A stretch of 64,000 nt of DNA from contig OY740791.1 of NCBI GenBank assembly GCA_963514005.1, forward strand, positions 45,756,001-45,820,000, read 5' to 3'. Positions 1 to 64,000 of the stretch are shown in pieces. Both the position numbers and the translations under genes were made by a program. This DNA is from Raja brachyura (Eukaryota). Every line of letters starts with the position of its first letter. Position 1 is the first letter of the stretch. Below the pieces are notes generated by a model that was not told where the DNA came from, did no database searches, and saw only the letters and a list, made by a program, of their open reading frames with translations.

Positions 1-1113
1 GAGGCATTGTGGACCTAAACCAGTTAAATTCCTATGTTCACTATAGGCATTTTTAAAATGGACACCTTCAAAACTGTGAAACGGCTGTTATCACAAGGCT
101 GTTATATGGCAACTATAGATCTGAAAGATGCATATTATTCAGTGCCAATTCATCATCAGTACCGGTGATGCTTGAAATTTAGTTGGATGGGACAGCTGTG
201 GCAATTTAAAGCATCACCCAATGAATTAAACTTAGTTCCTAGGCTATTCAAGAAATGGTGGAAACCAGTGCTGGCGCTACTTTGGGCCCAGAATCACATG
301 GTAATGGTTTATCTAGATAATATTTAATCATAAGCAACACGCAGCAGACAGCTGAGGAATCGGTTTCAGCAACCAGATACCTGTTTGAAAGGGTAGGGTT
401 CCTTCCAACCAAATCCAAGTTAGAGCCATCCTAAAAAAATGTTCATTTGGGATTTGTCATGATTCAGTTGATATGTAAGTGACTTTGCCTACAGCCAACG
501 CTGTGGAGATCAGAGAGCTCTCTACTAGTCTCGCTGAAAAACAATATCCCTCCATCTGGGAAGTAGCTACTGTTATTGGTAAATTGGTTGCAGCTTTTCA
601 TGCAGTGCAGTTTCGAAGTCTTCAACGAGCTAGAGAACTAGCACTTAAAGAACATGCAGGTCATTTTGATAGACCTGTGCAGTTACCAACCAGAGCCATA
701 GCTCAATTACAAACTACCAAAAACATTTTGGTTCAGCAACCTTCAGTGCTTTTACAGACATATGTGAGTGCTACCGGATGGGGAGCTATGGAATGCGAGT
801 CTAGCTGTGGTGGTAGATGGAGTGTGCAAGAGGATTTGATCCTGCACTGGCATGGTATAAATTACTTAGAATTGCTGGGTGCATTCTATGGAGTAAAAGT
901 TTATTGTTTAACAATGAATTATTGACATGTTCAACTCCAGATTGGTAATACCACGGCTGTGCCATATATCAATCCCATGGCAGTAATAAGGTCTGCATCA
1001 AGTGATAATCTGGATAATCGCATGTGGCACTGGTGTATTTCCAGAAACATCTGGGTTTCAGCTATCTACCTACCAGGTAGACACAATGTGGTGGCAGACA
1101 ACAGGTCACGAAT

Positions 1114-1337
1114 TACACAAAAAGCTGGAGAAACTCAGCGGGTGCAGCAGCATCTAAGGAGTGAAGGAGATAGGCGACGTTTCGGGTCGAGACCCTTCTT
1201 CAGACCTGAGTCTGAAGAAGGGTCTCGACCCGAAACGTCGCCTATCTCCTTCACTCCTTAGATGCTGCTGCACCCGCTGAGTTTCTCCAGCTTTTTGTGT
1301 AACCCTCGATTCTCCAGCATCTGCAGTTCCTTCTTTA
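1114..1337 (+). mobile_element. Penelope-like short insertion with inverted 5' arm (perfect palindrome 1113-1302) inside the DIRS RNase H
   Basis: Arms 1113-1205 and 1210-1302 are exact reverse complements around a CTGA loop. Flanked by the 16-bp direct repeat ACAACAGGTCACGAAT (1098-1113, 1338-1353). Removing the insert restores DIRS ADNRSR-MFNIEWM. Confidence 0.75.
1212..1239 (+). ncRNA. Minimal hammerhead ribozyme-like core (mirror copy on - strand at 1176-1203)
   Basis: CTGAAGA-A-GGGTC-TC-GACCC-GAAA-C-GTC matches CUGANGA / helix II / GAAA / palindromic ACGU / GUC site of the minimal HHRs of Penelope-like elements. Helix I is weak. Confidence 0.55.
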
Positions 1338-2582
1338 ACAACAGGTCACGAATGTTCAACATAGAATGGATGAATAAATCCTGAAGTTTAAAAATGATTG
1401 TCTGCCGCTATGGGTTGCCAGATATTGATCTATTGCATCCAGGCTAAATCACCAATTGCCTAAATATGTTTCATGAGAACCTGGTCCAGGAGCAGTAGCG
1501 GTGGATGCATTCTCGCTACATTGGGGATGTACTTATTTTATGCTTTCCCCATTCTGCCTGATTAGGCAGTGTCTCACCAGAATAGAGCAGGACTCCGCCT
1601 CGGGCGTTTTGGTGGTTCCGGACTGGACTACAGAGCCATGGTTCCCATTGGTATTCAGAATAATGACTCAGCCATTCATGGCTGTCCTCAACTGCAGTAA
1701 TTTGTTGGTCCATCCAGTAACAGAAGAAAGTCATCCGTTACATGATCATATTAATTTGTTGATCTGCAGGTTCTGACCAGACCGTTCCAAGGCTTTGGAC
1801 TGTCGAATAGGACCATGGATGTCATAACTGCAGCTTGGAGAGATAGCACTATATGTGTCTCATATTAAGAAATGGGAGATGTTTTGTTTACAGTCAATTA
1901 TATTTGATCATACTGCAAGCATACCGGATGTATTGGAGTTCCTTGCTATGTTGCTATGAAGTTATAGTGCCATTAATAGTACTCGGAGTGTTTTGTCCTC
2001 CTATTTAGGGCAGTTTCAGAAAAACAACCTATTGGGTCTCATCCATTAGTGTCTCGATTCATGAGAGGAATTTTGTAACACAAATCCTCTTGAACGTAGT
2101 GTCCCAGAGGCTCAGTCACAAAAAATCCTATAAGAGGTGTCAGTATAAACTATTCCAAGATGGTAAAGCATGTTTTGGATTCCGCTGGAGTAGACACTCA
2201 TGTGTTTAAATCTCACTCCACCAGGGCGGCATCAACATCCGCAGCAAGGCCGCATGATGGTCTAAGGAATCAACTTTTCTAAAATTATGACAAACCTGTC
2301 CTGACAGTGCCAGGGTTTGGGCATGTGTTTTGGGTTCCGTTTGATTTGATTTGCTTTGTCTTCATAAATTTCATTTGTAATTTCCGCTGGGATAGAGGGG
2401 TTATTACTGTATTGTTATTTACATTTTTTTAATTGATTATTGGATAATTCGAAGCAATGTTCAATATATTACTTATTCACTACTGTGTCAAATGAAGCAG
2501 TGTGTCGTATGGAGTGCATCTACGGCATGAAATCACAGAGCTTTGAAATCTTCACGTAGTCACTCACGTGACTCCGAAGTAA

Positions 2583-2885
2583 AATAGTAAGATTAAACGA
2601 GAATTTACCAGTTCGAAGTTTGATCCTTATTTTATGAGGAGTTACGATGAGGGATCACGTGCCGCCGCTCCCGGCCCTCATAATCTAAAGGATCATCTGG
2701 TAGTTCGAGTCTTCTAAAGCCTTACTATGTTACTTCAGCTATCGGTTTCTGTGTTTTCACGCCGCTGCTTTGAAGTATGATGCACATGCGCCTGGCGGGG
2801 CTTCTTCACATAATCCCTCATCTTAACTCCTCCTAAAATAAGGATCAAACTTCGAACTGGTAAGTTCTCGTTTAATCTTACTATT
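2583..2885. repeat. 79-bp inverted repeat pair (2583-2661 / 2807-2885), DIRS ICR/right-ITR-like structure
   Basis: Arms are reverse complements with about 5 mismatches and lie directly after the recombinase remnant. Confidence 0.75.
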
Positions 2886-4215
2886 AAAGGCTCTGATGCT
2901 ACCTAGACAGATGTCAGTGATGAAGTGTAGGGCACACACAAAAGGACAGACCCCGACAGACATAGATAATCGTCGTGCAGACCAGGCAGCAAAGGAAGTA
3001 TCCCGGGAACGCAAGGTGGTGGTGCCAAAAATGATGACGCAGACTAAAAGTTTAGGAAACAAGTTTCCCTCGGAAAAGCCAATGCCAACCATCCAGGAAA
3101 TTGTTCAGTTCCAGGAGGAATCTTCTGAAGGGGATGTAAAATTGTGGAAACAGCCTGGATATACAATAAATTGCATGATGGGGTAGTGGACTACACCGGC
3201 AGGGAAGATTTGTATGCCAGGTCCTCTTGCAGTTTGGGTTGTGGAGTGTATGCATTTTGCAACTCACTGCAGTACAAAAGCAATTGGAAATGCTCTATTA
3301 GCTACTTGGTGGCATCCAACAATACAAACTGTGACCCAAACAGTGAGTAGCTGCTGAATTATTTGTCAGAAGTACAATCCTGGAAAAGGAGTAGGGTGTG
3401 GAGTTGGGAAGTCACCTTTGCCCATGCGTCCTTTTGAAACTCTACAGATGGATCATATTGAGCTAGAGAAATGCCAGGGATACAGATATGTACTCGTAAT
3501 TGTCAATGTATTCAGCAGATGGATTGATGCCTATCCAACGCTTGATAACAAAGCGGATATTGTTGTCATGGTGCTAATGAGAGAAATTATCCCTAGATTC
3601 GGTATCCCAATTCCGTATCCCAGTTCTGACAATAGTCCTCATTTTATTGGGCAAATTAATAAAGAATTCTGCGAGCAGCTGGGCATCCAACAACAATTAC
3701 ACTGTGCTTATTGACCACAGGCTGCTGGACTTGTAGAAAGCCCAAATCAGACCATTACAACTAATATAGCTAAATTGAAGGCAGAGACAGGAATTGGGTG
3801 GATCAAATTACTCCCCATAGCTTTATTTCAGATGCGTGTCACGCATGCAGGGAAATGTAGCCTGAGCCCAGGTGAAATTATTTATGGTAGACCTTTGAAA
3901 GCCCCTTGGAACACCAAAATGCAATGAAAGATAAGTTTCCATCATATGGCCACGGAGATGACCGATTACATTCTGACCTTGACTCGGGCACTAAGAGATT
4001 TGCATTCTTGGGTGCGAGCAGCAAATGGTGAATTGCTTCTGTTGGTCTCTTCTATCAAGGTGAAGTCTGGTGACTATGTACTAGTGAAGAATTGGGTAAG
4101 GAAAAGGTTGGAGGTTCGTTGGGAAGGACCTTAACAGGTTCTCCTAACAACTCCAACAACAGTTAAGGTAGGAGAAACGAATGGGTACATCTTCATCACT
4201 GCAAGAGTATTAGTG
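2886..4215 (+). mobile_element. Endogenous retrovirus pol remnant (RNase H end + integrase), class I (gamma/epsilon)-like
   Basis: KALMLPRQMSVMKCRAH...NRRADQAAK (RNase H), RPFETLQMDHI, SDNSPHF, HCAY*PQAAGLVE (integrase core), WEGP (GPY/F-like). Disrupted by stops and frameshifts. Confidence 0.8.
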
Positions 4216-4493
4216 GGACAATAGACTGCTAACTTGTTTTATCAATAAATCACTTAGGTAACATCATACCCATCGAGGGTCAAGAACATTTTCAACCAAC
4301 AGTATGGACGAAGAGGATTCATGCCCATGCAAACTCAGGAGATGAAGACTCATCGGTCAGAAGTCATGGATCTATGCCCATGCAAACTTCGGGAAGTTGC
4401 TTAGAGTTCTGACAGCTTACATCGTCATCATGTTAGGTTATAGAACAGGAACCGTTGAATCTCTTTTTGTATTATTGGTTATCATAATATGAT

Positions 4494-5038
4494 AAAAGAG
4501 GGGAATGATAATATTGGGCATTTAAAGTGCCTGACAAAATGGAGGATTTCACCTTTTGCAAAACCTGCTTGGCATCTTTTTTGAAAAGGCTGCAAACACC
4601 ATGAGGATCATGGCTCCAGAATGTCAGTGGCCTGGGAGGAAGTTGAGTACAGTATGATGTCCAGAGAGCTGGGTCCTGCTGCAAATGCATGAGCAGGATT
4701 GGTTGGGAAATGATGGGTTATAAAACTATTGTTAACTATGTTGTATGGTCTTTGCACTGCTATTTGTGTTTGATGAAGGAGAGGGGCCTTGCCCAAATTG
4801 TTTACATTACCTGGTAAAATATTTCTTTACTTAAGGTAGCAGTTTTCCATTAAGAGCATTCTGGAGAAACAATGATATGGGATATTCTGTGATTGGGTTA
4901 GGTAACTCTCAATTAATGTACTGTATGATCTTTATCTATGATTGGCTTGAAGGGGTTGACTCGAAGCTCTATCGTCTCTATCGAAGCTTATACGTGACTC
5001 GAAGCTCTATCGTCTGGGAAGTATATTTCATATTTACA
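4494..5038 (+). mobile_element. Polypurine tract and probable 3' LTR of the ERV
   Basis: AAAAGAGGGGAA (4494-4505) is immediately followed by TG at 4506. Candidate CA ends at 5030 or 5038; right end uncertain. Confidence 0.5.
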
Positions 5039-5970
5039 AATGTCAAAGGTACATCCAAAGACTAAAGAAACCATACAAAAGGAGACGCAATAGATTGCAG
5101 GTGGTGGAAACTTGATTAAAAATTGATGGGGGAATTTAGTCGGCTGAGCAGCATTTATGACGTGGGAGGAATTATTGACTTTTTTAACTGATGCACGGAC
5201 CCCACGAGACAATTTCTCCGTCCACAGATGTTATTGGACTCGCCGATTTCCTCCAGATATTTACGCTTTGCTGTACAACCGCATTACTGATATGGGGCAA
5301 TGTAATTGTTAGACAATGATTCATCACATGTTTCAGTGAACATAGTAAACCATGCTTAAATATTACCTTAGCCGGATTATGGTCACTATTATGCAATCAA
5401 CCAGTTACAGGAACCAGTCTTCATTTCCCCGTCACTTCTTGATATCAGCTCTGTAGTTCTCTATGAAGCGAATATCTTATATGTCTGATAGTAATCAGCA
5501 GGCAACGGTGCAGAGACTATAATGCAGCTGCTCGTTACCCGGTCTGGTTCACAACCTGGAGCGTAGACCACCGTAGCCTATCGCCAGTATATATTTTACA
5601 TAATTTCACGATTATTCGTGGGGAATTTAATTGCGTTGTAAGTAGCACATCGTGTATTAAGTGCATTAACACAAGGTGATATCCAATATCTAGATGTTTC
5701 AGTTTTGATTATTTATGAAAGATAGATAACCGTTCTAATAGGTTAGAAAACATATCTGCTTCAATTGAAGTTAAATCTCTTTACATTTCAGCACAACGCA
5801 GGTTTACAACTTGTGCATAACATGGTCCGTTGCTACATGCTACATTATAAAAGTGGGAGTTTATATTCGTAGAAGAATGTAACCCACAAAATAGTCAAAG
5901 CACCGTTTGTATTTTTCATTGAACAACCAATAATGTGAAATGTGATGTGACGATTACACAAGACAGCACC

Positions 5971-6090
5971 GCTTTAAGAAATACGTATATGCCGGAAAGA
6001 TTGAATATTATTACTTGGCATCGGCCTATCAGAGGCTGGATTGTGACTGGTGATCCGGCCCGCCCGCTTTCCTCCCCATACACCATTGCG
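5971..6090 (+). promoter_or_regulatory. cPcdh promoter module 1
   Basis: GCTTTAAGAAA (5971), degenerate CCAAT (CCTATCAG), GGTGATCCGGCCCGCCCGCTT (6049-6069); homologous to the other seven promoters. Confidence 0.7.
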
Positions 6091-6336
6091 TAGGTTTTGC
6101 CACAGTCGAATGCTGCATCTCGAGCCGTGCAGCACTGAAGTCCATTTGGCAGTCGGAAATCTGGACAATGTTGCAAAAATGTTGAGAAAAACCGATAAGG
6201 AATCCTCAGATTTCTAAACGATAGTTAGTTTGATCTGTTCTCACACATTGTCGAGGGAAACAAATGTAAGTGACTACAATCGTAAGTAACAAAGGAAACC
6301 GTCACGCCGAGACAACTGGGATGTGTTGTGCTGGAA

Positions 6337-8769
6337 ATGAAACGTTATAGACACCACTGGCTGTTAACATGGATATTACTGTGTTGGGTGTTCTCTTTCT
6401 GGGATCTAATTTCTGGACAGATTCGTTACTTAATTCCAGAAGAGCTGCAGGTGGGTGCCTTTGTTGGAAATATCGCGGTTGATTTGGGTTTAGACGTGAA
6501 AGAGCTCAAGATTCGCAGTTTCCGTATTGTGCCTGGTCCGACGAGACAATTTTTCGACGTAAATGAGGACAATGGCAATCTATTTGTGAAGGAAAGGATA
6601 GACAGGGAACAGATCTGTGGACCGAGCGCAGTCTGTATCTTGTCCTTAGAAACAATGATCGAAAACCCTTTCAGTCTGCACGAAGCTGAAGTGGAAATTC
6701 TGGATATAAATGACAATGAACCGACCTTTTCCGAAAGCTCGATGCGCCTTGACATCTCAGAAATGGCCGCACCAGGAACAAGTAATCCGCTTGAGTGCGC
6801 TCATGACCCAGACGTAGGAAGTAACTCGGTGCAATCATATCAGTTAGTTGAGAATGATTACTTCTCATTGGACGTTGAGACTCGAAATGGAAATGAAGTC
6901 ATGCCCGTGTTAGTTTTAAAAAGAGCACTGGATAGAGAAACAATATCCAGACACATGCTACTGCTGATTGCTCAGGACAGCGGAGTCCCCGCGCGTTCAG
7001 GAACAGCGGAAATATTAATAATTGTGAAAGATGTAAATGATAACTCTCCCCAGTTCTCCCAGTCCGTTTATAGGGTTAACGTGATGGAAAATATGCCCAG
7101 AGGATCACTGGTTATCAAATTAAATGCCACTGATTTAGATGATGGATCAAATGGAGAGATTATTTACTCTTTCGCTCGCCAAACCTCAGATAGATTACGT
7201 GAGCTTTTTAACGTAGATTACAAAACAGGTGAAATAACGATTAGTGGAAATTTGGACCATGAAGAAAGCGGTTTGTTTGAATTAAATATTCAGGCTGATG
7301 ACTCCGGTCCCGCCGCAATTTCATCTTTTTGTCATGTGCTCGTTCACATTATCGATATGAATGATAATGCGCCAGAGATCACTATATCTACACTGTTTTC
7401 CCCCGTTCCCGAAGATTCGGAGCCAGGCACGGTTGTGGCTTTAATCGGTGCCACAGATAAAGATTCTGGAGACAATGGAAAGTTGAATTGTCAAGTCGCA
7501 AATGACGTTCCTTTCCATCTGGATGCATCTTCTAAAAAATATTTAACACTGCACACGCAACACTATCTTGATCGTGAAAATATTTCGAGGTATGAAATCA
7601 CAATCGTCTGCGGTGATTCGGGGTCACCTGGGCTCACCTCGAAGAAAAGTATTGTGGTGGAAGTTTCTGATATAAATGATAATTCGCCGTACTTTTCTCA
7701 GCCTTTATATACAGCACAAGTGATGGAGAACAATGTTATCGGGGCATCCATCTTTTCGGTAACAGCTTTTGATCCAGATTTAGATCAGAACTCTGAATTA
7801 AACTACTCCATCGTACCGAGCCAGGTTCAGACCGAGTCAGTGTTCAATTATGTGCATATCCAATCAAAAAAAGGAATTATAATTTCGCAAAGATCTTTCG
7901 ACTACGAGAGTCTCAAACAAATTCAGATATGGGTTGTGGTGACGGATTCGGGACAGCCGCCATTATCCAGCAACGTTACTGTGGAATTTATTATCCTTGA
8001 TCAGAATGACAACGCTCCGGTAATTGTACACCCATTACCCCATTACGGATCGATAGTAACAGAGACAATGTCTCGTTCGGCCGAACCAGGCTATCTGGTT
8101 GCCAAGGTGTCGGCGAAGGATGCGGACTATGGCCAGAATGCCCGGCTTTCCTATCAACTTATCCAGGCCACTAATCGTGGACTTTTTACCATTTCACCAG
8201 ATACTGGCGAGATATGGACAATCCGTGGTATAATGCGCAAAGACAGCACAAGAGAAAGGTTGGTCGTCGGTGTAAAAGATCACGGTTCACCGCCACTTTC
8301 CGCTTCATTGACTATTATCTTAACATTGGCAGACAATGATATGGAAAAACTTACTGACGCGAACGGTTCGGCTCAAGAACTCACAACGTTTGCGGATCTC
8401 AGCATTTACTTAGTCATATGCTTAGGGGTTACCTCGTCTACATTTCTCGTCATTGTGATTTTGCTCGCCGTTAAGGTTTATAAAGGGAGGAGTCGATTTG
8501 AGTCCCACGATTGTTATCTGGGCACTTGCCATTGCTTTGAAACACGCAGTTCTTTGAATGGAATACAAAAAGCCAGCAGAAATCTTGAAATTGTTCCAAA
8601 TTACGTGGAAGTGTTTGGGGGTGATCCGCTTTCTCAAAGTTTCCGATATGACACGTGTTCGAGTTCCGGCACTGGGAAGAGACAAGCCATGTTTCCCAAA
8701 ATAGACAACGCATCTGGACGCAAGGTTAGTATCACTCGCGAGATCAAAACAAAAATGCGAATAATTTAA
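6337..8769 (+). CDS. Clustered protocadherin variable exon 1 (gamma-C/nu-like); stop 8767-8769 precedes an out-of-frame donor at 8786/8787
   Basis: Signal peptide, QIRYLIPEE, six cadherin repeats (DINDNEP, LDRE, DQNDNAP), TM, SLNGIQKASR...PNYVEVFGGDPLSQSFRY. ATG 6337 aligns with paralog starts. Confidence 0.93.
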   Translation: MKRYRHHWLLTWILLCWVFSFWDLISGQIRYLIPEELQVGAFVGNIAVDLGLDVKELKIRSFRIVPGPTRQFFDVNEDNGNLFVKERIDREQICGPSAVCILSLETMIENPFSLHEAEVEILDINDNEPTFSESSMRLDISEMAAPGTSNPLECAHDPDVGSNSVQSYQLVENDYFSLDVETRNGNEVMPVLVLKRALDRETISRHMLLLIAQDSGVPARSGTAEILIIVKDVNDNSPQFSQSVYRVNVMENMPRGSLVIKLNATDLDDGSNGEIIYSFARQTSDRLRELFNVDYKTGEITISGNLDHEESGLFELNIQADDSGPAAISSFCHVLVHIIDMNDNAPEITISTLFSPVPEDSEPGTVVALIGATDKDSGDNGKLNCQVANDVPFHLDASSKKYLTLHTQHYLDRENISRYEITIVCGDSGSPGLTSKKSIVVEVSDINDNSPYFSQPLYTAQVMENNVIGASIFSVTAFDPDLDQNSELNYSIVPSQVQTESVFNYVHIQSKKGIIISQRSFDYESLKQIQIWVVVTDSGQPPLSSNVTVEFIILDQNDNAPVIVHPLPHYGSIVTETMSRSAEPGYLVAKVSAKDADYGQNARLSYQLIQATNRGLFTISPDTGEIWTIRGIMRKDSTRERLVVGVKDHGSPPLSASLTIILTLADNDMEKLTDANGSAQELTTFADLSIYLVICLGVTSSTFLVIVILLAVKVYKGRSRFESHDCYLGTCHCFETRSSLNGIQKASRNLEIVPNYVEVFGGDPLSQSFRYDTCSSSGTGKRQAMFPKIDNASGRKVSITREIKTKMRII

Positions 8770-10306
8770 TCTGCCAGCACAATGAGGTAAGTAGCTCTGA
8801 ACAAAACACTTCAACTTTAATTCAGAGTCGCAGACAGCTCCTTAAGTTTGCAGTAGATATTGCATGCTAATCTATTTAAGGACTAGCATGAGTGAATATT
8901 GAACACCTGAACTTTTTAACTCCATACTCTTTGGTCCTGATTTTATCATTTTTTTCGAGATAGTATTCGAAAAGGTGCAGTCCCAGGACTTGTAAGAAAA
9001 CCTTGGTGAGAGGATTGAATCAGTCAAATAACCAGTAATGACGCTAAAGTAAAGTTGAACAGACTGCATTCCTCTTTGAACTATTTTTCCCTCTTGAAAG
9101 GTAGGACATGCTTAGCCTGGGTTGCCGAGCATGCTTCCCTGCTCTGCATTCCTGAACTACTTCAATCTCTTTTCTATAATATTTTGGCTATGTTCTCAGC
9201 CTGTAAATGGTCATACTCCCTCATAGATCATTTAGTCTTGTTTACAACTTACCCCCGTGGTCATTCGTTTTTACCCTATCAGATATATCCCTCCTACACC
9301 TCATGCTTCTCTCCCATCTTTTCCAGTTCTGACAAGGGATCTTCGACCAGAAACTTTCGCTCTGTGTTATTCTCACACAGACGGCCTCACCTAATGGGTG
9401 CATCAAGCATTTTGTGTTATCATTTTATCTTCCAGTGTCTATGAGGTTTTTCATGTGTATTAGAAAGGGCTGATAAGACATGTTATTCTGAGGGGAATGT
9501 CCAATGTGAACACATTTAATGAGGTGAATTTGGCGGAATAAAAGTAGTATCAACGATGAACTGAGTGGGGAAAACGGATCAATGTAGTGAAGTGAACAGA
9601 CTTCCACGACAAAGGTTGTTGGTAGGTTATAATGATAAAACAAACCAGAAAGTCTTAAGATCAGTATTGAGAGAAGGAGCACCAGTCAAATAATTGGAGT
9701 AGGGGGACAAATATAATGGTAACTATGAGAATTCAATACATATACTTAAATTGAGTGTCATATCTGCACAAATCAATGCGATCTCATACGTTGACCATCA
9801 TTACGCTGCATTACTCTAATTAAAATATGTTGACATTTTAGGAGACATATGCGTAAAAGTACACTGCCAATTAATTTCGCAACATTGAAGAGCATTGATT
9901 AATAACAGATACTTCAACCCACCTCGTCTGCGCCGACCATGAAGCCAGTCCAAAATAATGCCATCTGCCTGCACACGATGTGCTTCCCTCTATATTCTAC
10001 CCGATTCAGTATTTCCCCAAATTCCTCTTAAAAGGTGCTATCCTATTTGCGTCCACCACCTACCATTCTTTGTACCAGAAATCAGCCTCACAAATCTCCT
10101 CCAAACTTTCTTTACTCACCTAAAACGTATGGCACCTGGTATTGGGCATTTTCTCCCAGGAATGAAATAATTTGAATATCAACACTGTCTGCCGCTCATC
10201 ATCGTAAAATAATATCATTTCATCCTTTGTCTCCCCCCATCCTTATCGGGAAAACAATTCAAGCAGGCTCAACATTTCTTTATTTCAAACACATTGCTAT
10301 CCAAAG

Positions 10307-10580
10307 ATAGATACGAAGTGTTGGATTAACTCAGCGAGTCAGGCAGAATCTCAGGAGAAAAATGATGTGTGATGTTTCTACCTGACTGGGGTGGGGTGGG
10401 GGGGGGGGGGGGGGGGCTGCAGGTAAGAAGATGCCGCATAAAGCAGAGCCGGTCCTAGAGGGGAAACAGTGAGTGAAGGTCTCAAAGAACTCCCGTCGAA
10501 GAGAGGAGGAGAACCTCTTCTAAGTAGGTGCACCTTGAGGAGATTTCGCAGTGGAGCAGGCAAGTGTGTAGAAAGGACTA
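10307..10580 (-). mobile_element. Degenerate Penelope-like repeat fragment with an internal poly-G run
   Basis: Resembles the ...GCTGGAGTAACTCAGCGGGTCAGGCAGCATC... repeat seen elsewhere in the window; right boundary uncertain. Confidence 0.4.
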
Positions 10581-12019
10581 AACCACCATTGGCAGTTCCT
10601 TTCTACACACTGCATTGTAAAATGTGCAGAGTTTCCCAAAATATATTTAATAAATAAAACTGAAATTCAACAAGAAAATATATTGAAACCATATATATAA
10701 AACATTCTCTAAGATTGCCACACATATAATAAATCTCCTAATTCGTAATCGCATATATTTCCAAACAGAGAGGCGACATAAAAAGGCCCAATAATTTACA
10801 ATCGGCGAAGATAATATTGCAGGGCTAAAGGTATTGGCAGTTATCATTCCTCACATTCTCAAAATTCTTCTCACAAATGGGAGAATTAAATGCAAGTAGA
10901 GATTTCGAAAGTTTGCAGTTGCGCATCGTATACTTCCTGAAACGAAATGGCAAGCTAAAATGGGAAACGATGGACCCTTTCTTGCATTACATGTCGAAAG
11001 AAAAGCCATATTCAGTTTCATCGACAGCCCTTCGTAGGCCCTTACTAGAACACTTATTTTCATTTCTGTGTCAGCAAGTTTTGGACCGACGCATGACATC
11101 TATAACGAATTATCAGTCAGTATTAATTTTGTAATATTTTATCTCTGTACAGATTATGACCTGCAACATATCCGACCATCATAGTTAATTGTACGCTCGT
11201 CGGGTAGATGAGGACTAGTTCACGTTTACCATCTGATGTTACCAGTTAACAATTTGTTTTCTCAGCCGAATCTTTGCGCAATTCGCAAACGAACAAGATT
11301 GGAGAGCTCGTGATTATGGTGACAAGGAACCGATTGCCGTGTTCTTAGATGGAAGTTATTCTCGCGCCGATGTGCTAGGAGATATTGGTAAATTGGAGAG
11401 ATACATTGGGGCGAAAGGTGTCACTGGAGAAATGAAACGTGATTTCAAAACATAATGCCCGTGGAAATCCAAGTCCTCAGGTGACCCACATCCCACCATT
11501 CTCTGCATATTCACGTATCTATCGATAAGCCTCTAAAACATTACAAACGGGCTTATCAGCTTCCACCGCCAGCGCTGGCCGCGTTTTCCCAGGCACCTGC
11601 CAATCTCCTTTTAAACAACGTGCCACAGATAACGCCTTGGAACTTTTTCCCTCTCCACTGAAAGTTATGCCCTCTAGTATTGCACATTTCAACTCAGTGA
11701 AAACGATTCTCAGTACTTACTCCATGGAACCGATGTTTGTGTCACGAATTGACCTCGCAACCCACTGAATAACCCATTTAGTCGTATCAAAATTTAATAT
11801 GCGCGTCTCCGTAGGAAGTGCGCCTTCATATATGAACTCCAACCGTTCAAGATAGTGGCACACATTGACAATTGGAAGGTAATTACAAATTACTTTTAAA
11901 TTATTTTCAAACCGATGAAGGAATGCACCTTCCGGACGTGCTTAATATCAGTCATGGGAATACATCAGTCATGTTCCTAGCTTCTCTCGATTAGCATCAC
12001 GCTCTGAGTCCCGTTAATC

Positions 12020-12300
12020 TTTAGTTTAGTTTAGTTTAGTTTATTGTCACGTGTACCGAGGCACAGTAAAACCTTTTTTTTTGGCTGCATGCTATCTAAT
12101 CAGCAGAAAGACAACCCATGATTACAATCGAGCCGTCCACACTGTATAGTTGCAGGATAAAGGGAATAACGTTTAATGCAAGATAAAGGCCAGTAAAGCC
12201 CGATTAAAGTCCGAGGGTCTCCAATGAGGTAGATGGCAGATCAGGACCACTCTCTGGTTATTGATAGGATGTGTTGCCTGATAATTAGAGGGAAGAATCA
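12020..12300 (-). mobile_element. Non-LTR retroelement 3' end with (TTTAG)n tail; second copy at about 21165-21520
   Basis: Shared GTCACGTGTACCGAG...GCAAGATAAAG...CCAATGAGGTAGATGGCAG in both copies, plus the microsatellite tail. Confidence 0.6.
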
Positions 12301-12335
12301 AGATACATTGGTTTCCAAACGTTAAAAATGTGTGT

Positions 12336-12366
<31 letters not shown>

Positions 12367-12448
12367 GGGGGGTCATTTGAAATTCTATGCACCAATGAAT
12401 GAGATTGTTAAATCAAAACAGTATGTTGCAAGCAAATATCTGCACTAA

Positions 12449-12552
12449 AATAAATGGATGTAATGAAGCTCATATCTTGTAAGGGTCGACAAAAATGCTG
12501 GAGAAACTCTTGTAATAAATGGATGTAATGAAGCTCATATCTTGTAAGGGTC
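12449..12552. repeat. 39-bp direct duplication flanking a 26-nt Penelope-like remnant
   Basis: 12449-12487 is identical to 12514-12552; spacer GACAAAAATGCTGGAGAAACTCTTGT. Confidence 0.8.
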
Positions 12553-12752
12553 TCCGTGCGATTACAGAACTGTCCCACGTTTACATATTTAATGAGACAT
12601 GAATCTTCCCGGTAATTGTGTAAAACAAGCACTTAACGTCAGCTGTAAGACTCTTCGATCTCATTTTGAAAAAGAAGCGAATAAATGGCTAAATTGCTAA
12701 ATTAATTAGTGGTTGTGCAGCAATAAATGCGAAAGGAAAATGCCGCGTCCTC

Positions 12753-12870
12753 GCTTTAACAAATGAGAATTATTCTGATTGGTTCAATACGAGAACGTCT
12801 GGCAACCAAACAGAGGCTATAATGTGAGTGGGGATCCGGACTGCCCCTTTCTCTTCTCATCTTTCATCAA
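12753..12870 (+). promoter_or_regulatory. cPcdh promoter module 2
   Basis: GCTTTAACAAA, CTGATTGG, ACCAAACAG, GGGATCCGGACTGCCCCTTT (12831-12850). Confidence 0.7.
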
Positions 12871-13093
12871 ACCAGCGGAGGACAGGGTAGAGAAGTGCTA
12901 CTCACAGTCCCTCCGGCAAATGTAAGAGAAATGAGATATCTTAAATTAAATGAACGTGGCGATTCTGAAAATACCCAGAGGTATACTTGTACAACACCAT
13001 TTTCCGATTAAGAAAATATATTTATTTAACCGATGCAGAGATTGTAAACGGCGCAATCTGTCCAAAACAACACTGGTTTGATTCGGTGTAGAA

Positions 13094-15565
13094 ATGAGAT
13101 TGAAAATAATTTGGTCGTTAAAATGGCATCTATTGTTCCACATATTGTCTTCGTGCGGCACGGTTTTTGGGCAGATTCGGTATTCAATTCCTGAAGAGCT
13201 ACAACGCGGAGCCTTTGTTGGGAATATCGCAGTCGATTTACGTTTTGACGTAAACCAGCTCAGGTCTCGCAGATTGCGGATTGTGGCCGGAACCAAGGAA
13301 AAGTATTTGGAGGTAAATTTAGAGAGCGGAATTTTATTCGTGAATAGAAAAATAGACAGAGAACAGCTCTGCGGGACCATTCTTACGTGTGTGCTCTCGT
13401 TAGAAGCCGTAATTCAGAACCCACTTAATTTATTTCATGTTGAAGTGGAGATTTTAGATGTAAATGACAATGCGCCGAGATTTCCGAAGGACAAACTGCA
13501 CCTAGAAATCTCCGAGGTTGCCGCACCAGGGGCGCGTTTTCCCCTCGAATCTGCGTTCGACCCAGACGTCGGAAGCAACTCGGTACAAAGCTATGGTCTC
13601 CTTCCGAACGATTATTTTACACTGGATGTGGAGACGCGAAGAGGGTTGGGAAATTTTCCGGTGTTGGTTCTGGAGAGGTCTCTGGATAGAGAAAAGCAAT
13701 CAACCCATCGGTTAGTGCTCACGGCTAAAGATAGTGGGTCCCCCGAAAGATCGGGTACAGCAGAGGTCACAGTGGAGGTACAGGACGCAAACGACAATCT
13801 ACCTGTTTTCCTGCAAACGAGTTACAAGGTCAGTCTTTTAGAAAATGCACCTAAAAGGACTCTGGTGATCCAAGTGAATGCTACCGACCTCGACGCCGGT
13901 ACTAATGGAGAGATTGAATACTCATTTAGCAGTCAGACAACAGTTAAAGTATTTCAGCTATTTTCTGTAGATTCGAAAACCGGCGAGATTACTGTTGAAG
14001 GTTCCTTAGACTACGAAGACAACAATGTCTACGCTATTAACGTGCAAGCTGTCGACAAGGGCCCTGCTGCCGTGCCCGTATATTGTAATGTGTTGGTGGA
14101 TATTACTGATGAGAATGATAACACCCCTGAAGTTACCTTGGCGTCTTTGTCTAGTCCCGTTAGTGAACATGCCCCATCTGGCACTGTTGTGGCCCTGATC
14201 AGCGCAGCTGACAAAGATTCTGGCGAGAATGGACAGGTAAAATGTGAAATCGGGCATGATCTTCCCTTCAGACTGGAAGCATCTTTAAAGAACTATTATA
14301 GATTAGTCACTCGGCGACTACTGGACCGCGAAAGCGTCTTTAAATATGACGTTATTATCACCTGCAGCGACGCAGGGAGCCCTCCACTATCTTCCAACAA
14401 AACTATCTTGGTGGAGGTTTCTGATGTAAATGACAACTCTCCGCGCTTTGCACAATCTTCCTATAACGCTTACATGATGGAGAATAATGTCATTGGGAAT
14501 TCATTTTTTCAAGTGACCGCCATTGATAGCGATGTAAATCAGAATGCACTACTGACATATTCCATCGCCGAGACATATATTAATGGCGAGCTGGCGACCT
14601 CATTCGTTCAAATTAACTCTGAAAATGGAATCATATATTCTCAACGGTCTTTTGACTACGAGAAACTTAAAAACTTCCAGATCCAAATTCAAGTTCGGGA
14701 CTCTGGAGTTCCACAACTCAGTAGCAAAGTCTCCCTGGATGTTATTATGGTTGATCAGAACGACAATGCCCCCGTAATTGTGCACCCAGTGTCTGTGTTT
14801 GGATCAACTGTGACAGAGACTGTGCCTCGCATCGCTGAACCTGGATATATGGTTGCCAAGGTATCAGCTACTGACGCAGACTCCGGCCAAAACGCACAGC
14901 TTTCTTATGAAATAAGACAAGGGACTGTTCCTGACCTTTTTACCATTTCAGCCTACACAGGCGATATCTGGACCACCCGTAGGATAGAAAAGCAAGATGG
15001 TAAAAGCCAACGTTTGCTGATTTTAGTGAAAGACAGTGGAACGCCATCTTTAACTGCCACAATGACTATTGCCCTGTCAGTCGTGGAGAGGGAGACAGAG
15101 CTGAACTCTGGTACAAGTAGTCTCTCTGAAAATCGTGACTTAACCTCTGACTTAAGTCTTTACCTAGTAATTTCTTTGGGGATAATATCGTCGATATTCT
15201 TCATTGTTTTAATTATCTTGGCTTCTAAAGTTCAAAGGCAGAGGCTGCGTTTTGCCGATACCGAGTGCTATATAGAGATGTGTTGCTGCTTTGAAGCAAG
15301 GAATACGCTGAATGGGATTCAAAAAGCCAGCCGAAATATTCACATCGCTCCTAATTACGTCGATGTCTTTGGAGGGGATCCACTTTCCCAAAGTTTCCGC
15401 TATGAGGCATGTTCAACATTAAATTCGTCGAAGGCCACTGATTTGGTTCCTAAACTGAGTATTCATTCAACGGGTGAGAATTATATGGATAGCGAAACCA
15501 TGGAAATAGAGAAATCCATATTGAATGCAAAGTCCTCGAACAAAAGCAGCACTGTAAATGACGAG
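13094..15565 (+). CDS. Clustered protocadherin variable exon 2
   Basis: 827-aa ORF with signal peptide, EC1-6, TM and conserved cytoplasmic motif; in-frame donor GAG|GTGAGA at 15565/15566. Confidence 0.95.
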
Positions 15566-17003
15566 GTGAGACAATAATAACACTCGTAAGTTTGCTTTAA
15601 ACCAATATGTGCAAGTTTTGTTACTCCTTTGAATGCCGGTTTAGATTGCGGCTGAGGAAAGTGAACCGATTCTGAATGCAAGCACAATAGTGTAAACTTT
15701 AGCAAATGACACCAATATTAAAAAGAGGAAATCCATTGGTATAGAAATGTAAGCGATGTCCATAGTCAAGAAGGTGTAACTGATAAGAAAAGGGGATGGG
15801 GTTATAGTTCAGTAATACTGAAAAATGAGGCTCCACGAAAAATAAGACTAGGAACTAATCTGTGAAGAAATAAATAGCATAAAAAACATTGGATGGTGGA
15901 AGGTTGAGTAACTATGCTTAGCGAAAGTGACCAATTCTGAATGACATCACAATCGGGAAACTAGCTAATGAGAACAATAAACACGTTATTATTGAACCTA
16001 GATGAAGAATGACTGGGTACAGTCTGAGTTCTGATTCAAATGCATTGACATTAATAGGATACAGAAACGATAACTGAACTGGCGAAGCCATGACATATTG
16101 AATTTAGAGTGAAAAGTCTGAGGTCATGCCTCCCGGCTGCAAATAACGTGGAGAGATATTATTTTCGAATGCTGAGAGGCAGAAAAGTGTTCATGTTCAG
16201 ATGAATCAAAGCATAACTGTGCATGAATTCCTGAATTGAACATATAGCTAACATAAGCAATTTGGAAAGCAAACGATATTGCAAGGGCATTTGAGTAGAT
16301 AGATAGACATCTCTCCCCCATTAACATGTGACTGGAGAGTTGTCTTATCTAGGGCGGAATATTGCTGAAATTATTTCTGTAATTGGAAATGGGAGTTGAC
16401 CTCTGGGGAGAAATATAACTGACTATCCTGTGCACGACAGAGTTTGGATAATAGGCTGGTTTCATTGAAAGGTACAAGATTCAAGGACATCTTATTTGGA
16501 TGTCCAGAGCAGAGAGCAAATTGCCTTAAAATACGTGTTTAACCATTTAGGGCGGAATTAATAGACATCTCGTCGCACAGAGGGTAGAAAATCTAAGAAA
16601 TGCTCTGTCCAAGATGGTTGCAGAGACTGTACCAAAAAATAAACATAAGTAGATTTTCTTTGGATATGAAAGGGATCACGATATATGAGGTTGGAAAAGG
16701 ATGGTGGCAAGCAGTGTCTGGGCCATAGTATTGCCGAATATTGGGACATTTCGTCATGAATTTTCAAATGCACTTGAGAGTGTACAAAGGAACCGTGATA
16801 TTTTGTTGGTCAAGTACTGGGTAACAACTTATTTCAAAATAACCGAGACTTTGTTGGGTATTATCGGTGGTTCCAAAAGACACGGTAGTCAGATTCTTGC
16901 TTGATAACCGACCAACTTGGGACATTTGGTGCATGCGTTATCAAATATATAGTTTTCTTGGTGTCTGACAAAAATGGATGCTATGTCAGTCGAATAGTTT
17001 TTC

Positions 17004-19125
17004 AGCGGGATAACATTAGCTACCCTCCAATCCACAGGATCTGATCCTGAATCGATAGAACATTGGAAAATGATCACCAATGCATCCACGATTTCTGGAG
17101 TCATCTCCTTGAGTACCCTGGTATACAGAACACCGGGCTCCGGTGATTTATCAGCCTTCCGTCTCTTCAGTCTACCCAATTCTATTTCTCGCCTAATGCA
17201 ACTAGTACATCTGGGAGAATGTTTGTGTCTTCCTTAGTGAAGACAGAACCAAAGTAACTGTTCAACTCTTCTGCGATTTCCTTGTTCCCCATAATAATTT
17301 CACCCGTTTCTGCCATCAAGAGTCCCTTATTTGGCTTTACTAATATTTTTCTCTTAACAAACATAAATAAGCTTTTATTATCATTCTTTATATTATTGGG
17401 CAGCATACCTTCGTACTTCATTTTTCACCCCGTATTGCCCTTTTTGTTATATTTTGTGTCCTTTGAAAGTTTTCCATTCCCCTGGCTTCCCACTACTCTT
17501 TGCCATGTTATGCACCTTTTCATTTAGATCTATTTCATCCCTCACTTCCCTTGTCAACCACGGTTGCCTCTTACTCCCCTTAGAATCGTTCTTCCTCTTT
17601 GGAATGAAATGATCCTGCATCTTCTGGATTATGCCCGGAAATTCCTGCCATTGCTATTCCACCGTCATTCCTGCCAGGATCCTTTTCCAGTCGACCTTGG
17701 CCAGCTCCTCTCTCATTCCTTGACAGTCCCCTTTGTTCAACTGAAACACTGACACTTCTGATTTAACTTTCTCCCTCTCAAATTGCAGATTAAAAATTAT
17801 CATATCATGGTCGCTCCCTCCTAGCGGTTCATTTACCTTGAGTTCCCTTTATTAAATCTGGTTCATTAGACAATACAAAATCCAGAATTGCCTTCTCTTT
17901 GGTCGGCTCTAGTACAAGCTGCTCTAAGAATCCATCTCGGAGGCACTGTACTAACTGCATTTCTTGGGGTCCAGAACCAACCTGATTTTCGCAGTCCACC
18001 TGCATATTGAAATATCCCATAACTACAGTGGCATTACCTTTGTTAAATGCCAATTTTAACTCCTGCTGCAACTTGCACCCTATATCCAGGCTACTGTTTG
18101 GGGGCCTGTAGATAACTCCCATTAGTGTCTTCTTACATTTACAATTCCTCAATACAATCCACAGCGACTCAACATTGTCAATCCCTATGTCACCCCTCGC
18201 AAGGAAATGAATTACATCCCTCACCAACAGAGTTACCCCACCTCCTCTGCCCACCTGCCTGTCCTCTCTATCGGACGTATAACCCTGAATATTCAGTTCC
18301 CTGTCCCGATCCTACTGCACCCATGTCTCTGTAATCCCCACAATGTCATATTTATCAATGTCTAACTGAGCCTCAAGCTCATCCACTTTACTTCTTATAC
18401 TTCGCGCATTAATATATAATACTTTTAATCCATTATTCTCCTCTCACATCGATTCTTATTTCACTTGGTCATACTCTCCTATCCCTTCGTGAGTCTTCTG
18501 TCCCATTAATTATGGTGTCTTTCTTAACTATTCCTATACTCGCTTTCCCTTGAACTCCATCCTTGTTTTTCCAACCCCCCCCCCCCCATTTTGTTTAAAC
18601 CCACCCGTGTACCAGTGGCAAACCTGCCTGCCAGAATGTTGGTCCCCCGCCTGCTAACGTGCAAGCCGTCCCTTTTGTACAATTCACCGTTGCCCCAAAA
18701 CAGATCCCTGTGGTCTAAGAATCTCAATCCCTGCCCCCTGCACCAGCCACACATTCAGATCCCCTATCTCCCTGTTCACCAGCACGAGGAACTGGAAGCA
18801 AACCGGAGATAATCGCTCTAGAAGTCCTGCTTTTCAGTCTTCTTCTGAGCTCTCTAAAGTGGCGCTTCAGAATCCCTTTCCTCATATTCCCAACGTCATT
18901 TGTGCCGATATGCACTACCACTTCCGGCTGCGCACCTTGAGGGTGCCCTGCAATCGGTCCGTGACGTCCTGGCTCCTGGCACCAGGGAGGTACAGACAGG
19001 GAGAAACCCTTGCCTGTACCTCTCACTATGGAGTCCCCTACTACCACGGCTCTGCCTGACGGCTGTTTCTTCGGCTTTGCTTCAGCGCCACGATTTGACT
19101 CGCAAACCAGTCCGCCGCTCATTCT
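17004..19125 (-). mobile_element. CR1-type LINE fragment: ORF1 esterase domain, APE endonuclease and start of ORF2
   Basis: VVVGDSIVRG and VVHIGTND (SGNH esterase); GGGVTLLV, YRPPN, GYFN (APE); KSPEPGVLYTRVLKE, DWRVANVIP. Frameshifted. Confidence 0.85.
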
Positions 19126-19159
19126 GCTCATGCCCCCCCCCCCCTCCCCCCCCAATACT

Positions 19160-19262
19160 ATTTTCGCTACTGTACGGGGTGATCGCTGGTCGGCACAGAC
19201 TCGGTGGGCCGAAGGGCCCTGTTGCCTCGCTGCATCTCTAAAGTCTAAAAGGATGTAGTCTA
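19160..19262 (+). mobile_element. 3' fragment of tRNA-derived SINE
   Basis: GTGATCGCTGGTCGGCACAGACTCGGTGGGCCGAAGGGCCCTG...TCTCTAAAGTCTAAA matches the 3' half of the SINEs at 33160 and 42167. Confidence 0.6.
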
Positions 19263-19325
19263 AAGACCAAAGCGGGCCAGACTGATATATGTGGAAAAGA
19301 ACTGCAATTACTGGTTTAAATGGAA

Positions 19326-19450
19326 GGTAGACACAAAATGCTGGAATAAATCACCCTACAGGAAGGGTCTCGACCTGAAACGTCACCAGCTGGCTTCTCT
19401 CCAGAGTTGTTGCCTGTCCCGCTGGGTTACTCCAGCATTTTGTGTCTACC
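19326..19450 (+). mobile_element. Penelope-like/HHR repeat with short inverted 5' arm
   Basis: 20-bp inverted termini GGTAGACACAAAATGCTGGA / TCCAGCATTTTGTGTCTACC; internal GAAGGGTCTCGACCTGAAACGTC (core lacks CTGA). Confidence 0.65.
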
Positions 19451-19539
19451 GGAGTGATGCGTATCTGGATGATATTATAGGGAGGGTTTGATCAAACAAA
19501 ATTTCCGCTGGATGCTAACCTCTGCAGCCGTCGAATGCA

Positions 19540-20390
19540 GACCATCAGGCCCTGGGGATTAATCTGCCTTCATTCCCATCCGTCTATCCAACATCATTTC
19601 CTGTCTAATGTGAATTTCCTTCAGTTCCTCAGTCACCCTCGACCCTCTGGCCACTAGTACATCAGGGAAATTGTTTGTGTCCTCCTTAGTGACGACGGAT
19701 CCAAAGTACATGTTCAACTCGTCTGCCATTTATTTGCTCCCCATAATAAATTCACCCTTTTCAGTCTTCAAGGGTCCAACTTTGGTCTTAACTATTTTGT
19801 TTCCTCTTCACACACCTAAAGAAGCTTTAACTATCCTCATTTATATTCTTGGCTAGCTTTCCTTCGTACCTCATCTTATCTCCACGTATTGCCTTTTTAG
19901 GACATCTCTTAAAAAGTTGCACAATCCCCTGGCTTCCCGCTCATCTTTCCTATGATATACTTCTTCCCCTTTATTTTTATACTGTCCCTAACTTCCCTTG
20001 TCAGCCACGGTCACCCCTTATTCCCCCTCGGAATCTTTCTTCCTCGTTGGGATGAACTGATCCTGCACCTTCTGTATTGTTCCCAGAAATACCTGTCATT
20101 ATTTCCCCACCGTCATCCCTGCTAGAGTATCTTTCCAGTCAACTTTGGCCAGTTCATCCCTCATGGCTCCATAGTCCCGTTTGTTCAACTGTAATACTGA
20201 CACCTCCGATTTACCCTTCTCCCTCTCAAATTATAGATTTAAACTTAACATATTATGATCACTACCTCCTAATGGCTCCTTTACCTCGAGTTCCCTTATC
20301 AAATCCGGTTCAAACATAACAGTAAATCCGGAATTGCCTTCTCCCTGGTCGGCTCCAAGCTGGTCTAAGAATCCATCACGGAGAACGCAA
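19540..20390 (-). mobile_element. CR1 LINE ORF2 fragment
   Basis: LRDGFLDQ, EPDLIRELEVKEPLGGSDHNM; homologous to the 17-18 kb copy. Confidence 0.8.
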
Positions 20391-22031
20391 AGGCTCTCCG
20401 GGTTAACGTGTCTTCTCTGTCGCGTTGGTTTCACCTTTGCTTTTCATTTAATGAGTTATGTGGCATCCATCATCAGTGATGTTGGCAAGGTGGCGATCAG
20501 CCAAATTCATCTGAGAACGTTCAGAGATGATTAAAAAGTAAAAATCCCAATCATGAACCGACATTTTTAATAAGTTGCAATGTAAATGAAACAATGGGAC
20601 CCATACCAGTGTTTCACAGCAAACATCGGAAAGGAACTGAAATATAAAGTAGTCAAATTAGTTTAGGGTCCATGTAATGGATAAGGTGATTACCAGTGTA
20701 AATTGAATGTGTTGTTTTTCTCTAAAATGGCGAGGAGGCTGATCAGCAATTATTGTTTGTTGGATTACCAAAACAAAGTAATCTTATCTGTACAATAAAC
20801 AATAACTTTCATCGAACGTTACAGCAGTTAAAACCATTTATAAATCTCAGCTTTTTATTAATCAGTTTGCCACTCTGTAGATTGCATAGAAGAACGTTAC
20901 AAACCGCACTGCCGTTGGAAAAACCGGAAATCATCATCAGAAAACTTTGGATTTTCAGTTTCATTACATTTGGTTGGCGTTTTAGAAGCTTATTATAATG
21001 CCAAATAATTCAAATGCTATTTGATTATATACTAAAACATTCTTACTTTCGTAAAAAGGTGCAACCACAACATTATTTGAAATATTTGTAATTTCATGTA
21101 GAATGTCATAAAGTAAATAATTTACAGCACAGTAAGAACAGATTCTAATAGAGATCATTGGAGTTTAGTTCAATTTATCATCGTCACGTGTACCGAGATA
21201 TAGTGAATAGCATTTGTTGCGTGCTATCCTGTAAAAGAAAACACTATACACAATTAAAATCAAGCCGTTTACAGTGCACAGATAAATGATGAAAGGGTAC
21301 AACATTTAGTGCAAGATAAAGTCCGATTAAAGATAGTTCATAGATCCAATGAGGTAGATGGCAGGTCATGACTGCACTCGAGCTGGTGAGTGGACCATTC
21401 AGTTGCCTGATAACAGTTGGGAAGAAAGGTTCCTTAATCCCTGGTATACGTTTTCTAACTCTGTGCCTCTTGCCCGATGGTATAGGGAAGCAGAGAGAGT
21501 GACCGGGGTGAGACTGGTATATATGATCAGCATCAAATTTGAGATTTGTAAAGGTTATTGCTTTTTCTTTGCTAGTTCAAGGATGTTGGGTCGAGGGTAC
21601 ATGGATGTAACGAAATGGCGGAACATCTTTTTGAATGAAATGTGATGAATTGCACCTTGATTGTTCTAATCGCTTTTTTTCCTTACGAAACTGGCATAAA
21701 TGATGTAATTAAGACCTCATTGATTGAAAATCTGCATGATTTCAGAAAACTATAGCTCTCCGTGGACAATTGCACCCTAATTTTATCTGGAGTTAAATCA
21801 ATGAGCTTAGTGAGTTTGCCTGCTCCCTATAATTTTATTTTATTTTATCTCTTTATTTTGTTTTGCATGCGGCATCGCCAACAAAAGATATTCAGCAAAT
21901 TCGATATCAGATTATTATTGATAAGGTTTTCATTCGGCTGAAAGTTCCCAAATATTGAACGTAAGGCTTTAGTGGTATTTATGTTGTGTAGCTTTAAATG
22001 TAGTGGTTCTGTCCGACCTTGAAGCACTACA

Positions 22032-22152
22032 GCTTTAAGAAGTGAAGGGAATTCTGATTGGCGGAAGACCAGTCTGCCTGCGTTGACCAATCAGAATCTG
22101 AAATGAAACTGGTGATCCGGACGGCCCCTTCCACTACCCAGCCACCATCTCG
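22032..22152 (+). promoter_or_regulatory. cPcdh promoter module 3
   Basis: GCTTTAAGAA, CTGATTGG, GACCAATCAG, GGTGATCCGGACGGCCCCTT (22111-22130), GCCACCATCTC. Confidence 0.75.
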
Positions 22153-22402
22153 TCAATTCAGAAGGGTGGGCGAAGTCGGATAGCGCGCAGCTCCGTTGGT
22201 TTGCAGCACCAATCCTATCGCAATCGTGGAGAAATTTAGAGAAACAAAGACAAATTAAAAAATCTGACCGGCTCGCAAAATGGAAAGGTATATTGTACCC
22301 CGTGAATTTTCTAGTTTTAAATACGGGAATCAAAAGCAAAGCGGAAAAGATAATGTATTGTGTAGTCTTATGCTGAAACAATAAGACGGTTTTGCGCTTG
22401 AA

Positions 22403-24868
22403 ATGAGGTATACAATACACATTTTGCTGAAATACCAACTGGTATGTTTCGTGTTCTCTCCATGGGATCTGTGTTCTGCTCAGATTCGATACTCTATTCC
22501 CGAAGAATTGCAACTGGGAGCGTTTGTCGGGAATATCGCTGCCGATTTCGGTTTAGATGTGAAGCAGCTGGCAGCTCGCGGTATACGAGTTGCATCCGGA
22601 CCGACTAAGCAGCATGTAGCTATAAATTTACAGAATGGCAATTTACTAGTGAATGCGAAGATCGACAGAGAAGAGCTTTGTGGACCGATCTTCGACTGCG
22701 TTTTATCCCTGGATTTGGTGCTGGAAAACCCATTAATCCTGTATCAAGTGGAGGTGGAGATTGTGGACATAAATGACAATGCACCCACTTTCCAGAAGAA
22801 CCAGATACGCCTGGAAATATCTGAGTTTGGCGCTACCGGAACTCGTTTTACTCTCGACTCCGCGCACGATCCGGACATTGGGACCAATTCTTTGCAAACA
22901 TATCAGCTCCTTCCCAACGAATATTTTTCTCTTGATGTTCAAATGCGCAGTGGTAAAGGAATGCTGCCAGTGCTGGTGTTGCAAAGGCCACTGGATAGAG
23001 AAGTTATATCAAAACACAGACTGACTGTAATAGCGAAGGACGGTGGTACTCCCGTGCGATCGGGCACTGTTCAGGTGATAGTAACTGTGAAAGACGTCAA
23101 TGATAATGCACCTGTCTTCCCTCAATCGGTGTATAGAGTTAATTTGCTGGAATCTGCTCCACCAGGAACTTTGGTTATCACGTTAAACGCCACCGACTTG
23201 GACGATGGTCCCAATGGAGAGATAACTTACTCCTTCAGTAGCCATAGTTCTCCTATAGTGCGTGAAGTATTCGAAGTGGATTCTAAAACCGGTGAAATCA
23301 GAGTTAGAGGTGTTTTGGATTACGAAGAAAACAGTGCCTTTGAGATTAACGTGCAGGCAATTGACATGGGGTATGGAGCAATACCCGAGCACTGTGATGT
23401 TTTGGTGAACATTATCGATGTGAATGATAACCCACCTGAGGTTGCGTTGAGATCGCGTTCAAGTGATATTCCTGAAGATGCCCCGCTTGAGACAATAGTG
23501 GCGTTATTCACCGCAGCCGATAAAGATTCAGGACAAAATGGACAGGTACAATGTCAAATTCCAGATCAACTGCCTTTTAAACTAGATTCATCCAAGAACA
23601 AATACTATAAATTGCTGACTGAACATGTACTGGATCGTGAAAATACCTCCAGGTATGATATTATTATCACATGCACGGATGCAGGCAACCCTTCGCTCAC
23701 CTCCGAGAGGGCAATGCGGGTAGAAGTGTCTGATATAAACGACAACGCCCCACGATTTACGCGGCCGGTGTACACTGCACGGATTAAGGAGAACAATGTA
23801 ATTGGGGCTTCCATGTTCTCGGTGACAGCCCTTGATCCAGATGTGGGAAATAACGCTCGATTAAATTATTCTCTAGCACCCACTCACTTCCAGAGCACCC
23901 CCTTATCGGCGTTTGTCTCTATTAATTCACAAAGTGGAGAAATATTTGCTCAGAGGTCCTTTGACTACGAACAAATCAAAGACTTTCATGTTAAGGTTCA
24001 CGTTCGTGATTCGGGTGTGCCACCACTCAGCAGTAACGTGTCATTGCACGTCGTTATCGCTGATCAGAATGACAACGCCCCAGTGATCGTCAATCCTTTA
24101 CCTGAATATGGCTCCACAGCAACAGAAACGATATCCCGCTCTGCAGAACCAGGATACTTGGTTTTAAAGATTTCGGCCACCGATGCGGACGCAGGAGAGA
24201 ACGCCCATCTCTCCTATCAGATTTTGCAAGCTACCAGCCCTAATCTTTTTACTATTTCAACACACACTGGTGAAATTTGGACTATCCGATCAATTGCAAG
24301 AACGGATGCATCGAAACAAAGGCTGAATATTGTCGTAACTGACAACGGAATTCCATCACTCTCAGCCAGCCTGGTGTTATTATTGAATGTAGTAGACAGT
24401 CATAGTGAAACGTTCTCCAGTGTCACCAGCTTGTCTCACCATACTGAGCTCACTCCTGATTTGACCCTTTCCTTAGTAATCGCCTTGGGGATAATCTCTG
24501 CAATTTTCCTGATGATTTTAATAATCCTTGCTTCCATACTTCACAACGATAGGAGCGGATTGAGAGACCAGCATTGTTTCGCTGGTGTCTGCTGCTGTTT
24601 GGAAACAAGACATTCTTTGAATGGAATTAAGAAAGCCAGCAGAAGCCTTCAGATACCACCGAACTATGTTGAGGTATTTGGCGGTGATCCACTTTCCCAG
24701 AGTTTCCGATACGAATCATGTTCAACATTGCAGTCAGCGAAGAGAGACTTCATCACCGCGAACACCTGCAAGTCATCCTTCGGTAACAATCGGGTCCAGA
24801 ATGGGCACATTGGGAATGAAAACACAAAAGTAATCAATACTGATAATTACAGTAAAGCTGTAACCGAG
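22403..24868 (+). CDS. Clustered protocadherin variable exon 3
   Basis: 826-aa ORF with full ectodomain, TM and cytoplasmic motif; in-frame donor GAG|GTGAGG at 24868/24869. Confidence 0.95.
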
Positions 24869-25714
24869 GTGAGGGTTTTCTAAACAAAGGGTGGACTCTA
24901 AAACTATGTGTTCCTTTGGGATTAACGTAAAAAGCAATACCACATCCCATTCATCGACCCGAACCTTTTAGTTTCTCTTCCCATAGATGTTGCTAACCTG
25001 ACGAGTATTCCTAGCATTGCCTGTTTCTATTTAAAATTTGATGCATCTGCAGTTGCATTTTTTTCTTCCAAAACGGAAACTCTTATTGTTGTCGAGTGAG
25101 CGGCGCCTTAACATATATATCGTGGAAATACCGAGTTTCAGTTCCCTGGAAGTTTCTGTTTGTTACCGCTGTGCATGCGTAATGTTTTATACTAATCTCT
25201 GGGGGAGCATGTTACTTCTTCTGTACACATTAACAAGTGGTCGCGTGACATCAACGGAATGTTGATAGTGGCAGCTGAAGCTGTTGCCTGATGCAGACCC
25301 GTCACCCTCCCCCCGTGTGACTTGATAGAGACGATTCTCGTCTCCAAATCACTTTGTTTAACTTCAAGTGTCGCTATTTGTAAAATTGCGAGCTACATGT
25401 GCTTTAGTACTGAGAATATTTAGCTCTGTAATTTGTAAATGTATAGGATAGATTTCTCCCGTGTCAAGCATAATATTTTGTCCCCCTTTCTGCAAACAAT
25501 TTCCACAAACAGATCTCTTGTGTCATTATAGCGCGGTTCTTTGCAGAGTCTGAGAGTTTTTCTCACCAAACATCAAGAAGTAATTTATTGGTTGCCGTAT
25601 GTGTCCGCAAATGGTCCAGGATTATTTAATGGTCTTAGAATAGCCCAAGTTGTAAAATGGTCGCCAATCTTTACGCATTATTTTGTTTGGCTTCCTGATG
25701 ATCCAAGGGCAAGG

Positions 25715-28120
25715 TCATAAGGAATACGAGTAGAATTAAGCCATTCGGCCCATCAAGTCTACGCCGCCATTCAATCATGGCTGATCTATCTCTCCCTCCC
25801 AACCCCACTCTCTAGTCTCTGACACCTGTACTAATCAAGACTATATCTGTCTCTGATAAAGATATCCACTGACTTGCCCTGCACAGCCTTTTGGGGCAAA
25901 GAATTCCACATATTCACCACCCTCTGACTGTAGAATTTTCTCCTCGTGTTCTTCTAAAAGAACGTTATTTAATTCGGAGGCTATGACCTCTATTCACAAA
26001 CTCTCCCCCTAGACATCCACTCCATCCAAGCCTTTCACTATTCTGTATCTTTCAATGAGGTTCTCCCTCATTCTTCTAAACTCCAGCTAGTACAATCCCA
26101 GTGCCGACAAGCGCGCATCATAGGTTAACCCACTCATTCCTGGGAGCATTCTTGAAAGTCTCCTCTGGACCATCTCGAGAGCCAGCACACCTTTCATCAG
26201 ATATGGTGCCCAAAATTGCTCACAATATTCCAAATGCGATCTCACTAGCGCCTTATAGAGCCTCAAAATCGGGTCCCTGTTTTTGTATATAAGCCCTCGT
26301 GAAATAAATGGTAGCATTGACTGCTTCCTTTACTACCGATTCGACTTGTAGCTTAACATTTTGAGAATCCTGCATCAGCACTCCCAAGTCCTTTTGCACC
26401 TCCGATTTCTGGATTCTCACCCCATTTAGAAAATAGTCTACGCGATTATTCCTACTACCAAAATGCATGACTCCACATTGCTACATTATATTCCATCTGC
26501 CACTTCTCTGTCCACTCTCCCAACCTGTCCAAGTCCTTCTGCAGAATCCCTGCTTTCTGTACACCAACTGCCCCTCCACTCTAGCTTCATCCGCAAACTT
26601 TGCCACAAAGCCTTCAATCCTCTCGTCCTAATCATTAATATACAACATGAAGAGTAGCGGGTCCAGCACGGACCCCTGCGGAACTCCACTAGTCACTGGC
26701 AGCCAATAAAAAAAAGCCCCCTTTATTGCCACTCTTTGTCTTCTGTTATCCAGCCAACCTGCCACCCACGCTAGTATCTGCCCTTTGATACCATGGGCTC
26801 TCATCTTCCTAAGCAGTCTGTCCTGCTATTTATTTATTCAAAGAATTCCAGCTAATATGTCAAGCAAGACCTCCCCTTCACAAAGCCATGTTGACTTCGG
26901 CCTATTTTATCGTAAACCTCTAAGTACTCCGTAACCCCATCCTTTATAATGGACTATAAAGTCTTACCAACCACCGAAATCAGTCTAACCGGCCTATAGT
27001 TCCCACTATTCTGCCTTGCTCCCTTTTTGTGCAGCCGGGTAATATTGGCAATTTTCCAATCATCTGGGTCCTGACTCCAGTGATTCCTGAAATATTACTA
27101 TCAATGTCTCTACATTATCTAAAGCCAACTCTTTCAGAACCGTAGGGTGCAGGCCATCCGGCCGAGGACACTTATGCCCGTTCAGCCCTTTCAGCTTCCC
27201 AAGCACCTTCTCCCTGGCAATGAGCAGCTACACGAACTACCATCCTCTGATTCTTGAATTTCAGGCACGTTGCTGGTGGCTTCCAATAGACAATAGGTGC
27301 AGGAGTAGGCCAGTGCCGCCATTGGAGTCAGCACCGCCATTCAATGTGATCATGGCTGATCATCCCCAATCAGTACCCCGTTCCTGCCTCCCCCCCCCCC
27401 CCCCCCCCCCACCCCCCATATCCCCTGACTGTAAAGATTGATGCAAAAAAGTTATTCCATTTCTTTATTTCCCATTATCACTTCTCCTGCATCACTCTCC
27501 AGCGGCCCAACGTCCCCACTTGCCCCTTTCTTGTTCTTTGTATTGTATAACAGAAGAAACTCTTGCTATCTTTTGTTGTATTATTGGCTAGCTTACCTTC
27601 GTGTTTCATCTTTTCTCCCCGTATTGTCTTTTTAGTTACCTATGTTGTTCTTTAAAAGCTTTCCAGTCCTGTGGCTTCCCACTAATCTTTGTTATGTTAT
27701 ACACCTTCTCTTTTAGTTTTACACTGTCCTTGACTTCCCGCGTCAACCACGGTCGCCTCTTTCTCCCCTTAGAATATTTCTTCCTCTTTGGAATGTAAAG
27801 ACCCCGCAACCTTTGCCCAGTTGCAATACCGACACATCCGATATCACCTTCTCCCTCTCAAATTGCCGATGAAAACTTATTATATTGTGGTCGATACATC
27901 CTAATAGTTCCTTTACCTTGAGTTCCCTGATCAAATCCGGTTCATTACATAACACTAAATCCAAATTTGCCTTTTCCCTGGTAAGCTCCACTACAAGCTG
28001 CATTAAGAATCCATCTCAGAGGCAGTCTACAAATTTGCTTTCTTGGGGTCCAGTACCAACGTGATTTTCACAGTCTACCTGCACATTGAAATCTCCCATG
28101 ACCACCGTAGCATTGCCTTT
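25715..28120 (-). mobile_element. CR1 LINE fragment(s) (RT C-terminus and 3' UTR) with a nested young CR1 tail at about 27284-27430
   Basis: ILRLYKALVRSHLEYCEQFWAP, QKDLGVL, NLDLVLCNEPDLIRELKV. The (CAATAGA)n-tailed insert splits host TTCCA|CTGTAAAG. Confidence 0.85.
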
Positions 28121-28959
28121 AATAATGGAAGTGCAAAGTGTTATCCTCGCAGTAAAATCAATTTCATATTCAGACCGTACGTATAGTCTCACAAAGGATC
28201 GCGCTAGTTGCCAACAGTTTTGCGCCTCAAGTTAACCTGTTTATCTCTATTCAATCATCAAATGTTGATGTAGTTGCCTTGTGCAAGATTTTCAATCCGT
28301 CGTAATTTCCCTCGAAAACAGGCTTGTGAGCTGCTGATAATGGCACATCACATTACCGTTCTGGGTACTCCTGGGGACGTGTTTAGTCAATGATTATGAA
28401 AATATTGTGAATTATTATCAGGTCAATAAACTGGGATGTGAGTAGATGGGATGTTTAGGGATGACGGTAATCTCATCATCCAGTAGGATGCCTACTGCTC
28501 CCAACGTTCTTACAGTAGAGACCGGGAGATGTTGTAGACTCTTCACGAAAAAGCCATTGAATCGTGAAGATCTCTCCTGTATGATAACATTACAACGTCC
28601 ACTGGTGCTTTAAGCCTTCACGCGCATTAAACAAAAGCGTTCGAGTAAATGTTTCGAATAAGGAGCCACAGTTTACGCAGTCTGTATGCATGATAACAGC
28701 CACGGATAACAATGTTATTGAAGCATTTATATTCTCCTTGAATGCGTCTGATCCAGAAATATGACAGAATAGAAGTGATATTTTTCATTTGAAACTCTGG
28801 GGTCATCAATCTCCTCTCGCGTATCCATTCAGTCTCATATTTGTGCCATTATTTCCCCTTATCTTTTGATTCGGAACAACAGGGAGAGGGGGAGTAGGTG
28901 AGGGGGTGGTCGGATTCCTCTGCTGCGGGATTCCGGAGTCCTACGGCACTCCATCAACG

Positions 28960-29140
28960 AGCAAAACGCAAAGAGCTGGAGGAGGTCAGGTAGCATCAGT
29001 TGAATTAATGTTCCATCCCGACACTTCTTCAGACTGAACAAGAGTCGCTAATCGAAATGTTTTCTGCCCATTCCCTCCACAGGTGTTGTCTAGCCCTTTG
29101 GATACCTCCAACACTTTGTTTTTATTTTAAGATCCCAGTA
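28960..29140. repeat. Old degenerate palindromic copy of the Penelope-like/HHR repeat
   Basis: CAAAGAGCTGGAGG...CTTCTTCAGACTGAACAAGAGTC...GAAATGT...CTCCAACACTTTG; same tail-to-tail layout as 1113-1302. Confidence 0.4.
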
Positions 29141-30764
29141 TCGGCTCCATTTCACTGCCCTCACTGTCATATAGAGAAAATGGTTGCCTCCAAACAGAGT
29201 TTGAAAGTTATGGTAAAAGATAACAGATTCCCTTTCCTTCCTTCCATTATCATGTATTATCTGTGACGGGGATGAATGTAAAATATACTCCAATGGTACT
29301 AGTTTTCTTCTCTGATTGTCCTGTTTTCACTCCTGAGTTAACCTCTTCCGTCGTGGACTTGGAGACCACATCTATAAAATGTATTTTAATTTTAATTTCC
29401 TCAGTGTTACGATTCAGAAAAATAGGAAAATTAGGAGAAGATAGCAGTGTTCCCGTGGTTCTCCGCTGTTGGTTTGATAGCTGGCATTTGTTCAGATGAA
29501 TTCGAAATGCCAGCGGACGCTTTTAGGTAACTGGAAACTACGATCAGGTATTGGGAGTTGCACCCCTTTCTCAGAGTTTTCGCTGTGAGTTATGTTCAAC
29601 GCTGCAGTCGACGAGTTTGCAGATACTCCACAGGCATGAATATAGTCTCCAACGAGCGTATCCGAAAGGTAAACAACTGACATGATGAATTCTATGACAT
29701 GCCGTTCCGAACTGAGCAGTGAAGAGAAGCTATCGTAAGGAAGGAGGAAAATCGTATTGGGCTTGAAATCAGATCGAACTGTTTTAGGGAATCGAAAATG
29801 GCTTGGTATAGAATTGGGACCTTTCTGCACAAGTGTCATTTTCCTACGTTTGTTTTTGAATTCTCGTTTATGTGCTATTAAATCTCCTGCAACTAGTTTT
29901 ATTGATGATTATAGTTTAAAACGGTTTAAACAGGGATCAACCAATGCTTTTGGATTACACTATAATATTTTAGCTATTTCTGAACATGCCCTATAATCTG
30001 GCCATTCAATTTGTAGTGGTCTGGTATATGAACCAGGGCAGATTTCAACCACCTCTCTTTATGAAGAGTGCGCAAAAAAATATCTACCATGGCACATTGG
30101 AGAAACCTATTGTTCAAACGGCTGTACTCCTTCAGGCCGCGTGGGTGGACGGAGAAAGCGGAAGTTATTATTAGTTTGCAGAGAGCAATGGTCTCAAGTT
30201 TATTATCCACGAGAGCGAAGTGGGTGGCACGGTGGCGCAACGGTAGTGTTCAGTAACATTACGGTTGTTTGCAGAAGCTGTTTTTGAACCTGTGCGGTAC
30301 AGTTTTCAGATTGCTATAACTTCTTTCCGTTGGCAGGAGTGAAATGAAAGTTGAGCGGGTCCTTTATGATGCTGGCTACTTTTCTGAGGCAGTGCCTCCT
30401 ATAGATCTCTTAAATTAAAAATAAATCTACCGTCAGATCATGATTGCACTGCTGGTAGCATTTCCATAATTTGCAACACAATGATATTCCCGAAGTATTT
30501 TCTCTTCTGAAAATGCTTCGGGTACTCCCGATACTGACGCGAAGCGCGCCACGAAATACAATCTATAATTTGTTTGATGCCTGTGATAGGTTAACTATGA
30601 TTGATCTCCATGGTTTCACCCTTTTATATTTTGGGAAGAGCTTTGTGCGCACACCTAACCACCAAATAAAAGCGACCAGCAGAAATTAATTCTCGTTTAT
30701 TTGGTTATCTTCTGGATGTTCATTTATCACTTTTATTCACTGTTGAGTTGTTTCAATACTGTTC

Positions 30765-31146
30765 ATAAGTTTTAGGAGAAGAATTAGGGCATTTGGCCCG
30801 TATGGTCTACTCCCCCATTCAGTCATGGTTAATCGATCTTACCCTCTCAACCCCATTCTCCCCATAACCATTGACACCCATACGAATAAAGAACCTGTCA
30901 ATCTCTACCTTCAAATATCAGTTGGCCTGGCCTCCACAGCCTACTGTGGCAATGGATTTCGCAGAATCGCCACCCTCTGACAAAAGCAATTCCACCTCAT
31001 CTCCTCTCTAAAGGTACGTCCTTATATTCTGAGGCTATGGCTTCTGGTCCTGGACTCTCCCACCAGTGGAAACATCTCACCACATCCACTCTGTCCAGGC
31101 CTTTCACTGTTCGTCCACTCTATACAGGCCTTTCGCTATTCGGTGC
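30765..31146 (-). mobile_element. CR1 LINE 3' fragment
   Basis: Homologous to 25715-26050 (GAATTAGGGCATT..., CCACCCTCTGAC, GAGGCTATG). Confidence 0.7.
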
Positions 31147-31726
31147 AACTATTTCACTATTTCACTATTTCTATTCCTATTTGCAAAGCATCTCAAACTG
31201 AAATGTTTTCCCATCGAAAACATGTCGCTGAATTTATTGTTTATCCTTAATTGCTCTTGAGATGTCAATAATCAACCACATTCTTAAATTACTGTTATCA
31301 ATATAATGGCCAGTACCGTCATGTATTTGTTTTAGGATTTTAACAGTGATTATTGTAATGGTTATTTCAAATCATAATATTTTGTCTGGAAGAATTTTGG
31401 ATATTACTACCCACGTTTGCATCCATTGCCATGGTTCGCTTAGATTTCTGATACAGAGATATCAAAGATTTTAAGCAGTGTATATGAGTCGTTGCAATAC
31501 ATTCTGGGAGGAAGGATGACTATTTTAGACGTTTGATGAAGTCCTTCAAAAGTCGAAAGCATAATCTTGGATGTTGCCATATTTTTTTAACGACGTGAAG
31601 TTACATGTTAAGCAGAAGGATATTACTCCATCACTATAACGAGCAGTAATGTATTGGATTGGAAAAGCTAATGACGAATCTATGCCTGGTACAAGTCCAC
31701 ATTGCGGCAAATCATTCCAAGTTTTA

Positions 31727-31823
31727 AGTCTGAAGAAGGGTCTCGACCCGAAACGTCACCCATTCCTTCGCTCCATAGATGCTGCCTCACCCGCTGAGTT
31801 TCTCCTGCTTTTTGCCTACCTTC
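31727..31823 (+). mobile_element. Penelope-like short repeat with intact minimal HHR core (31730-31757)
   Basis: CTGAAGAAGGGTCTCGACCCGAAACGTC followed by the same ~65-nt downstream segment as in 1240-1302. Confidence 0.7.
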
Positions 31824-31850
31824 CGAGTTTTAACTGGTACGTTCTGTTAC

Positions 31851-32140
31851 GTTTAGTTTAATTTAGAGATACAGCGCGGAAACAGGCCCTTTCGGGCCAC
31901 CGGGTCCGCGCCGACCTGCGATCCCCGAACATTAACACTATCCTCTACCCACTAGGGCCAACTTTACATTTACCAAGCCACTTAGAAGGAAACCGAAGAT
32001 CTCGGAGAAAACCCTCGCAGGTCACGGGGAGAACGTACTAACTCCGTACAGATGGCACCCGTAGTCGGGATCGAACCCGGGTGTCCGGCGCCGTATTCGC
32101 TGTAAGGTAGCAACTCTACCGCTGCGACACCGTGCCGCCC
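31851..32140 (-). mobile_element. tRNA-derived SINE (HE1-like)
   Basis: Reverse strand reads GGCGGCACGGTGTCGCAGCGGTAGAG (A box), GGGTTCGATCC (B box) and a (TAAAC)n tail. Confidence 0.8.
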
Positions 32141-33159
32141 CAAAGTTCTTGATCAAAAAATGAATGCGATTCCAGTCACGTGGGATGATTAAAAGCAAGC
32201 GTAGAATGGATAGCATGACATTGTTGGTGATGGTGAATACCCAATTGCTTCAATCCTTGATGGGCGTTTCTCACTGCATACTTGAAAGCAATGCGGGCCA
32301 GGGGTGCTCCATGTGATAATTATTGGCGCAGTGGGATGTTATGTTGTTGGTGGGCAAATATCCACATTTATATCCTTATGATAAAGCTTTGATGTGATAT
32401 CTGAATAGGAGTTGCCATGGCTGGCATGGGATCTGAGAACTCAATAATTTTGAAAGGAATAGCGGTTGGGCACAGAATCAAAACTAATGGGTTAATGTTA
32501 GTTCTTCGATATTAGTTTTTATGGCTGTCCCGGCTGTTTGCAGACAGTTTCTCACTCTTTGAAGATTTAATTTGAAACCATACATCTTCGCAGTTGCTTT
32601 TCATGCTGCCCGGTGCCAAGGGCATTTAAAAGATTAAAACGATTCTTGCAACATTGAGACCTGAGAAAGGTGGGAGTAAGGCGTTTGACATCCTTCAAAG
32701 GTTTCAGTTGGGCTTCTTGACGGGCAGCGTCGGAAAACTATTAATAAAACCTGTTGGTATCTGGACCTACAAAATACAGGCATGGAGACCACTACTGGCA
32801 TATTCGAATATCGGGCTTGACCAACCTTGTTTGAATAATTTCACGATGTACTCGACAATTATTCCTCCTCAAAATAGTTCAGATTGCACTTGCCTTCCTT
32901 TCCCAACGCACTTGTGTGGCTGATGGGATCCTAAATATAAAATGATACATGTTCTCAATACCCCTCCATGTAACCTTCAGTTCTGTGTTTCAGTAAGTAA
33001 ACCATTAAAGATGATTTCAACGTGAGAACACACTCACTTGATTTCAACGCATGCCAATGATATCTGCGGCAAACATTGCAGCGTGGACAGCGAAGATATG
33101 ACCGTAAATTAACAGAAACAAGCAACTAAGCACCTTTTTGTGCGATCTCGTCCACGAAA

Positions 33160-33478
33160 CGGCGCAGTGGCGCAGCGGTAGAGTTTCTGCCTAATAGCGC
33201 CAGAGTTCGATCTGTGCTGTCTGTACGAAGTGTGTACATTCTCCCTGTAACCGCGTGGGTTTGTACATTCTCCCTGTAACCGTTCCGGATTCCCCCCATA
33301 TTCCAAAGACGCACAGGTTTCTAGGTTAATTGGCTCTTTTGAAACTGACTTTTAAAATTGTAAAAACAAATCCCCAGTGTTCAGGATAATGCTACCGTGT
33401 AGGGTGATCGCTGCTCGGCGCGGACTAGATGGACCGAAGGACCTGTATACGCTGAATCACTAAAATCGAAAGTCTAAA
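33160..33478 (+). mobile_element. tRNA-derived SINE (HE1-like)
   Basis: GTGGCGCAGCGGTAGAG A box, GTTCGATC B box, 21-bp internal duplication (33233/33262), conserved 3' half. Confidence 0.75.
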
Positions 33479-34001
33479 TCCACTGACAGAGGCAGAAGTA
33501 CATATGGTGAACTTTGTGGTGGTAATTGTATATCATAACCTGAAATGTTATGCGGTCGAAATTAATAGTTTAGCAATAATGGAAATTACAGTTGAAATTC
33601 GTGATCAAGACAAGCATCCGTGTCATTAGCGGAGATACCGATATTATACAAATTAATAATATGCATTGGATGTGAAAGTTTGTGACAAGTTCTTTAAATC
33701 AAAGTGCCGAAGAGGCTTTCCCTTGCCGCTGTTACTGCGCAGTTAACTGACTATTTTCAGAATGTCCTGCTTTTATTTCATAATTCCAGTATCAAGTTTT
33801 TATAATAGTTTATTAATTAAAGGTAAAACGACAACATGAAGCTCAGTTCGAAAATTAAGTACATCTCAAGAACACCGTTCTTTGATGCATTGTGTGTCAT
33901 GAACGCATAGCCTGCTTTCCTCGAATGACGCACAATCGGCAATATGATTCCGAAATCAGAAAGGAATAATTATTGGAGTACCAATAATCGATTTTCTTTG
34001 A

Positions 34002-34778
34002 ATATAGACACAAAATGCTGGAGTAACTCAGCGGGTCAATAGACAATAGACAATAGGTGCAGGAGTAGGCCAAACGGCCCTTCGAGAAAGCACCGCCATT
34101 CAATGTGATCATGGCTGACCATTCCCAATCAGCACCCCGTTCCTACCTTCTCCCCATATCCCCTGACTCTGCTATTTTTAAGAGCCCTATCTAGCTCTCT
34201 CTTGAAAGCATCCAGAGAACCTGCCTCCGCCGTCCTCTGAGGCAGAGAATTCCACAGACTCACCACTCTCTGTGAGAAAAAGTGTTTCCTCGTCTCCGTT
34301 CTAAATGGCTTACTCCTTATTCTTAAAATGTGGCCCCTGGTTCTGGTCTCCTCCAACATCGGGAACATGTTTCCTGCCTCTAGCAGGAAGCCCTTAACAA
34401 TCTTATATGTTTCAATGAGATTCCCTCTCATCCTTCTAAACTCCAGAGTGTACAAGCCCATGCTCCATTCTCTCAGCATGTGACAGTCCCGTTATCCCGG
34501 GAATTAATCGTGTAAACCTACGCTGCACTCCCTCAATAGCAAGAATGTCCTTCCTCAAACTGCACGCAATACTCCAGGTGTGGTCTCACTAGGGCTCTGT
34601 TCAACTGCAGAAGGACCTCTTTGCTCCTATATTCGATTCCTCTTGTTATAAAGGCCAACATGCCATTCGCTTTCTTCACTGCCTGCTGTACCTGCATGCA
34701 GCATCGTGCATGCAGGGTCAGGCAGCATCTCTGAAGAAAAGGAATAGGTGACGTTTCAGGTCGAGACCCTTCATCAGA
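34002..34778 (-). mobile_element. Penelope-like/HHR repeat (core 34750-34777, CUGAUGA) split by a CR1 insertion
   Basis: Halves 34002-34038 and 34715-34778 rejoin into the repeat consensus; GGGTCA is duplicated at 34033-34038 and 34715-34720. Confidence 0.7.
34039..34714 (-). mobile_element. Young 5'-truncated CR1 LINE with (CAATAGA)n tail
   Basis: GLYTLEFRRMRGNLIETYKI...TRGH...FFSQRVVSLWNSLP is the CR1 ORF2 C-terminus. Confidence 0.85.
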
Positions 34779-34990
34779 TTTACTTTGTCGAGCTCAATGT
34801 GGCGCTGTCTTTTTCTGTTTATTTTCTCGCCATCAATAGTTTCTTCACACTTCATCTTTAACATATTACTTTAACTGGTTTCCAAGACCTCAAATCGACC
34901 GACTACTAATCAGAGAACAAAAAAACATCCGCAATGGTGAAATATATTTTTACTGTTGAGCAGTAAATATATGTTATTTGAGTAGTTCTT

Positions 34991-35112
34991 GCTTTAAGAA
35001 ACGTGCAGAGCCCTCATTGGTTGAATATCAAGGAGTTTCTGCACCAATCGGGAGCTGAGGTTTGATTAGTGATCTGGACAGCCCCCTTCACGACACAGCC
35101 GCCATCTCGTAA
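34991..35112 (+). promoter_or_regulatory. cPcdh promoter module 4
   Basis: GCTTTAAGAAA, CTCATTGG, CACCAATCGG, AGTGATCTGGACAGCCCCCTT (35068-35088), GCCGCCATCTCG. Confidence 0.75.
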
Positions 35113-35341
35113 GATCAGACACAATGAACACCCGATAGCGTGCAGCTCCGCGGGATTTTTACAGGAATACTCCAGCAACTGGGGACAACATGCGAGTGTT
35201 GGAATGAAATAAATCGAGAGATTCGCAAAAGGTACGAGTATATTCTGCACCCAGTGGTTCTTGTTAATACGAAATGAATGTTAAAGGAACAATGGAAAAA
35301 TCACTCTGCGCCTGAAACCATTGGAATGACTTCTACCGGCA

Positions 35342-37801
35342 ATGAGATATAAAATACAGTGGTTGCTAAAATGCCAATTATTATGTTGGATGTTCTTTCC
35401 GATGGATATTGTGTCGGGTCAGATTCGTTATTCTATACCTGAAGAACTGCAACAGGGAGCCTTTGTTGGGAAAATCGCAGCCGATTTAGGTTTAGATGTA
35501 CAGCAGCTGGCGGCTCGCAGTTTGCGGGTAGCGCCCAATCTGAAGAAGTGCTATTTCGACGTAAATTTGGAGAATGGTATTTTGTTTGTGAAGGAAATTA
35601 TCGACAGAGAACTGCTTTGTGGGTCGAACCTCGACTGCCGCTTACCCTTGGACGTTGTGCTTGAAAATCCCTTGAGTCTGTACCCAGTAGAAGTGGAGAT
35701 TATCGATGTAAATGACAATGTTCCCGTTTTCCCCCAAAGCAAATTTCGGATTGAAATTTGGGAGTCTGCGACACCGGGAATGCGATTTCCTCTTGAAACT
35801 GCACAGGACGAAGATATTGGCACTAACTCCTTGCAAAGTTACCAGCTACAACCGAATGAGTATTTTAGTCTCGACGAACAAAAGCGCAGTGGGAAGGGAA
35901 TGCGGCCCGTTCTGTTGTTAGAGAAGTCCTTGGACAGAGAAATGGTGCCAACCCACAATCTGACGCTAACAGCCAGGGACGGAGGCTTGCCCCCTAGATC
36001 GGGTACGGTTCAGATTATGGTCATAGTAAAGGATACAAACGACAATGCGCCCATTTTCTCTCAGCCGGTTTACAGAGTCCGACTTTTAGAAAATACGCCG
36101 AAAGGGACCCTGATTATCAAATTAAACGCCACTGACCTGGATGACGGTACCAATGGTGAGGTGATGTACTCTTTCAATAGACATATTTCCGCTACAGCCC
36201 GTAAACTTTTTGATTTGAACCCCCAAACTGGTGAAATCAGACTGAAAGGAAACTTAGATTATGAAGACAGCAGTGCATTTGATATTAACGTACAAGCAAT
36301 AGACAAGGGTTCTGGCGCAGTACCCGAGTACTGTGACGTGGTTGTTGAAATTGTCGATGTGAATGATAACGCGCCGGAGGTGATGTTACGATCTTCTTCA
36401 AGTATAATTAAAGAGAACTCTCCACTTGGCACTGTTGTGGCACTGTTCAGTGCAGGAGACAGAGATTCTGGGCAAAATGGTCATGTTCAGTGTCATATTT
36501 CAAATCAGCTGCCCTTTAAGATAGATTCCTCCATAAATAACTATTACAGAATTCTTACCCAGCGTTTGCTGGATCGAGAAAGTACCCCCAAGTATGATAT
36601 TACTATAACATGCATGGATGCCGGAAGGCCCGCACTCACTTCCAGGAAAACTATCCGGGTAGAGGTTACAGATATAAACGACAACGCACCAAGATTTTCT
36701 CGCCCAGTATACACAGCAAATGTTCTGGAAAACAATGTTATTGGGGCTTCTATATTTTCCGTGACGGCCTTTGATTCGGACGTAGGAGAAAACGCACGAC
36801 TGAATTTTTCTATCCTGGAGTCACATGTTCAGAATTCTTCAATAATGTATTATGTCTCAATCAATGCAGCGAATGGTGTCATATATGCTCAGAGATCTTT
36901 CGACTTCGAACGGCTGAAAAACTTCCAAATCCAAGTTCAAGTGCAGGATTCTGGTGCACCAGCGCTGACGAGTAATGCTTCGGTGAATGTTGTTATCCTT
37001 GATCAGAATGACAATGCTCCAGTGATTATACATCCTTTACCAGAATATGGTTCAACAGCGATGGAAACAATATGGAGGTTTGCAGAACCAGGATACTTGG
37101 TTGTCAAGATCTCAGCCACTGATGCTGATGCTGGTCAAAATGCTCGTCTCTCTTATCAGATTTTTCAGGCCACACATCTTAATATTTTTACAATTTCCGC
37201 AGACACAGGAGAAATATGGACAATCCGTCCCATTTTGAGCAAGGATGCATCTAATCAAAGGTTGGTTGTTGTGGTAAAAGATAATGGAATTCCATCGCTC
37301 TCTGCCACCGTGACGATAGTATTATCTGTGGTTGGCACTGATACTGAGACGTTCTCCATTGTCAGCAGTTCGTCTTCACATCCCAGATTCACCCCTGAAC
37401 TGAGCTTTTCCTTGGTTGTCGCCTTGGGAATAACTTCTGTCATTTTTCTCATCATTTTAGTAATCCTCGCTCTTATAGTTCACAAAAACAGGGATGGGAT
37501 GGTATACCAGCACCGTTCCCTGGGTACTTGTTGTTTTTTACAATCACGAAACTCTATGAATGGAATTCAGAAGGCCAGCAAAAGTCTTCAGATACCGCCA
37601 AACTATGTTGAGGTATTTGGGGGCGATCCACTTTCCCAAAGTTTCCGCTACGAGTCATGTTCGACGTTGCAGTCCACCAAGAGAGATGTCCTAGTCCCCA
37701 ATAGGTGCAGGATGACTGCAGACATTAATTGCGTACTGAATGAGTCTGTTGGGAAAGGATATGCTGAGATGGCGAATTCAGAAAAATACAACGTTCCTGA
37801 G
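35342..37801 (+). CDS. Clustered protocadherin variable exon 4 (subtype A)
   Basis: 822-aa ORF; in-frame donor GAG|GTGAGG at 37801/37802. Confidence 0.95.
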
Positions 37802-40039
37802 GTGAGGTGATTTTAAATTGAAAAGAAAATCCTCATATGTTTTATTTGGAATGATTCAATATTTCATTGGTGCTACAGGCACAGCGAAATTCATTTATAT
37901 ACAGTCCATTACAAGTATAACTATACATGAGCACTTAGATGCATGCTAGACCAGCATCTCAGATGCAGTACAAGTGTATAGTAGTAGTACACTCAGAAAG
38001 TATACAGAATCGGCAGTTTTTGGCAAAATGTTCAAGTCCCTCTTGTTGTAAGTGCCATGGTCCCTGGCCTGACCACGAAGCCGGGTCGTCCTGTCGGCGT
38101 TCCAGGGTCGGCCTGGTCAAGCACAGCCATGGTGTCCGTGAACCACGAATATATCAAGGCAGACGTAACACAACATAGATCTTAATGGGAAATTTTATTT
38201 CCTGAGCTAAATTCTAGACATTGTTTTGGATTTGCGGTGAAGTATATTCTGTCGTAAAAACGCTTTCAGCAGTGTTTTCGAAATGCTCATGATTCTGGGA
38301 GGCATTTTTATCCTGCTTTCCAACACTCGTAGCTGTGACCAGGTCACATCACGAACGTCTCCGAGACTGAAGCAGTCGTCTCGGGTGACACACCAATCCA
38401 ACTGTTCTTCTTCCAAACTAGCACATTGCGTGAGGTACGCACGATCTAAAATGTTAGTATAAATGTAGATTCGGTGATCACTTTGTTGAATGGTCCGGTT
38501 TAGCTCATCACTGCGACCCCGCACGCTGTCCCCTTCAGTTAATTTCTCGACTCCCACATCTTCTTCCAAAAAAAAATATAAGCTCAGGGAGCACCATCGC
38601 ATTTCTTCGTATCAGCAAACATCAGCCTTCGTACATGAAATTAACTATGTCAGATGACTACCATTGCCTTTTCATATTTGAGCTGGCTAATCGAGACACA
38701 ATAGTTCGCTTTTTTCACAATCGATGCACAATAAATCGCGTTTTTCTATTCACCAATTGAAACTGCGTGACGTGTGTATGCCAAGCAATCTCCTTTGTTT
38801 GAGATTTTCAGCAAATTATGTGCCCTGTTCCTAATTATCAATTTTTTTCAATTACTAACTAGCAGCTTTTTCCATTTATACTCTTCCAATTCTCCCATAG
38901 GCGGCACTGTACAACCTATCACAAAAATGCCCTTCATTCTCACATCCTCAAAGCCGCTCCCCACCACAGCTTTCCACAGCATAAAATACGCCTGTCCTCA
39001 GGAACATTAGCAGGAATAGGCCATTGGGCTCCTAAAGCCTGCCTATAATATATATTATATACATATATATATACAGTTTTTTTTAATGTGTCCATAAATA
39101 TATATAATATATATATCAGGTCAGTTCGTTTCCTGCAACCCGCCCGGGGGTTGTAGCTTTACTAAATAAAGACCGATTTTAGAGGCAAGAATACAAAAAT
39201 CACATGGCAAGAGAGACTGCTAAAGATTCGTGGCATACGACTTTTACATGAGCCTATTATCGTATAAACAACATGTATTTTTGGCGAGCGCAACATAACA
39301 CTTGCACACACTGTCGGGAAAGGTATTCCTCCAATAACTAGTTCTTAATCGGAACGTTTAATATAGGTTACTTCTTCCCTCTCACACTAATTTGGACGGA
39401 TGGCTATGCAAAACCTGGCTGCTATATTTCCTGAACGACAACTGTGATCAATATACATACGTGTTTCATTGCTTCCATAGTGCATCGTCGTATACTGAAA
39501 TGAACGTCAAAACGTAGGTGTGGTTAACCTAGACTTTGTTCAAATGCGTAAGAAGACTTCAAGTGGGATGCAACACACTAAACATACATGAAACACACAT
39601 GAACGTGCGAGAAACTTTACGCATAATGTTAGCCACCCAAGTACTGTACACTTGCCCGCAGCATAATTCCATTCCACTTGAACTGATGCCACGAGTTTAA
39701 ATGCCGCAATTTAACACTTAAATATGCGGTAGTTTGTTAGACTAAATTGCCTGGTTAATCCTTGTTTGAAAATGGGTACCAGTAAACGTAGGTTTTTCAT
39801 TTGTCCATAAATAATTGTCTTTGAGTAGATGATAACGAGCGCCATTCTTGACTTGGAGGAGTTCCAGAGTTTTGACTGCGACTTTGAAGAGACGATGGTA
39901 TTTTTCAAGGCATGGATTTTATGATACCTGCCATTAAAACATGGAGAGCCTGCAGGCGAAATTCTGAATTCTCCTTCACAGTAGCAGGAGGCCACCATAG
40001 AATCCTCGGTAACCGGTCGAAACACAGCTTCTAATTTTG

Positions 40040-40290
40040 GGTCATAGTCATAGGGTCATAGCGTCGTATAGTCATATAGTGTGGAAATTCGGCCCAATTT
40101 TCCCACAACGACCAACATCTATACTAGTCTCACCTGCCCGCCTTTGGCCCATACCCCTCTAAATCTATCCTATCCATGTACCTATCTAAATGTTTCTTAA
40201 ACCTGCCTCAACTACCTCCATTTCGTTCCATACACCTATCACACCGTATGTATAAACGTCTCCCCTCAGGTTCCTAAGGAATCCCCCCTG
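40040..40290 (-). mobile_element. Degenerate CR1-family/SINE 3' tail
   Basis: (CATAGT)-like tail repeats followed by CCTGCCCGCCTTTGGCCCATACCCCTCTAAA. Confidence 0.5.
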
Positions 40291-42166
40291 TCATGGCCAA
40301 AGTATTCATGTAGATGCGTCTATGGTTTCAGAGATATGGTGACACCCAGGCGATTAGTGTATGGGACGTACTCGTGCCTATGATTCCATGTTGACCCTGG
40401 TCGGAATGATTTTGCAGTTGTGCTTAAAGAAGCATTCTGTGCCGAGTTCAATGAACGTTTAATATACAATCTGCAGAGTTAGTGGATCTCAAACCTGGTA
40501 CTGAATATGGATGTACATTCTGAGTGTACAATCGCAGGCAAAATGCGAATATTCTGAATAATACTGATTTTTTACATACTATCAGCATAAACCCTGCAAG
40601 AAATGTTAAAGGCAAGTGTCTCCTTTCATGTTATAATCATAGTTTTTATGAACTTGTTCACATATCTGACAAATGTTGAAATCCATGTAATAAAACGTAA
40701 TAATGATGACGGTAATATAATATATATTGAGGAGAATTGGTTCTTCTTGTTGCTGGAGATGTCCAATGTCCAACATCTGTGTCATTTCATCCATTATTCA
40801 ATACTCCAAACCCCAATTTCGGCCAAGACTGGAAACGGCTTCAGCCATAATATCGTACAGGTCGTTCGTGAATTCACTTTGATGTATGGGTCCAGGTAAT
40901 TCATTCAGAAATTACTTCAGTGATGCCTCTGTTTGGGAATTGTTGTTCTGCAACCATCAATATTCCCTTTATTTGTATTAATTTTCTGTGCTAAGCCACA
41001 GGAAAGCCCAACAATTGATTCGTCTTCGTGTACCCTTGCTGACGAGACAGCTTTTGAACCATCGCTTCTAGTGATGATTCTTCTGAAATGATGTTGCCAG
41101 GACGTTCCATTACTTAGATTCAGTAGCAGTGTGGAATGGTGATAGATTTATGTCAGACTCTTAGGCGACATGGAAGGCAGTGTGAATCCCAAAGATCTAA
41201 CCCTTTTAAATTAAACGTTTTGCGCGCTGCGTCTCCTGCTAGTGAAGCTTTCCACTGTGATATTTGATGCCGTGCAATATAAAAAAGGTGATATTGTATT
41301 ATTTTTGGATAAGCACTTTTTCCAGGTTTGGAAACAAATCGCTGCAGTTTCATTTGGTCATGTAATCCAATTGCATGTATGCGAGCAAATATGTTTGTCG
41401 CTTGATAGCATTGCTTACAATAGCTCCCATCGCTTTCTGAATGATTAAGGGAAGACTGAATTGATAGTAGATGGCTAGTTCCGAATTACTCGATTTTTAT
41501 TTACGTTATATATTGGTCAGTATTACATAATGTCGGATACAACTCAGAGCTTCATCTCGATTGGCGCCTCTTGCGTAGAAACGCCTAATCATGTGTCAAC
41601 CAAAGACTCTATGGCCCATCGTCATCCTTAGTCTAGAGTGCGATGGAGCACAATGTGTTTGGCATACAGATTACGTCGCTAATGACTGCAGAGGTACAAC
41701 ATTCCCCAAGAAAAGGTTTAGAATTGATGGGAAGCACCTTGTGAGTACAATAGCCTGGATCATGCTAATAAAGGCTAAAAGATCAGAACAGAGTAGTGGG
41801 TTTTAAATGGAAGACCGTGCTGGATCGCTTTGCGCATGATCTGCGCACAGCAAAGTTGAAATTCACCGACCTAGTCAGAACATTGTTAATTTCCTAGTCA
41901 TTGGCCTCATGGAGACCAGCCCCATCGAGTGGATCTTGCTGAATTGCACAGCATTTCCTCGACTCTATCGTCAGTAGTATATTGCCTTTTGCGAAATATA
42001 GCACGACATCTGAGTTACCATTATATTTTCTTATAATGGTGAACCTGCTGATAAAGTGCAAGGGGAAAGATAAGGATTGTCTTCTTTAAATATTTTTCAT
42101 TGCGGTCTAATTATTTCAGCGTTTGTGCATCCTTACCCTACATTTTAAAAAAAACTTTAAATATTA

Positions 42167-42457
42167 GGGGCGTCTCGGTGGCGCAGCGGTAGATTAGCTG
42201 CCTTACAGCACCAGAGACCCGGGTTCCATCTAGGCTACGGGTGCTGTCTGTATGGCGTTTGTGGCCGCGTGGGTTTTCTCCGGGTGCTCCGGTTTACTCC
42301 CACACTGCAAAGACGTACAGGTTTGCAGGTTCAATGGCTTTTATAAATTGTCCCTAGTGTGTAGGATAGAACTAGCGTACGGGGAGATCCGTGACTAGGT
42401 GGTCCGGACGGCCTGGTTCCGCGCTGCATCTCTAAACTAAACGAAACTAAACTAAAC
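42167..42457 (+). mobile_element. tRNA-derived SINE (HE1-like)
   Basis: GGTGGCGCAGCGGTAGA A box, GGGTTCCATC B box, (CTAAA)n tail. Confidence 0.8.
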
Positions 42458-43478
42458 AGGATAATCATTATATACGTTTAAATGATTAATTTGGTATTCA
42501 TGTTTTGTATATTTTTGACTGGCGGGGATTTAAAAGTTATAGCGTGACTCCGACAACTTAGATACGCTCGGCATAGGGTTTTTTCAAAATGTTTTGTGAG
42601 TGAAACAATCTTGAAATCTGAAATATATGTTATAATTTTAGAATTTTTGCTAAAAGAAAAGAAAAAAACAATGGCATATACTGAAAAGGCAATTGCAAAT
42701 TAACAAATCCGGAGTGGCGATGGATTATATCCTTCAATTTATATGATCAAATAAAACATATGGCAATAACGAAAACAAAACATGCCACAGACAGGCATAA
42801 GAAAAAGCGACATTCGATTGAGTATTCAAGCATTTCACAAATTAATTATATATTCAACTCTAGCATCGGAAGTACCACGTTGTTGTAATATTAAAGTTAT
42901 AATGATATATACTGGTGAGCATAATGACTTTTATACAGGCAACCCCATTATTTTTTCCGACGGCAACGCCGGTGGAAAGAGTTTGCAAACATGCCCTTAA
43001 CAAATTGAAATCTAGTTGTGGGTAAATCTGTAAATGCACCACCTATCCCTTATACTAGGTATGCATATAAAGATTACAGTTATCATCAATCAAATTTTAG
43101 CATTGAGAAGAAATTATCTTGACAAACATTTCAAAAATACAGCTTCTTTGTTTTGGTGAAGCAACTGATTGTCTTATTTTTTTTCCATGCGGCAACGGAT
43201 CAATATTGTAATTGAAAGTCGTAGTTTATAAGGAATAATCATTCATGGTGGATACGTAATTGGGTTTTTAGCACGATGAATTCCGAACTTCCTATTGATG
43301 CTAATATTGTCGAAGAGTTTCTTCATATTTAATCTTTTACATAGTATGCAGAGTTCTTCTTGAACATTAGGATTTAAAGTTAACAGTTTGCAAAAAATCA
43401 GATGCATCCAAAAGCTGGAAGACATTTGAATTGTGCAACAAGTAATACAACATCCCTGCTGCAAATTATGTCCTCCTT

Positions 43479-43595
43479 GCTTTAAGAAACGAGCTGCACC
43501 CCAACTGGTCAGATGTGATTGTTACGGTCCACCAATCAGAACCTGAGATGGGACTGGATCTGCACAGCCCCCTACAATACTCAGCCGCCATCGCA
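43479..43595 (+). promoter_or_regulatory. cPcdh promoter module 5
   Basis: GCTTTAAGAAA, AACTGG, CACCAATCAG, GGATCTGCACAGCCCCCT, GCCGCCATC. Confidence 0.75.
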
Positions 43596-43810
43596 CAAAA
43601 ACAGACGCCGTGAACCGTGGAAAGCTCGCAGCTCGGATGATTTCCGTATAGTTCATTTCGAATTGAAGATCAACGTGATGACATTTAAATGAAAATATTC
43701 CTACATCTCGCACGAAGGTACAGATTTTATACGTTGTATTTGTAATGATTCAAGCTACCGTTTAAAAAGATTGTCTCGGATTCATACCGTTCGAATGAAT
43801 TCTCCTGGAA

Positions 43811-46258
43811 ATGAGATTTCACATATATTGGCTGCAGAAATGCCACTTGTTTTGCTATTTGTTCTCCCACTGGAATCTTGTTTCTGGGCAGATTCGTTAT
43901 TCTGTTCCCGAGGAATTGCAGCTGGGTGCCTTTGTCGGGAATATCTCAATTGATTTGGGGTTAGATTTAAAGCAGCTCTCGACTCGCAGAACACGGGTGG
44001 CGCCCAGTCAGAGGAAGCAATATGTTGACGTAAATTTGCAGAATGGGATTTTATTTGTGAATGAAAGAATCGACAGGGAGCAACTTTGCGGGCCGAGCAC
44101 CGACTGCATTTTACCCTTGAACGTCGTGCTTGAAAATCCCCTCAGTCTTCACCAGATGGAACTGGAGATACTCGATGTAAATGACAACGCGCCCAGTTTC
44201 CCCAAAAGCCAGGTCCGCCTTGAAATCTCGGAGAATATGGCACCGGGAGCGCGATTCCCCCTCGATTCCGCATACGATCCGGACATTGGGACAAATTCCT
44301 TGCAGGCATACCATCTCCTTCCCAGTGAATATTTCATTCTTGATGTACAGACACGCAGTAGGAAGGGGACAATACCAGTGTTGGTGCTGCAGAGGGCCTT
44401 GGATAGAGAAACAATACCGGCCCACGAGTTAATGCTCTTTGCAGAAGATGGCGGAGTCCCCGTGAGATCGGGCACGGTTCAAGTAACTATCACGGTGCAA
44501 GATATGAACGACAACCATCCTGTTTTCTCGCAATCGGTTTATAGCGTCACAATGTTGGAAACAGCTGCCGTTGGGACTTTGATTATTAGATTAAACGCCA
44601 CTGATTTGGACGAGGGTTCTAATGGCGAGATTACATATTCACTCAGTGGCCAACATTCAGCAAAATTTCATGAACTATTTGGCGTGGATTCGAAAACTGG
44701 TGAAATAAGACTGAAAAGTCGTTTGGACTACGAAGAAAACATTTTTTTTGAGATTAATGTACAGGCAGTCGACAATGGTCATTACGCAATGCCTCAGCAT
44801 TGTGATATATTGGTGGATGTTATCGATGTGAATGACAATGCTCCTGATATAACGTTAACATCTGTTTCCGGTACGGTACCAGAAGATACGTCAATCGGAA
44901 CAGTTGTGGCACTGCTCAACGTAGAAGACAAAGACTCGGGTCGAAATGGGCAAGTGCATTGTCAAATTGCAGGTAAACTGCCATTTAAGCTGGACACAAG
45001 TATGAAAAGTTTTTGCAGACTGATAATACAGGATGCACTGGATCGGGAAACTACCTCCAGTTATGACATTACTGTGACTTGCACGGATGCAGGAAATCCT
45101 CCCCTCGTATCCAAGAAAACGATCCATGTAGATGTTTCAGATGTAAATGATAACGCACCGAGGTTTACGCAGCCTGTATACACGGCGAATGTCAATGAGA
45201 ACAACGTTATTGGAAGTTCTATATTCTCCCTTACAGCCTATGATCCAGACGAGGGACAAAATGCTCGACTGAAGTTTTCTATCCTGAATTCGTCCGTGGC
45301 CTCATATGTCTCCATTAACTCACAAAATGGCGTAATATTTGCTCAGAGATCGTTTGACTACGAGAAGTTGAAACGTTTCCAAATCCATGTACTGGTGTGG
45401 GATTCTGGAGTCCCACCGCAGAGGAGTAACTGTTGTGTGGATGTTCTTATCCTCGATCAGAACGATAATGCTCCGGTGATCGTGAATCCTATGCCTGAAT
45501 ATGGGTCAACAGTAACGGAGACAATATCCAGGCTTGCTAAACCTGGGTACCTAGTTGTCAAGATATCAGCAACAGACGCCGACTCCGGTCAGAATGCCCG
45601 CCTGACCTACCACATTTTACAAGCTACCCATCGCAGCCTCTTTACTATTTCAGCAGACACAGGAGAAATATGGACTGTGCGTGACATTGAGAGCAAAGAT
45701 GCGTCTCAGCAAAGACTTGTGATTGTCGTAAAAGATAATGGAGCGCCACCACTTTCTGCGTCGGTGACAATAGCATTGTCTGTAAAAGGAAATCAAAATC
45801 TCATCAGTGCCACCAGTTTGTCCACAGATCCAAAGTTCACCCCTGATCTGAACCATTTCTTGGTCATAGCCTTGGGGACAACATCGATCATTTTCCTCGT
45901 GATTTTAATTATACTTGCTGTTAAGGTTCATAAACGCAGACATGGACTGGGACTCCAGAATAGTTCACACACGGTCTGTTGTTGCATCAAAACAAGAACT
46001 TCACTGAATGGAATTCAAAAGGCCAGCAGAAGCCTTCAGATACCACCGAACTATGTCGAGGTATTCGGAGGTGATCCGCTTTCTCAGAGCTTCCGTTACG
46101 AGTCGTGTTCCACACCGCAGTCCACGAAGAGAGACGTCACAACACTTCAAACATGCGGGCTTCCTACAGCAACGCAGTGTACCCGGAAGAACCCTATTGG
46201 TAAGGATATTCCAGGAATGTTAAAGTCTCAAGCTTCCAACTTCTATACGAGTAATGAG
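43811..46258 (+). CDS. Clustered protocadherin variable exon 5 (subtype B)
   Basis: Full ectodomain, TM and cytoplasmic motif; in-frame donor GAG|GTGAGT at 46258/46259. The 874-aa ORF call reads on into the intron. Confidence 0.95.
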
Positions 46259-46324
46259 GTGAGTTGCTTCGAAAAGTGTCAGATCGTCACACAATTAATT
46301 ATGTTACATATAAATATTTGTGAT

Positions 46325-46423
46325 GGTATACAAAAGGCTGGAGAAACTCAGCGGGTGCAGCAGCATTTAAGGAGCGAAGGAGATAGGCGACGTTTCGGGT
46401 CGAGACCCTTCTTCCACCGGATC
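46325..46423 (-). mobile_element. Penelope-like/HHR short insertion with 13-bp TSD
   Basis: Nearly identical to the left arm at 1113-1201; AAATATTTGTGAT is duplicated at 46312-46324 and 46424-46436. Confidence 0.8.
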
Positions 46424-47673
46424 AAATATTTGTGATACTTGGGCAATTGTAATTACTGGGAAGAAATTAATAACACGGGGAAAATATGTTGGGCATACTG
46501 CTTCAAATTAACTTCGGCATTCAGTTTACTTGTTTATGTCACCGAGTGTTTCTGTTATTTTCAATTATATATCAATCCAATGGATTATTATACCGGGTAG
46601 ACCAATTTGCTTTGAACCCCATATATCCAGTTTGAACAGGATATAGTTTTAAGCCAACTAAAAAATATCAAAATACGCAGCAATTGTTAAATCTAGCTCC
46701 CATTCCTTTGAATATATGACAAATATACTGCTAAACATACATGCTATAAGCTCTTCCTTTGACAACAGCGCGGGAATTCTAGCCATGTCTTTAAAATACG
46801 ACGAATACTTCCTGGTTACCATGACCTCAGGCCATCCCGGATTGCTTAAATCACCTGGTCCAAAAGCAAAGACTAAATGCCTTCCAAGCTACAATTATAG
46901 ATTAACTAAAATAGAGACTACTAGACCAAGTTCAGCACGACAAGCATTTTCCATTGAGGGAGAGACAAGATTTAGCGTTTTGGATTTAGAATTTACGTCG
47001 GAGAAAAATGAAAGGCTATCAATCTGAACGTTATCACCATTTCTCCAACTCTACCGGTGCGTAAGAGCTGAGGTGCAGGAAAGAACTGCAGATGTTGTCA
47101 ACGTAAGAACCAATGACTGACTACCAGCTATAATGCGTTGCACTTTGCTGATCATTTAGGTATGATTTGTACATGCTCTTAACATTAGAAACGCAGAATA
47201 ATTTCGATCACCAAAATGTCATCACATTCCAGATACCGTCATTTGATTGGCTATTTTCAAGACCTTCCATGTCCCTTGGATTTAATGATTAGTTATAAGA
47301 ATGCGTCATCGTTTCAGTGCATCTCATATTAATTTAATCGGTTTAAAAAATATTTGTCAGTCTGGCAATGTGTCGTTGAATAATAGTGTTTACTGTTTAC
47401 TCATAACTGTTCGGGAGGAATTCATGAGCAAGTGCAATGGCAGTTCGAATTTAATCCTGATTAAAGCAACCTGATGTAATCTGAGAGCACAAGAGTAGAA
47501 CAAACTCTATGAAAAACACCACCCCAAAGCGTATTGTGAAAGATAGGGATCTTGTTGTATCTGAAGGTGGCAGCACAGGTGGATATGTGGTAAATAACCA
47601 TGTGGGACAGGTGACTTCACTTGCTGGTGAATTGGATGGAAGTAAAGAGATTATGGTACAACTTTATAAGACA

Positions 47674-47772
47674 CTAGACCACGTGGGGCCCGTTGGGTTG
47701 CGGGGGGGGGGCTATGGCGTCACACACACACACACCAACCACCCCCCCACACACACACGAATTACCCTCCCC

Positions 47773-47827
<55 letters not shown>

Positions 47828-61664: not shown

Positions 61665-61785
61665 GCTTTAAGAAACATGCAGAATCCTGATTGGTCGAAT
61701 ATCAATGAGTTTCTCCACCAATGAGGAGCCGAGGTGTGATTAGTGATCTGGACAGCCCCCTTCAAGACGCGGCCGCCATCACGTA
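61665..61785 (+). promoter_or_regulatory. cPcdh promoter module 8
   Basis: GCTTTAAGAAA, CTGATTGG, CACCAATGAG, AGTGATCTGGACAGCCCCCTT, GCCGCCATC. Confidence 0.75.
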
Positions 61786-62015
61786 AAATCAGACACTGTG
61801 AGAGCTGTATAGCGAGCAGCTCCGTGGGATTTTTGCAGGAATCCTCTCGCAAATGTGGAGGAGATTGCGAGCGATTGAATGAAATAATTGGAGAGATTCG
61901 CAAGAGGTACGGATGTATTCTGTGTTGTTTGGGTTCTATTTAACACCGATCTATTGAAAGGACAATAGATAATACTGCCTGTTTTTAAAAGGCATTGGAA
62001 TGACTTCTACTGGAA

Positions 62016-64000
62016 ATGAGATATAAATTATATTGGTTGATAAAATGCCAATTGATGTTCTGTGCGTTTGCCCCGTGGAATTTTGTGTCTGGGCAAATTC
62101 GTTATTCTGTTCCTGAAGAACTGCAACATGGAGCCTTTGTTGGGAAAATCGCTGTCGATTTAGGTTTAGATGTAAAGCTGCTGGCGGCTCGCAGTTTCCG
62201 GGTAGCGCCCAGTCCAAGGAAGCAATATTTCGACGTAAATTTGACAAGTGGTGTTTTATTTGTGAAGGAAATAATCGACAGAGAACTGCTTTGTGGGTCG
62301 AAACCCGACTGCCGTTTACCCTTGGATGTTGTGCTTGAAAATCCCTTGAGCCTGTACCAAGTGGAAGTGGAGATTATCGATGTAAATGACAATGCCCCCA
62401 GTTTCCCTAAAAGCCAGTTTCGCCTTGAAATTACGGAATTTACAGCACCGGGGATGCGATTTCCTCTTGAACCCGCACACGATCCCGATATTGGCACGAA
62501 CTCTTTGCAAACCTACCAGCTCCAACCAAATGAACATTTTACACTCGACCTACAAATGGGCAGCGGGAAGGACAAGTGGCCGGTACTGGTGCTAGAGAAG
62601 TCTTTGGACCGAGAAATAACGTCAGTACATCGTTTAATGTTAACAGCTAAGGACGGCGGTTTGCCTTCGAGATCTGCAACCGTTCAGATTATAATCACAG
62701 TGAATGATCTTAATGACAACGCGCCTGCTTTCTCACAGTCGCATTACAAAGTCAGTCTGTTGGAGTCTGCACCGGCAGGGACCCTAATCCTTACGTTGAA
62801 CGCCACTGACCCGGACGATGGCCTCAATGGAGAGATAGTGTATTCTTTCGGCAGCCATGTTTCCGCTGTTGCCCGCAGACTTGTTGATGTGAATTCCAAA
62901 ACTGGTGAAATCAGACTCAAAGGGATTTTGGATTATGAGAAAAGCAATGTCTTTGAGGTTAGCATGCAGGCGATGGATAAGGGTTCCGGCGCTATCCCTG
63001 CGTATTGTCACGTATTGGTCGAAATTGTCGATGTGAACGATAACGCGCCGGAGATTACGTTACGGTCTTTATCAAAGACAGTGTCGGAAGATGCTCCACT
63101 TGGGACTGTAGTGGCACTGTTCAGTGCAGAAGACCACGATTCGGGACAGAATGGCGAGGTGCATTGCCAAGTTTCAAATCAACTCCCCTTTAAGCTGGAT
63201 TCATCTGTCAAGAACTATTACAGAATTATTGTAAAACATCCACTGGACCGGGAGAATGTCGCCAAGTACGATATCACTATAATATGCACGGATGCGGGCC
63301 ACCCTTCTCTTACCTCGCAGAAAACGATCCGGGTAGAGGTTTCAGATGTCAATGACAACTCGCCAAGGTTTTCTCGACCGGTGTACACGGCAAATGTTCA
63401 GGAAAACAATGTTATTGGGGCTTCTATATTTTCTGTGACGGCCTTCGATCCAGATGTAGAAGAAAATGCCCGACTGAACTTCTCTATCCTGGAGTCAGAG
63501 ATTCAGAATTCTTCAATAACCTCTTATGTCTCAATTAATCCCGAGAGTGGTGTCATATATGCTCGGGGTACGTTTGACTATGAACAATTGAAAGGCTTTC
63601 AGATACAGGTTCAAGTGCATGACTCTGGTGCACTCACGAGTAATGCTTCAGTGAATGTTATTATCCTTGATCAGAATGACAATGCTCCAGTGATTTTACA
63701 TCCTTCACCAGAATATGGTTCAACAGCGATAGAAACAATATCCAGATTTGCAGAACCAGGATACTTGGTTGTCAAAGTTTCAGCCACTGATGCAGATTCT
63801 GGTCAGAATGCTCATCTCTCTTATCAGATTTTTCAGGCTACTCATCACAATCTTTTCACCGTTTCCGCAGACACGGGTGAGGTTTGGACTATACGTCCAA
63901 TTTTGAACAAGGATGCGTCTCAACAAAGGTTGGTGGTTGTGGTAAAAGATAATGGAATTCCATCACTATCTGCCACTGTGACTATAGTATTATCTGTGAT
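62016..64000 (+). CDS. Clustered protocadherin variable exon 8 (subtype A), truncated by the window end
   Basis: MRYKLYWLIKCQLMFCAFAPWNFVSGQIRYSVPEELQHGAFVGKIAV...; the same frame reads EC6 (KDNGIPSLSATVTIVLSV) at the window end. Absent from the ORF track, consistent with no stop inside the window. Confidence 0.92.
   Translation, partial: MRYKLYWLIKCQLMFCAFAPWNFVSGQIRYSVPEELQHGAFVGKIAVDLGLDVKLLAARSFRVAPSPRKQYFDVNLTSGVLFVKEIIDRELLCGSKPDCRLPLDVVLENPLSLYQVEVEIIDVNDNAPSFPKSQFRLEITEFTAPGMRFPLEPAHDPDIGTNSLQTYQLQPNEHFTLDLQMGSGKDKWPVLVLEKSLDREITSVHRLMLTAKDGGLPSRSATVQIIITVNDLNDNAPAFSQSHYKVSLLESAPAGTLILTLNATDPDDGLNGEIVYSFGSHVSAVARRLVDVNSKTGEIRLKGILDYEKSNVFEVSMQAMDKGSGAIPAYCHVLVEIVDVNDNAPEITLRSLSKTVSEDAPLGTVVALFSAEDHDSGQNGEVHCQVSNQLPFKLDSSVKNYYRIIVKHPLDRENVAKYDITIICTDAGHPSLTSQKTIRVEVSDVNDNSPRFSRPVYTANVQENNVIGASIFSVTAFDPDVEENARLNFSILESEIQNSSITSYVSINPESGVIYARGTFDYEQLKGFQIQVQVHDSGALTSNASVNVIILDQNDNAPVILHPSPEYGSTAIETISRFAEPGYLVVKVSATDADSGQNAHLSYQIFQATHHNLFTVSADTGEVWTIRPILNKDASQQRLVVVVKDNGIPSLSATVTIVLSV

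What the first reader, a model, noticed from the sequence alone, without database searches (positions are those of the whole stretch)
1176..1337. Dispersed ~100-130-nt repeat family carrying a minimal hammerhead ribozyme core
Seen: the core CTGA(A/T)GA-A-GGGTC-TC-GACC(C/T)-GAAA-C-GTC is intact at 1212-1239 (+), 1176-1203 (-), 31730-31757 (+) and 34750-34777 (-). Partial or decayed copies lie near 9329, 19362, 24955, 29030, 46389 and 58765, all followed by the same downstream segment. Established: CUGANGA/GAAA/NUH is the hammerhead core, and Penelope-like elements (PLEs) carry minimal HHRs whose helix III is reduced to a palindromic tetranucleotide and are proposed to cleave as dimers. Inference: these are PLE pseudo-LTR-derived or retrozyme-like units. 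The sense copy at 31730 lies in the intron of Pcdh pre-mRNAs from exons 1-3 and could cleave them. Caveat: helix I pairing is poor in these copies.
Basis: partly seen in the sequence, partly recalled or inferred. Interest (0 to 1): 0.7.

Follow-up and report, generated by a model that had tools for sequence, protein, structure and literature searches.

The report
Penelope retrotransposon stubs with minimal hammerhead
These repeats are short end-pieces of a very abundant Penelope-type jumping gene, each carrying an already described stripped-down RNA motif that is predicted to cut itself only weakly; half of the sampled copies stop at one sharp point just before the motif, likely the start of the element's RNA, and a role in cutting the neighbouring protocadherin transcripts is unlikely.

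Summary
The repeat is the pseudo-LTR tip of a young Neptune-type Penelope-like element. The core 28-mer has 50,608 exact genomic copies. Longer copies run into an RT + GIY-YIG frame (1,204 codons, intact in two loci), and a 3,965-bp tandem array exists. The motif matches the published minimal hammerhead, but native helix I is only 2 bp and decayed copies show no helix II covariation. The named locus is one 240-bp insertion (1113-1339, 16-bp target duplication) whose 93-bp perfect hairpin would prevent hammerhead folding. Of 99 copies anchored at the 3' end, 50 stop 0-8 nt before the core, about 40 times the per-base rate on either side. This likely records reverse transcription starting inside the RNA and running off its 5' end. 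Starts at the predicted cut site are rare but 2-5 times above the adjacent positions, which hints at occasional cleavage. Cleavage of Pcdh pre-mRNA is unsupported: there is no dimer partner and no strand bias. This scan has already noted the same family and reading many times, in this genome and in others. New member of a known kind.

The parts
1098..1113 (+). left target-site duplication (16 bp, shares 1-3 nt with the element ends)
   Evidence: identical to 1338-1353
1113..1205 (-). inverted pLTR stub without tail; starts 2 nt before the core; hammerhead core at 1176-1203
   Evidence: 99% identical to the pLTR of L028
1209..1339 (+). direct pLTR stub with tail; starts 3 nt before the core
1212..1239 (+). 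minimal hammerhead core: CUGANGA, extra A, 4-bp helix II, GAAA, palindromic helix III tetranucleotide, GUC; predicted cut after 1239
   Evidence: compared with the consensus in PMC4209133 supplement
1303..1339 (+). optional ~36-nt PLE tail, between the two 3'-end classes
   Evidence: 3' ends of 80 subfamily-A copies: 52 at 62-68 nt and 22 at 99-104 nt after the core
1338..1353 (+). right target-site duplication
31727..31814 (+). older solo pLTR stub, intact core at 31730-31757, 2-bp helix I, sense to the Pcdh exons
34715..34778 (-). older stub; core 34750-34777 with a G-U pair closing helix II and a 1-bp helix I
46325..46414 (-). young-subfamily stub truncated 2 nt inside the core
19287..19448 (.). 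older inverted pair of stubs truncated inside the core
9329..9439 (+). decayed stub, core broken
24954..25058 (+). decayed stub, core missing
29028..29144 (+). decayed stub, core broken
58690..58792 (-). decayed stub with a deletion in the core
59531..59652 (.). decayed inverted pair of stubs

Best explanation
The repeat is the hammerhead-bearing pseudo-LTR tip of a young, very abundant Penelope-like retrotransposon of likely Neptune type, and most short copies are likely run-off products: the element's RT-endonuclease would nick genomic DNA, start reverse transcription inside its RNA 90-130 nt downstream of the core, and fall off at a fixed RNA 5' end 0-4 nt before the core. Shown: the element's structure, the two 3'-end classes, the sharp 5' boundary, target duplications and inverted pairs. 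Inferred: that the boundary is the transcription start, and that long copies come from read-through RNA of tandem arrays. The hammerhead is predicted to be a weak, dimer- or protein-assisted ribozyme that is usually copied uncut. The window copies are inert relics with no likely role in Pcdh expression.
For: Element. 50,608 exact cores. 7 of the first 30 loci share >=580 nt of upstream sequence that encodes RT and GIY-YIG motifs. L058 is pLTR - 1,204-codon frame - pLTR with an inverted truncated copy in front. C18 holds a 3,965-bp tandem array. Pfam RVT_1 (E 2e-4) and C-terminal GIY-YIG (E 2e-3), both below curated cut-offs. CxxxxCxxC linker, DKG, YIDD. Ends. 50 of 99 copies anchored at the 3' end stop at 0 to -8: 9.4% per base against 0.26% and 0.21% on either side. 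Genome-wide, 5,802 copies start at -2, against 40-581 at five positions from +27 to +34. Logan contigs of four runs have their commonest upstream loose ends at -4 to -2. The boundary reads YCAGT, initiator-like, with a weak TATA-like word 29 nt upstream in the young subfamily (consensus recalled). Precedents: internal RT starts that define the tail, and uncut RNA as main substrate, in PAc (PMC11167929); pLTR promoters in Penelope and Chlamys-3 (PMC2377424, PMC8557442).
Against: No RNA end was observed: only contigs were available and their RNA status is a guess. The extra G before copies that start at -2 (69 of the first 100) is not clean evidence of a cap; about 11 of 21 such cases in 30 loci can come from the element's own GGGTC by microhomology. 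The TATA-like word is absent from the one older-subfamily copy I looked at. The boundary also reads as a 3' splice site (pyrimidine tract, no AG from -116 to -4, CAG|T). The 99 copies come from 4 Mb of one contig and count inverted pairs twice. The Neptune assignment rests on motifs, not a tree.
Confidence: 0.75

Rival explanations
1. The 5' boundary is a 3' splice site, so short copies come from spliced RNA, and splicing could supply a better helix I, as proposed for D. virilis Penelope.
For: Long pyrimidine tract, no AG between -116 and -4, CAG|T at -1. In D. virilis the intron end maps to the 5' end of helix I (PMC4209133).
Against: Short copies share no upstream exon sequence. 7 of 14 and 6 of 13 copies with a defined target duplication have at most 4 and 2 nt, respectively, between the duplication and the core or the copy start. 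No GT..AG joint ending at the site is among the 15 best-supported of 115 joints shown for four contig sets.
Confidence: 0.12
2. There is no fixed RNA end: the RT stalls or switches template at the 5' edge of the core because of RNA structure or bound protein, and the stubs are ordinary 5' truncations.
For: Many junctions carry microhomology with the element's own sequence and fold-back inversions; 5' truncation is general in PLEs (PMC8557442).
Against: A structural stop is expected at the 3' edge of a fold, not after the enzyme has passed it. The rate falls about 45-fold just upstream of -8.
Confidence: 0.1
3. The sense copy at 31730 is an active ribozyme that cleaves Pcdh pre-mRNA and affects isoform output.
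For: The core is intact, all 26 tblastn hits to a Pcdh first domain in 504 kb are on the + strand, and exons 2-4 end in a GAG|GTGAG donor, so the copy is intronic and sense.
Against: Helix I is 2 bp and helix II pairing probability is at most 0.02 in context. There is no nearby same-strand partner. Single minimal hammerheads did not cleave in vitro (PMC4209133), and PAc's needed its protein (PMC11167929). No strand bias: 23 vs 31 for all copies, 3 vs 5 for intact ones. Hammerhead cleavage in an intron left splicing efficient (as cited in PMC2995048).
Confidence: 0.03

Closest known systems
Minimal hammerheads (min-HHR) of metazoan PLE pseudo-LTRs (Cervera and De la Pena 2014, PMC4209133; read parts 1-2 of 4 of the text and part 2 of 3 of supplement file 2)
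   Same: CUGANGA + extra nucleotide, G10.1-C11.1 pair, GAAA, palindromic helix III, NUH; U-rich upstream flank; position in both pLTRs; mostly single dispersed copies and close opposite-strand pairs.
   Different: Helix II is 4 bp and native helix I 2 bp with a wobble, at the short end of the published range (2 bp in D. virilis and Culex). Copy number is far above the 4,000-9,000 reported for coelacanth and Xenopus. Searches for shark, skate, Callorhinchus and Leucoraja found nothing in the two supplement files held; file 1 could not be searched.
PAc, Poseidon element of Anolis carolinensis (Frangieh et al. 2024, PMC11167929; read parts 1-2 of 4)
   Same: Hammerhead at the pLTR-ORF junction; two 3'-end classes 36 nt apart forming the tail; copies keep the uncut core.
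   Different: This element has the zinc-finger linker that Poseidon lacks. Its long frame begins about 130 nt after the core rather than inside it. The parts I read do not describe a fixed 5' boundary of short copies.
Neptune-clade EN+ PLEs (Craig et al. 2021, PMC8557442, passages; Arkhipova et al. 2013, PMC3846280, passages)
   Same: Single RT + C-terminal GIY-YIG frame, CX2-5CxxC linker, partial tandems, inverted 5'-truncated copy, 30-40-nt tail, target duplications.
   Different: Half of the sampled copies are 95-135-nt stubs with a sharp 5' end; no tree was built here.
Animal non-LTR retrozymes (Li, Clavereau and Pollet 2026, 10.64898/2026.07.22.740005; read part 1 of 5 and passages)
   Same: Type I hammerhead in a non-coding unit related to a PLE pLTR.
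   Different: Defined as tandem arrays with a hammerhead in each unit; the window copies are solo or inverted stubs identical to the autonomous element.

Membership tests
PLE minimal hammerhead | Core CUGANGA, extra nucleotide, GAAA, NUH | tested here: met
   consensus
PLE minimal hammerhead | Helix II with G10.1-C11.1 | tested here: met
   4 bp in sequence; not favoured by ViennaRNA in context
PLE minimal hammerhead | Palindromic helix III positions for dimer folding | tested here: met
   self-complementary tetranucleotide in all four intact window cores
PLE minimal hammerhead | Helix I of about 2-5 bp | tested here: inconclusive
   2 bp native and at 1212 and 31730, 4 bp at 1203 by junction sequence, 1 bp at 34777
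PLE minimal hammerhead | Covariation in helix II | tested here: inconclusive
   Among the first 100 of 5,373 copies changed at 10.2, 12 changed the partner, 4 of them compensatory (counted by eye). One sister subfamily of 5,585 exact copies keeps the stem by a one-sided U-A to U-G change with a UUCG loop.
PLE minimal hammerhead | Located in the pLTRs of an RT-EN frame | tested here: met
PLE minimal hammerhead | Self-cleavage as dimer or with protein | not testable with these tools
   indirect only: local excess of copy starts at the cut site
EN+ PLE, Neptune clade | Single frame with RT and C-terminal GIY-YIG | tested here: met
   1,204-codon frames in L057 and L058; weak Pfam hits below cut-off
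EN+ PLE, Neptune clade | CX2-5CxxC linker and CCHH motif | tested here: met
   linker at residue 1071; CxxC at 1111 with two later histidines, read by eye
EN+ PLE, Neptune clade | Partial tandems, inverted truncated copy, 30-40-nt tail, target duplication | tested here: met
EN+ PLE, Neptune clade | RT phylogeny within Neptune rather than Nematis | not tested
   no reference sequences on hand; no PDB match
Non-LTR retrozyme | Tandem non-coding monomers, each with a hammerhead | tested here: not met
   window copies are solo or inverted; the tandem units found are the 3,965-bp coding element or lack the core
Rfam hammerhead families | Match to a curated covariance model | tested here: not met
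   0 hammerhead among 4 matches at E<=5

The most novel reading that the evidence does not exclude
The genome holds a fossil record of both fates of the element's RNA. About half of the young copies are run-off cDNAs of an uncut transcript that begins at the hammerhead. A rare class, roughly 1% of copies, begins exactly at the predicted cut site, including a five-unit head-to-tail insertion in which every unit starts there; this class would record in vivo self-cleavage of a minimal PLE hammerhead with a 2-bp helix I, which the papers read here could not show.
Probability: 0.35. Interest if true: 0.65.

Novelty: new member of a known kind. Interest (0 to 1): 0.36.

Why it matters
The motif and its host element are of a described kind, so the finding as written is ordinary. 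Its value lies in the copy ends. The role of PLE hammerheads is still open: the 2014 paper has no in vivo evidence, and the 2024 paper found the ribozyme dispensable in vitro and saw no RNA-seq ends at the cut site. Tens of thousands of young copies with precise ends give exact predictions: an RNA start 0-4 nt before the core, RT starts about 92 and 130 nt after C3, and a minor end at +28. One 5'-end sequencing experiment could test all of them. The Pcdh-regulation idea should be dropped unless new data appear.

Tried and rejected
Rfam scan: no hammerhead family. Folding: no window monomer folds better than shuffles (z -0.8 to +1.2) or adopts the hammerhead; helix II probability is at most 0.02 in five contexts. 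This neither supports nor excludes a dimer- or protein-assisted fold. PDB sequence search of the ORF: 0 hits at E<=1. tblastn found no PLE coding sequence in the window or 40 kb of flank. Cap evidence from an extra G: rejected as ambiguous. A first reading of 'no excess at the cut site' rested on 0 of 99 sampled copies and one control at +34 (581, probably inflated by internal variants). It was revised after three adjacent controls. Sequencing runs: all 24 were contigs, so RNA ends, strand and expression could not be read; no empty-site joint was among the 15 of 730 joints shown for the named locus. Pcdh constant exons were not found in 230 kb downstream with short recalled motifs; this is no evidence of absence. 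Paper searches listed no paper describing this family or the sharp 5' boundary; subscription journals, Repbase and Dfam were not searched. The bioRxiv supplements and file 1 of PMC4209133 were not seen and may list it.

Full report
1. Observation. The four intact cores are at the stated coordinates, and a fifth with 2 mismatches is at 46389-46416; none occurs in 100 shuffles. Rfam gave no hammerhead hit. A descriptor written from the published consensus found 18 motifs in 504 kb around the window against 0-1 in 20 shuffles. The window is an array of eight protocadherin variable exons on the + strand. The genome looks like that of a cartilaginous fish; this is recalled from the repeat content and also stated in earlier notes, and I did not establish it.

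2. The named locus is one insertion. Positions 1113-1205 and 1210-1302 are a 93-nt perfect inverted repeat. The right arm continues with a tail to 1339, and a 16-bp duplication flanks the whole. The flanks translate to two halves of a decayed frame resembling a DIRS-type RNase H (family name recalled). If transcribed, the locus folds into a -202 kcal/mol hairpin, which would exclude the hammerhead fold in either arm.

3. The parent element. The 28-nt core has 50,608 exact copies in G000 and 0 for the reversed control. In 7 of the first 30 loci a shared upstream sequence of at least 580 nt encodes the end of an RT and a GIY-YIG domain. A protein search scored 150 of 33,591 candidates, nearly all 97-99% identical. 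L057 and L058 carry 1,204-codon frames. L058 has the core in repeats on both sides, 3,971 bp apart, with an inverted truncated copy in front; contig C18 has a 3,965-bp tandem array. Pfam hits are weak: RVT_1 E 2e-4, GIY-YIG E 2e-3. DKG, YIDD, a CxxxxCxxC linker and CxxC before the GIY-YIG motif are present. By the passages seen in PMC8557442 this is a C-terminal EN+ PLE with the linker of Neptune or Nematis. The 2026 preprint found only Neptune and Poseidon in vertebrates, hence likely Neptune.

4. The ribozyme motif. It matches the min-HHR consensus of PMC4209133: extra nucleotide after A9, G10.1-C11.1, palindromic helix III, U-rich flank. Native helix I is only 2 bp. Among the first 100 of 5,373 copies mutated at position 10.2, the partner changed in 12, compensatorily in 4 (counted by eye); this is neutral decay. 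A sister subfamily of 5,585 exact copies keeps helix II through a one-sided change and has a UUCG loop, weak evidence of constraint on master copies. ViennaRNA does not favour the hammerhead fold. Published behaviour: single min-HHRs did not cleave and dimers cleaved poorly; the PAc hammerhead needed its protein and was not required for insertion in vitro.

5. The 3' ends. Of 90 core-anchored loci, 80 belong to the young subfamily. Their 3' ends fall at 62-68 nt (52) or 99-104 nt (22) after the core; 6 fall elsewhere, mostly through small indels. This is the PLE tail, which in PAc corresponds to two internal RT starts. 17 of 51 short copies had an adjacent inverted partner against 0 of 29 long ones. 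Target duplications of 8-17 bp were found in 14 of 34 non-inverted short copies. Two of the 51 'short' copies (L190, L218) are in fact 18-36 nt longer.

6. The 5' ends. To avoid selecting for the core I anchored on the 3' end (42,751 copies) and measured 99 distinct copies from C1:0.17-3.97 Mb. These are most of the first 100 listed (one not fetched, identical duplicates collapsed) plus three from core-anchored loci beyond that range; inverted pairs count twice. Fifty end at 0 to -8 relative to C3, 9 inside the core, 6 downstream of it, 6 at -9 to -100, and 28 further up. Per-base rates are 0.26%, 9.4% and 0.21%. Genome-wide, 5,802 copies break at -2. Contigs from four other runs show the same boundary. 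A real RNA 5' end explains this best, because the enzyme has already passed the core when it stops. The site reads YCAGT with a weak TATA-like word 29 nt upstream, and pLTR promoters are known. A cap is not shown: G precedes 69 of the first 100 copies starting at -2, but about 11 of 21 such cases examined can be templated by the element's own GGGTC. The splice-site rival is weakened by the lack of a shared upstream exon.

7. The cut site. None of the 99 sampled copies began at +28. After earlier notes suggested a rare class, I counted genome-wide: +27, 40; +28, 204; +29, 60; +30, 116; +34, 581. Correcting for the share of flanks each pattern accepts (my estimate from base composition) gives about 110, 570, 240, 300 and 1,140. 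The cut site is thus 2-5 times above its neighbours but below +34, and about 18 times below -2. Of 15 loci at +28, 2 are internal deletions or multiple changes, 3 are solo copies with a target duplication, 5 are inverted junctions, 4 are units of tandem arrays and 1 is unclear. L281 holds five head-to-tail 63-nt units plus an inverted one inside one target duplication, each unit starting at +28 or +29. This fits a cleaved template. It also fits an RT stall at the base of the competing hairpin seen, or fold-back at a short palindrome. It is a hint, not proof.

8. Pcdh. Exons 2-4 end in a donor consensus, so 31730 is intronic and sense, also for the exons upstream of the window. But it has a 2-bp helix I and no nearby same-strand partner, and family copies in the cluster show no strand bias (23 + and 31 -, p=0.34; intact 3 and 5, p=0.73). 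The sample is small, so mild selection is not excluded. PMC2995048 cites work in which hammerhead cleavage in an intron left splicing efficient (passages).

9. Verdict. A new member of a known kind: min-HHR-bearing pLTR stubs of a likely Neptune PLE. I reached the run-off reading before consulting earlier notes. The notes show that the scan has recorded the same family and reading repeatedly: 170 notes fit 'hammerhead Penelope' in this genome and 2,576 hold my search words overall. These are not independent evidence. Interest 0.36.

Noticed in passing
L281:1430-1870 (G000:C1:74.835 Mb); similar spacing at C1:117.724 Mb and C2:55.272 Mb: Insertion of five head-to-tail 63-nt units plus an inverted unit inside one target duplication; every unit starts at or one base after the predicted cut site and lacks the hammerhead core.
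   Followed up: partly
window 800-1700: Decayed frame resembling a DIRS-type RNase H region (name recalled), interrupted by the PLE insertion; itself a repeat in other runs.
   Followed up: partly
window 6286-63998; G000:C11:45.64-45.89 Mb: Cluster of about 25 protocadherin variable exons, all on the + strand; constant exons not located in 160 kb beyond the last exon with short recalled motifs.
   Followed up: partly
window 32098-32144, 33160-33199, 42164-42209: Copies of a tRNA-like SINE head in both orientations (identity recalled, not tested).
   Followed up: no
L058:6560-6550 (- strand): A 5' splice-donor-like AAG|GTATGC overlaps the first in-frame ATG of the long PLE frame, and an upstream ATG in another frame lies inside the stub; the element may splice its leader.
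   Followed up: no
L008 / L007 (G000:C1:660.0-660.3 kb): A copy whose 3' end runs 202 nt past the core into the ORF start and is followed by a second stub, i.e. a third, more distal RT start or a template jump.
   Followed up: no
window 47926-49029: Long G/A-rich low-complexity tract between Pcdh exons.
   Followed up: no
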